Part shown: piece after piece, positions 1 to 64,000 of the stretch
Position numbering within the stretch: position 1 is the first letter of the stretch
How the letters are laid out: each line of letters opens with the position of its first letter
Assembly: GCA_000004695.1 (NCBI GenBank)
Contig: CM000150.2
Coordinates: 2,432,001-2,496,000 of the forward strand
Direction: 5' to 3'
DNA length: 64,000 nt
Source of the DNA: Dictyostelium discoideum
Lineage: Eukaryota
Notes under the pieces: generated by a model
Database searches by the model: none
Seen by the model: the letters and a program-made list of their open reading frames with translations, nothing else
What the model was told of the DNA's origin: nothing
Program-made: the position numbers and the translations under genes

Positions 1-1282
<1,282 letters not shown>

Positions 1283-1848
1283 TTATACTTTTTGTGAAAT
1301 AAATTTAACAAAAAAAAAAAAAAAAAAAAAAAAATTTTATTTTATATTGAAAAACGCGTTCGAAAAAAAAAAAAAAAAAAAAAAAAAATTAAAAAAAATT
1401 AAAAAAAATTAAAATTTTTAAATTCAAATCGAAAAACGTTGCCGGAAGTGAGAAAAAATTTTTAAAAATATAATTACGAAACAAAAATATCACATAAAAT
1501 TCATTAAAATATATCAACTTTTTTTTTTAAAAAATTATTAATAAAATCCTTTTTTTTATTTTTTTTTTATTTTTTTTTTTTTTTTTCAATCAGTCGGTTT
1601 TATATAATTTTTATCGTTTTAAAATTAAGTGTGAAGTTAAATAAAAATAAATAAATTTTTTTTTTTTTTTTTTTTTTTCAGCGTGGGGATAAAAATAGAT
1701 AATAAATAAAATAAAAAAAAAAAAATAAAATAAAAATAAAAAAATAAAAATAAAAAAATAAAAATAAAAATAAAAATAAAAATAAAAAATACAGTTTTAA
1801 TAAAAATAAAAATAAAAATAATTTAAACTTTTAGTTTTTTTAAATTTA

Positions 1849-1893
<45 letters not shown>

Positions 1894-2344
1894 ATTACTT
1901 CATATTTTATTTAATATTTGTCAGAAACAAACTCTATTGATTCATTTGAATATCTTTGGATGAGGATAATAATAGATTTTTTAAATTACTATTAAAAGTA
2001 TGAATTTGATCGAATTTATACTTCATAAAAATAAATATAATATGGTAGATTTGGATATTTAAATATATAAATGCAGATCATAGTATTTCTTGTACCAAAA
2101 AATTGAATAATATAGCCAGAGTTTTTTATTGAATAGCAAAATTAATAATAAAAGCATTTAAAGGATTTGTATAAAAAAATTTAAAATAGATAAATAAAAT
2201 AAAATAATAAAAAAAAAAATAGTTTAATTTAATTTATCAAAAAATGAATAAAACAACAATAATAATAATAATAAAGAAATAAAAATAAAGATAAAAATAA
2301 AAACTATTAATAGTTCTCTTTAAATGTGGTTTAAGATTTTTTTT

Positions 2345-2394
<50 letters not shown>

Positions 2395-2575
2395 AGCGTT
2401 ATGTTATGGTTTGACCAAATTTCATTTTTTTTGTTTTTTTTTTTTTTTTTTTTTTTTTTTTTGATTTTTTTTATTTTTTTATTTTTATTTTTAATATAAT
2501 AAAAATATGGATCAAACAAAATAAAATATTATCGTTATTATTTTTTTTTTTTTTTTTCAACAAATTTGTGTTTAG

Positions 2576-2608
<33 letters not shown>

Positions 2609-2614
2609 AAAAAT

Positions 2615-3023
2615 ATGAATCAACAACAGATTGTTAATGATCAAGTTTTAGACAATATATCTAGGTCACAAGATAAAAATGTTTTAAAAGATTTTTTAAA
2701 AAAGGGAGATTTATCAACCACTAAAAATAGTAGAAATCAAACATTACTTCATTTAATTGCAATGAATGATAATATGGTTGCATTGAAATTTTATTTAAAA
2801 AAAAAATATGTTGTTTTCAAAGGTACAAACATTGTTGTAGATCAAAGAGATAAAGATGGTTATACTCCATTACATTGTGCAGTTAATCAAGGTTCATTTG
2901 AAATTGCTAAAAAATTCCTTTCAAGAGGTTCTGATCCAAATGCAAGGACTGAATCTGGTTCAACACCATTACATTTATTATCAAAGTAATTATATAAAAT
3001 AGAATTAATCTAAAATAATTATA

Positions 3024-3117
<94 letters not shown>

Positions 3118-6100
3118 TTTTTTATTTTTTTTATAGATTTTGTCATTCAAATAAATCAATTAAATTAGCAAAGAAATTAATTGATTATGGGGCATATATA
3201 AACCATAAAGATAGTAAACAAGAGACACCATTACATAGAGCTACAATGTTAAATGATAATTATGATTATTTGAAATTATTATTACATCATGGTGCAAATC
3301 CAAATATTGTTAATAAAAGAGGTAGAACATGTCAACACATTTCAATTGAACAGGGTAAGGTTGATTTGTTGGAGTTATTTTTAATGTATGGTGCAGATTT
3401 TAATAAATCGACATCAATGTTACCATCACCAATTGAAATGGCTTATCAATCGGTATTTCCATCAATTAAACAATTCTTTTTAAATAGAGTTTCAACAAGA
3501 GGTGAGAATATTTTAATGATTGAAAAAGCTGTGTTTTTAGGTAAACCAATTTCAAATTTCGTTCAAAATGGTGACTCTTTCACAACTGGTACTTCAACTC
3601 AACTTTATACTGGTAAATTATATATTACAAATTATAGAATAGTTTTTAAAATTGATCAAATTCAAAATAATCAAATAGCTTCACCACAATCTTCAATTTC
3701 AACTCAAACAACATCATCATCAACATCATCACCATTAATTATAATACCATCAATAACTGTAAATAATAATCAACAACTACTACTATCACCATCACCATTA
3801 GCATCACCATCATTTAAACAACAACCACAATTACAATTAAATTCATCAACATTATCAACATCGTCAACAGGTTCTACATCATCAATGGCAACATTAGTAA
3901 ATACTTCCAATACTACCACACCTACCACCAATAATACAATAATTAATAATGATTTTCCATTGCTTGAAGATGAAGAGGAATCAATACCATTATTATCAAT
4001 TTTAAATTTAAGAACTGATGATGATAAGGATAATCAAACTGGTGATTTAGATTCTTCAAATAATAAGGAAAATATAATTGTACCAAATTCTGATCTTAAT
4101 TTTTCACATGAAAATATAGTTGATGATTGTCTAGTTAGCTCAACAATATCATCATCAAATGTACAAAATAATAATAATAACAATAATAATAGTAGTAGTA
4201 GTAGCGGTAGTAATAGTAATCATAATAGTATAACACAAAGTGCATCATCAATTTTAAATACAATAATTCATTTTAATAAAAATATTGGAGGAAGTTTATC
4301 AATTATATCTCACAATAATAATAATAATAATAGTCCAAATAGTAATAATCCAAATAATAATAATCTAAATAATAATAATAATAATCATTTATCAACACCA
4401 CCATTATCACCATCACAATCAAATTCATCATTTATTAACGATAATCAACAACAACAAAAACAAGATATAACAATGAATTATCAATTAATAAATATTGAAA
4501 CAAAAGATTTTAAACAATTTAAATTATATTTTTTATCATTATATGTTAGAGATAAAATTATGGAATTAATAAGTTATCATTATAAAGAGAAAATCGAAAG
4601 ATTAATTAAAGTTGAAAATCAAAATAAATCAATTCAAAAGAAAATAGCGGAAGAACATATTCAAATGCATGATGAATCTAGAATTCAACATATTGATCGT
4701 TATGAAAGTTATGGTGTTTTTGAGGAAAGTACACCATTTTTATTTGCATATCTTTATAAACCAATTTTTAATTTTTCATCATCACAATCACCATCACCAT
4801 CATTATCATCATCATCAAATTTATCAAATTCAGTAATAAGTAATAATAGTTTTAATAATAATCAAAATAATCAAAATAATCAAAATAATAATAATAATTT
4901 TATAAATGGTTGGGAAATTTATAATCAAAAGAAAGAATATTTAAGATTTAATATTAACATTGATGAAAATAATAATAGTAATTGTTATTGGAGAGTGACA
5001 TCAATTAATAAAGAATATAAAATGTGTTCAAGTTATTCAAGTAGTTTAGTTGTTTTATCAAAAACATTGGATAAAGATTTAGAAAAGATATTTTCATTTC
5101 GTAGTAAAGGTCGTATACCATCATTATCATGGAAAGATCCAAATTCAAATGCATCCATTAGTAGATGTAGTCAACCATTGGTTGGTATTGAGAGGTCACG
5201 TTGTCCAGAGGATGAATTATATTGTAGTAATTTAGCATTAAGTGCACCATCTAAAACATTATATCTAATTGATGCTAGACCCAAATTGAATGCCTATGCA
5301 AATACTGCAAACGGTGCTGGCTTTGAAAATATTCATAATTATCCAAATTGTAAATTGGTTTTTATGAATATTCCAAATATACATGTAATTAGAAAAAGTT
5401 TAGAGAAATTAACATCATCAATGAGATCTTCAACTCGTGATAAAGATCATACTGAAAGCACCGATATGAGATGGTGGGGTTGCATTGAAGAAACCGGTTG
5501 GATATCACATATTAAATCAATTTTGGAAGCTGCTACATTCTCTGCCGATTTAATTTTAAAAGGTAATAGTATACTAGTTCATTGTAGTGATGGTTGGGAT
5601 AGAACTCCACAAATTACTTCATTAACTCAAATTCTATTGGACCCCTATTATCGTACTATTGTTGGTTTTCAAGTATTAATAGAGAAGGAGTGGCTTAGTT
5701 TTGGTCATAAATTCTCTTTACGTCTTGGTCATTTACCTGGTAATGAAGAAGAGAGATCTCCAATTTTTCAACAATTTTTAGATTGTTGTTTTCAATTGTG
5801 TAGTCAATTCCCTTTACTTTTCGAATTCACACCAACATTGCTACTCTTTATATCAGATAATATTCATAGTTGTAAATATGGTACTTTCTTAAATAATTGT
5901 GAAAAAGATAGAGTTCAAGATCAAGTTAAATTTAAAACTACTTCAATTTGGTCTGAAGTTCATTTTAATATTCATAAATTTTTAAATCCTTATTATAATC
6001 CTCAAGATATTCAATCAATTAAACCAAAATTATATTCACGTTGTTTAGAACTTTGGAAAGCTTGTTATATGAGAGTTGAATCAAAAGATTTTTGGATGCA

Positions 6101-6410
6101 TAGTAATTGGTTATTACATAATTCAACTTTTAATTTTCAAAATAATCAAAATAATCAAAATAATAATAATACTAAAAATAATTTAAGTAAATTATTTTTA
6201 CAAAATCAACATCAACATAAAAATCAACAACAACAAAATAGTGATAGTACTAGAGCATCAATTTCATCAATTTCTTCAAGTAATAGTTATAATAATGATA
6301 CTACACCTGCTCATTGGATACCGCAAAATAAACATTCCCAAACTCAACATTCACCAATACTAGCATCTCATAGACCTACTTCAATTATTAATGATTTAAA
6401 AGATATTTAA
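2615..6410 (+). CDS. Ankyrin-repeat-containing myotubularin-related lipid phosphatase (ankyrin repeats - GRAM/PH-like - active PTP domain). Two exons, about 2615..2985 and 3137..6410.
   Basis: Exon 1 encodes ankyrin repeats (TLLHLIAMND...GYTPLHCAVNQGSFEIAKKFLSRGSDPNARTESGSTPLHLLSK) and ends with donor GTAATT at about 2986. The intron carries an (ATA)n tract and a TTTTATAG acceptor at 3136. The downstream frame joins in phase (..K|FCHSNKSIKLAKKLIDYGAYINHKDSKQETPLHRATMLND...). GRAM-like segment: ILMIEKAVFLGKPISNFVQNGDSFTTGTSTQLYTGKLYITNYRIVFK. Myotubularin catalytic core: LYLIDARPKLNAYANTANGAGFENIHNYPNCKLVFMNIPNIHVIRKSL...ILVHCSDGWDRTPQITSLTQILLDPYYRTIVGFQVLIEKEWLSFGHKF, with an intact CX5R motif. 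A long poly-N/S/T insert lies between the GRAM and PTP regions. Confidence 0.8.
3024..3113. repeat. (ATA/AAT)n microsatellite (~30 units) inside the intron of the ankyrin-myotubularin gene
   Basis: A perfect trinucleotide run is visible in the sequence. On the opposite strand it produces an artefactual poly-Ile ORF. Confidence 0.9.
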
Positions 6411-6500
6411 AAAATAAAATAATAAAATAAAAAAAAAAAAAAAAAAAAAGTAATACTTAAATATTAAAAGTAAAAAATTTAATTTTTATTTTATTTCAAT

Positions 6501-7236
6501 TCATTTTTTAATTGAAAGAAAAGATTTAAAAATAATTTCAATTGCATGAGCACCAGGATCCATAATATGTGAAGTTCTTTCACCCAAATAAGATGAACGA
6601 CCTTTTTTTGCAATCATTTCAATTGTACTTTCAGAACCTAATTGAGCCTCTTTTGAAGCAAGTTTTAAAGTATTTAATAAATCAAACGATGATGAAGAGT
6701 TTTCATTATCTTTACAACATTGATTAATTTTATTAATTGCTGGTATTAATGAATCTAACATTGTACAATCACCAATATCAGCTTTACCTAATTCTTTAAT
6801 TGCATTAACTGCATCAATTAATGATAAACCCCAATCATTGGTTGAAATTTGGTTTTTTCCATTTACTGTTGATCTTTCATATAAACTATTTGAAAGTCTA
6901 AGGAAAAAGATTGAATAAAAAAGTCCACTTGATCCACCAATTAATTCTTGAATAATTAATGATATTTTTCTAAATGTATAACATGGTTTATCAAATGGAA
7001 TTGTATCAATGGATTTTTTAATTGATTTCGATAAATTCTCTAATGTTGTACCTAAATCACCATCACCAACTTGTTTATCTAAATCTGTTAATTTATTTGA
7101 ATTCTCAATTAATGAATTACATCCCAATAATACAATTTCTTTTAATATTTCTCCATTTTCTTTTGAAATTGTTATTGATTTTAAATTATCATCTTAAAAA
7201 AAAAAAAAAAATTATTAATAATTATTATTTGTTTGG

Positions 7237-7286
<50 letters not shown>

Positions 7287-7749
7287 AAAAAAAGACTTTA
7301 CATTTAATTTCATGTGAATCATTTTCATCTAAAGTTAAAATTGAATCTTCTTTATTTTTATATGGTTTTAAAACACTATTTGGCCAACCCATTGCATTTG
7401 TTTTAAGATCAATTCTAAATTATTTTAAATATAAAATATTAATAGTCAGGTATATTATATATTTATAAAAAGAGTATAGAATATATTTAGATGTATTATA
7501 TATATACAAACAAATTAATTATTTGATTATTTTTAATTAATAATAAAGATATACTAATTCCAGCCATTTCTAATGATGTCATTAAAGTTCCAGTAATTAA
7601 TCTTTCAACAGTAAAACCTTTTTCATGTAAATAATTTAAACAATCATTTGTAGCAATTGCCATTTCCATATTAGTGGTACTACCTAAATTATTAATTAAT
7701 ACAATTAATGATTTGTCTTCACCATCACTACCACAAGAAATGCCACAAC

Positions 7750-7819
<70 letters not shown>

Positions 7820-8458
7820 TGAATAGGGTAAAATTTTAAGTAAATTATCAATTAATGATTTAATAATTTGTTTTGAAGGTTTTAATTCAACTTTTTCAAT
7901 ACCAAATTCACCATGAATACCTAAACCAATTTCCATTTCTTTTTCATTTAATGTGAATGATGGTGAACCAACTGATGGAATGATACAAGATGATAGACCA
8001 ACACCCATAGTTACTAAATTTAATGATTTGGATGGTGATATATATTTATTATAAAATTTTAAAATTTCATCAATTGATTTACCTTGTTCAGCTAAACCTC
8101 CTAAAATTTTATGAACTAAAACTGTACCTGCAATACCTCTTCTATTTGTAATTGATTTATATTTATCTCTAATATCTTGGATATTATCATTATTATCATT
8201 TGAAAATTCATTTAATTTCATAAGAATTGAAGAAATATCGTCATCAACGGTTATAATTTCAACTCTAATATCTGGTAGTTGACTTTTACACATTTCCCTT
8301 GCAATACTAAATGAACCATTATCACCCATATAGTTTTTTACAATTAATATACAACCCATTTTACCTGCAACTGATTTAATAGCCATAAAAATTTGTTTTG
8401 CACTTGGTGATGCAAATACATCACCACAAACTGCACCTATTTTTATTTTTGTTTGTTT

Positions 8459-8495
<37 letters not shown>

Positions 8496-8838
8496 GATAA
8501 GTGAAATGAATACATTACATAAAATAAATTATAAAAATGTATACAAACCTGTTAACATAGCATTTCCAATATATCCAATATGTGCTGGTTCATGTCCACT
8601 TCCACCTCCCGAAATAAGTGTTACTCTATCTTTTCTGTATTATTTATTTTTAAAGATTAATGAATGAATGAAAAAAAAATAAAAAAAAAAAAAAAAATTA
8701 TATTTACATTTGTGAATAGTCAGATCTTACTACTACATTAAAATTTCCTTTAAGTTTTAATAAATCTCTTGATGATTGAGTAAAACCATCAATCATCTCA
8801 GAGACTACATTTTGTGGATTGTTAATAATTTTTTTCAT
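6501..8838 (-). CDS. Dihydroxyacetone kinase / triokinase (DhaK + DhaL domains). Five exons, about 8708..8838, 8549..8634, 7512..8436, 7302..7414 and 6501..7192.
   Basis: Exon 1: [43 protein letters not shown]. Exon 2: [30 protein letters not shown], the Dak1 signature. Exon 3: [42 protein letters not shown]...[13 protein letters not shown]...[11 protein letters not shown], with a coding (AAT)n poly-N insert. Exon 4: [14 protein letters not shown]... Exon 5 (DhaL/Dak2): [16 protein letters not shown]...[19 protein letters not shown]...[39 protein letters not shown]. Donors are GTAAAT, GTTTGT (twice) and GTAAAG, and all phases join. Confidence 0.8.
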
Positions 8839-9697
8839 TTTTTTTTTTTTTTATTAGGTGTCAAACCAGTTTGGAGTTGGCCAAATTAAATCAAAATATT
8901 TTTTTTTTTTTTTTTTTTTAGGTTTTGTTTTTTAAAAAAAAAAAAAAATTAAGGTGAAAATATTTTGTGGGCTAAAAGAGAATAATATTTTATTTTATTT
9001 TTTTTTTTTTTTACCAAAAGCACAAAACCTTTTTTTAAAATAATTTACACTTAATATTTTTTGACTTTTGCTGGTGTATCAAATTATTTTTATTTTTGAC
9101 TATTAATGTTCGTCGAAAAAATAATTATAGTAATAATAAATAAGAATTAAATTAATAATAAAAAATATAATATTATAAAAAAACATTTTGTTACTAATAA
9201 TAGTAATAATAAAAATAATAATAATAAAAATAAAAATGACAATATAACAAAAAAAAAAAAAAATAAAACCTAAAACCATTTTTTTATTTTTTTTTTTTAA
9301 TTTCACCTGTAATATTTTATTCTTTGATCCAAAAGTAGTTTAGGGTTTTAATAAATTAAATTAATCTCCTTTTTTTTTAAATAAAAAATATATAAAAAAA
9401 TAAAAATAAAAGGAATCTGATTAATTAATTTTACTTTTTTTTCTTTTATTTTTTTTTTTATTTTTTTTTTTTTCAATAATAATAAAAATAATAAAAAAAA
9501 TAATAAAATTAGATCGTTTCATTAAAAAAGATTCTATTTTAAGAACATCTGGAAACTGCGAATCATTTTTCTTTTTTTATTATTTTTTTTTTTAAACAAT
9601 AAAAATATAAGAATTTTTAGTGGTCTAAAATTCTAAAAAACCAGGTTTTATCTGTTTTTTTTCTCATTTTCCAATTTTTTATTATTTTTTTTTTTTA

Positions 9698-9740
<43 letters not shown>

Positions 9741-9756
9741 ACATAAATACACAAAC

Positions 9757-9791
<35 letters not shown>

Positions 9792-10106
9792 CAAATAAAA
9801 AAAAAAAAAAAAAAAACAAATATTTTTTCTATCATAATTTTTTTAAATGAATCATCTGATACCGCAGTTTAATAGTAAAAATAATAATATATTAATAATT
9901 CCAACAAATATTATTGATACTTCATTTTCTGTTGGTTAAAATAGTACAATTAATAAATAACTTATTCAAATAAATATTTTTTTTTTTTTAAAAAAAAAAA
10001 AAAAACATTAAACAACAAGAGCTATCAAAATATAAAAACAAAAATAAAAAATAAAAAAAAAAAATAAAAATAAAAGTACCAGATATATTAAAAAATCAAT
10101 TTGTAA

Positions 10107-10110
<4 letters not shown>

Positions 10111-10198
<88 letters not shown>
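10111..10198. repeat. (AAT)n microsatellite (~29 units) in the 5' flank of the 10246 small ORF
   Basis: A perfect trinucleotide run about 50 bp upstream of the ATG at 10246. Confidence 0.9.
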
Positions 10199-10245
10199 TA
10201 TAAAAAAACAAGCATTCTATTAAATTAATTTCAAAAATTTTAAAA

Positions 10246-10509
10246 ATGTCATCATCATCATCATCATCATTTGGAGAAAATATTAATAATCCATCTCATC
10301 ACCGTCATCACCGTCACCATCACTCGTCAACAAAGAGAAGAAGTGCATCATATTCTTGTTTTAGTTGCCACAAAGACTCAATTCCAATTTTATCTCGTGA
10401 AAGATACTTTAGCACTCAACATTTTTGTTCATTTGGATGTTTTGAAAAATCAAATCAATCTGAAAATTCAACACCTTCTTACAGGTTTAATCCTATTATT
10501 CAAGTTTAA
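10246..10509 (+). CDS. Small (87 aa) Ser/His-rich protein with an FCS/MYM-type zinc-finger-like motif
   Basis: ATG at 10246 in a poly-A/(AAT)n leader. The ORF contains SCFSCHKDSIPILSRERYFSTQHFCSFGCF, which fits C-x2-C-x17-F-C-S-x2-C, the FCS zinc-finger pattern. An N-terminal His cluster (HHRHHRHHH) is present. No homolog can be checked here. Confidence 0.45.
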   Translation: MSSSSSSSFGENINNPSHHRHHRHHHSSTKRRSASYSCFSCHKDSIPILSRERYFSTQHFCSFGCFEKSNQSENSTPSYRFNPIIQV

Positions 10510-10605
10510 AATTTAAAATTTTTTTTTTTTTTTTTATAAAAAAAAGTTACATATAAAAATAAAAAAGATACATATAAAAAAAAAATAAAATAAGTTTTAT
10601 TTATT

Positions 10606-11928
10606 TTATTCTAATTTTTTTTGTTTTTTTGATAATCTTTCTTCATTTTCATCACCTTTGATTTCTTTTTCTTCACCAAAATTTCTTTTTTGATTTTTTT
10701 CATTATTATTTTGATTATTATTTTCATTATTATTTTGAATATTATTATTTTCATTATTATTTTGAATATTATTATTTTTAGTATCATCACTATTATTTTC
10801 ATTATTATTATTATTATTATTATTTTGATTATTATTTTGATTATAATTATTTTCAAAGTTTTTAGGAATATTTAAATAATATTGTAAATATTGATCGTTA
10901 ATGATATTGATTGAATCGGATTCAACTAAAGAGATAATTGGATAATTAAAAGATAGTGTATAGGATTTACCAGAACAAGTGTTATTTTTAATAAATTCTA
11001 AAATTTCATTTCCATAGATTAACATTTCATCTTTATTCCAATTTATAGCTTGATTTGGTAGATCATGAGTATTAAAGTTTAAACATTTTTTTAAAAAGAA
11101 ATCATCATTTCTAATACCTAAAAAAATCTTTGAAACACCTGCAATATATGCTTGAAACCAAATTCTAATTAATTTTTTTGATCTAAATTGATAATTTGCT
11201 TTACTATCTTCAATATCTCTTGAAGTTTTTAATTCTACATAATCATCAATATTATAATTTTCATCATCATCATCATTATTATTATTTTCATTATTATTAT
11301 TATTTTGATTATTATTATTATTTTGAATTGATTTTTTCCAACAATCAATTTCACATGCTAAAATAAAATTATTATTAAATAATTTTGATTGAATGATTGA
11401 ACAATATTTATGTTTATTATCATTTGGATTGTTATTATTATCAATTGTTGAAATCTTTTCAAAATAATTACCAGAATACATTGATTTTAAATGAAAATTT
11501 TTAAGTTGATGAAAATCTTGCGTTGGATTATCCATACCTAAATGAATTGTTGAATTGATTCTTTGAACTTGTATATTCCATTTTTCACTATCATACATTG
11601 ATTCGAATAACTTTCTAAATGAATTTCTAAAAGAGATGAAATTAGATTTGCTGACATCATGTTTTGTTTCAATTAATTTATTCAATACTAATGAAAGTGG
11701 TGTTTGAGAATCTGATTCAATACTATCTGGACCTTGAAATCCAACTAATAAATCACTATCAATAGTTGGGTTTTTAAATTTTTTTAATTTAGCTGGGAAT
11801 AATTGATTTCCTTCATATGAAAATCTTGTAATTTCTAATGGTTTTGTAATTGTTATTGGTGATTTATTAAAGCTTCTTTGTTTTTTAATAAAATTAATTA
11901 ATCCTATTACATTTAAAGTTTGTTTCAT
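10606..11928 (-). CDS. Rai1/DXO (Dom3Z)-family decapping exoribonuclease-like protein
   Basis: Single 440 aa ORF. It carries the family's catalytic-core pattern: ...FILACEIDCWKK... (E-x-D) followed by DYVELKTSRDIED (E-L-K), and GNYFEKISTI resembles the GxxFE motif. N/Q-rich inserts are present. ATG at 11928. Confidence 0.65.
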   Translation of the reverse strand: MKQTLNVIGLINFIKKQRSFNKSPITITKPLEITRFSYEGNQLFPAKLKKFKNPTIDSDLLVGFQGPDSIESDSQTPLSLVLNKLIETKHDVSKSNFISFRNSFRKLFESMYDSEKWNIQVQRINSTIHLGMDNPTQDFHQLKNFHLKSMYSGNYFEKISTIDNNNNPNDNKHKYCSIIQSKLFNNNFILACEIDCWKKSIQNNNNNQNNNNNENNNNDDDDENYNIDDYVELKTSRDIEDSKANYQFRSKKLIRIWFQAYIAGVSKIFLGIRNDDFFLKKCLNFNTHDLPNQAINWNKDEMLIYGNEILEFIKNNTCSGKSYTLSFNYPIISLVESDSINIINDQYLQYYLNIPKNFENNYNQNNNQNNNNNNNNENNSDDTKNNNIQNNNENNNIQNNNENNNQNNNEKNQKRNFGEEKEIKGDENEERLSKKQKKLE

Positions 11929-12311
11929 TTTGTTTTTTTTTTTTTTTTTTATATGAAACTATTGAATTATAAAAAATAAAAAAAAAATAAAAAAAAACAA
12001 AACCAAAAGAAATTCAAATGCGCAACCAAAAGTAAAATTAAAAGGTAAAAAAAAAAAAAATTCACAAACTCTTTAAGGGGAGACCAAGAGAAAAAAAAAA
12101 GAGATGATCAATAAATTAGGAAAATAAAATAAAAATTTATTTAATAAAAATAAAAAAAAAAAAAAAACGGTGTGCTTTTTTTAAAATTTATTAATTTTTT
12201 ATTTTTGTAACAAATGCGTAATGATAAAAATAGAATTTTTTTTTTTTTTTTTTTAATAATTAATTATTAATTAAATAATAATTTTTAATTTGTAATCTTT
12301 TTTTTTTTATT

Positions 12312-13271
12312 TTAAACTCTAATAGCAGAAGATGATTGAACTACATTTGGTTTTGTTGTTTCAATTTCAAAGCTTTCAGAATCATCAATAGATTTATCGT
12401 TTTCATCTTTTTTAGAGATTTGATCATTTGATGATAAGCCTAATAGATTAGAAACGTAAGCTTTTGGTGATTGCCAAAAACTTGTTGATCTATTTAATGA
12501 TTGTTGTTGTTGTTGTTGATTTGCTGAAACTATATTTACAGTTGTAGATGGCTGTGGTGAATTTGAAGATTCAAATAAAGTTGAAGCTTCTCTTGGTAAT
12601 GGATACTTTGAAATTGGAATAAAAGTATTTGGAGCATCGGCAGTTGATAAAATACCAGCATCAACAGTTGAAGAAGATTGTGAAAGTTTATCGACTAAAG
12701 AACCTTTAGCGGTGGGTGTAGTGGTGGTTGAATTTGGTTCACTGGCAGAGGAGTATTGTTGTTGTTGTTGTCTAATTGTATTGAATTGGGGATAGATAAT
12801 TTGTGTGGGTGGTGATAGACCACTATTTATCTGTTGGAGTGTGAAAGTTTCAATCACCTTCTCCATTTGTTTAATCTTTTCATCACGTTCAAAAATACCA
12901 CGTTCCATCACTCTCATTTGGTCCATTAACGCCTTCATTTTCAATTCATTGGTTTGATTACTTTCTGATGTACCCATTTGCTGAAAATAAGTTGTATCTT
13001 GATTTGGGTCCCATTGTAATTGTAATAATAGATCTTCTCTCTCTGTTAATAATTTACGATTAAATTCAATCTCTTTTAATTTATCTTTATAACGTTCTTC
13101 TAATTTATTATGATCCTCTTGTAATTCAAAATATTCTTCTCTTATATCTCTAATAGTATCAATTAATTCTTCTTTACTAAGATGATAAATTCCTAAAAAT
13201 TCATCTTCTTCATCAATAATAATTTCTTCTTCATCTTTTTTATTATTATTATTATTATTATCTTTTGTCAT
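12312..13271 (-). CDS. Hypothetical coiled-coil protein (319 aa), acidic N-terminus, Q/S/T-rich C-terminus
   Basis: ATG at 13271. Heptad-like region: EELIDTIRDIREEYFELQEDHNKLEERYKDKLKEIEFNRKLLTEREDLLLQLQ...MKALMDQMRVMERGIFERDEKIKQMEKVIETF. No family assignable. Confidence 0.5.
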   Translation of the reverse strand: MTKDNNNNNNKKDEEEIIIDEEDEFLGIYHLSKEELIDTIRDIREEYFELQEDHNKLEERYKDKLKEIEFNRKLLTEREDLLLQLQWDPNQDTTYFQQMGTSESNQTNELKMKALMDQMRVMERGIFERDEKIKQMEKVIETFTLQQINSGLSPPTQIIYPQFNTIRQQQQQYSSASEPNSTTTTPTAKGSLVDKLSQSSSTVDAGILSTADAPNTFIPISKYPLPREASTLFESSNSPQPSTTVNIVSANQQQQQQSLNRSTSFWQSPKAYVSNLLGLSSNDQISKKDENDKSIDDSESFEIETTKPNVVQSSSAIRV

Positions 13272-13620
13272 TTTTTTTTTTTTTTTTTTTTTTTTTAATG
13301 GGTAAAGATTATTTTTATTTTTTAAAAATTGTTTTGATTATTTTTTTTTTTTTTTTATAGTATTTAGTGAATGGTTTAATTTAATATGTAATTATTATAT
13401 AAATGTGTATTTATAAATGATAGAAAAATAAAATATAAAAATGTTTTAAAAAAAAAAAAAAATTAAAAATAAATAAAAAAAAAAAAATAAATAAAAAAAA
13501 AGTAACTTATTTAATTTGGTAATTATTAAAATAAATAAAAAAAAAAAAAAAACAATAAAAATAATTAAAAAATTATATCAATTTTGAAAAATAAATAATA
13601 TATATTAAAAACACCACAAA

Positions 13621-13650
13621 CACAATTTTGTGTGGGGGGAGGGGGTAAAT
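13621..13650. other. G-rich island (TGTGGGGGAGGGGGTAAA) in A/T-only intergenic DNA; AG(n)-like motif
   Basis: acaattttgtgtgggggagggggtaaattg is flanked by poly-A/T on both sides. The same core recurs at 58738-58765. Confidence 0.3.
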
Positions 13651-13770
13651 TGAAATTATTATTCTAATTATTGCTACCGATGTGAGCGAAAAAAATTTTA
13701 AAACACAACTATGTGTGTCATAAAAAAAATAATAAAATAAAATAAAAAAAAAAATAAAAAAAAATAAAAT

Positions 13771-13850
13771 TAAAAATAACCCTTTTTTGGATATTAAAAA
13801 AATAAAAAATAAAAATACCCCTTTTTTTTGGATATTAAAAAAATAAAACA
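13771..13850. repeat. Imperfect ~38 bp tandem direct repeat (AAAAATAMCCC(T)nGGATATTAAAAAAATAAAA x2)
   Basis: Two adjacent copies are visible between the HslV stop (13906) and the coiled-coil gene ATG (13271). They lie in the putative promoter of the latter and 3' of the former. Confidence 0.6.
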
Positions 13851-13905
13851 AAAATAATAAAATTTTTTTGAAAAATAACTATATATATATCAAAAATAAT
13901 TGATT

Positions 13906-14880
13906 TTATTGATTAGGATTTGAAGGTTCAGTTTCATTTGTAATTGGATTAGTTGTAGTAGGATTTTGTTGATTTGATTGATCAGGGAAAGAAGTTGTTG
14001 ATAAAGTTGATGAGGTTATTGAATCAGTGATTGAATTTGTATTATTTGTATTATTTGAATCGGTGGTTGTTGTTGTTTCACCAGAACCATCAATAATTGG
14101 ATTTAAATTATCTTTATTTTCATTGTTACTATCAATTACTTCCAAGATGAAATTATGATTTGTATAGATACAGATATCAGCTGCAATTTTCATTGATCTT
14201 CTTGCGATTTCTTCAGGATCTAAATCTGGTACGGTTAGGAGGGCACGAGCAGCAGATAATGCAAAATCACCACCACTACCAATTGCGAGGATACCATCGT
14301 TTGGTTCTAAAACGTCACCATTACCATCGATATTTAATGTGATATCTTTATCGGCTACGATTAATGATGCTTCCAATCTTCTATAGTATTTATCAGTTCT
14401 CCATTGTTGTGCTAATTCAACACAACTCTTTAAGAGTAAACCACGATGTTCTGTTAATTTTCTTTCTAATAATTCAAAGAGTGTAAATGCATCTGCAACT
14501 GATCCTGCAAAACCTGCAATGATTTTACCATCTGATAACTTTCTAATCTTTTTTGCATTTGGTTTGACAATCGAGTGACCAAGTGTAACTTGACCATCAC
14601 CAATAATAACAACTTTACCATTTCTTCTAACTGATAAAATTGTAGTTGCTTTCATTCTATATGGATCAGAATGCATTGATCCTGCACCTGCACCAAGACC
14701 CCAATATTGTGGTGGTGGAAGTGGTGCTCCACCTGTATAATATCCACTTGTACCCGAACTTAATTTACTACTTTCAACTACAACATTACTTATATTACTA
14801 TTTCCTAAATTACCAATTATTGGACTTTTTTGTAATGATGGTATTAAATATTTACTTGATAATTTTGAAAAATTAAACAT
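13906..14880 (-). CDS. hslV: HslV (ClpQ) threonine-protease subunit homolog, with an N-terminal extension that looks like a mitochondrial presequence and a low-complexity C-terminal tail
   Basis: The core aligns nearly end-to-end with bacterial HslV: [101 protein letters not shown]...[30 protein letters not shown]...[13 protein letters not shown]. The catalytic Thr would be exposed if the ~75 aa N-terminal extension ([19 protein letters not shown]...MKA) were cleaved. The T/N-rich tail follows. Confidence 0.85.
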
Positions 14881-15180
14881 TTTTAAAATATGTTTATATT
14901 TGTAAAAAAAAAAATAAAAGAAAATGAAAATGAAAAAAAAAAAAAAAAAAAAAAAAAAATAAAATTTTCAAAAAAGTTTTTTTTTTAATTTAATTTATTT
15001 TATTTTGTTGCAGATTTCAATTATTTAAACAGTCCAAAATGTATATAAACTTTATTTTTTACCCAAAATGGTCAGATATATATTTTCAAGAAAATAGTAA
15101 ATTATCAATTTTTAAACTTTTAATTTTTGACTAATATTATTATTTATTTGATTTTTTTAAATTATTTTCAATTTCTTTAA

Positions 15181-16351
15181 TTAATTTTGTATCTTTGAAA
15201 AATCAATAACAATGCCACTTAGATGGTCAACTAAATTAATTTTAAAATTTGGACACATATTTGGTTGAATATTATAATTATTCCAATCAAAATATAAGAC
15301 ATTTAATCCAGTTGGTTCATTATTTGAATCTAATTCAATTGTTGAGTTTGGAATTAATGGTAATTGATTATCTGATTTAGGTGATAAACAATAATAATAA
15401 CAACCACCACGAGATGAATTTGAACCAATTCCATCAACTAATAAAGCAGTTTTAACACCAAAATTTATCCAATCAAATACTTTTCTTTTACAATAATTTA
15501 ATGAATCACCTTTTGATCTACATTCTAAAATAAAATGATTTGGTATTAACTTTTTAAATTTGATTTTATCATTATCATTTTCATTATAATTATCAGTATC
15601 ATTTTCATTTTCATTATCAGTTTCATAAAAAACTATATCTGGTTTCCTAAAATTTTTATTTTTTTTAGTTTTTAATTTTTATAATAATTAATTATTATTT
15701 TAATTTTTATATTATTTATAAATATAATAAATACCTAATACCAGAAGGAAGTAAATAAAATAAATTTGAATTTAAAATGAATTTACCTTTTAAATTATCT
15801 ATTGAAATTAATGAATTATTTAATTGATTATATAAATCAGAAATTTGAATATTAATATTAAATGAAATTAATCTAATATAAAGAATTGTTTTATTTAATG
15901 TTGTAATATGAAGATCTTTATTATTTGAGATTATTTTTTTAATTGATATTTGATTTGAACTAAAAAATGGTAACAAATTTGAGAAATATATAAAAGTTGA
16001 TGATGGTACTCCAATTAATGTATCATTAACAAATGAATTTCTATTTTCATTGGTTTCATTAAATTTTTTAAATTGTTTATTTGTTATTTTAAATGGTAAA
16101 TTAATTGAATATAAAAGTTTATTAAATTCATCTTCTTTTTCATTTTGTAAAATAATTTTATCATAATCAAAATCATTACTATTATTAATTATTTCATATC
16201 CTTTACTATATTGATTTGAAAAAACTAAAATTAAATTAATTAATAATAATTTTTTTTTTTTTTCATACAAAACAAATAACAAAAGAAATACTTTACAAAA
16301 TTTAATTTTTTTAATTATTCTTTTAAATTTAAATATTATCTTTTTACACAT
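15181..16351 (-). CDS. Hypothetical protein with a Uma2/DUF820-like PD-(D/E)XK nuclease-fold motif. Two exons, about 15736..16351 and 15181..15646.
   Basis: Exon 1 (ORF 15716..16351) ends ...LLPSGIR at a GTATTT donor. A TTTTAG acceptor leads to KPDIVFYETDNEN...LIPNHFILECRSKGDSLNYCKRKVFDWINFGVKTALLVDGIGSNS... This matches the Uma2 pattern P-[DN]-x-x-[IV]-E-[IV]-x-S-x-x-D...K...Y/F...GV.E/A.W/L.VD. The N-terminus looks like a signal/TM segment. Confidence 0.45.
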
Positions 16352-16674
16352 TCTATAACTTGTATTCTTAATTAAAATAAAAAAAAATAATTTTAAATTT
16401 ATTTTTATATATTATTTTTTTTTTTTTTTGTAATTTAAAAAGAAAGATCAAAAATTGGTTTTTTTTTTTTTTTATACTTTTTAAGTATTTTTTTTTTTTT
16501 GGAAATTAAAATTAAATGTTGAAAATAAATAAAATCAATAAAAGGAAATTTTTTTAAATCGAAATTTTAAAGATATTTTTTTATTTTTATTTTATAATTT
16601 TATAATACAAGTTCCTTTTTTATATTTTTTTTTTTTTGTTACAAAAAAAAAAATAAAAAAAATAAAATAATTGA

Positions 16675-16908
16675 TCAATCTCTAACCCTTGAAAAAACAA
16701 CGATGATTACAACCAAGGTTATCATAATTAAGATACAGGCAAAAATTAAAAGACAGTTTTTTTTAATACACAATGATACTGATAATTGCTCTTCTTTTAT
16801 TTCTTTGAAATCGGTTCCACTTTCATTTGAAACATCCAATGAAATTATATCATTTTTGTTTATAACAGTATTATTTTTTTCTTTTTCAATTTCAATAATT
16901 TCACCCAT
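16675..16908 (-). CDS. Small (77 aa) candidate tail-anchored membrane protein
   Basis: ATG at 16908 is preceded by an A-rich leader. The acidic N-terminus is followed by a single C-terminal hydrophobic segment, LLIFACILIMITLVVIIVVF, then SRVRD*. It could be a spurious ORF. Confidence 0.3.
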   Translation of the reverse strand: MGEIIEIEKEKNNTVINKNDIISLDVSNESGTDFKEIKEEQLSVSLCIKKNCLLIFACILIMITLVVIIVVFSRVRD

Positions 16909-17028
16909 TTCCTTTTTTTTTTTTTTTTTTTTTTTTTTTCTTTTTAAGAATTATTTTATTAAAAATTGTTTTTTTTAATTATTTATTAATTGTTTGGTTG
17001 TAATTAAATTTAAATTTTTTATTGACAA

Positions 17029-17139
<111 letters not shown>

Positions 17140-17935
17140 ATTATTATTATTAATATTATTTTAAAAATAAAAATTAAATAATAAAATAAAAAATAAGGAC
17201 AATAAATAAATAAAAAAAAATAAAATAAAATAAAACAAAATAAAAAAAAAAAAAAAAAAAAAAAAAAAGTAGTTTTGAATCTTTTTGAAGGTGATTGGTT
17301 TTTGTGTGAATGGTAATCATTTTTTTTATTTTGTAGAGTTAATTCAAATGGGAGTTATAAAAATATATTTTTTATTATTATTTTTTTTATTTTTATTATT
17401 TTTATTATTTTATTTTATACGAAAGGAATATTAGATGGCAAAAGAAATCAATGATTTTAGTTTGAGTAGGACAATTTGTGTGTTAGAAATGTATAAAAGT
17501 ACAAAAAACTAACACACACACCATGTGTTTTTTTGATTGAAAGATTCAATCACAATTTGAGTTTTAAAAGAAAATCACAAAATATTATGTTTTTATTTTT
17601 ATTTTTTTTTTTTTCTAACCACTTTTACACCCCTAATCAAATAGATTTATCATTATAAAACTGTTCTTTTATTATTTTTTTTATTTTTTTAAAAAATAAA
17701 CAATTTAAATTTTCCTTTCTATACTAATATTATTTCCTTTTTTTTTTATTTATAATTATTTTTTGGAAAAGTCAAACTTAATAGATTAATTATTATTATT
17801 ATAATTATAATTATTATTTTTATTATATTGTTATATTAATTATTTGTTATAATTATATATAAATTAATTTTATTTTAAATTTTAAATTTTTTTTTTATTT
17901 TTATTTTTTTTTTTTTAAAATTATTTTAATTTTAT

Positions 17936-19471
<1,536 letters not shown>

Positions 19472-19691
19472 TTAAATATATATATATATACAAAAGTGTA
19501 ATTAACCAATTGTTGAAAATTAAAAAATGAAAAAAAAAAAATAAAATAAAAAAAAATAAAAAAAAAAAAAAAAAAATAAATAAAAAAAAAAAAAAAAAAA
19601 AAAAATAAAAATAAAATTTGGAGAATAGGTTTTTTTTTTGTTTTAATTGAATAAAATTTTATAATTCCAAAAAAAAAGTAACAATTTTGGT

Positions 19692-19818
19692 TTAATCTTT
19701 ATTTTTTAATTTTCTTGGTATTCTACCAGGTCTTTTTGGGGTTGGAGTTGGTGCAGTTTCTTCATCGCTTAAGGGAGATGAGATTTGATCTTTGGAAGTT
19801 TCAATTGTACCATTGGTG

Positions 19819-19862
<44 letters not shown>

Positions 19863-21840
19863 TGAAGTTGAAATTGCATTTTGAACTTGACTAACGATAT
19901 CATTTTTGAAATCAGACATAAAAGATTCCAAATTATCCAATTTACTCTCGACACTAAAAATTTTATTAGATAAAGCATCAATTGGATAAAGTTTTTTCAT
20001 AAATGCTCCACCTACACTTGAACCAGAGGTAGAGTTTGAACTATTTTGTTGATTCGATGATTGTTGGCCAGATTGTTGTTGCTGCTGATTATTTTGTTGT
20101 TGTTGATTTAATTGTAATTGTAATTGTAATTGTTGAGTTTGTTTTTGTTGAATATCATCACCCAACTTTTTAACGTTATCGAAAAGTTTTGAAAAGTTAT
20201 CGCTTGTATACAAATGATTATTATAATAGGTGGTTGCATTTGCACCGATTGAACCTTTAAGATTTTTAATTTCAGACATAATTTGATCCAATTTAAAGTT
20301 TTGATTCGATTCAATTGAACGTACATCATTCTTTACTTGTTGAATATCATTTTTAAATGAACCTAATTGACCTTGAACATTATCCAACAATGAGGAGAAA
20401 CCATCCAAAATACGATTTTCAAAGTTATTCATTCTCTTTATGATATCTTCATTCAGTTTCTTATCTAACAATGCGAATCTCTTATCCATTTCACTCTCTG
20501 ATTTCTTCCATAAATAATCATGTTTACCCAATACATCCTTTTTCAAATTATGGACTTCATTCTTTAATGAATCCATTTCTTTTCTTTTATTTTCCGAATT
20601 CTTACTATGTGAACTATTTTTCTTTTGAATTTCTGTCATCAATGAAAAACTACTCTTTGTAATTAATTCTTTAAATTTATTAAAATCACCTGTTAAATCT
20701 GTTTGTTGATTATTATTATTATTATTATTTTGACTATTATTATTATTATTATTATTTCTATTTAATATTCTATTTTCATTTGACTTATTAGATATGTTTG
20801 AAACAGTAGTTGTGGTGGTTGGTGGTATTGTTGTTGATGATGATGATAAAGGAACAACTGATTTTTCATCCTTTTCAATTGCTTTTTCAATAGCATTTGA
20901 TGATGAATCAATTTTAGTTTCTGAAATAATTGGAGTAGTATTTGTACTACCAAATTGATTTGAATTTTGTACAGGTTCTTCATTTTGTTGACTATTTTCT
21001 TTTTGTTGACTATCTTCTTTTTGTTGTTCTGTTGATTCAATGAAATCTTTGTTTTCCTCAGTTGGCATATCAATTGATTCAATCTTATCCTTATTTTCAT
21101 TATCTTCATTATTATTGATATTATCAATGATTGTTAAATTATCGTTGCTTTGATTGTTTTCATAGTTGTTATTATTAATATTATTAATATTATTATCATC
21201 ATCATTATTACTATTATTGTTATTAATATAATAATTATTATTATCATTAACTTCTTGACCATTTTCATCTTTCATTTGATCATTTTCTTGTTGATTTTCG
21301 TCAATGACAGGATTGAGATCATAATTATCAGTTTTAACATCAACATTCATATCATCAAATTCTTGATAAACATTTTCTTCATTATCATCTTTTTGACTGT
21401 TATTATAATCATTATTGTTATTACCAATATTATCATCATTGCTATTTTTCACACTACTATTATTTTCATTATATTCCATATCCATATTATAATTATTATT
21501 ATTAATACTATTTCTATTACTATTATTGATATTATTACTGTTATAATCTTTATCTCTATCATCATTATCAGATTTATTATCAATGAAATCGTTATCGTCA
21601 TTGAAACTACTAGTTTTAGTTAAAGAAATTGATGGTGTATCATTGATGGTATTATCATTTGACAAAATAGAAATTTGTCTCTTATTCGAGTCCAAATCTT
21701 CAGCCGAGCTATTAATTAATCTACTACTATTTACATTTGCTGAGATTGAAGAAGAGTTTAACCTTTCATTATTTCTTGATCTTGATCTCGATCTTGTTCT
21801 TGATCTTGATTTTGATCTATCTCTATCTTTTTCATTATCG

Positions 21841-21876
<36 letters not shown>

Positions 21877-22775
21877 GTAATATTATTATTGTTATTATTA
21901 TTATTATTATTATTGTTATGATAATGATAATTATTATTATTATTATTATTGCCATTATAGCTGTATCTCTTATTGTTAATATTATTATTATCATAAGATT
22001 TATTATTATTATAATTGTTGTTATAATTATTATTATTATAACCACCGACTGTATTTCTTCTATTATTATAATTATTATTTATGTTATTATTATTTTTATA
22101 GTTATTATTATAGTTGCTATTACTATTATTACTACTATTACTATTATTAGTATGATAATGTGGATCTTTGGTTGGAGTTAGTCTTGATCTTGAATTACTT
22201 CTAGATCTTGATCTACCACGACTTGAAGAACCATTAACCAACCCATTTGGAGGACTTTTACTTCTTTCTCTACCTCTATCAACATAATTTGAAGAGTTTC
22301 TTAAATTATTATTGTTGTTATTTGATTTATAATTACTATTATAATTATTGTTATTATTATTATTATTATTATTATAACCATTATTGTTATAATTAGTATC
22401 ATCTCTAGTTGTGCCTCTTTCTTTATAATTATTTAAATATGACGATGAAAAATAACTATTATTATTACTATTATTGTTACTATTATTATTATTGTTATTA
22501 TTAATATTGCTATTATAACTATTATTATTATTATTATTATTATAATTATATTTATTTGGACTTCTTGATCTACTTCTTTCATTATCATTTTCATATCTTA
22601 TTCTTTTTCTACTTGGTGAAGCTGATCCTTTTTTTCAATGATCAAGTATTGAATTAAATTTGAATTTGAATTAAATTGAAAGGAAGAGGGTAAAGAAGAG
22701 GAATAAATAATAAAATAAATAATAAATTAAATAAAATAAAAAATTTTTGAAATTAGTTCCATGAATATTGTAAAT

Positions 22776-22808
<33 letters not shown>

Positions 22809-23913
22809 ATAATTATAAATGATATGAGAATGTAATGTAAAATGATAATGATAATGGAATGATAATGAATAACAACAAAATCTTCAAATAACATTTTTTT
22901 TTTTTTTTTTTTTTTGAAATGAGAGAAATGATAATTTTTTTTTAAAAATAAAACATACTTGTTCTACCTCTTGAAGGTGAATAACCACGAGAACCTGGAG
23001 CATTTGCATAGTTAACTTTTAAAAATTTACCATGAAAATCCCATTGATGATACTTATCGATTGCTTTTTCAGCATCTTCACTTGATTGATACTCAATGAA
23101 TGCAAAATATTTCTTTTCATCGAAATGACTTTTCATAATTGGACCAATTTCTTGAAACAATTGTAATAATTCACTTGGTGATGTATTTTCACTATAACCA
23201 CCAACATATAATCTTGACTTAGGAAAGTTACTATTTACACTAAAATAAGATGAATTATTATTATTATTGTTGTTGTTATTATAACTATTATTATTATGAT
23301 TGTCATATGGTTTTGAGTAACTATTACTATTTGATAATGATGATGATGATGAGTTTGTTGAATTATTAGAATCATTGCTATCATAATTATAATTAAAATT
23401 ATTTGGTTTGGCTGGATTCTTATAAGATGAAGCATAATCTATAAATAATTTCTTTCCTTTGAAAGTAGCTTTATTTAATGATTCTTTAGCTTCATCGGCT
23501 TGTTCAAGTGTTTCATATTCCTATAGATTAGAAAAAGAAAAAAAAAAAAGAAAAAAAAAAGAGAGAGGAGAGATAAAATAAAAATAAAAAAAAAAAAAAA
23601 GAGAGATAAAAAAAAAAATAAAAATAAAAATAAAAATTTTACGTTAATTTTTTTTTTTTTTTTTTTTTTTTCTCCATAAAAAAAAAAAAAAAAAAATACT
23701 TACGACAAATGCATATGGTCCTTTTGGATGAGTTTCAACAATTGAATGATTTTTGATTTTACCATACTTTGAAAATAAGTCAAGAAAATCTCTTTCATTG
23801 ACAGGTCTATCGATATTTCTAATATAGAGATTTGAAGCTGGAGGATGAGGTTTAGTTTTATCTTGAATCTTATGAGAGTTCTTATATTTATTATATTTAT
23901 AATCACTATCCAT
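19692..23913 (-). CDS. Two-RRM RNA-binding protein with an RS-like region, a very long N-rich region and a C-terminal coiled coil. Three exons, about 23704..23913, 22959..23520 and 19692..22627; total ~1,240 aa.
   Basis: Exon 1: MDSDYKYNKY...SNLYIRNIDRPVNERDFLDLFSKYGKIKNHSIVETHPKGPYAFV (RNP2/RNP1 of RRM1), with a GTAAGT donor. Exon 2 continues RRM1 (EYETLEQADEAKESLNKATFKGKKLFIDYA) and carries RRM2 (SRLYVGGYSENTSPSELLQLFQEIGPIMKSHFDEKKYFAFIEYQSSEDAEKAIDKYHQWDFHGKFLKVNYA), with a GTATGT donor. Exon 3 starts with RSASPSRKRIRYENDNERSRSRSP, in the same frame as track ORF 19692..22241. That ORF's M is actually a TTG, and the frame is open up to 22634. The C-terminus has heptad repeats (...MDKRFALLDKKLNEDIIKRMNNFENRILDGF...). 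Confidence 0.6.
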
Positions 23914-24627
23914 TTTTATTCGTAAAATTGTAATCAATTGGATTGATAATTTAAATTGTAATTGAATGAAAATAATTTCGATAATAATAATGAAAAAAAA
24001 AAAAAAAAAATGGAATTTGTTTTTTTATTTTATTTTTTTTTTACGAAATAATGAAACAATTTAAAATTTTTTTGTAGTTGTTTTCAATTTAAATTGTTCT
24101 TTTGTAATTGTGTTTTTTTGTTGAAAAGAATTGAAATTGATTTTTAAAATCTTTTAATTGTTTTTTGTTTTTAAAGATCCAAAAAAAAAAAAAAAAAAAA
24201 AAGAAATTAATTGAACAAATGATTTATTTCACACGTTTGTATTTAATTTGAAAAATTCTATACTTGGTTGCTTGCTATTTATAGATCTCTTTATTATACA
24301 AATATTTGTATTTGTTATTTATTTCTGTGGAAAAGAGTAAGTCAAACAATGACTTTTTTTTTTTTTTTTTTTCAAAAAAAAGTAAAAAATTGAAAAATTT
24401 TAAAAAAAAAAAAAAAAAAAAAAAAATAAAAATAAAAATAATAATTGAATTGTAACTGCAAATGAAAATAAATAAAAATAAAAATAAAAAATAAAATAAA
24501 AAATTAAAAATAATAATAAACAATTGTTTTTATTTATTAATATAATTTAAAAATAGTTATTGTTGAATTTTATTTTTATTTTTTTATTTTATTTTTTTTT
24601 TTTACTAAAAAATCCATACCGGTAAAA

Positions 24628-25286
24628 TTAAATTGGAGTTGGATTATTTATATTGGAATTATTTGAAACATTAGAATTATTATTATTATTATTTAGATTA
24701 TTATTATTATTATTGTTTGGATTAGAAGTATTTCCAGTATTATTAGAATTATTTGAAGGTGAAACTGAAGATTGTTGAACAGCTTTAATAATTTCGGATT
24801 GCAAATTACGTAAAGATTGTAAATCATCTCTTTTTTCTGGAAAATAAGATAAAAATTCATTTAAACTTTCAACTGAAGCACTTAGAATATGAAGATGTGG
24901 AGCCAAAGCGGCCGATGAAGATTTACTTAATTGTCTCTTCATTTTAAGTATTACTTTGAAAACACCATGTTTGAAGAGATTGAAATAGAATAATGTTGCC
25001 AATTGTGATGGTAATTGACCAACTTGTTTCTTTAAACCATATAATACCAATTCATTTGTTATATGATGAAGATCAAATAAAAGTTTTTGGTAAGATTCAT
25101 GGAATATTGATTGTTGATGATGTTGATCATTTGATGGTGATGGCGATTCATTATCGTTATCATTCTCTAAAATATCAAATATATTTTCCAATTCTTTTAA
25201 TTCCTCATTTGTAAGTTTAGTTGATCCAAATATTCCACTTGTAGTTGAAATATTTGTATTTATTATTGAACTATTTCCACTACTAC

Positions 25287-25329
<43 letters not shown>

Positions 25330-28300
25330 GTTGTTATTATTGTTATTGCTATTACTAATTACAGAACTATTTGAAATTATATTACCACTTGCAACTGTAG
25401 AATTATTTCCACCAATATTAGATGACACTGATGAAGATGATGATGATGAAGAAGATGATGATGATGATATAGTATTTTGAATTGGTGCATTCCAATTTGA
25501 ATCAGAATTTGTAATTAAAGATAATAAAGAAGAAGATTTCATTAATAAAGAATTTTGTGAACTATTTAAACCACCTGAACTATTTAATTGTTGTTGTTGT
25601 TGTTGTAATTGATGTTGAAGTTGTTGTTGCTGTTGTTGTTGTTGTTGTTGTTGTAATTGTTGTTGTAATTGTTGTTGTAATTGTTGTTGTTGTTGTTGTA
25701 ATTGTTGTTGTTGATTATTAGTTTGAATACAATAGAGATAAAGACTATACCAAAACTTTTTAAATTTACGAATGAATTTAGTGATCAATTGCTCCAATGA
25801 TCTATAATGATAACCACCTTTCAAACCTGAACTTGCAGAGAATGAAGTCAATTGACCAGTGGTAATACGTAATGAGATTACATATTTCTCAGTTAAACTA
25901 TGTTTATTATAAACGATGATATGCTCTTCCAAGTATTTCTCTTTCAACAATAGATTAGTATGTTCTAGGATCGCTGGAATATTTGGACGAACTGTAATAC
26001 AACTAGATGTCATTGGATCAATTGAAATTACACCATTACTTGGTGGATCAATAATAAAGAAGATTGTATTTGCTTTAACAACAATTGATAATGGGTCACT
26101 AAAACTATTATAAATTGAAATCTCTCTAATAATTTGTGAACTACCACTTGAATCATCAAATTCAAAATCAACTTTTTTACTACCACTAGTACCTGTACTC
26201 ATTGATGATTTACTAGATGTTGTTGTCATTGTTGTATTTGTTGATGTTGTTGTTGTTGTTGTTGTGGTTGCTGCTATATTTGGTTCATTTGATTTTCTAA
26301 TCTCATCTTTATTTAAAATAAAATTACTATCATTTAGTTGTTGTTGTTGTTGTTTTTCTTTTTCTTTTTCTTTTTCTTTATCTTTTTCTTTTTCTTTATC
26401 TTTTTCATCTTTCATAATGATTTTACCTTTAAAAACTATATTTTGATCAGATAATTTCATTTGTGGATATCTACAAGTTGCTGATAGTGTAATGATTTGT
26501 TGATAATCACGAATTAATCTACAATTTAAAAAGATTTTAATATCTTTTTGAGTGAAAGATGTATTGTTTGTAGGATTTGATGAAGATGGAACATGGAAAT
26601 AAACGAAAACTTTAACTTGACTATTTGGTTCTACATAGAGTGTATTGAATTGACGTAAATAGGAACGAGATAATGAGAAACAAACTTCGGTTGGATCATT
26701 TGGTGATAAAGAAGTACTTAGCATGAAATCCAATGGCATTGAAGAAGAATTTGAAACAATGAATGATCTATCGGTATAGGTGATATTATAGAAAACGTCA
26801 CCCAAATTGATTATTGGTGCCGAGTTTTGTTTACCTTCAACCAAAACACTGAAATGTGAATTTTGTTTAACAACGACATCAAATGTGATTTGAATGGTTT
26901 TGATATCAGCTGGATTATTACGATTTTCAATGATTAGATAAGTGGAATACATATCGATACGTTTTGTTGAAAAGTTCACTGTGATAATATGACGACCATG
27001 TGGTTCGATTTTACCAGAGTTTCTACTTAAATTTAACCAAGTATCATCATTATCTTTCATAGAGTAAATTGAATATTCAACTGGTTTAACTGATAAATTC
27101 TCTAATGTTAATTCCCATGGTATTGATCCAGATGAAAACTCTTGTTGACTTAGATGAATTTCATAACAATTCTTTAATCTTTGAATTGGTGTACAACCCC
27201 TTAATGATAATTTTGGTAATTTATTTAAATTTATAATTGATCCTGTTGAAATTGGATCATTAACTATAATTGGTGTAATAATTTGATTATTAATATTATT
27301 ATTATTTGATGTTGTAGTTATTGTTGATGATGATGATGTTGAAGTAGTTGCAATTGGTTGAGTGTTATTTATAATTGAACCATCTTTATTATTAGATAAT
27401 AATGAAATATCATTAATATTTGAACTATTTGGAATTGATTGTGAACTAATTGTAATTGGTGTTGATACTGATGATGTTGATGGTGTATTATTATTTGATA
27501 ATAATTGTTGTTGTTGTTGTTGTTGTTGTAATTGTTGTTGTTGTTGTTGTTGTTTTAATTCACTTAAATTTGAAGATGGTGAGGTTGGATTTGGAATTGG
27601 TTTATAATTACCAACTAAATTAATATTAACTTTTTGAGTTTCATTATTTAAAGTATCTAAAGCAGTTACAATTACAACAAAAGATGAAGAAGGTGGTATA
27701 TCATCAATACCATTTAAATCGATAACAACATTAACATTCATTAGTTCATTTGGTGGTATTTCACCCTCTTCTGGGGATAATTTTACACAACTTGTTGGTA
27801 ATAACCATTGATTTTGATTGAAAACCGATTCAACTTTAAATGTTAATGAATAATGACTACTGGTATTCTTAATTTTGAAATAATCATCCAATGTTGTCAA
27901 GAGAGATTGTTCTTCACCCTCTTTATTTGTGATACGAGAGATAACATTGAAATTCAAACGATTAATTGATAGAGAGAAATAATGGCCAGGTAAGATTGTA
28001 CCTTTCAATGGAATCACCTCGATTGGATAAATTGAAGTATTCAAAATGATCTTACCAAATGTTGTTAATTCTTCAAATGATCTTTCACGTAGTTTTGAAT
28101 CTGGACGTGGTCTAGCACGAATTCTAACTTCAATCACTTCTTGTGGACGTAATGAAAATGATGGTATTGGTGTATTTGATGTTTTGTGAACTAATTCCAC
28201 CATAATTAACTCTGAAAATTGTGGTAATAAATCAACTTCAGTTTGAATTTTCAATGATTTATTAGATGTATTTTCAATTGTAAACCATTCATCAGATTGA

Positions 28301-31300
28301 GATGATGCACCAACTAATGGAGGATGATAAATACATGGTAATATAATATCACCATTATTAGTTGAATTATTATTATTATTATTATTATTACTATTATTAA
28401 TGCTACCACTAACAATAATACTACTACTATTTCCACTATCACCACTACCACTACCAACAATATTATTAGCTAATGTTGGTGAAGCTGTTAATGATGGTGT
28501 ATTTACAGTAGAGGTTGCTGTTGTTGTTGTTGTTGTTGTTGTTGTTGCTGGAGTACTTGTTAAACGACCAAAATTTAAAACTCTAAAAGTATGATATAAT
28601 TGGAAATTAACAGACATTGTATTAAATTCATTCATAACATTTTCAAATTGAATTGGATAAGTTATTGGGCCAGGTTGAGTTTGTTCAATCTTTGTTGGAT
28701 CAATACCAATAATAATTTGTTTTGATTCTGATGATGGAATTTCAAATTCAATAACAATTGATTCTTCTTCTTCCTCTTCTTTTTCTTTTTGTTGTTGTTG
28801 TTGTTGTGGTTCTTTTCTATCATTTAAAATTTCATTAACACCATCATCTTTTTCTTTAATTAATTTATTACTACTATTATTATTAATTGATTTTTTAATT
28901 CTTGGTAAAATTATTTTATTTGAAGATGAAGATGGTGAAGTTAAATTTGAATGATTTGGATGATTTAATAAAACTCTAATTGATTTTGAAGGAAGTGATC
29001 TAACACGAATGACTAATGGAATCTCTGAAAGATTTCTAATTTCAATAGTAGTGAAAATTTCTTTCCAAGAATTTTCATAACCAACTCTACCAATATCAAT
29101 TGTATTATTATTAATAATAACACTATTTTGATGAGTATTATTATTTTGATCATTTACAAATAAAATTTCACCCATCATTGACATACAATAACTACCAGTA
29201 ATTGAAACTAATTTTGAAATATGAGTTTTACCTTCACCAGGTGCAATTGGATAATGAGTTGAATCTGATCTTTCGAAAACAAGTGTACCTTGAAATTTGA
29301 CTTTACGACCTTTACATAACATTAACTTTTGTTTTGGTGTTATGATTGTATCAGGTTGTGGTGGTTGTGGATAAGCTATGACTTTTTGTTCACTTGAAAG
29401 TACGAATGGTTTTGCACATAATCTCATTGACTTTCTACGATCACCCATTGATTGAGATTTAATCATTTGTAACTCTTCAATTGTTGGTTCATGAAGGAAG
29501 AGATAAATGTTTATATTTGATTTTGGATAGATACGAATATCATACTTGAGATAATTTCTCATTGTGAATTGTTTTTGTTGATATAATTGATCCGATGCAC
29601 TTAATGAACCTTGATCGATCAAGTATTGTTGTGGTGTTATAACGAATGATAATAACTTTCTATCACCGGCAGCAATCTTTTCATTCCAAGATATTGGACT
29701 AACATAGATATCGTCGAATCTTAACATATCACCGCCACCATTCATATTGATTGGTAAATTTGTAGTTAATGAAGAATCGTCAACCAATAAACGTATATTG
29801 ATTTCAAGTTTTTGACCTGAACAACTTAGATTGGTAATGATAATTCTCTCTTCATATAAACCATAAATTGAAGCTACCAAAGAGAAATGAATCTTTTCCT
29901 TTGAGAGTGGATGACTAACTTCACTACCCTCCAATGAACCTTCCAATTTCGAAGATAATTTCAAATTCTTACTATGAGTGATTTGATAATTCAATGGTAA
30001 CAAAGTTGAAACATTTGAGATTGTAAATGATGATGAAATGGTTTCACCCAATTGTCTAGTTGATCCTAAATCAATCATATTCTTTGCAACTCTTAAAATA
30101 CTCTTACCAACAATCGATGTGAATTTTATAGTATTCTCATAGAGTAAATTATGATCTTGATCATGTACTTTGATTCTAATACCACCAATTAATTCTCTAC
30201 AATGACCATCTACATAATTTTCACTGGTCATACTTGGTCTTAAACAAATTTGAACCACTGATTTTTCATAACCACTCAAGAATAAATTATCGGCTGGCTT
30301 TGATAATCTATCATCAACAAATACAAATACCTGTTGAGTTAAATTTGATTTCATAGAGATATACAATGATTTACCCGATAAATTATCCAATCTAAATGGT
30401 AACACCTTTGAGAATTTCTGTGATTTATCATAATAACAATTTCCAAAATCTAAAATTTGTGTTGATGGTAAATCTGGGAATACTAAATATTGTGGTGGTC
30501 TTGGACTTAATGCAACCAATAATAAACTTTCAAAATGATATTGTGTTGATGTAACTACAATCGTATGAGTTTGTTTACCTGGTATTTGTGGTTGACAAAT
30601 TACTTCAATTAATCTTTTACCATATGGTTCAATTATACCTGATTTCTCTTTTAATATTAAAACATTTTTACTTGAATTATTATTTGAATTTGTTGTTGTT
30701 GTTGATGTTGATGATGTTGTTGTTGATGTTGTTGATGTTGATGATGATGTTGATGATGGTTTTGGTGGTTGTTTTACATTAATATCAAATGGAACTTTAT
30801 GACCAGTATGGTTTGTAATTGTAAATCTAAATGTAATATCTTCATAAATTCTAACTTCACCTAAATCAATTTTACCTGGTGAAATTGTAAGAGCTGTTGA
30901 ATTTGTAGTTGTTGAGGAAGATGAAGAAGAAGAAGTTGCTTTTGAAGCTGTTGGTTTAAAAATTGAAGTTGTACTTGATAAAATATTATTTGAGAAACTT
31001 GGTGAAGATGGTGGAGGTGGTGATGAAGGTATAACTCTTGAACTACCACTACCAAATGGAATTGGTGATGATGATGTAAAATGTTGTGGTTTAAATGGTG
31101 AGAATGAAGGTAATTGATTATCAGGTACAGTATTTGCACTATTGATTGCATTTGATGAAAGATAATTTTGACGATAAGTTTCTTCATCGAAACAAACTGT
31201 TGAAATATAATTAATCTTTTTAGTGACATCAATATTCTTTGATTCATAAATTAATATTGAACCATTACCATCCTCTTTACCATACCATTGTTTTTTAGTA

Positions 31301-34300
31301 CCTGGTTTTGGTACTGGTGAGAAATAAACCAAAACATTTTGAATACCACCACCTTCAACTTCAAATGTAATTGAATTATCACCAATTTTACAAAATTGTT
31401 TCTTTTCTAATTGTTGTTGAACTGGTGGCGTTGTTGTTGCTGTTGTTGTTGTTGTTATAGCTTGTTGTTGTTGTTGCTGTTGTTGTTGTTGTTGTTGTTG
31501 TTGCTCAACAATTAAAGCTTTTTCAATATTTGATTCATTATTTTCATTATCATCAATTGGTGTTGGTGAAGTTGCTCTAGAGATTGGGTTTGGTGTGATT
31601 GAACCTGAATTTCTTAATTTTTCGATTTGCATATTAATTTTTAAAGCTTTTTCATGTTGACCTTTTCTACGACAAATTTTTAATTTTCTTTCTAAAAGAT
31701 CAATTTCCATTTCAGTTTCTTTAGAGATACTAAAAGCAGATTTCTCTTCAAGTTTAAAGTATAATTTGTTTAAACAAGATTCAAAAGAGGAAGGATTATC
31801 ATCAATGATTTTAAAGATACGACGTTGATTACTAGTGTTTGTGAGTGTGATACGTTTTGTGATTGATTTACCTTTGATCATGACTACACCGAAATCTATA
31901 TCCAAAGTATTGAGAAAGAAATGTCTTGGTTTCTTTACGTTTGCTTTAATATGAACTATTTGATTATTACATTGATCATAAACATTCTCAATGATTAATT
32001 TCTCATCAAATATACCAGAAAAGGTTGGTTTGAATACGAATTGAACCTCTCTCTTTCTGTAGGGTCTAACGATACCCATACGATCTGCATTTTCAATATT
32101 TAAATTACCACTAGTGATTGAACCGGATTTCTTAATTCTATAGATCAATGGTACTTGTGAAAGATTATTGATAACCAATGATTTCGTACGATAATCATAT
32201 TGAATGATATTACCGAAATTGATATATCTTTGAGCTAAATCCATAATGGATCCACAAACTTTAGTTGATACCATCAATTCTCTAATTGGTGAATCATTGA
32301 TCTTTATACCATTCAATGACTCTAATGAAATGAATAATTTAGCTTCCATATTCTTTAGTTTACCACCTAACCAAGGTCTTTTCGTTCCACTAACCTTTGA
32401 TACAATAAATATTGTTACCTCTGATTGTTGTTCAATCTCTAATCTATCCAATTTCTTTAATTGACCAGATTGAATAATAGTTTCCAATTTCTTTAATCTA
32501 TTAATTTGTGATGTAATATATGAATTTTCACTCTCTAAATCTGTAAATAATGGTGGATTATTATCATATTCAAATGTTTGGATAAATTGAATTAATCCTG
32601 ATGATGTTAAAAGATTTGATAAATCAACTTGTTGTTGTTGTTGTTGAATTTGTTGAGATTGTTGTAATTGTGATGATTGTTGTAATTGTAATGATTGTTG
32701 TTGTTGTTGTTGCTGTTTGTCATCTTGTAAATTTGAATCATCATCTTTATTTGTTAAAACATTATTTGAAGTATTTATAAATGGTATATTAGTTGCACTA
32801 TGACTTGATAAAGAACCTGGTCCAAAACTACCAATATTATTATTACTATTATTTAAAATAATATTATTATTATTATTATTATCTTTACTATCTTTACTAT
32901 CTTTACTATTTGAAGAATCAAATGAAGGTGAAGAAGCTCTTGAATTAGTTCTTGAATTTGGATTACTTTGGTCATGACTTGATTGTAATTTTTTCTTTCT
33001 TTCTTGTGCTTGTTGTTGTAATTGTTGTTTATCTTTTGAATCTTGTGATTGTTGTTGTGGTGATTGTTGTTGTGGTGATTGTTGCTTTGGTACTTGTGAC
33101 GATGATGATGATTGTTGTTGTTGTTGTTGTTGCTCTTTATTATCTTTATCTTTTTCTTTTTCTTTTGAAGATTTTGGATTTAATGCTAAATCTAAATATT
33201 GACTATTACCAACTTTATTTGAACCACCAACTACATTTGAATTATCTTTATTTTCATCAAAGAATTTTGAGAGATATTCTTGAAGATTTTGTTTTGTAGT
33301 TGAATTTGCTAATGATTGATTTTGTGATACCAATAATGAGAGTTCTCTCTCCTCTGTATATAATTTAATTTCATCTGGTAAAGAGGTAGAAAGATTTAGA
33401 ACCAATGTACCTTTACTAACATTTTTTATACTAAACGTACGAACGGATGGACAATTTACAATGGTTTCATCGAAATCGATATAACTCTTATTGTATGAAG
33501 TTTCTAGATGATAAAATTTAGAATGAACAGAAACTGAATGTTCATCGATATTATTTGCACGTACCTCTAGGAACTGTTGTTGATCATCCATTATTGGATT
33601 CTTTAAATTGATAAAAGTGATTTGTTTACGATAGTCTGGATTATTTTTACGTGGTAAAAACTCCATTTGTAAATCGTAGGTTTGTTTAGGTGCAATTGAG
33701 AATGTTTGATTCTTGAATGATACAACCTTTGATTGATATCTCAATTGAAGATGAGCTGTTAAATCTGAAAGATTAACCAATTGTATAGTGTATCCTTTGA
33801 TGCTACCGACTGTGCAATCACCCAAATTAATCTCTGATGGTATCTTTACAACCGATGTACAAACTCTACTCGATACACGTATGGTTTTATTCTTTTGTTG
33901 TTGTGTCGATAGCTTACCTCCCAATAATGATTTACCATACTTTAAAAGGATTCTAAAGTTTTTATCATTCAATCTTTGTGATCTTGGATCACTAATTGGG
34001 AATAATGATTTCGGACAATATCTAACACTAATCACTCTTTCTGAACCTGGATTAAGTGTTAACTCTTCAATTCTTTCTTTACCATTTTTAACACCATGAT
34101 TTTGATTTCCTCCGCCTCCCTTTTGATTTGTATTACGTTGGTGATGGTGGTGGTGGTGACCACTACCATGACTTCCAATTGATAATTGACCATTATTAAT
34201 TTTAATTAAATCATCATGACTATCAGATGATCTATGTTCACCAATGGATAACTTTGATTGATTTCCATCTAAATCCTTTTCAGTATCCTCTTCATGAAAA

Positions 34301-35773
34301 TGAAAAGTTACTTCATCATCATCATTATTATTATTATTATTACCACCTCTACTACCACTACTAATTGATAAATCACTACTAAAATTAATATCAATTGATT
34401 CTTCTGATATATTCTTTATTGTAAATGTTTGAAAAGTTGCAACATCTGTATAACAATCTCCTAAATCTAAATTATTAGTTGAAACTTGTAATAATTCCTA
34501 TAAAAATAAAATAAAATAAAAAAAATTATTAATAATAAAATTAAGAATTAAATATGTATATATATATATATATATTAAAAGTATTATTTACAATTTGTTG
34601 TTCAGCAGAAACAAAAGAATGAATCATAACAATTTCATAACTATTTGAATCATTCTTATTCTCCAATTTAAATTTATAAGTGAATTGACCAATATTTGTT
34701 GGTTGATAAGTAACTCTAATTGTCATTGATGAATAACTTTGAACAATACTATTATCTCTTGATAATGGTAAACCAGTTGCATAATCTGTGAATTGAAAAT
34801 AGTTTCCAAATTTCTCTTTATAATAAGTTGAGAATCTTAATGGCATTTCACATTTATTCCAAAGTGTTATATCTTTAACATAGGTTTGACCAACTATACA
34901 ATCATCAAAAATTAATTCATTAACATCTAACTTTAATAATGATTTACAAATTCTAATTTGTAAATCAACAATTAATTCCTTTTGTTGTGGTAATATAATC
35001 AATTCATTATTATCACTAGATTGTTGTGATGATGATGATGATGGTAATAATGGCTCAGCATTAAAATAAATTTTACCTTTAACTTCAAAATAATTATATC
35101 TATCATTCTTTTTATCACCATCTTTTTTTATAATTTCATCTTTATCATTTAATTCTTTATTCTCGTCATTACTTTCTTTTGTTGTATCATTATTATTACT
35201 ATTATTATTATTATTATTATTATCTGTATTACTTTCATTATTTATATTTTCAATTAAATCTATATTTGGTGTTGAACTATCTGTATTATTACCATTATTA
35301 TCTATATTTGATTGGTCATCTTGTATTAATTGTTGTTGTTGTTTTGGTGGTTGTGATAATTGTTGATCAAATGGACGATATGAAATAACTATATTTTTAA
35401 TTTCTTTTGGTGCCAAATTGACTTGATCAATTAAATTCACTTCATTGAATAATTGATTGAAATCATCATCTTGTATTGGTGTTTCATCTGAATCATCTTG
35501 CATATTCTCATTGTTTAATTGGAATGCAACTTGTGGTAAATCTGATTTCAATTTGACTTGTACTGGATAATCAACTGTATTTATTAATTTGAAATTACGA
35601 AGTACATATGTCTCTTTAAGTACAACTTCATTCAATTCTAACTTCGATCCATTTAAACTTGTCTTTATAATTGGTAATATAATATTGTTACTAGTAGCGG
35701 TAGTAGTTGTTGTATTATTGTTGTTGTTTGTAGTAATATTACCACCACTAGTAATATTATTATTATTATCCAT
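24628..35773 (-). CDS. Giant (~3,680 aa) protein built from many ASH/MSP-like (PapD-like, Ig-fold) beta-sandwich domains separated by Q/N/S/T low-complexity linkers. Two exons, about 34592..35773 and 24628..34497.
   Basis: ATG at 35773. The exon 1 ORF (34541..35773) ends ...VSAEQQI at a GTAAAT donor. A TTTTATAG acceptor at about 34498 joins in phase to ELLQVSTNNLDLGDCYTDVATFQTFTIKNISEESIDINF..., which continues into the 3,135 aa track ORF. Repeated segments follow the pattern [LI]xFGxVxVGxxxxxxxx[LI]xNxSxxP/LxF/L (for example LIFDDCIVGQTYVKDITLWNKCEMPLRF, LDFGNCYYDKSQKFSKVLPFRLDNLSGKSLYI, IDLGEVRIYEDITFRFTITNHTGHKVPFDI, IDFGVVMIKGKSITKRITLTNTSNQRRIFKI), as in ASH domains. Confidence 0.7.
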
Positions 35774-35957
35774 TTATAATTTCGATTAAATTAAATAATT
35801 TTAATATACATAAATTAAAAAAACAGGTTTATTGACAATACAAATAAAAATAAATAAAAAAAAAAATATATAATATAATATAATATAAAAAAAAGTATAA
35901 AAAAAAAAATTTAAAAAATTTAAAAAAATGAAAAATGGGAAAAATTGTTTTTTTTTT

Positions 35958-35991
<34 letters not shown>

Positions 35992-36311
35992 CAATTTATA
36001 ATATTACATATATAAAAATAATATTCATACTCATTGCTGGGTTTTATAAAAAAATAAAAATAAAATAATAAAAAAAAATGAAAATAAAATAATTTTTAAA
36101 GTTTTATTATTGATTATGGAAATTTAATTATAAAGATATTTTTTTATTCAATTTATTTTTTAAATTTTTAATTTTTATTATTTATTTGTTTTTTAAATTT
36201 TTTGGAACATCAATGAAATCCAAAAATAAAAAATGTATTACATAATAAAATAAATAAATAAAATAAAAATAAAAAAAAAAAAAAAGTACGGTTTAACGAG
36301 TCCGTTTGTTC

Positions 36312-36351
<40 letters not shown>

Positions 36352-36481
36352 ATTTTTTTAAATTTTTTTTTTTTTTTTAAAAAAAATTTGCTCACGCTTT
36401 TTTTTTTTTTTTTTTTTATTTATTTATTTTTTTTTTTTCGTTTTTTACCTCTTTCACAAATACATAATCTCTTTTTTGAAA

Positions 36482-36720
36482 ATGTCCGAAAGTAAGTTAC
36501 ATTATATTTTTAAGTAATACAATATAAAAAAAAAAAAATTAAAAAATAATAAAATTAAAAATAATGTAACTTGTCTAATTTTTTTTTTTTTTTTTCCCAC
36601 TCTTTTTTTTTTTTTTTATTTAAAGATAACGAAATTGAAATGGAACTCCCATTTGACTCATCTGCAATTACTTCAACAGAAGTTTTAGACAGAGTTAATG
36701 CTTTACTCACTCTCCAAGTA

Positions 36721-36770
<50 letters not shown>

Positions 36771-37686
36771 CTAAAAAAAATAATAAATATTAACATTTAT
36801 ATATATATTTTATTTAAAATAGGATACACAAAATGAATTAACGGAACAAATGGAAAAAGAAATTTTAGAAATTGAAAAGAAATATTTAAAAAAATTCCAA
36901 CCACTCGCAGAAAAGAGATTTGAAATTGTATCAGGTAAAGTTGAACCAACCAAAGAAGATCAACAATGTAAAGCACCAATTCAAGTTGAAAACCTTAAAT
37001 CTGTTCCAACCGATAAAGGTATTCCAAAGTTCTGGTTACATGTCTTACAAAACACCGAAGTCAAAGATATCATTGAAGAATGTGATATTGAAGCTTTAGA
37101 GTATTTAGTTGATATTAAAATCGTTCAAGTCGGTGACGCACAAGACTACTCATTAGATTTCCACTTTAGTGAAAATCCATTCTTCACCAACACTGTCATC
37201 TCCAAAACCGTCAAACTCGAAGAAGATAACGAATTAAATGAAATCGTCTCAACCCCAATCAATTGGAAAGATGGTAAAAACTTTACCGTTCAATCAAAGA
37301 AGAAAACTGTTAAATCAAAACCAACCAAAGGTAAAGCTGCCACCACCACCTCTACCACCGTTCAAGAGGTCGTCCCATGTTTCTTTAGCACCTTTGTCTC
37401 ACCAAACCAAGATCCAACCAGTGATGAAGAAGCTGATGAAATCATGTACATCCAATACCAAATTATCGCCAAATTAAAGGATATCGTTATCCCAGAAGCC
37501 GTTAACTTCTTTTTAGGTCGTGCTTCAGATGCCGAAGAAAACGATTATGACTTTGGTGAAGATTTCGAAGATGAAGAAGGTGAAGATGATGATGAAGAAG
37601 ATGATGAAGAAGAACAAACCATTAAAAAACCATCAGGTAAAGGTAAAGCTCAACCACAACAACCACAAGATTGTAAACAACAATAA
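36482..37686 (+). CDS. nap1: Nucleosome assembly protein 1 (NAP1) family histone chaperone. Three exons, about 36482..36491, 36626..36717 and 36823..37686.
   Basis: ATGTCCGAAA|GTAAGT, then ...TTTAAAG|ATAACGAA..CTCCAA|GTAAGT, then ...AAAATAG|GATACACAA. Joined protein: MSENNEIEMELPFDSSAITSTEVLDRVNALLTLQDTQNELTEQMEKEILEIEKKYLKKFQPLAEKRFEIVSGKVEP...GIPKFWLHVLQNTEVKDIIEECDIEALEYLVDIKIVQ...SLDFHFSENPFFTNTVISKTV...VPCFFSTFVSP...IPEAVNFFLG, with an acidic tail. This is a canonical NAP domain. Confidence 0.85.
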
Positions 37687-38066
37687 ATTTAATGGTTGAA
37701 AAAAAAAAAAGAAAAAAAAATATGTTATACTTTTATCATTGAAAAAAAAAAAAAAAAACCTTTTAAAAAAAAAATAAAAAAAAAAAAAATTATTAAAAAA
37801 AAAAAAAGACAAATAATATTAATTAAAAATTTATTTATTTATATATTTATTGATCTCTTAAAATCCAAATTCTATTTTTAATTCCATTGAAATTATCCTG
37901 AAATTTATCTTTTTTTTCATTTTTTTTTTTTATATTTTATTTTTTATTTTTTTTTTATAATTTTTTTTTTTAAAAAACTCAATTTCAATTTTTTTTTTAA
38001 TTTTCATTTTTTTTTTTTTTTTTTTTGCAGGTAACCACCTTTTTAAAATAATAAAATAACCAAAAC

Positions 38067-38623
38067 ATGGAACAATTAAAAGAAGGAAATTCTTATTTTG
38101 TAGATGAACAATATGATGAAGCATTGAAATGTTATGATAAAGCTTGTTTAGAATTATCAAATAATGCAGAGGCATTCTTTAAAAGATCTCAATGTCATTC
38201 AAAATTATCAAATTTAAAAGAGGCTTTATCTGACATTAATACTTCAATTAAATTAGATTCAAATAATTCAAAATATTATCTCAAAAAAGGGTAAGTATTT
38301 TTTTTTTTTTTTTTTTTTTTCTCTCTTCAACCAATTTAATTAATTAATTTCTTTCTTAATAAAAAATATAGTCAACTTTGTTTTGAATTAGAGGAATTTG
38401 ATACAGCATTAAAAACATTTGAAAAAGGTCAATCAATTGATTCAGAAAATTCTTCATTTAAAACTTGGATTAGAAAATCTAAAGCAGAAATTCAATCAAA
38501 CCCAACAACTACAACTACAACCACACCAACTCCAACACCAACACCAACCCCAGCACCACAACCAGTTACAACAACAACAAATCCAACACCAATTCCAACT
38601 ACCTCAAATACTACTACTACTAC

Positions 38624-38680
<57 letters not shown>

Positions 38681-39311
38681 AACAACAGATTCTACAACTA
38701 CAAAATTACCAATACCATCATCAGGTAATAAAGTTAGACATGAATGGTATCAAACTGAAACACATGTTGTATTAACAATTTTTGCAAAATTTGTAACAGC
38801 ATCAAATTCAAAGATTAATCTCACCTCAAAATCTGTAAATATATCATTCCCATTAGCAAATGGTAGTGAATTCTTATTTGAAATGGATTTATTCGACCCA
38901 ATTGTTGATAAGGATAGTACAATTCATTATTATTCAACAAAAGTTGAAATTAAAATGAAGAAATCAAGAGCAATCAAATGGGATACCCTTGAATTCACAG
39001 ATAAATCAGGTCCAGTGGGTTTAATGGATCAAATTAGTTCCTCTCCAGCCGTACCATCACCATACGCCTCTAAAAAGGATTGGGATAAACTTCCAAATGA
39101 ACCAGAGGAGAAATTAGAGGGTGATCAAGCATTAAATAAAATTTTTAGAGATATCTTTTCCAAAGGTTCAGAAGATCAACAAAGAGCAATGATGAAATCT
39201 TTCACAGAATCTGGTGGTACTGTTTTATCAACAAATTGGGATGAAGTTGGTTCTAAAAAGGTTGTTGGTGAACCACCAAAAGGACTCGAATTTAAACAAT
39301 ATGAAAAATAA
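38067..39311 (+). CDS. sgt1: SGT1 homolog (TPR + CS + SGS domains). Two exons, about 38067..38290 and 38372..39311.
   Basis: Exon 1 carries TPRs (MEQLKEGNSYFVDEQYDEALKCYDKACLELSNNAEAFFKRSQCHSKLSNLKEALSDINTSIKLDSNNSKYYLKKG), with a GG|GTAAGT donor. A TATAG acceptor leads to QLCFELEEFDTALKTFEKGQSIDSENSSFKTWIRKSKAEI, then a T/P/N-rich linker. CS domain: VRHEWYQTETHVVLTIFAKFV...EFLFEMDLFDPIVDKDSTIHYYSTKVEIKMKK. SGS domain: KDWDKLPNEPEEKLEGDQALNKIFRDIFSKGSEDQQRAMMKSFTESGGTVLSTNWDEVGSKKVVGEPPKGLEFKQYEK. The frame was checked base by base through the (AAT)n tract. Confidence 0.85.
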
Positions 39312-39376
39312 AATAACCTAGGAATAAATAAATAGAATTAGACGATGATAATTTTAGTTTAATTATGTAAAAATAG

Positions 39377-39411
<35 letters not shown>

Positions 39412-39480
39412 AAAAGTTTTGTAGGGTCTTTTTTTTTTTTTTTTTTTTTGTCTTTCATTTGTTTTTTTTATTTTTATATT

Positions 39481-42033
<2,553 letters not shown>

Positions 42034-42746
42034 ATTGTGTGTGTGATCACTTTTTTTTTAATTGATTTTATAAATATGTGTTATCTTTTATTATATGTAA
42101 CTCTTCATTTTTTCAATAAAAAAAAAAAAAATTAAAAAAAAAAATATTAATGTGTCGTGTGTGTTTTTTTTTTTTATTTTTTTTATTTTTTTTTATTTTT
42201 ATTTTTTTTTTTTTGTAAAAAAAAAAAGAATGGAAAGTTTTTACTGGTTTTAATAATTTTGTAAAATAAAAATAAATAAATATTATCTTAATCCAACTAT
42301 TTTTTTTTTTTTTTTTTTACCAATATATTAAAATAAAAGATAGTCTTTAATTAAAATTTTTTTTCACTAAAAAAGAATTAAAGATATTTAAAAGAAATTG
42401 AAAAAAAATATTAATAAAATAAAAAAAAATTATAAAATCTGAAATCTATTTTTTTTTTTTGTGTGGGATTTTTTGTTCAATGTAGATATGACATTATAAT
42501 AATTTAATTTATTTTTGCCTATCTACAAAACCCATTTTTTTTTTTTTCAAAACATTTCAAATAAAATCCACTAATTTTAATTTTTTTTCTTCCAGATATT
42601 TTCATTCATTTTAGTTTTTTAACTGATTTTAAATTTTTATGAAATTTTTTTTTTTATTTTGTTTTTTTATTTTATTTTTTCCTCATTTTTTTTTATTTTA
42701 TTTTTCTGCAGGGAACCAATCATAAATAAATAGTTTTTTTAAAAAA

Positions 42747-44080
42747 ATGGAAAGAGTTAATGAACCCCTTTTAGGAGGTGATTCAAGAACAAGAAATAAC
42801 CCAATTTTAAATAGTGTAATGTTGGGTTGTGCAATGTTTTTTATATTATTTTTCAATATTGTAAATATTAATAAATAAATCTTGAAAAAAAAAAAAAAAA
42901 AAAAAAGTGATCAAAACAATTTTTAACTAATTTTTTTTAAAAAAAAAAAAAAAAATTTGAAAAAGGCAACACCAAATACATTATCATCAGATGTTGAAGG
43001 AATTTTCATTTATTTAGTATATATTGCTGCAATTTTAGGAGCACCATTAATAATTACAAGAATTCGTGAAAAATTATCAATGTTAATATCAATTATTATA
43101 TTCTTTATAACATTCCTTATTTTTATATATGCATCATCAGCTGATCTTGTTTCAGTAATCTTATCACCATTTGCATTAGAATTATTATGGATTTCAGTTG
43201 GTTCTTTTATTTTTTATATCTCTGATAAATCAAATATTGGTTTAAACTTTGGTATAGTAAGTTTGGAAAATACATTATATAATAATTATTAATGATTTAT
43301 TAATTTTTTTTTTTTTTTAAAAAAAAATAGTTTTTTTCAGTTTATGAACTTTTACAAGGATTATTCTTTTTAACATTAAATGATGTTCAAATTAATAATA
43401 GTACAGGATTTATAATAATGTTTATAATATTTTTTATTGTTGGAATATTATTAATATTATTCTTAGGTAATCCAAGTAGAATTAGAGGTGATGGTTTGGG
43501 CTCTGATTTAGTTGAAGAATTGATTTCACCATTTAAAGTAATGTTTGATTTAAAATTCCTATTTATAATTCCATCAATTATTTTCATTGGTTTTTCAAGT
43601 GAATTTGGTATTACTGGAGTTGCAAATGTTAATCAATACGTTTACTTTGGCACAAATCTTGTTGTTAGTTCATTGACACCAGTGATTGTCGGTTTCCTAT
43701 TTGACAGATTAAAGAAAATGTTTGTAGTGATCATATTACTAATTATGGGAATTTTAGCGATTATTACATCACATATATTCGTTTATGATAGTGATGAAGA
43801 TCAAAATCACACTAGTTACTATTATGTGGCCGCTGTAACTTATACGATCCTAAAATGTGGTTTAACAGTATTCGTTTATGCATTAGTTGGTTATTTATAT
43901 CAAAAGAAACCATTACCTTCAAATGCTGCAATTCAATTTATATTTGTAACTGGTTTAGTTTTAGCTTTTATCTTTTCTTATTTCATTTCAAATTTCTATG
44001 TAGGATTTTATGTTTTAACAGCATTATTAGTTATTGCTTGTATTTTATTATTATATTTAACTAAAAAACATGACTTATAA
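42747..44080 (+). CDS. Polytopic membrane protein, UNC93-like/MFSD11-like major-facilitator-type. Three exons, about 42747..42860, 42966..43256 and 43331..44080.
   Basis: Exon 1: MERVNEPLLGGDSRTRNNPILNSVMLGCAMFFILFFNI, then |GTAAAT. Exon 2 (track ORF 42957..43292 frame): ATPNTLSSDVEGIFIYLVYIAAILGAPLIITRIREKLSMLISIIIFFITFLIFIYASSADL...LNFGI, then |GTAAGT. Exon 3 (frame of track ORF 43418..44080): FFSVYELLQGLFFLTLNDVQINNSTGFIIMFIIFFIVGILLILFLGNPSRIRG...LLVIACILLLYLTKKHDL. There are about 10-12 hydrophobic helices. The N-terminal PILNSVMLGCAMFFILF resembles the UNC93/MFSD11 start. Confidence 0.5.
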
Positions 44081-44435
44081 AGTTAAAAAAAAAAAAACCA
44101 AAAAACTAAAAATAGATTTTTTTTTTTTTTTTTTTTTTTTAATTACTGATTGTATTTAAAAAAAAAAAAAAATAAAAAAAAAACTAAAAAAGAAAAATAA
44201 ATAAAAATAAAATATAATAATCTAGATTTTTAAAATAATCCAAACATTATATTATTTAAAAAAAAAAAAATTTTTAGAATTTAAAATAAAAAAAAGATAT
44301 ATAAAAAAGTGATTGATTTTCTTTTTTTTTTTTTTTTTTTTTTTTTTATTATATTGATTTATTTTATTTCATTTTTTAATTTTTTTTTTTTTTTTTTTTT
44401 TTTGATATAGAACTTTGTTTTTTTATTTCTTTTTT

Positions 44436-44466
<31 letters not shown>

Positions 44467-44606
44467 TTTCTTCTTTTTTATATTTGAATTTTGTATTTGT
44501 GTTTTTATACTTTTTTTCTTTTCTTTTCTTTTTTTTTTTTTTTAAATTGGATAATATTAAAAAAAAAAAAAAAAAAGTGTAAAATTATAATAGTATTTTT
44601 TTTTTT

Positions 44607-45532
44607 TTATAAAGATACAGGTGGTTCACATTTTAATGAATTATTTTTAATTAATTCATCATCGAATAATTCAGAAGGTGGTTTAGTTAAAACCTTTTGA
44701 ATTGAAGGAATTGGTCTGAAACAATGAGATTGAAGTTGTTGAGATTGTAAAATCTTTCTTGATAATTGACGATAATGGAAAAAGTTAACGATACCACCTG
44801 GTAAAAGACGTGGTGAACTTGTTTCAATAAAAGATAATTCGTCCAATAATAAATGAATATTTGGAATGCAAGGTGGTTTAGCATCTGGTAATAACTCTCT
44901 ATACTTTTTATGATCATTCTCTTTGGAAACGATTGATTTCAAATGTTCAAAAGTGGCAAGATTTCTTTGGGAAACGTTTCTCCAAGTGTCTGACAAACGT
45001 TCGATAGATTGGTCTACCAAAGGCTCGACAATGGAGAAAACCGCAGCATAATCGTTATTGGCCAAACATTTCTCTGCGGCCTCAATGAAACGTTCGATTG
45101 TAGCAACTCTTTTTTGAAGTTTAGTTTGTTTTAAAATCTCTGTTGAAACGAAACGAGCGAGATTATTACATTTTCTAACGAATTTATGAATGTTTTCAGC
45201 TGGTACAACCTCGACGAATGAAGTACCAACATATGGTGTAGTTGTTGATTCTTCGCCACATTTCTCCCAAATATATTCAATAAATTCTCTAGCTTTAATA
45301 CGATTAAAGTAAAAACTATTAATAATTGTAATTTGACGTGCCAACTCTGTACTATGAATATCTTTTACATCCAAATATTCACTAGTAGTTGGTGGTGGTA
45401 TAATACTAACTGGATATGGTTCCTCACCATTACCAATACCATTTGATGTTACCAATACACTATATCTATTATTACCATTTTGAAGCATCATTTTTGATTG
45501 ATTTGCTGCCGCAATATTTATTATATTTAATC

Positions 45533-45622
<90 letters not shown>

Positions 45623-48100
45623 TACTACTACTATTTACACTATTATTATTATTTATATTATTTATATTATTTACAGGGTTATTATTATTATTATTATTAT
45701 TATTTATAAAATCGGAAGGACTATTAATTTGAATTAATAATTCTAATTCTGAACGTTTTTTTTGTAATTCAGTCATTAGCTTTGGATCGATTAATAATTC
45801 ATTATTACTTATTGTTGTACCTAAAAGTAAAGCTGTACTTGAGTTTTGTTGAGCAGAGATTTTATCAAATTCATTTAAATTATCTTCCATTGCTTCCTCG
45901 AGGAAATCTTGTGGATAATAGTCGATCCAACGTTTAAAGAAAATGATAACACGTAATTGAATCACTCTTTGTACCTTTTTCCAACCATTGATATCATTGG
46001 TAAAGTTATCGGGTGAATTGGCGATATAACGTGATAATAAGAGTTCAAAGATTTGTTGTGGTGGTGCAAAACAACGATATGCCAATAGGAAATCTTGAAT
46101 GTATGATGTATCATAGTAGTAATCAGAGGTTGCACGTTCAATCATCTTTGTGATATGACTTGTCAATGCTGCATAGCATGGTCCTTGTTTTCTCTTTAAT
46201 GTTTGGTATCCAACATGTTTTGGTTTTGCTGCAATCTTCCAAATTGAATCACTTGGTTTATGTGGTCTAGATTGAATTGGTGAGGTTGGTGGTGGTGTTG
46301 TTGATAATTGACCATCAACCAAATTCAATTCCATAGATTTCCTATGAAGTGACATTGTATTTCTTCTAGATTGTGCTAATGATACTAATTGCGATCCTTG
46401 TGGTGGTGTTGATGGTGATGAATTATTACTTCCACCTGATGATGATAAATTAATTTGTTGAATACCTGTTGTAATATCTGGTGAGATATTACTAATATTA
46501 TTATTATTATTGTTATTGTTATTGCTATTATTTGGCGAGAATGAAATATTTGGAGTTTGAATAATTGGTGTTTGAATAGTTGGTGTTGAAACTACTGCTG
46601 CTGCAGCTGCGGCGGCGGCGGCGGCTGCGGCTGCAGCTGCAGTTGCTACCTTTAAGTTATTTTGACAAACTTTTAATTGAGATAAAATTTCATCAAACTT
46701 TGGTCTAGTTAATGGTTCATAAAGACAACATTCAACGCATACTGAAATTAATTCAGATGGACATCCTGGTATTGATTTTTGTTTTAATTCTTCTGGATTA
46801 ATATCAAAACATGTCTCTGGTGATCTAACCCATAAATCTACACCTGGTTTTCTTCCAGTAATTAATTCTGCTAAAACGACACCATATGAAAATACATCAC
46901 ATGATGTGTCATAACTCATACCCAATAAAATTTCCTAATTTCAAAAAAAAAAAATAAATATTAAAAAAAAAAAAAAAATAATAATAAAAAAAAATAAAAG
47001 AAGAAAGTTAATAATTATAATAATAATAATAATAATAATAAAAATAATAATAAATAAAAAAAAAAAAATAAAAACAATCTCGATTAAATTCGATTCGATT
47101 TTCGATTGGATTTTTTTTTAAAAAAAAAAATAAAAATATGGCTTATACTAAAATATCTTTCGAGCCATTTAAAAAAAAAATCTGTCCAAAAAAAAAAAAA
47201 AAAAAAATGAAAATTTTGGAATACTCACTGGTGCAACCCAACCTTCAGTACCGCACATAGTCATATGTCTTGATTTTTTTGTTTGTTCGCTCATTCTAGC
47301 AAAACCGACTATAGTTTTGTGGGAAAAGAAAAAAAAAAAAAAAAAAAAAAGTTAGAAATGAAATAAAAAAAAAAAAAAAAAAAAAAAACAATCTAAAAAT
47401 ATACTTACAATCACATAAACGGATTCTTTGAAATTCATCCAACTATTGAATAAAATAAAAAAAATAAGAATGTTAGATAATTTTATTATTATTATATATT
47501 TTTTTTTTTTCTTTACATACCAAAATATTTTTTGATTTTAAATCTCTATGAATAATTTTCTTGGCATGTAAAAATACCATTGCCTTTGCTAAATCTACTG
47601 CAATTGATACACGTTTATCCCAACCAATTGGTGGTGTTTTCTTTAAAAGTTGTCTTACATCACCACCTGATACAAATTCTGTTACAATATATAATCCACT
47701 TGAGTGAACACAAATACCTGAGAAATTAACAATGAATGGATGTCTTAATGATCTATTTATTATTGTGAAAAATCAAAATCAAAATCAAAATCAAAATCAA
47801 AATCAAAAAAATAAAAAGAAAAAAAAGGGTGTCAGAAAAGCAAATAAATTTTTTTTTTTTATACTGAAAAAAAAAAAAAAAAAATACTTACTGAAGCATC
47901 GAAACTTCTCTATCAATATATTTGAGATATTCAGGGTCGTCAGCTTTTTCAATTTTTTTAATTGCAACATCTAAACCTAAATAACATCCTCTAAATACTG
48001 AACCAAAACTTCCTTTGCCAATTTTTTCATTGAATTCTAAACTCTCAAATGGTATATCCCAAATTGCCTGTGTTGGTAAGCCTGGATCTGCTTCTGCCAT
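44607..48100 (-). CDS. Protein kinase (TKL-like) fused to RasGEF-N and RasGEF (Cdc25-homology) domains. Five exons, about 47892..48100, 47521..47752, 47409..47442, 47229..47308 and 44607..46934.
   Basis: Exon 1: MAEADPGLPTQAIWDIPFESLEFNEKIGKGSFGSVFRGCYLGLDVAIKKIEKADDPEYLKYIDREVSMLQ (Gly-loop, VAIK), donor CA|GTAAGT. Exon 2: SLRHPFIVNFSGICVHSSGLYIVTEFVSGGDVRQLL...IIHRDLKSKNILL (HRDLKSKN). Exon 3: LDEFQRIRLCD. Exon 4: FGFARMSEQTKKSRHMTMCGTEGWVAPE (DFG...APE). Exon 5: EILLGMSYDTSCDVFSYGVVLAELITGRKP... There is a poly-Ala run (GCN)n at about 46590-46640. RasGEF region: ...FLLAYRCFAPPQQIFELL...ITIINSFYFNRIKAREFI...NNLARFVSTEILKQTKLQKRVATIERFIEAAEKCLANNDYAAVFSIVEPL...NIHLLLDELSFIE. All splice phases join. 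Confidence 0.75.
47768..47817. repeat. (AAAATC)n hexanucleotide microsatellite in intron 1 of the kinase-RasGEF gene
   Basis: About 7 perfect units are visible (aaaatcaaaatcaaaatc...). Confidence 0.8.
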
Positions 48101-48665
48101 TCTTTATTTTATTTTTATTTTTTTACTTTATTTATATATATATAAATTTATTTATTATTATTATTATTATTAATACTACAAATTTATTATTGTACAAAAA
48201 AAAAAAAGATGGTTATTTTATTGAAAAAAAAAGAAAATAAAAATTAAAAATTAAAAAAAAAAAAAAAAAGCAATCTTTATAAAATGTGTGAGAGGTGTGG
48301 TTTTTTTTTTTTTTTTTTTTTTATTATTTTTTTATTTTTTTATTATTTTTTTATTATTTTTTGTGTTTTGTGGTTGATAAGAATAAAATAATCTTTTAAT
48401 TTAGATTAATTATTCTGTTGTGTGTGTGAGTTTTCTATTTTTACTATTTTACAACAATGGAAAAGGAAAAAATAATACAACAAAAAAAAAATAAGAAAAC
48501 TTTTTTTTTTTTTTTTTTTGACAACTTTATTATTGTGAAAATTTATATTTATCTATATGATGATAAAATTTGTTTAAAAATTTATAATAAAGGTTGTTGG
48601 TGGGCATGCGATATTTTTGAAAAAAAAAAAAAAAAAAAAAAAAATTAAAAAAAAAAAAAAAAAAC

Positions 48666-48705
<40 letters not shown>

Positions 48706-48967
48706 TTTTTTTTTTGGTTTTGGTTATATTTTATTGGCTAATATATCGATGTTTAAAAGAAATTAAAATGCCAATCGTGAACCATTGTCCTGTATAATTG
48801 TTTTTTGGCTCAAAAGTTTCCCTTTTTTTTTTTTTTTTTTATATATATGTTTAGATTTGATTTTTTGGGGGTGTGAATTTATAAATGTGAAAAAAAATAT
48901 AAAATATAAAAATAAATTTAAAAATAAAAATAAAAATATAAATAAAAATAAGGCGAAATATCAAAAA

Positions 48968-49001
<34 letters not shown>

Positions 49002-49347
49002 AAAATTTTGATTACAATTTAAGTTAAAATCAAAACAAATAAACCAAAAAAAAAAAAAGAAAAAAAAAGAAAAAAAAAAAAAAGAAAAAAAAAAAGAAAA
49101 AAAAAAGTGGGAAGATTTGATTATTATAATAGTTGGAAAGTCGATCTTAATAAAATCTATTCCAGAAAGGGGGAGTGTGAAATTAATAAACCAACCTACC
49201 TTTATTTAAAAACTTATCAATCCCTTTTATCATTTTTTTTTTTTTGTTTTTTATTATCATTTATTATTATTATAATTATTACTATTATAATTTTTTTTTT
49301 TCTAAACTTTTAACTTATTTTTTTTTTTTTTTTTTCTAAACATTTAT

Positions 49348-49388
49348 CTGATGAAATGTCATAAGTTATTGATGAAATGTCATAAGTT
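49348..49388. repeat. Perfect tandem duplication of a 20-mer (TGATGAAATGTCATAAGTTA x2, 1-nt spacer) about 120 bp upstream of the 49510 ATG
   Basis: Seen directly: ...tcTGATGAAATGTCATAAGTTAtTGATGAAATGTCATAAGTTAacaaac... This is mixed-base sequence, unlike the surrounding homopolymers, and it lies in the divergent promoter region between the kinase-RasGEF gene and the CD2BP2-like gene. Confidence 0.8.
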
Positions 49389-49509
49389 AACAAACTAAAA
49401 AAAAAACTTTTTTTTTTTTTTTTTCATTTTAATTCCCACCCTTTTTTTTTTTTATTTTTATTTTTATTTTTAATTTTTTAACCCAAATAAACTTACCTTC
49501 ACAGTAACA

Positions 49510-50781
<1,272 letters not shown>

Positions 50782-50896
50782 TAAAAATAAATATTCTATA
50801 AATAAACCATTACTTTAATAAATTTTAAATTTATTGTTTTATTTTTGTTTTTTTTTTTTTTTGTTTTATTTTTTATTTTGTTTTATTTTTTTATTT

Positions 50897-51850
50897 TTAT
50901 TTTAATTTCTTTACATCATTAATTGAATGAAATGAAATTTCACCACGTTCAATTACATCTGGTAAATTATCAATATGATTTAATTGAACACGAATGAATT
51001 TAACCATATCCAAAAGTTGTTGTGGTGTAACATCTGGACTCATTGCATAAAAGTTTCTCCATAATGCATTACATAATACTGTATCATCAAATAAACCTTC
51101 ATCATATGAAATTAATGTTCCTAAATAAGTTGTATAAAAATCTTTTAAATATTTTGGAATAAATCTTTTTTTAATCTAAAAATAAAAAAAGGTATTAATA
51201 AATAAATTTTATTTTATTTTATTTAATTTTTTTTTTTTTTTTAAAAAAAAAAGATTACATACACCAGCAATTGCTATTTTTTTTTCTAAATCTTCCCAAA
51301 AACGATCATATAAATCAATTTGTAATTGTTTTGAAAGTTTTAAATCTTTTCTTAAACGTACAAATACAATCCAAATATGAAGTACAGATATGGTAAACCA
51401 ACTTCTAACATTAACTGGTAAATTTGATTGTTTATAAAATTCAATATCAGATGATTGTTTTGCAATTTCTTCATAAATACGATATGAATTATGTAATGAA
51501 ATTGTATCCTTTGAATAGAATCCTAATAAAGCAAGATACCAACTCTTTTCTTTTCTCATTTGTTCCTTTGCTAAATATTTTGGATTTGGAATATATTTTA
51601 AAATTTCTTTATCATAATCACTATTAATTATTTCATCTTTATTAATATTTATATCTTCTGTTGTTGTTGCAGCATTTGTTTCATTTTCTGGTTTAATAGT
51701 CGAGAATGATTTAATTAAACAATTATTGAAATTATTTGTTTTAAATAAATTTGAATTTGAATTCAAATTTCTAATAGTTGAAATATTAAATTTATTTGAA
51801 TATTGTAATAACCCCCTTTTTAATAAATTTCTAGATATATTATTAATCAT
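50897..51850 (-). CDS. Ubiquinol-cytochrome c reductase complex assembly factor UQCC1/CBP3 homolog. Two exons, about 51263..51850 and 50897..51175.
   Basis: ATG at 51850 (the track's 51859 start is a GTG). The N-terminus is presequence-like (MINNISRNLLKRGLLQYSNKFNISTIRNL...). The Cbp3 domain spans the intron: ...SWFTISVLHIWIVFVRLRKDLKLSKQLQIDLYDRFWEDLEKKIAIAG|GTATGT...TTTTAG|IKKRFIPKYLKDFYTTYLGTLISYDEGLFDDTVLCNALWRNFYAMSPDVTPQQLLDMVKFIRVQLNHIDNLPDVIERGEISF. Confidence 0.75.
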
Positions 51851-52100
51851 TTTTTTCACTTTTTACCACAAACCACCCAACTGAATTAAATAAACGACAA
51901 AAAAAAAAAAAAAAAAAATTAAAAAATTAAAAATTAAAAAAAAAATTAAAATAAAAAAAAAAAAAAAAAAATTAAAAAACGAGTAATTTCGTGTCCATTA
52001 GTTTTTTTTTTTTTTTTTCATTTTTTTATTTTTTAGATATAATATTTAATTATAAAAATAGAAATATATATATATATATTTATATTTATAAATAATTAAT

Positions 52101-53209
52101 ATGATTATTCCAAAATTTTCAGTTGACCAAAATGATGAATTTATTATTGTTGTTGCAATAACACCATATATTAAAGCATCAGAAGCAGATTTTTATTTAT
52201 TGGAAAATCAATTTAAATTCTATTGTAAACCATATTTCCTTAGACTTACATTTAGTCATAATATAGTTGAAAATGGTAAAGAGAAAGCATCATTCAATGT
52301 AAATACACAAGAATTTACATTTTATTTACCAAAAGAAATAAATGGTCAAAAATTCAATGATTTAGATTTAATTACAAAATTATTAGAGAAAAAGTCAACA
52401 ACAAATACTTCAAAGATTCAAGTTTTAAATGGTGAATCAAATCAAGATGACCAAGATGAAGATGAAGAAGGTGAAGATTATGAAGATGAAGAATGGGAAT
52501 TTGAACAAATTGTTGAACCTGAACCATCTGTATGTAATATATAAATAATAATAATAATAAATAATAATAAATTTTTTTATATTAATAATTTTATTCTTTT
52601 TTTAAAAAAATAGTTAGATGAATTAAAAAATAAAATTAAATATGGATTCAATGATGGATATAGTGATTTCTTTCAAGGATTACAACAAGATATTAGTGAT
52701 ATAATTGATATTCCAATTATCGATTCAATTACAAAACAAGAAAGAACAAAAGTTAGAACTGAATTTGAAGATTTAAAATTTGATCCAGAAAGATTTATGG
52801 AAAATCATTTCTTTAATGATGATATTAAAGAATTATTACATTATAAATGTTATTGGGAAGATTTAATTGAAAAGAAATTAAAATTAAAAAATGAAAAAAA
52901 TCAAAAACAATCATCTGAACAAGAATCGAATGAAATAATAAATAAAAAAGAAGAAGAAAAACAAGAAGAAAAACAAGAGGAAAAAGTTGAAGAAATTAAA
53001 GAAAAAGTTGAAGAAATTAAACAAATTGATCCATCAAATTTAGAAGATTATGATGAAGGTAATGATGAAGTTACAAATGAAACTACAATTGAATCAAATG
53101 AAATTTCAGATGAATTATTAGAAAAGATTAATTCAACTTTATCAAAGAAAATTTCAATTGTAAATGATGAGTCAGATATCAAAAATAGTTTAATTGAAAA
53201 AGAAGATTC

Positions 53210-53256
<47 letters not shown>

Positions 53257-53936
53257 AATCAACAACTACAAATAATAATAAATATTCAAAGAAATTAATT
53301 ACATTTTCAGATGAAGAAAAAGATATAATGAAAAATTTACCAAATAAAGAATATATGATTAGTAATGAAAAATCAATATTACTTGGATTGGTTGATATAA
53401 TTTATTCATATGCATATAATGAAAGAGTTAATATGGGTTATGAAAATATTGAATCAGCTTGGAACATTTGTAAATTGTCAGGTACATTATCATGTCTTGA
53501 TAATTTTTATAATTTATCATCAGTTTTAGAATGTTGTTTTAAGAGATCATTAACGTTCCCACTTTATCGTAGTTGGTTATTATCAGAACGTGTTCTTAGA
53601 GATACAAAACAAATTTTCCAATTAGGAAAAAGATCACTTTTAAAATGTTTATTAGATATTAAAAAGAAATTAGAATCTTCAGAATTTAAATACTACTTAA
53701 ATAGATTATATATTGATGATTATTGTATTTGGTTACAACATGCAAGTAAAAAGAAATTAAAATCATTACGTAATAAATTATCTGAATATGAAATGAAAAA
53801 GTCAATGATATCATGGCCATTAGAAGAATATGAAAAATTAGTTGAAGAAGAAGGTATGGTATTTGGTGAAGAAGAAGAGGATGAAGATAATAAAGAAGAA
53901 CAATTTGAATATGAAAATCAAGATGAAAGTGATTAA
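52101..53936 (+). CDS. shq1: SHQ1 (H/ACA snoRNP assembly factor) homolog. Two exons, about 52101..52529 and 52614..53936.
   Basis: CS-like N-terminus: MIIPKFSVDQNDEFIIVVAITPYIKASEADFYLLENQFKFYCKPYFLRLTFSHNIVENGKEKASFNVNTQEFTFYLPKE. Exon 1 ends EPEPS|GTATGT. An AAAATAG acceptor leads to LDELKNKIKYGFNDGYSDFFQGLQQDISDIIDI... (cf. human SHQ1 YGFNHAYSGFF..LQDELSDLIDI). Shq1 domain: LLGLVDIIYSYAYNERVNMGYENIESAWNICKLSGTLSCLDNF...FPLYRSWLLSERVLRD. An acidic tail follows. The frames were checked by position. Confidence 0.8.
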
Positions 53937-53988
53937 ATAAAAATAAAAATAAAAAATTAAAATAAAAATTAAATTATGTATTGTTTAT

Positions 53989-56073
53989 TTATTTTTTAAA
54001 TTTATAATAATGTGGAGCAATTTCAAATAACCAATTTGGTTCAATTGAAGTTACATCTTTCATATATTCTTTTGTTGTAATTGTAACTTCATTAAAAATG
54101 ACCCATTGTGGTGAATTTGATAAACAAAGTACAGAGGTTGGATGTAACCAAAGTTTATGTTTTTCTCTAATGGTTTGATAGGAACCATCTGGTTGTAATT
54201 GAGCTGCATTTGTAAAGAATCCTGAAACAATTGCCTTTCGAATTAAATTACTGCATTGTTCTCTATTGTTATTGCTATCAAAACAAGATATAACATTTAT
54301 TGAATATTTCTTTGCATAAGCTAATAGTTGTTTTCTAACTTGTAATACTCTTTGCATAGCTTTATAATTGATTTGATGTTGATTACACCATTGTGGTGAA
54401 CTTTGATTACTGATAAATGAATTGAAAATATTTAATAAAGTTAAATGATCACCTTCTTTAACTAATAGATGTTTTCTTGATTTATGATTTTGATTAGTGA
54501 ATAAACCTTGAATATTTAACATAGCAGTGATTGTAATACACTCATCAGAACAATTGAAACCATTTGAAGATGATTGAATTATCATTTTTGAAAAGGTTGG
54601 ATCTGTAGGGAACTCTGCCATTATCATACCGGTTGGATTGGTTAGCTTACCATTATCATCCAACGCACCCAATCCATAGAGTACTTCTAGACCTCTTATG
54701 AGTGAACTTGATGGTGGTTGTGAAATGAAATCGAAATTTAAAATATTATCAATACCCAATGCTTTCAATTGTAATATTGTATTTGTTAAATTTGAACGTT
54801 GAATCTCTGGTATAGTTTGGTCTGGTAATAGTTTTTCATAGGTTAATTCAGTATATAGTCTATAGCATTTACCAGCTCTACTTCTACCAGCCCTACCAGC
54901 TCTTTGATTCGCCGATGATTTCGATGTTGGTACAATCACCAATGATTCCAAACCACTCTCTGAATCATATGATTTAATTTTAACAAAACCACAATCAACC
55001 ACATAAACTACACCATCGATTGTAATTGATGTCTCTGCAATATTAGTTGAAATTATAATCTTTCTAATCTTTTTACTATCACCAACCGATTCAAAAACTT
55101 TAATTTGTTTATTAATTGATAATCCAGAATACATTGGTAATAATGAATATTTCATAAATGGTTGTTGTTGTTGATGGTGGTGTTGTTGATGATATTGTCT
55201 TAAAATTTCAAATTTATCATCCAATGTTTGAATTAGTTTTTCAATTTCTTCTTGACCTGTTAAAAATACTAAAATATCACCAGGTGGTTGAGTTGTATGA
55301 ATATCAATTATAGTTTGTATGGTTGTTTGAATATAATTTGAAGTTGATTCTTCAAGATAGTGTATATCTACTGGATAAGTTCTACCTTCAATTGAAAGAA
55401 TTGTTGAAGTATCTTTTGATTTATCATTAGTTTGATTATAATTAAAAAAGTTGAAAAAATCATTTGCATTTAAAGTTGCTGATGAAATTATTAATTTTAA
55501 ACTATTATCATTATTATTGTTATTATTTGTTGAATTTCTTTTTTTTTGAACTTTTTTTAATAATCCCATTAAAAGATCAGTTTGTAATGAACGTTCATGC
55601 GCTTCATCAATCATAATTACAGAATATTTTAAAAGTAATGGATCTAACATCATTTCTCTAATTAACATACCATCAGTGACATATTTGATTCTAGTTTCGA
55701 TATCTGATATCTTTTCATCGAATCTAACACTATATCCAACGGTTTTACCAACATGTTGTTCACCCATTTCTTGTGCAACCCTTTCTGCTAATGATATGGC
55801 TGCAACTCTTCTTGGTTGTGTACATAAAATAGTTCTAAATCCATCTGACCAACCACTTTCAAATAGATATTGTGGAATTTGTGTTGATTTACCACATCCT
55901 GTATTACCAATAATTACTAATGTACTATATTTCTCTAATAAATATAATATATGTTTACGATTTTGATAAATTGGTAATGAAATTCTTTGTTGTTGAATTG
56001 TTAATTTTTGATTACTATTATATATAAAATTATCATTTCCAAATGATAATGATGAATCTTTATCAAATAATGA

Positions 56074-56105
<32 letters not shown>

Positions 56106-56139
56106 TACTATTATTATTTATTTGATTATTTGTTGCCAT
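53989..56139 (-). CDS. DEAH-box RNA helicase, DHX35-like
   Basis: Single 716 aa ORF, ATG at 56139. LTIQQQRISLPIYQNRKHILYLLEKYSTLVIIGNTGCGKSTQIPQYLFESGW is nearly identical to the DHX35 N-terminus and motif I. IDEAHERS is motif II (DEAH). SSAT is motif III. FLTGQEEIE, TNIAETSITIDGVVYVVDCGF and QRAGRAGRSRAGKCYRLYTE are motifs IV-VI. The helicase-associated and OB-fold regions are at the C-terminus. It is convergent with SHQ1; the two stop codons are only about 52 bp apart. Confidence 0.85.
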
Positions 56140-56608
56140 TTTATCATTTTCGATTGTAAAAATTTCAAATTAAAAATGAAAAAAAAAAAAAAAAAATAAA
56201 TAAAAAAAAAAAAAAAAAATATTTGTGAAAATTATTCAAGTAACAAACTTGGATTCCCATATATAAAAATAATTATAGTTACTAATTTTGAAATTTTTTA
56301 AGAAAAAACAAAAATAATCAGGTTTGGCTGTGATAGGTTAAAAAAAAAAAAATAAAAAATAAAAAATAACCCAAGTTGGCTTGTCCCCGTATATTTGTGG
56401 TAATAATTAAATTAAATATAATAGTTTTTACAACATAGAATAAAACTATCCATACATAAATAAAATAAGATTTCAAGTTTTTTTTTTTTTTTTTTATTTC
56501 ATTTTTTTTTTATTTAATTGATATATGCATATTATTACTTTATTTTTTAATTTTTATTATTTTTTTTTTTTTATTATTTTTTTTATTTTTTTTATTTTTT
56601 TTAAATTA

Positions 56609-57340
56609 TTATGTTCTTTGAATTTCACCATTTATTAAAGAAATAGTTAAAGGTTTCCATTGTTTGAGAACATCTGGTGCATATGAGACAGATTCTAATT
56701 CAGGTTTTAGGATTGAACTTGTTTCTGGACCATATTTAACACCTTGTGATTCTAATTGATTTAAGAATGATTCATATTCTTTTCTTGCTGTAAGTGATGA
56801 TTTATAAAAACCTTCAATATCAAATACTCTTTGATGACCTTGTTGTGACCATTGTTGTTTTAATCTTTTTAATTTTTTTAATTTTTTTTTTTTTTTTAAA
56901 ATTAAAAATTATTATTAATAATTATATTTACTATATTTATATTTTAAAAAATGAAAATGAAAATGAAAATGAAAATGAAAATGAAATGTACATACTTTGA
57001 TAAATCAATATGTGGTAAATCTCTTTCGAAATCAAATGTAAATTTTAAAGATGATTCTAATGGATTTTCAAATAATTTATCTAATTCTGTAACTTTTTGT
57101 TTCATATTTAATTGTTGATAAATTTTTGAAAGATTTGTAGCACAATTTTGTACCATATCATTATTTCTACCTAATGATTTCTCTAATAATGAAAATGCTT
57201 TTTCACAATATGGTAATGCTTCTTCATAATTACCTTCAACTGAAAGATAACTTGATAAATTTAATAATGCTAAACCAATTCTATCATCAACTAAATAATC
57301 TTTTGAACTAATAATAATAATAATAATAATTTATTAATAT

Positions 57341-57380
<40 letters not shown>

Positions 57381-58162
57381 TAAATAATATACTTACGTTT
57401 CAAAAACTGAAATTGCTTGTTTACAAGTTTCAATTGCTTTTAAATTATCTTGTAATAAAGAGAATAATTCAGAAAGATGTAATAAAGTGTTACCAAAGAA
57501 TGGTAAATCTTCTTGAGATTCTAAATAACCTAAAGATTTGGTATAACATTTAACAGAATCCATGAATAAACCTTTAGTATGATAAATATAACCTAAATTT
57601 GAGAGTAAATAACCATAACATTGATCAGTTGTAATACCAAGTTCAGAGGTTCTTGTTGGCATTGAACCTTGTTTAGTACTTTCAAATAATGTAATACCAC
57701 TGATTAAAACGGTCTCTGCATCGTCAAATTTACCTTGAACAATTAATTGATTGGCTTGATCATTTAAATGAATACATTTCAATAATGGTGATACATTCTT
57801 TGTTTCATATGGTGTTAATTTAATTTTCTCAACTTGTGGTGTATAAAATTCTGATATCTTTTTTGAAACTTCTTGAATCTTTTTTCTTTATAATCATTAT
57901 TAAATAATAAAATTAATTTCTGCTAAAATAATAAATAAAGTAAATAATTATATATTAATATTACTTACTCGAATAAAACAGAAGCAGGTTGTTGAACTTC
58001 TTCGGTTATTTCAGTTTCAGTTTCTTCTTGATCAAATTCTGTTTTTATAGGTGAAGTAAAATTTCTTTTATTTATTAAATTTGATGCTGGTTTAACAATC
58101 AATCCATTATTTAATTTAGTTATTGATTTTCTAACTGTAATACATCTATTAATAAAATTCAT
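56609..58162 (-). CDS. TPR-like repeat protein with an N-terminal mitochondrial-type presequence. Four exons, about 57969..58162, 57397..57885, 56996..57307 and 56609..56864.
   Basis: Exon 1: MNFINRCITVRKSITKLNNGLIVKPASNLINKRNFTSPIKTEFDQEETETEITEEVQQPASVLF, with a GA|GTAAGT donor. Exon 2: EKKIQEVSKKISEFYTPQVEKIKLTPYETKNVSPLLKCIHLNDQANQLIVQGKFDDAETVLISGITLFE...YLLSNLGYIYHTKGLFMDSVKCYTKSLGYLE...AIETCKQAISVFE, with an AC|GTAAGT donor. Exon 3: TSKDYLVDDRIGLALLNLSSYLSVEGNYEEALPYCEKAFSLLEKSLGRNNDMVQNCATNLSKIYQQL..., with an AA|GTATGT donor. Exon 4: KLKQQWSQQGHQRVFDIEGFYKSSLTARKEYESFLNQLESQGVKYGP...INGEIQRT*. All phases join. The last intron contains a (GAAAAT)n microsatellite. Confidence 0.55.
56946..56988. 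repeat. (GAAAAT)n hexanucleotide microsatellite within the last intron of the TPR gene
   Basis: atgaaaatgaaaatgaaaatgaaaatgaaaatgaaatg is visible on the + strand. Confidence 0.85.
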
Positions 58163-58730
58163 TTTATTGAACTTTTTTTTGATTTTTTTACTTGATCAAA
58201 TAAAAAAAATAAAAAATAAAAGTGCTATGGGTGAAAATGCAGAAAAAAAAAAAAAATAAAAAAAAAATAAAAATAAAATAAAAAATATTTAAAAACGAAA
58301 AAAAAAAAAAAATAAAAAAAAATAAAAAAAATAAAAAACAAATTTACAGACAACTTGTGATCATTTATTTTTTTTTTTTTTTTTTTTGTTTATGCAAATA
58401 AACTTTATTATTATTATTACAAATAATTTTTTTTTTTTAATAGTTCATCACGTCCAAAAATCTAAAATGAGGTAGGGTCTTTTTAAATTCAGAAATTTAT
58501 CAATAAGTTAACGAAGAATGGGAAAGCTTCACATCCAAAATCCATTGTGTTTATGAAAACATGTTTTTTAAAATTTTTTTTTTTTTTTTGTGTGTTTTGA
58601 AAAAATAAAAAATAAAATTAAATATTATTATATTATTAATTTTTGTGTGTTTTTAAAAAAAAAAAAAAAAAAAAAAAAATTATTGAAATGAAAAAAATTA
58701 TTGGCAACTGATAATATTAAATATTCAATT

Positions 58731-58775
58731 CCATTATGTGGGGGGAGGGAGACAGGGGGGGAGTTGAAAGATTTA
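58731..58775. other. G-rich island (TGTGGGGGGAGGGAGACAGGGGGGGAG), AG(1-8)-like, in the divergent intergenic region
   Basis: cattatgtggggggagggagacagggggggagttgaaag lies between the TPR gene ATG (58162) and the frameshifted ORF cluster. It shares the TGTGGGGG(G)AGGG core with the island at 13629. Confidence 0.3.
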
Positions 58776-59388
58776 AAAGAGAAAAAAAAAAAAAAGGAGA
58801 AAAAAAAAAAAAAAGAAGAAAAAAAAAACAAATAAATTAATGTTGAAATTTACACTTTATTAGTAATTTTATTAAGAGTAAAAAAAAACTTAATTTTCAA
58901 TTTTTTTTCTTTTAATAAATCAATTACTTTTTGTGTGTTAGGTTAGTTTGAAAACTTTTTATGATTCCATTTTTTCTCCTTTTGTTTTTTTTTTTATACC
59001 TGAATCTGGAAAATAAAAAATTCGTAATGTGGAAATTATTATCAATTAACGTTTAAAAAATGAAGGGGTAAAGGTGTAAATTAATAAAATGTAGGGGGAT
59101 TGTGAAATTTGGTATGGGAAAATAAAAAAAAAAGTGTGGGTTAGATTTTTTAAAAAAAAAAAAAATTTAATTTAAAAAATGTCAAGAGATATTTTTCTAA
59201 TTGGTTGAAAATAAAAGGGCAGTAAGATAACCCATGGAAAACTGATTGCCAGTCTTGGTTTGGATATTAAGAAAAAAAAAAAATATTTGCTTTTTTTTAT
59301 TTTTTTTTTATTTTTTTTTTTTTTTTTGGGGATTAGTTCAAAAAAAAAAAAATGTTAATAAAAATAATCTCTTTGTGTTTCAAAATCA

Positions 59389-61733
59389 AATAAAGATATT
59401 CCATCAATACTTTCTCTTGGTGGTAATGTTACAATTAGAGGTTTCGATTCAAGTTCAACATGGACTGGTTATGATAGAATTAATCAAACAACATTCATCA
59501 GATCATTTCCATTCACAAATAATGGTAATTACCAATTATTAAATTAGGTGGTTTAAGAAATGCAGTGGGTATTGAACAATATAATTTAGATAATTATTAT
59601 ACAAAAATGACAAAGAATGTTTATACTGATAAATATGCATTTGATTCAATACAAACACCTCACACTGGTCATGTATTAATAAATCCTTATAATAAAAATG
59701 TTTGGATAAAAGGCATTGGTAGTTGCTCAATGGTTTTCACTGGTTCTTCAATTGTAGATATTCAAAATTCAGTATTTTATGATTTTGGACATACAACATC
59801 ATTACAATTACATCAAACTAATAATAGTCCAAATAGATATCCAATCACATTATACCATAATAAAAAACCAGTAAATATTGAAAATAATTGTTTTTTACCA
59901 TCAATCAATTCCCCACAACAAAGTTTAACACCAAGATCATTCATTGGTGCAGTTCATTCATTTGGTAATATCATTGGTAATTCATTTGTATTAAGTGAAT
60001 CTTCAAGTGGAATGGCTATGAGTGGTATTTCATTATTATATGGTACTGAACAATTCAATATCAGTTATAATTCTTTCATATCATTTTACTCGAATACTAC
60101 AGCAGTACCATCAAATAGACAATATCCAGATAATATCGATTATATCAATAGTGGTATTATTTCAACATCACCATATTCAATTTATGAATCAAATGCATTT
60201 GAAGGTAGATTCAAAGGTGGTGCAATTCGCATTATTCCATTACAATCAAGATCAACAATTGTAGGTTTAAATAGTGATAGATTAGGTGTTTACAATGGAT
60301 ATGAACAATCAAATCTCGATGATAAAGTATCCAATAGTATTTGGAATAAAGTTATATTCAAAGATAATGTATTCTTTGGCGAATCAGAATTTCGTGTTAC
60401 ATATCTAATGTCAATACAACCACCAATTAAAATCAACTTTTTAAGAGGATGGTATATTAATCAAAGACCATCGATGACATTACCACCAAATGAAGCAAAT
60501 GTCGATTACTCTTATGATTCATCATTAATTTGGATACGTTTAAGACCATTGAATATGGCCCCAACTGAAACCAATAATCTTTCAGGTAAATGCAATAGTG
60601 TTTCAATAAAGAATTCAGACCTTTCATCCTCTTACAATTTTTTCTCAGATTCATTCAGATGTAATTTCAATTGTTGATTCAAAATTCACAGAAAAAATTA
60701 ACCCTGGAAATAATAGTATAAGCTTCATTAAAAGATTTACCAATCAACTATTCCTTTCAAATGTTAATGGTACAAAAAGCAATAGAAGTAATGCAATGAG
60801 TACACGTTCATATCCATTTTATCAAATATCACCAAATAGTATTATCAATCCACCATTAACTCAAAATAATATTAATTCACATTCATTGCAAATTTTGAAA
60901 TGAATCTATTCTTTGGTATCGAATCACTAGTTCTTGAAACAATAATTGATGAAGTTTTTCAAAATAATTCAATCATTAAACCTTTAGAAAATCCAATAGA
61001 TTCAAAATTTGTTCAATTACCACCTTCAGCCAATGGTCCATATACAGTAATTTTATCAACTAGACCTAATTTTCCAAATAATACAATTTATGAAAAAGTA
61101 CCACACACAGGATGTTTCTTTGCAGGAACATATATTGTTGATAATAGTGCAAATAATTTTTATCTTGGTATTGATTTATCACCACCAATTGATCATCTTA
61201 TTACACCACCACGTGCATTATCAATTTTTGGTAAACAATGGACAAAATGTAATTGGATTCAATCATTAAATAAATGTACAACAACAGGTTTATTCACACC
61301 AAATTCATCAATGACATTTATTCCATCTGAAATCACAGAAAATGATGAAATCTCAATGATAACATCATACCTTGGTAATGATATAATCAATAATATTCCA
61401 AGTACACTCAATAAATCATTAGCAGGTCCACATCAATATAAATTTTATTTATACTCATATAATCCAGATTGGACAGATTCAATCGTTAATCCAATACCAT
61501 CATTTACAATTAAAATCAATGGTAAATATCAAGAACCAATTACAAGATCAGCGCCATCTTATTTAACCTATAAAAAGTATGGTCCATTCTATTGGAATAA
61601 TATTAATTCAACTGAACAAACTCTATCAATTGGTTGGGCTAATGATAATATTAAATATTCAATTCCACTATCTGGTATTGAAATTTATTCAAATATTCAA
61701 ACTCCATTCACAATTCAATTAGTAATTAATTAA
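59389..61733 (+). pseudogene. Cluster of four consecutive same-strand ORF segments in three different frames (A about 59389-59550, B 59565-60677, C about 60610-60903, D 60900-61733). They encode S/T/N-rich, possibly beta-helix-like, sequence. Candidate frameshifted pseudogene, or a gene broken by sequencing or assembly indels.
   Basis: Segment A (..KDIPSILSLGGNVTIRGFDSSSTWTGYDRINQTTFIRSFPFTNNGNYQLLN*) has no ATG, and an in-frame TAA opens it. Segment B begins at a GTG, and its frame is closed only 16 nt upstream by ggTAAtt. B ends at a TGA at 60675-77 while frame +1 (C: FSQIHSDVISIVDSKFTEKINPGNNSISFIKRF...HSLQILK*) is open from 60610. C ends at a TGA that overlaps the ATG of D (MNLFFGIESLV...). 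B and D share frame 0. The implied introns would be under 25 nt, so splicing cannot join them. Repetitive motifs such as NSFVLSESSSGMAMSGISLLYGTEQFNISYNSFISF suggest parallel beta-helix coils. Confidence 0.35.
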
Positions 61734-61840
61734 ACTGGTTTAATCTAAAATTGTAATAACAAAAAAATAAATAAAAATAATATAAATAAAGTTTTAAGAT
61801 GACTATCTAAAAAAAATATATATTTAAGTGTAGTTTATTT

Positions 61841-62511
61841 TTAATTTTTTTTTCCGCCTAATACTCTTGAAGAAGTAGCAATTTTTGGTTGTTCTTTATA
61901 ATAATAATTATTACTATTACTTATATTCATATTAAAACTATTATTATTAAAATTATTATTATTAAAATTATTAAAACTATTGTTATTATTAATATTATTA
62001 TAATTATTATTATTATTATTATTATAATTATTAATATTATTATTATTATTTGTAAAACCGCTATTATTAGAATCTGGAATTGAAGAATCATAAAATAAAA
62101 TATTTTCTAATAATAAAACCTTTGAATCTTGAGTAAACTCTATATTATAAGAACCTTGTGGTAATGGTGGTGTTTGAAATGATATTTTTCTACCAGCATT
62201 TGAAATCTCAATATTTTGTAACTGTTTAACATTGTCACCATTACCAGAGCCAATATTAACTTTTAATATATTACTTTTTACTGGGTGTTTGAATTGTACA
62301 CTAACTTTATTTCCACTTAATGGTGACACTGTTGGATGAATCATTTCAACAACTATATCATCAAATGTTTCACCAGTAGATCCAATCTCTTTACTCATTA
62401 ATATTGAAAATGAATCATTTTGATGAGGTTGGTTATTATTATACCCACTATTACTGTTATTAAAAGATCTTAAACTAGGTGATGCTGTTTTTGGTGATGA
62501 ATTTAAACTAC

Positions 62512-62545
<34 letters not shown>

Positions 62546-64000
62546 ACTATTATTTCTGCTATGAGTTCTACTAAAACTTTTAATTTCATTATTATTACTA
62601 CTAATACTACTGCTAATACTACTACTGTTATTATAAAATTCACTATTATTATTATTAATATTATTATTATTATTATTTACATTGTTAAAATTTTTAACAT
62701 TATTTTGATTGTTTTTATATGTATTTTTATTTGAATCTGAAGAATTATTTAATAAAGGAGAGGTTGTTGATTTTTGAAACATATCAAGAGCATAATCATT
62801 TACATTTGAAATATCTTCATCAGTTTGAAAACAAGAATTTGTAAAGAAAAGGAACTGTTTTGTTAGTGTAAGATCGCCATCAGAGATTATTAATTCGACC
62901 TCGCCTTCATTTGGTTGTGAAGGACTAAGAAACATGATTGCATGTACATTCTGTTTAAAAGGTTTAACGTTTAAGTTTCCCACGGTGATTTCAATTGATT
63001 TCTTATTTAAATTATCACCAGTTATAGTGACAAAACAACCACTTTGTGGGCAAACTGCAGGTACAACCGATACGATTGAACTTCTATTATCAATTTCATC
63101 GATTAAAATATCCTTTAGTAATAAATAAACATCTGGCTTACTTCTCATTTCCATTGGTACAGCATATCCACGAATTCTAACTTCATCATTTAATTCTTTT
63201 AAAGTTAATGTTGATAATAATTTACCATCTACTAAAATTTGACCATCTTCTGAATATTTTGATTCGCTTGGTTTTGTAATTGGTCTATATTCTTGTTTTG
63301 TAATTGGTTGTTGTTGTTGTGTGGTTGGTTGTTTCTTATCACTTAATAAATTTGAAAATGATGAGAAAATACTTGATAATATTGGTGTTGGACTTGATGA
63401 TAATATATTACTATTATTAACTGATTCAATAATTGGACTTTCACAACCACTATTACTATAACTATTATTATTATTATTATTATTTGTAGTATAATTTGTA
63501 CCTTTTTTATTATTATTATTATTATTACCAATTTCTCTATTATAAATTTCTCTATTTAAAATATCAATTAATTGTTTTAAAACTTCTTGTTTTGATCTTG
63601 AATCACCTAAAGGTACAGATGAACCATGATTTTTAATTTCATCATTTATATCTTTGAGTGATAAAGAATTTAATAAATCTTGATTAATCTCTAATTCACC
63701 AGTTGATTGATTTGAAATAATTAATTGTGATTTATTTGATTTTATCATTGAATTTGTAGTATCGACAGTGATTAATAGCTTTTGATTGAATTGATTTGAG
63801 GTTAATTTAAATTCAGGTATTGAAGTTTGTAAATAAGTTGCAAAACTATGTTTAATATTATTGATGACTTGATTTTGTTTTGGTGTTGAACCTTGTAATT
63901 GTTTTAATTGTCTAATACCACTTTCCAACTCTTTGATTGAGATTGCAATGGTTTCTTCTAATGATTTCGCTTTTGAAACTGATGGTGATGCATTATTTTG
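61841..64000 (-). CDS. Protein with two SAP-like motifs and two IPT/TIG-like Ig-fold domains, N/S-rich. Partial: the 5' end lies beyond the window.
   Basis: The minus-strand frame is open from the window edge (..QNNASPSVSKAKSLEETIAISIKELESGIRQLKQLQG..). The track's M at 63928 is a TTG. Stop at 61841. SAP-like helix-loop-helix 1: LNSLSLKDINDEIKNHGSSVPLGDSRSKQEVLKQLIDIL. SAP-like 2: LSTLTLKELNDEVRIRGYAVPMEMRSKPDVYLLLKDILI. TIG-like 1: SIVSVVPAVCPQSGCFVTITGDNLNKKSIEITVGNLNVKPFKQNVHAIMFLSPSQPNEGEVELII. TIG-like 2: MIHPTVSPLSGNKVSVQFKHPVKSNILKVNIGSGNGDNVKQLQNIEISNAGRKISFQTPPLPQGSYNIEF. Confidence 0.55.

Follow-up and report, generated by a model that had tools for sequence, protein, structure and literature searches.

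A nuclear gene for a bacterial-type HslV protease subunit in Dictyostelium discoideum and the anatomy of its N-terminal extension

Our analysis of a window of 64,000 nucleotides (64 kb) of Dictyostelium discoideum DNA centred on an intact nuclear gene which, with a probability of roughly 0.85, encodes HslV (ClpQ), the proteolytic subunit of a bacterial-type HslVU protease of the Dictyostelium mitochondrion. This reading includes import of the protein into the organelle, its cleavage and its activation by HslU. The precursor would be made in the cytosol and would enter the mitochondrial matrix by means of the basic, hydroxylated and acid-free distal part of a 78-residue N-terminal extension. 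Removal of the extension would then leave Thr79 as the free N-terminal nucleophile, and the mature protein would build a double hexameric ring. HslU, an AAA+ unfoldase encoded by a gene of its own, would activate this ring and supply it with substrates, its C-terminal tails inserting between the HslV subunits. The extension itself appears to be made of two parts, a fast-evolving targeting peptide and, behind it, a more conserved pro-region, which ends in seven residues that probably derive from the short leader found in the closest bacterial HslV proteins, most of them alphaproteobacterial.

The open reading frame comprises 324 codons and a TAA stop and is intronless and uninterrupted (Table 1). 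The plus-strand reading of the same interval is filled with stops, so the protein is the product of the reverse strand. Its translation is identical to DDB_G0269282 of D. discoideum AX4 (XP_645845.1, EAL71991.1, UniProt Q55ED6), an entry that UniProt already labels ‘ATP-dependent protease subunit HslV’, and a first-pass annotation of this DNA was right to take the family assignment as established. The gene is intact and genuine and, since it has already been annotated, it is not new. The same annotation had described it as a bacterial-type gene in a eukaryotic nuclear genome, and the locus agrees with this description: the exact AX4 protein match sits on a contig of 4,923,596 bp, and the neighbouring open reading frames are ordinary eukaryotic nuclear genes, encoding a myotubularin-like phosphatase, Dak1, a RAI1/Dxo-type nuclease, NKAP, NAP, a RasGEF, SHQ1 and a DEAH helicase. 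No tRNA genes were found in the 64-kb window. The GC content of the window ranges from 13 to 29%, and hslV lies in sequence of about 22% GC with AT-rich flanks; the oligo(T)-rich tract upstream of its start codon is likely the promoter or 5′ region of the gene.

Table 1. Features of the hslV locus in coordinates of the 64-kb window.
Feature	Position	Strand	Basis
Complete single-exon CDS, D. discoideum HslV/ClpQ (DDB_G0269282)	13906..14880	-	ORF list, exact protein match, HslV HMM
Oligo(T)-rich tract upstream, then ‘aaaaATG’	14901..14960	-	Direct reading of the sequence
Distal N-terminal extension, residues 1-40, Ser-rich, putative mitochondrial targeting peptide	14761..14880	-	Composition, dictyostelid comparison
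Proximal N-terminal extension (pro-region), residues 41-78, motifs GYYTGG, PPQYWG and DPYRMKA	14647..14760	-	Dictyostelid alignment
DPYRMKA, residues 72-78, gap-free alignment to the leader of the closest bacterial HslV proteins	14647..14667	-	Junction survey
Thr79-Thr80 codons, equivalent to Thr1-Thr2 of mature HslV, catalytic N-terminal nucleophile	14641..14646	-	PDB alignments, invariant in alignment
HslV catalytic core, residues 79-250, predicted Ntn-hydrolase fold	14131..14646	-	HMM, PDB, AF2 pLDDT, conservation
Acidic T/N/S-rich disordered tail, residues 251-324	13909..14130	-	Composition, pLDDT, alignments
Poly-Thr run, residues 269-273	14062..14076	-	Alignment of four D. discoideum strain sequences
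18-residue segment with SSTLST core, residues 284-301	13978..14031	-	Alignment columns about 370-390

A recent horizontal transfer from bacteria or a contamination of the assembly, in place of mitochondrial inheritance, would be in keeping with a core that is 63–69% identical to bacterial HslV. We consider such an origin highly improbable and reject it on genomic context and orthologue distribution. The gene is part of a chromosome-size contig of 4.92 Mb on which it is flanked by myotubularin, Dak1, RAI1, NKAP and NAP genes, its surroundings have the low GC content given above, and the protein bears low-complexity tails in the style of Dictyostelium. Moreover, four D. discoideum strains carry the gene, the same protein having been found in three further isolates of this species, every dictyostelid genus of our set has an orthologue (Dictyostelium, Polysphondylium, Heterostelium, Acytostelium, Tieghemostelium and Cavenderia), and there are oomycete, kinetoplastid, apicomplexan, jakobid and Acanthamoeba homologues. 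As for the mitochondrial inheritance that we favour, hslV serves as a nuclear marker gene of mitochondrial derivation (PMC4198247), and the nearest named bacterial proteins among the matches listed come from alphaproteobacteria, namely Sphingomonas, Rickettsiales and Acidocella.

The first-pass annotation had placed the protein in the HslV family and had proposed a profile-HMM search, which returned a significant match (E=1.5e-79) to the NCBIfam HslV equivalog NF003964; the match scores 265.9 bits, where the cutoff is 137, and spans profile positions 4-178 of 179. The model TIGR03692 gave 255.7 bits (cutoff 157.75; profile positions 1-170 of 171) and the Pfam Proteasome model 88 bits, whereas archaeal and bacterial proteasome beta models reached just 22–37 bits, far under their cutoffs. 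The best PDB matches were HslV chains with E values from 2.8e-62 to 1.9e-49, including the mitochondrial HslV of Trypanosoma brucei (4hnz). In the matches to the HslV proteins of Haemophilus influenzae, E. coli, Thermotoga maritima and T. brucei, query residue 79 is aligned with the first residue of the mature chain, so the Thr that had been expected to be exposed by cleavage does occupy the position of the nucleophile. The protein shares 59.8% of 169 aligned columns with E. coli HslV, within the 50–60% identity estimated earlier by eye, and is 61.8% identical to H. influenzae HslV.

The residues kept, numbered as in mature E. coli HslV, include Thr1, Thr2, Asp17, Lys28, Lys33, Gly45, Ser124 and Gly125, which correspond to Thr79, Thr80, Asp95, Lys106, Lys111, Gly123, Ser202 and Gly203 of the D. 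discoideum protein. Asp95, Lys106, Lys111, Gly123 and Ser202 are landmarks of its core, and all eight residues are invariant in an alignment of 17 dictyostelid, oomycete and alphaproteobacterial HslV proteins. All motifs quoted in the first-pass annotation were recovered: TTILS at residues 79-83, GDGQVTLG at 94-101, AIGSGG at 199-204, RMKA at 75-78 just before Thr79, a 15-residue stretch at 122-136 and a 10-residue stretch at 235-244. In all sequence-level features that were checked, the predicted protein has the character of an HslV. Its core is also predicted to adopt the Ntn-hydrolase fold, as indicated by the identity of about 60% to solved HslV structures and by an AF2 model with pLDDT values of 75–90 over most of the core (approximately residues 79-250), in which strands and helices follow one another as expected.

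The HslV proteins of E. coli and H. influenzae (MEROPS T1B; PDB 1g3i, 1e94, 5ji2) thus resemble the Dictyostelium protein over the whole 170-residue core and have the same Thr1/Thr2, Asp17, Lys28, Lys33, Gly45 and Ser124 and the same pocket with Phe54 and Phe57. However, they begin with Met-Thr-Thr and stop at the end of the core, whereas D. discoideum HslV has 78 additional residues before it and 74 after it. The D. discoideum protein further differs in that it is encoded in the nucleus by a gene unlinked to hslU and carries Glu in place of Gln114 and Gln in place of Lys80. The beta subunits of the 20S proteasome have the same Ntn-hydrolase fold, the same Thr1/Asp17/Lys33 chemistry and an N-terminal propeptide that needs to be removed, but they match D. 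discoideum HslV weakly (23–37 bits) and their Gly(-1) is absent from it. HslV is built of six-fold rings and works with HslU as its partner rather than with an ATPase of the 19S type as the 20S proteasome does.

No HslU was found in the 64-kb window, as had been noted before: tblastn with E. coli HslU yielded only a 14-residue match (E=1.8). As a positive control, HslV gave 659 bits in the window, and the E. coli HslU query, checked against PDB, matched 1g4a_E over its full length with 956 bits. One AAA+ open reading frame in the window (39481-42033) was considered as a candidate HslU and rejected, as it carries the Pfam domains AAA_3 and AAA_lid_2 and no HslU tblastn match falls there. The HslV protein itself has the pocket that would receive the HslU tail. 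Among the pocket residues listed in PMC6429459, Phe132, Phe135 and Ala157 are identical to E. coli Phe54, Phe57 and Ala79, and Gln114 is replaced by Glu192, as in the three aligned alphaproteobacterial proteins. Lys28, which reportedly also has a role in this pocket, is kept as Lys106. The HslU pocket of T. brucei HslV is enlarged (Ile54, Met57, Thr114), whereas Dictyostelium keeps the bacterial Phe54 and Phe57; judged by these residues, the docking pocket of D. discoideum HslV is of the bacterial and not of the enlarged trypanosome type. Together with the reports of HslVU in amoebozoa (Ruiz-Gonzalez and Marin 2006, as cited in PMC2277460), such a pocket provides indirect evidence for an HslU partner in Dictyostelium. 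Acanthamoeba has both HslU and HslV (PMC7050145).

Other eukaryotic HslV proteins provide the main guide to the location of the D. discoideum protein. The HslV proteins of T. brucei (TbHslV, 4hnz) and Leishmania (LmHslV) and the ClpQ proteins of Plasmodium falciparum (PfClpQ) and Acanthamoeba are also nuclear-encoded and of bacterial type, and they carry a removable extension directly before Thr-Thr, which in TbHslV amounts to 19 residues preceding Thr20/Thr21. A mitochondrial location has been demonstrated for the kinetoplastid, Plasmodium and Acanthamoeba proteins in those organisms. HslVU of T. brucei is mitochondrial (PMC2277460), Leishmania HslV has a mitochondrial signal which is removed and directly precedes the ‘TTI’ motif (PMC6429459), P. 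falciparum ClpQ occurs in two forms, a pro-form of 22 kDa and a mature one of 18 kDa (PMC3223699), and Acanthamoeba ClpQ was seen in mitochondria by microscopy (PMC13632651). By inference, D. discoideum HslV would work like these kinetoplastid, apicomplexan and Acanthamoeba mitochondrial proteins, and its probable assignment to the mitochondrion is drawn mainly from this homology. What sets it apart from them is a longer pro-region that is partly conserved, an HslU pocket of bacterial type and the low-complexity tail.

The first-pass annotation had proposed an N-terminal extension of about 75 residues and a C-terminal tail; both are present, but the former is 78 residues long. The N-terminal extension contains six Lys/Arg, two Asp/Glu and 16 Ser/Thr residues and has a net charge of +4 and a pI of 9.6. 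Basic residues are sparse, with four Lys in residues 1-40, and the first acidic residue is at position 36, residues 1-35 being free of Asp and Glu. Ten of the 13 dictyostelid proteins have a similar start, with 2–4 basic, no acidic and 5–12 Ser/Thr residues among their first 30, although the sequence itself is unconserved; the three exceptions (P0012, P0014 and P0017) include gene models with suspect starts. Such a composition, basic, acid-free, rich in Ser and Thr and variable in sequence, is typical of targeting peptides and would fit this role here. In the AF2 model, residues 1-76 have pLDDT values below 50 and are predicted to be disordered.

The description of the N-terminus as presequence-like therefore stands for composition but not for helical amphipathicity. 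The maximum hydrophobic moment of 18-residue windows was 0.22–0.27, and that of residues 2-40 lay below the shuffle mean of 0.36 +/- 0.09, with 94% of shuffles reaching or exceeding the observed 18-residue value. This was a simple test (Eisenberg and Fauchere-Pliska scales, windows of 11, 14 and 18 residues, 2000 shuffles) rather than a trained predictor. The N-terminus of D. discoideum HslV is not a textbook amphipathic presequence, and, as no amphipathic signal rises above the shuffles, the argument for a presequence comes from composition and homology only.

The outcome of the amphipathicity test is one of the points which would agree with an HslV that is not mitochondrial at all, the extension being no targeting signal and the protease working, perhaps in the absence of HslU, in the cytosol or some other compartment. 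Furthermore, no HslU lies within the 64-kb window, and the lysate that yielded the protein had been called cytoplasmic; however, the same lysate held the mitochondrial proteins AIF, Odo2 and ATP synthase beta and is therefore non-discriminating (PMC12828403). We consider a non-mitochondrial HslV improbable. The eukaryotic HslV proteins localised so far are all mitochondrial, including that of the amoebozoan Acanthamoeba (PMC2277460, PMC6429459, PMC13632651), the basic acid-free N-terminus is kept across dictyostelids, and the HslU docking pocket is conserved.

The study of this lysate also provides evidence for expression of the gene. Q55ED6 was seen in it by mass spectrometry with two unique peptides, including a 10-residue peptide from the core, and an AlphaFold 3 12-mer of Q55ED6 was fitted to an unassigned star-shaped cryo-EM class, an assignment that was left unconfirmed (PMC12828403). 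The accessible part of the mass-spectrometry supplement of that study lists neither peptides from the N-terminal extension (e.g. LSSGTSGYY...) nor the mature N-terminus (A)TTILSVR, and non-tryptic N-termini were outside its search. D. discoideum HslV is intact, expressed and strongly conserved and has kept all catalytic residues. Its conservation is uneven: the core (residues 79-250) is 88–99% identical to that of D. discoideum in all dictyostelid genera of the set, as compared with 11–54% for the extensions outside the closest species. In other dictyostelid genera, identity to D. discoideum is 11–50% for residues 1-40, 30–54% and thus a bit higher for residues 41-78, and 16–44% for the tail (residues 251-324). 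The motifs GYYxGG and PxY(W/F), which lie upstream of the cleavage junction, are common to dictyostelid HslV proteins, and within the set examined a long conserved pro-region and a T/N-rich tail were found in dictyostelid proteins only.

The proximal end of the pro-region can be compared directly with bacterial leaders. For this junction survey we used the 106 closest non-dictyostelid relatives among the matches listed, of which the named ones are mostly alphaproteobacteria, plus an oomycete. The mature part begins with Thr-Thr in all 106. Gly stands at -1 in 91 of them and Ala in the remaining 15, residue -2 is Y or H, residue -3 is W, L, M, I or F, and the commonest leader length is 12 residues; D/N-P occupies -7/-6 in the 22 leaders that were inspected at these positions. 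Among the matches listed, the closest named bacterial proteins are the alphaproteobacterial-type HslVs (Sphingomonas, Acidocella and Rickettsiales; P0049, P0093 and P0051), with a core identity of 63–69%. They share with Dictyostelium the Asp/Asn-Pro at -7/-6 before Thr-Thr as well as the Glu at 114. However, their leader is mostly 12 residues long and ends in W/L-(Y/H)-G, and they are without a C-terminal tail, whereas the dictyostelid leader measures 36–148 residues in database models and ends in (M/K)-K-(A/S).

The dictyostelid junction reads D-P-(Y/M/F)-(R/K/Q)-(M/K)-K-(A/S), in which Asp(-7) and Pro(-6) line up with their counterparts in the bacterial leader. Residue -1 is Ala or Ser in 17 of 17 dictyostelid sequences (Ala78 in D. 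discoideum) and Gly(-1) is absent, and basic residues at -2 and -4 are kept in nearly all dictyostelids. In D. discoideum, DPYRMKA keeps Asp(-7) and Pro(-6) and has M-K-A instead of W-(H/Y)-G. To judge from this alignment, the extension seems to end in a pro-piece of some seven residues which was kept from the ancestor and whose cut site has been remodelled, and this junction anatomy is the one point which may go slightly beyond the existing annotation.

The canonical motif of the mitochondrial processing peptidase has Arg at -2 or -3, or at -10. The D. discoideum junction, R(-4)-M-K(-2)-A before T-T, carries Lys at -2 where the motif would have Arg, and position -10 is not Arg either. Our preference, the least certain part of the interpretation, is that the final cut may be made or assisted by this peptidase and not by pure autolysis between Gly(-1) and Thr1, because of the Ala at -1, the Lys at -2 and the Arg/Lys at -4. 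A fuller version of the same idea, which we put forward tentatively and consider rather unlikely as a whole, is that maturation has been rewired: a fast-evolving targeting peptide would be followed by a conserved pro-region of about 35 residues in which the ancestral leader of bacterial type persists, W-(H/Y)-G before the Thr would have become (M/K)-K-(A/S), and the Thr would be exposed by the processing peptidase instead of by autolysis at Gly(-1). If true, such rewiring would couple the activation of an Ntn protease to its import into the organelle.

A different route to the mature enzyme is suggested by the fact that propeptides are common among HslV and proteasome beta subunits (PMC8665760). 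The extension could be removed by pure autolysis, like that of proteasome beta subunits and presumably also the leaders of bacterial HslV proteins, with the processing peptidase at most trimming its distal part, and the pro-region from GYYTGG to DPYRMKA would then be an assembly-linked propeptide which blocks Thr79 until the ring has formed. Proteasome autolysis targets the Gly(-1)-Thr1 bond and calls for nothing beyond the correct residue at -1, Thr1 and an active site that is intact (PMC4792962), and D. discoideum HslV lacks none of the active-site residues. Moreover, the pro-region is more conserved than would be expected of a pure targeting peptide, and the Ala(-1) found in 15 of the 106 non-dictyostelid relatives may suit whatever removes their leaders. 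Nevertheless, we regard autolysis as possible rather than probable: Gly(-1) has given way to Ala or Ser in every dictyostelid sequence, the aromatic or hydrophobic residues of bacteria at -2 and -3 have been replaced by basic ones, as one would expect of a change towards a processing-peptidase site, and the AF2 model, with pLDDT below 50 in this region, contains no folded contact between pro-region and core.

The tail had been described as T/N-rich, which its composition bears out: residues 251-324 consist of 24% Thr, 19% Asn and 14% Ser and carry a net charge of -8. Residues 253-324 have pLDDT values below 50 in the AF2 model, and the tail is missing from the aligned bacterial and oomycete HslV proteins. 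It contains a poly-Thr run of 5, 6 or 11 Thr depending on the D. discoideum strain, which is the main source of the differences in protein length. The only tail segment recognisably common to several dictyostelid genera is that of residues 284-301. Leishmania LmHslV is active with a C-terminal 6xHis tag, and additions therefore appear to be tolerated at the C-terminus of HslV (PMC6429459). Most likely, the tail is low-complexity sequence in the style of Dictyostelium which the enzyme tolerates and which has at most a minor role. If maturation has indeed been rewired as outlined above, the GYYxGG and PxY(W/F) motifs and the SSTLST motif of the tail could have roles in assembly or regulation.

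HslVU is a proteasome-like machine which has been retained in the mitochondria of many protists. In trypanosomes it controls the replication of mitochondrial DNA, and in Plasmodium and Leishmania its use as a drug target is under discussion. HslVU is absent from animals, fungi and plants (PMC7050145). As a genome finding, the D. discoideum gene holds nothing new, since it is annotated, reports of HslVU in amoebozoa go back to 2006 and mass spectrometry has already recorded the protein. The sole and modest addition of our analysis is the anatomy of the extension, with what looks like a retained bacterial-type leader and a remodelled cleavage junction. Dictyostelium is a tractable and non-pathogenic model which carries HslV, and it could help to study the role of this protease in an ordinary aerobic mitochondrion.

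Within the HslV tail, a poly-Thr run varies among D. discoideum isolates: in alignment A2, which comprises the HslV proteins of four cluster members of this species, it consists of 5, 6 or 11 Thr depending on the isolate. These length differences are microsatellite-like variation within coding sequence. Two dictyostelid orthologues have odd N-termini. The 400-aa protein of Tieghemostelium lacteum (P0014) carries an acid-rich N-terminus of 148 residues, unlike that of every other HslV orthologue, and just 36 residues precede the Thr-Thr pair in P0017 (250 aa). The start or exon calls of both gene models are probably wrong. Outside the dictyostelids, one of the closest HslV relatives among the matches listed is a 200-aa protein with 68% identity (P0020; sources JGI, Logan and ENA), which is encoded on a 317-kb contig and whose 28-residue, Asn/Ile-rich leader (MYSLTNFIILNNPYEEILINHDKDKMYA) ends with Ala at position -1, directly before the first Thr of the pair. 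Both an AT-rich endosymbiont and a protist are candidate sources of this protein.

Intergenic DNA 3′ of the HslV stop contains, as judged by eye, two near-identical copies of a ~25-base motif that reads 'tttttaatatccaaaaaa(a)gggt(t)attttta'. A Pfam search of both ORFs flanking HslV gave no match (see table). The sole AAA+ ATPase noticed within the window was rejected as HslU, the unfoldase partner of HslV: its Pfam matches are to AAA_3 and AAA_lid_2, and a tblastn search of the window with HslU had no match at this ORF.

Features in and around the HslV gene and other ORFs of the window
Feature	Position	Strand	Length	Remarks
HslV-flanking ORF	12312-13271	-	319 aa	poly-Asn/poly-Gln runs
Intergenic repeat	~13770-13880			
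HslV-tail poly-Thr	14062-14076	-		
HslV-flanking ORF	15716-16351	-	211 aa	
Giant ORF	24628-34035	-	3135 aa	weak Ig-like matches: CFAP65, CFAP74, Cep192 domain 1
410-aa ORF	34541-35773	-	410 aa	Ig matches: Cep192 domain 4, HYDIN-like
AAA+ ORF	39481-42033	-	850 aa	AAA_3 and AAA_lid_2 matches
RasGEF ORF	44607-46925	-		first 84 residues match protein kinase domain, C-terminal end only
Chaperone ORF	51209-51859	-		ubiquinol-cytochrome c chaperone domain (Cbp3/UQCC1-type)

The 410-aa ORF lies directly upstream of the giant ORF on the same strand, and the two may be exons of a single very large gene. Their cilium-associated domain families are curious because D. discoideum is not known to have cilia, although Cep192 is centrosomal. 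Since the kinase match of the RasGEF ORF is limited to the C-terminal end of the domain, it suggests an upstream exon encoding the remainder of a kinase-RasGEF fusion. The N-terminus of the chaperone-domain protein is probably encoded in another exon; judged by its family, this product would, like HslV, be a mitochondrial protein encoded in the nucleus, the second such case in the window.

Follow-up and report, generated by a model that had tools for sequence, protein, structure and literature searches.

In the 64-kb stretch of Dictyostelium discoideum DNA analysed here (the window), the minus strand of positions 15181..16351 very probably carries a three-exon gene for a highly divergent Uma2/COG4636/DUF820 protein of the PD-(D/E)XK fold, for which we propose an enzymatic activity and a bacterial origin. 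The outer coordinates are those annotated for ACTFIT_007985 in a D. discoideum strain (assembly GCA_054883475.1), a “hypothetical protein” of 336 aa with its start ATG at 16351 and its stop codon TAA at 15183..15181. The database matches included no DDB_G protein for this gene. The peptide LIPNHFILECRSKGDSLNYCKRKVFDWINFGVKTALLVD, which the first-pass annotation had quoted as matching the Uma2 core, is indeed encoded on this strand.

At the level of sequence ACTFIT_007985 is established as a genuine nuclear gene with three exons (Table 1). The exons have a GC content of 18% and are overall 88–94% identical to those of D. citrinum and D. cf. discoideum, all indels being multiples of three. Exon 1 agrees with the models P0001 and P0004 and shows 91–95% nucleotide identity to both species, far above its own 5' flank (61% in D. 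citrinum). Exon 2 (88–94%) differs by indels of 9 and 3 nt only. The GTATTT...TTTTAG intron had been called genuine and this was borne out: the frame is preserved across it (...GIR|KPD...), and in the sister species the intron is longer (370 nt with (AAT)n in D. citrinum, 159 nt in D. cf. discoideum) but keeps its GT/AG borders. The gene had further been read as having two exons. We found a second intron near the 5' end, which is 62–69% identical to the sister species with 2- and 3-nt indels, and the gene thus has three. In this strain the length of this intron is a multiple of three and it is free of stop codons, so that in-frame read-through gives rise to a false “hydrophobic segment”. Of the hydrophobic/basic N-terminal segment proposed earlier, the basic part (MCKKIIFKFKRIIKKIKF) is coding; the hydrophobic part (CKVFLLLFVLYEKKKKLLLINLILV) is intron sequence, because read-through of 16296..16225 hits in-frame stops in both D. 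citrinum and D. cf. discoideum. Logan contigs L003–L006 were considered as transcripts and rejected, since both introns are present and the contigs end at homopolymer tracts, which gives them a genomic appearance.

Table 1. Features of ACTFIT_007985 in the window.
Feature	Position	Strand	Description
Exon 1	16297..16351	-	55 nt; ATG, MCKKIIFKFKRIIKKIKF and first base of the next codon
Intron 1	16225..16296	-	72 nt, GTAAAG...TTTTAG; spliced out in source annotation P0001
Exon 2	15735..16224	-	490 nt; lineage-specific N-terminal extension and N-terminal half of the Uma2 domain, to ...LLPSGI(R)
Intron 2	15647..15734	-	88 nt, GTATTT...TTTTAG, 3% GC; phase 2 in codon R182, directly before K-P-D
Exon 3 and stop	15181..15646	-	Catalytic half of Uma2 and dictyostelid-specific C-terminal elaboration (GGCYYYC..P..LPLIPNS..W-N..P)
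P184-D185, “PD” half-motif	15637..15642	-	Putative metal-binding Asp; aligns with bacterial invariant P89-D90 and SPD of TT1808
Low-complexity N/E/D-rich insertion	15568..15624	-	ETDNENENDTDNYNENDND; loop between PD and EXR strands
E223-C224-R225-S226, “EXR” half-motif and conserved Ser	15514..15525	-	Aligns with EVRS of TT1808
K237, “migrated” putative catalytic Lys	15481..15483	-	Helix after the EXR strand; aligns with bacterial invariant K134

The assignment to the Uma2 family rests on profiles. A comparison with Pfam family PF05685 had been suggested as a check; Uma2 is in fact the best Pfam match of ACTFIT_007985, but its score stays under the gathering threshold (15.2–15.4 vs 27 bits, E 0.014–0.016). 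Orthologs reach 17.2 and 22.8 bits, and paralogs and more distant dictyostelid homologs score above the gathering threshold (30.9–50.6 bits). With a profile built from the dictyostelid family the likeness goes far beyond chance, as the earlier motif reading had implied: the profile matches the PDB entries 1wdj (TT1808) with E 1.7e-10 and 6okh with E 9.4e-5, and hhalign of a dictyostelid-only against a bacteria-only Uma2 profile gives 99.6% probability with E 6.3e-24 over 155 columns. An NCBIfam search and a phmmer search of PDB with the single sequence gave no match, nor did PADLOC defence models match the dictyostelid proteins. The domain spans nearly the whole protein after an N-terminal extension of ~55 aa, and the product of exon 2 aligns with the N-terminal subdomain of bacterial Uma2 both in hhalign and in the multiple alignment. 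The predicted structure has a TT1808-like fold consisting of an N-terminal subdomain, a PD-(D/E)XK core and a C-terminal beta-hairpin. Prediction with the four close orthologs alone was unusable (pLDDT 30) and a usable model was obtained only with an alignment dominated by bacterial Uma2, so this fold match is not independent of sequence homology.

In the PD-EXX-K pattern the Asp of PD is followed by a Glu on the next strand and by a Lys that has shifted to the neighbouring helix (Feder & Bujnicki 2005, PMC551604); “S-PD-EXR-K” is the TT1808 variant, in which a role for the migrated Lys has been proposed (PMC551604). The PD-EXR-K active-site pattern (D185, E223, R225, K237) is intact in ACTFIT_007985. 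In 117 aligned dictyostelid and bacterial sequences P184 is invariant and D185 nearly so, and E223, S226 and K237 are found in 117/117. D185, E223, R225, S226 and K237 are all kept and do not vary among the four intact orthologs. The insertion between the two strands changes in length among orthologs (18-, 27- and 45-nt indels) and is absent from bacterial Uma2; the predicted structure has a pLDDT <50 at residues 195–201. Thr126 takes the place of E33, a Glu that never varies among the TT1808-like bacterial sequences sampled. We considered this exchange as a sign of a dead enzyme and downgraded it, because only two carboxylates count as practically invariant across the whole family, namely the Asp of PD and the Glu of EXX (PMC551604). 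The N-terminal part of the Uma2 domain has a conserved His (H43 of all3650), with Ser/Thr instead in the EXR/EXK subgroup. Here the segment RLISFNINIQISD aligns with PTGGESGRR of TT1808 without conserved residues, and the equivalent position is not assignable in it.

By analogy, we see about an even chance that the product of ACTFIT_007985 acts as a divalent-metal-dependent phosphodiesterase on nucleic acid. On the mechanism put forward for the Uma2 family, Mg2+ would be bound by D185 and E223, and K237 would orient the water for attack; in the literature searched, no nuclease activity, biochemical data or function was found for any Uma2 protein. A distinctly less probable, though serious, possibility is that the protein retains the Uma2 fold but is no longer a nuclease, having a nucleic-acid-binding or structural role, or that the gene is drifting to loss. 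ACTFIT_007985 is the most divergent dictyostelid Uma2 branch and the sole one under the Pfam threshold. Apart from the E33 exchange, which the family-wide pattern makes tolerable, it lacks the PTGGESGRR and FDSSTGF motifs of the TT1808 type, and the relative P0009 has HSN where PD is expected. Furthermore, dN/dS of its orthologs is 0.27–0.44 and thereby about twofold relaxed against the neighbouring HslV-like gene (0.15–0.20). The ortholog is a decayed pseudogene in D. dimigraforme. It may have decayed in a strain of D. cf. discoideum as well, and the frameshift seen in strain ACTFIY may be genuine or a homopolymer assembly error. The paralog, too, is frameshifted in this strain and in AX4. 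Against a loss of activity stand the proposed catalytic residues, every one of which is retained in the intact orthologs, and the dN/dS values, which are well under 1. The gene is under purifying selection. It is probably dispensable, with loss under way in some lineages.

Uma2 genes have been described as selfish elements or “solo toxins” that proliferate, move horizontally and occur as cassettes of paralogs (PMC551604, PMC2701414). No mobility was seen for the gene in the window: there is one Uma2 copy in the 64 kb, with two diverged paralog groups per Dictyostelium genome, and its position beside the HslV-like gene is stably syntenic in five genomes. It does not resemble a selfish cassette.

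In an unrooted NJ tree with 113 bacterial-type sequences the nine dictyostelid homologs form a single clade in all bootstrap replicates (100/100). Fragments of TT1808 and 6okh served as seeds for the bacterial sample, so that a donor lineage is not inferable from it. These 113 are the non-dictyostelid matches among the best 120 listed. All of them are PF05685 proteins of ~190 aa, bacterial where an organism is named and otherwise from metagenomes. The clade comprises ACTFIT_007985, its paralog (the DDB_G0288083 group), one D. purpureum gene and two T. lacteum genes, and its common features are eukaryote-specific insertions and a phase-2 intron just before the PD motif. D. discoideum, D. purpureum and Tieghemostelium lacteum (P0011) agree in the position of this intron and in its phase, and the gene has therefore long been resident in dictyostelid genomes. 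Its neighbours are ordinary eukaryotic genes. An exhaustive HMMER search of 1.84 billion representative proteins returned dictyostelid relatives only (E 1e-25 to 2e-4). The profile used was shallow, being built from four close orthologs, and even bacterial Uma2 was beyond its reach. Named relatives belong to the Dictyosteliaceae or to the Raperosteliaceae genus Tieghemostelium, and one further match is EukProt P0009.

We consider it probable that the family entered a dictyostelid ancestor once from bacteria, before the Dictyosteliaceae/Raperosteliaceae split. After entry the gene would have acquired the composition of its host, gained introns and been duplicated. The alternative of vertical descent, in which an old eukaryotic or mitochondrial-endosymbiont gene was lost nearly everywhere except in dictyostelids, is improbable. 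An old shared intron and a single clade speak for long residence only and are silent on the mode of entry, the shallow profile may have missed divergent eukaryotic members, and at least one fungal Uma2 protein has been reported (Trichophyton rubrum F2SXP0, PMC4102429). Vertical descent would, however, require many independent losses. It also has to face the taxonomic confinement of the relatives found in the HMMER search and published surveys in which the family figures as a bacterial one with a tendency to horizontal transfer (PMC3424549, PMC551604). The same surveys are in line with the remark in the first-pass annotation that such a gene is unusual in a eukaryote. Its description as ancient and integrated agrees with the host-like composition, the two spliceosomal introns, the synteny, the restriction to one dictyostelid clade and the intron shared with D. 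purpureum and T. lacteum. Horizontal acquisition, which had been suggested as well, is the most economical reading, although it is inferred and not proven.

The N-terminus encoded by exon 1 is strongly basic and amphipathic. The first 30 aa contain 9 K/R and 1 acidic residue, the first 18 aa 0 acidic residues, and the hydrophobic moment of the latter is 1.71 compared to 0.81+-0.42 for shuffles. This composition hints weakly that the peptide may be an organelle or nuclear targeting signal. A different, acidic N-terminus would result if the true start were in an upstream ORF (MGEIIEIEKE..., 16908 downward) that is spliced into ...FFSNQYSKG, as in two NCBI strain annotations (P0002, P0003). The frame would be preserved from the donor (TTG T|GTATTA) to the acceptor 16225/16224, which both models use, but an intron of ~550 nt is required. 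In addition, the upstream ORF of 77–79 aa, together with the position of its stop, is conserved as a whole in D. discoideum, D. cf. discoideum and D. citrinum. This includes the hydrophobic C-terminal segment that would be intron in the upstream-start model. In D. dimigraforme, where model P0008 splices onward from this hydrophobic segment, conservation likewise extends through it. Such a pattern fits an independent small gene, and exon 1 (MCKKII...) is itself conserved far better than its flank. We regard the upstream start as improbable and rejected the models with the MGEI... exon (P0002, P0003, P0008) as main model because conservation covers the full upstream ORF as a gene of its own with 77 aa.

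The idea that AT-rich coding sequence of low complexity resembles the motif by chance, for which the weak single-sequence Pfam match could be cited, is refuted by the profile statistics against 1wdj and in hhalign, and bacterial contamination or very recent transfer is refuted by two spliceosomal introns, exons of 18% GC, the synteny in five genomes and a site inside a 3.2-Mb contig.

The novelty of this gene is limited, as UniProt already labels the D. purpureum and T. lacteum relatives automatically as “Putative restriction endonuclease domain-containing protein”. We see the gene as a modest curiosity that represents no new type of system. Uma2/COG4636 is a very large family, accounting for up to 2% of genes in some cyanobacteria. 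The present analysis assigns a family to a “hypothetical protein” that carried no Pfam annotation, and it corrects public gene models with regard to the two-exon reading, the upstream exon fused in two strain annotations and a truncated D. purpureum model. A conserved, spliced and constrained clade in a model eukaryote offers a clean case in which a nuclease gene of bacterial type has been kept over a long time, and D. discoideum provides an experimental handle on the Uma2 family through knock-outs, localisation and expression. Going further, one might speculate that dictyostelids carry a domesticated, eukaryote-adapted clade of “selfish” Uma2 with a role in genetic conflict, given its own conserved module (C268..P271..LPLIP..W303..P314), the lineage-specific basic putative targeting peptide and the birth and death of paralogs; we consider this unlikely. 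If true, the role could be an attack on foreign or prey DNA, mobile elements or organelle genomes, and D. discoideum would be the first genetically tractable system for any Uma2 function.

Among dictyostelids the paralog DDB_G0288083 (intact in ACTFIR_001418 and ACTFIU_003651) falls into the same clade and shares C..P..PLIPNS..W-N..P as well as PD, E-x-R-S and K. This group is ~26–28% identical to ACTFIT_007985, passes the Pfam Uma2 threshold with 36.8–39.8 bits, keeps the N-terminal Glu and lacks the intron before the PD motif; the paralog copies of AX4 and of this strain are frameshifted and truncated. D. purpureum DICPUDRAFT_152247 (F0ZKV2) and T. lacteum DLAC_00546 and DLAC_07617 also belong to the clade, with a core identity of 24–36%. 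In DICPUDRAFT_152247 and DLAC_00546, as in ACTFIT_007985, a phase-2 intron directly precedes [K/S]-P-[D/E]. All three genes lie among ordinary eukaryotic genes and are not syntenic with the gene in the window; in D. purpureum the neighbour is an MnmE-like gene that has no match in the 64-kb window. The T. lacteum proteins contain a Q-rich coiled insertion, and DICPUDRAFT_152247 has PE in place of PD, its public model omitting ~62 in-frame residues.

With TT1808 of Thermus thermophilus (PDB 1wdj) and TT1808-like Uma2, ACTFIT_007985 shares the PD-EXR-K variant, in which the Lys sits on the next helix, and the G-V...L-V-D strand after this helix. Identity is only ~16–23%, and the bacterial proteins have ~190 aa compared to 336 aa here. 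The additional residues include the N-terminal extension, which is basic and of low complexity, the N/E/D-rich loop insertion and a Cys-containing insertion in the C-terminal part (GGCYYYC..P..LPLIPNS). ACTFIT_007985 is a spliced eukaryotic gene with 1–2 copies per genome, whereas TT1808-like Uma2 forms proliferating cassettes. Archaeal Holliday-junction resolvases (Hjc/Hje) and type II restriction endonucleases carry the Lys in the (D/E)XK strand itself, in contrast to ACTFIT_007985, where it is located on the next helix.

When scanned as a single sequence, the 336-aa product of the minus-strand window gene (P0001) had Uma2 (PF05685, DUF820) as its best Pfam match, at 15.2–15.4 bits against a cut-off of 27. 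Searches of NCBIfam and PDB sequences with this protein gave no matches, and a word-indexed search returned close orthologs only; these came from D. discoideum strains and D. citrinum and carry no Pfam domain. An exhaustive HMMER search of 1.84 billion representatives with an ortholog profile yielded seven proteins, all dictyostelid or dictyostelid-like: D. purpureum F0ZKV2, two proteins of Tieghemostelium lacteum, the EukProt entry P0009, the D. discoideum paralog, a malformed D. dimigraforme model and the D. citrinum ortholog itself. Four relatives exceed the Pfam Uma2 threshold as annotated (30.9–42.7 bits), and intact versions of the paralog reach 36.8 and 39.8 bits. In the public D. purpureum model DICPUDRAFT_152247 (217 aa) the donor is placed too early and about 62 homologous residues are left out although they are in frame; with the model corrected, the Uma2 score climbs from 30.9 bits to 50.6.

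A profile of the nine-sequence family matched the family's founding structure, Thermus thermophilus TT1808 (1wdj, E = 1.7e-10), and 6okh (9.4e-5) in the PDB, with KPD/SPD, ExRS/EVRS and K/K of family and TT1808 in register. Comparison of a dictyostelid-only alignment with 51 bacterial Uma2 proteins gave 99.6% probability (E = 6.3e-24, 155 columns). In the merged 117-sequence alignment P184, P217, E223, S226, K237 and L251 are invariant, D185 and G245 nearly so. The Uma2 assignment made in the first-pass annotation is thus borne out by the profile matches to TT1808 and to the bacterial alignment, with the single-sequence Pfam score below threshold, and the window protein adds a new and very divergent eukaryotic protein to a known family. 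Dictyostelid Uma2 was already half-visible in the databases, since the UniProt names of the relatives in D. purpureum and T. lacteum describe them as putative restriction-endonuclease-domain proteins.

The window has a GC content of about 22% and many homopolymers. The neighbouring HslV-like protein has a single exact counterpart among NCBI records, on contig JBTAPE010000039.1 of assembly GCA_054883475.1 (a D. discoideum strain, prefix ACTFIT). The 336-aa gene annotated on this contig has the same outer coordinates as the first-pass model, and the peptide quoted there was found on the minus strand. The intron described as GTATTT...TTTTAG (intron 2) has a GC content of 3% compared to 18% in the exons, and the reading frame stays intact across the junction (...LLPSGIR/KPDIVFY...). 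Exons are 88–94% identical to those of D. citrinum and D. cf. discoideum, all indels being multiples of three. Intron 2 measures 88 nt in the window and 159 nt in D. cf. discoideum; in D. citrinum, where most of it is (AAT)n, it reaches 370 nt. The GT and AG borders are kept in both of these species. Exon indels of 3n only, variable intron length and conserved borders together show that this intron is genuine. At the D. citrinum locus (L001, 4617–4986) its counterpart has grown from 88 to 370 nt through a long (AAT)n microsatellite.

The gene had been described as consisting of two exons, and one intron was missed. In the window strain intron 1 is a stop-free multiple of three that reads through as CKVFLLLFVLYEKKKKLLLINLILV. 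Because read-through meets stop codons in both D. citrinum and D. cf. discoideum, and intron 1 is removed in the source annotation of P0001, we assign three exons. Of the hydrophobic and basic N-terminus previously noted, the basic part is coding and the hydrophobic part is intron 1 sequence. Logan contigs from four sequencing runs (L003–L006), compared with 15150–16400, contain the same gene with intron 2 shorter by 1 nt. In L003, the one contig aligned, a single codon also differs, GTG replacing ATG (Met312Val). These differences look like polymorphisms between strains.

Coordinates of the Uma2-like gene, its neighbours and two related loci (window coordinates unless a locus is named)
Feature	Position	Strand	Description
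Exon 1	16351..16297	-	ATG at 16351
Intron 1	16296..16225	-	72 nt, GTAAAG...TTTTAG
Exon 2	16224..15735	-	donor after 15735
Intron 2	15734..15647	-	88 nt, GTATTT...TTTTAG; acceptor before 15646
Exon 3	15646..15184	-	stop TAA 15183..15181
Small upstream ORF	16908..16675	-	77 aa, MGEIIEIEKE...CIKKNCLLIFACILIMITLVVIIVVFSRVRD; acidic N-terminal half, hydrophobic C-terminal segment
HslV-like gene	13906-14880	-	single exon, 324 aa; Proteasome-family domain residues 77-249, 88 bits
Trinucleotide repeat (TTA/TAT-type)	16994-17164		artificial poly-Leu and poly-Tyr ORFs in mechanical ORF list
Paralog in window strain	L012 3001-4346		split models of 183 aa and 103 aa; N-terminal product identical to AX4 DDB_G0288083
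Corrected D. purpureum model	L015 4001-4917 (GL871060.1)		279 aa; exon 4001-4398, intron, exon from 4476

Uma2 is described as a bacterial, chiefly cyanobacterial family prone to horizontal transfer (PMC551604, PMC3424549) and has been termed a likely 'solo toxin' (PMC2701414). In a bootstrapped distance tree of nine dictyostelid and 113 bacterial sequences over 184 core columns, the bacterial sample being seeded with TT1808 and 6okh fragments, the dictyostelid sequences formed one clade in 100 of 100 replicates, and the window group paired with the D. purpureum gene in 72 of 100. Within this clade P0009 carries H-S-N where the other members have the P-D motif, and may therefore be catalytically dead. 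The intron preceding the PD motif lies in phase 2 at the codon directly before [K/S]-P-[D/E], and its position and phase are common to the window gene, D. purpureum and T. lacteum DLAC_00546. Intron and eukaryotic residence thus predate the split between Dictyosteliaceae and Raperosteliaceae. All copies are flanked by ordinary eukaryotic genes, and synteny with the HslV-like gene is kept across five Dictyostelium genomes. Shared intron, eukaryotic neighbours and conserved synteny agree with the earlier view of an ancient, integrated gene. With the gene model corrected, both the core observation and its interpretation stand. The most economical account is a single ancient acquisition, in which bacteria would have been the donor and a dictyostelid ancestor the recipient.

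The HslV-like gene lies directly downstream of the Uma2-like gene in 5 of the 5 Dictyostelium genomes examined; its product has an N-terminal extension and a C-terminal low-complexity tail rich in Thr, Asn and Ser. Upstream, the small ORF is complete at 77–79 aa in three species, D. citrinum and D. cf. discoideum among them, with its hydrophobic C-terminal segment and stop position kept; D. dimigraforme shares the conserved sequence. A Pfam search with it gave no match. Models P0002 and P0003, in which an exon from 16908 is joined to the window gene, were set aside: as the complete ORF and its stop are conserved in three species, we regard them as fusions with a separate small gene. This looks like an independent gene for a small tail-anchored membrane protein, fused to the Uma2-like gene in several strain annotations. 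The long trinucleotide repeat at 16994–17164 is probably an intergenic microsatellite.

Uma2 proteins are defined by a 'PD-EXX-K' site with the Lys shifted to an adjacent helix (Feder and Bujnicki, PMC551604), and the window protein matches it with PD(184-185)-E223-C-R225-K237. AlphaFold failed with orthologs alone (pLDDT 30); the 117-sequence alignment gave a model with pTM 0.65 and core pLDDT of 75–88. The seven best PDB matches of this model in Foldseek are all Uma2/DUF820 (1wdj, 3ot2, 6okh, 9y1l), followed by a drop to E > 0.3. As bacterial Uma2 dominates the alignment, the structural match backs up the sequence homology but does not count as independent evidence. We give an even chance to a putative PD-EXR-K metal-dependent phosphodiesterase mechanism, in which the protein would act stand-alone on nucleic acid, with Asp185 and Glu223 binding the metal and Lys237 positioning the water. 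No Uma2 protein turned out to have been studied biochemically in the literature searched. The N-terminus has nine Lys/Arg within the first 30 residues and no acidic residue in the first 18, which are predicted to form a strongly amphipathic helix, weakly suggestive of a targeting peptide.

The main alternative to a phosphodiesterase, a non-catalytic or decaying Uma2-fold protein, we consider possible but rather unlikely. The window gene is under constraint, with dN/dS of 0.27–0.44 in comparisons with D. citrinum and D. cf. discoideum, looser than in the adjacent HslV-like gene (0.15–0.20), and it is dispensable in some lineages. The D. dimigraforme ortholog (L014, about 3350–3790) is a pseudogene: residues ~58–230 with both catalytic half-motifs are deleted, and the frameshifted remnant uses three reading frames and has an internal in-frame stop. 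The annotated model P0008 (127 aa) is chimeric, joining the small upstream ORF to this remnant. The ortholog of D. cf. discoideum strain ACTFIY (L013, 1961–3123) shows four frame changes, reflecting either real decay or homopolymer assembly errors; its annotation is split into two fragments (P0016, P0014), and the HslV-like neighbour is intact. The paralog DDB_G0288083, which has no intron preceding the PD motif, has a frameshift just past ...PDFYFVSM in both AX4 and the window strain, the latter copy (L012) with an (AAT/ATT)n expansion close to the C-terminus; strain ACTFIR and D. citrinum have intact versions of 323–328 aa. None of the protein searches, which did return this AX4 paralog, gave an AX4 (DDB_G) counterpart of the window gene, so the AX4 reference annotation may lack it.

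Compared to bacterial Uma2, the window group has Thr126 in place of a Glu that is invariant in the sampled bacterial set and kept in the paralogs and T. lacteum. Since practical invariance across the whole family is confined to two residues, the PD Asp and the EXX Glu (PMC551604), we take this as a caution and not as a disqualification. The window orthologs form the most divergent branch, the sole group under the Pfam threshold, and lack two motifs found in the TT1808 branch, PTGGESGRR and FDSSTGF. The dictyostelid proteins further differ from the bacterial ones by an N-terminal extension of their own and by a variable, N/E/D-rich loop that links the PD strand to the EXR strand. Their C-terminal part is elaborated as well, with C268, P271, (L)PLIP, W303 and P314 conserved; bacterial proteins do not have this elaboration.
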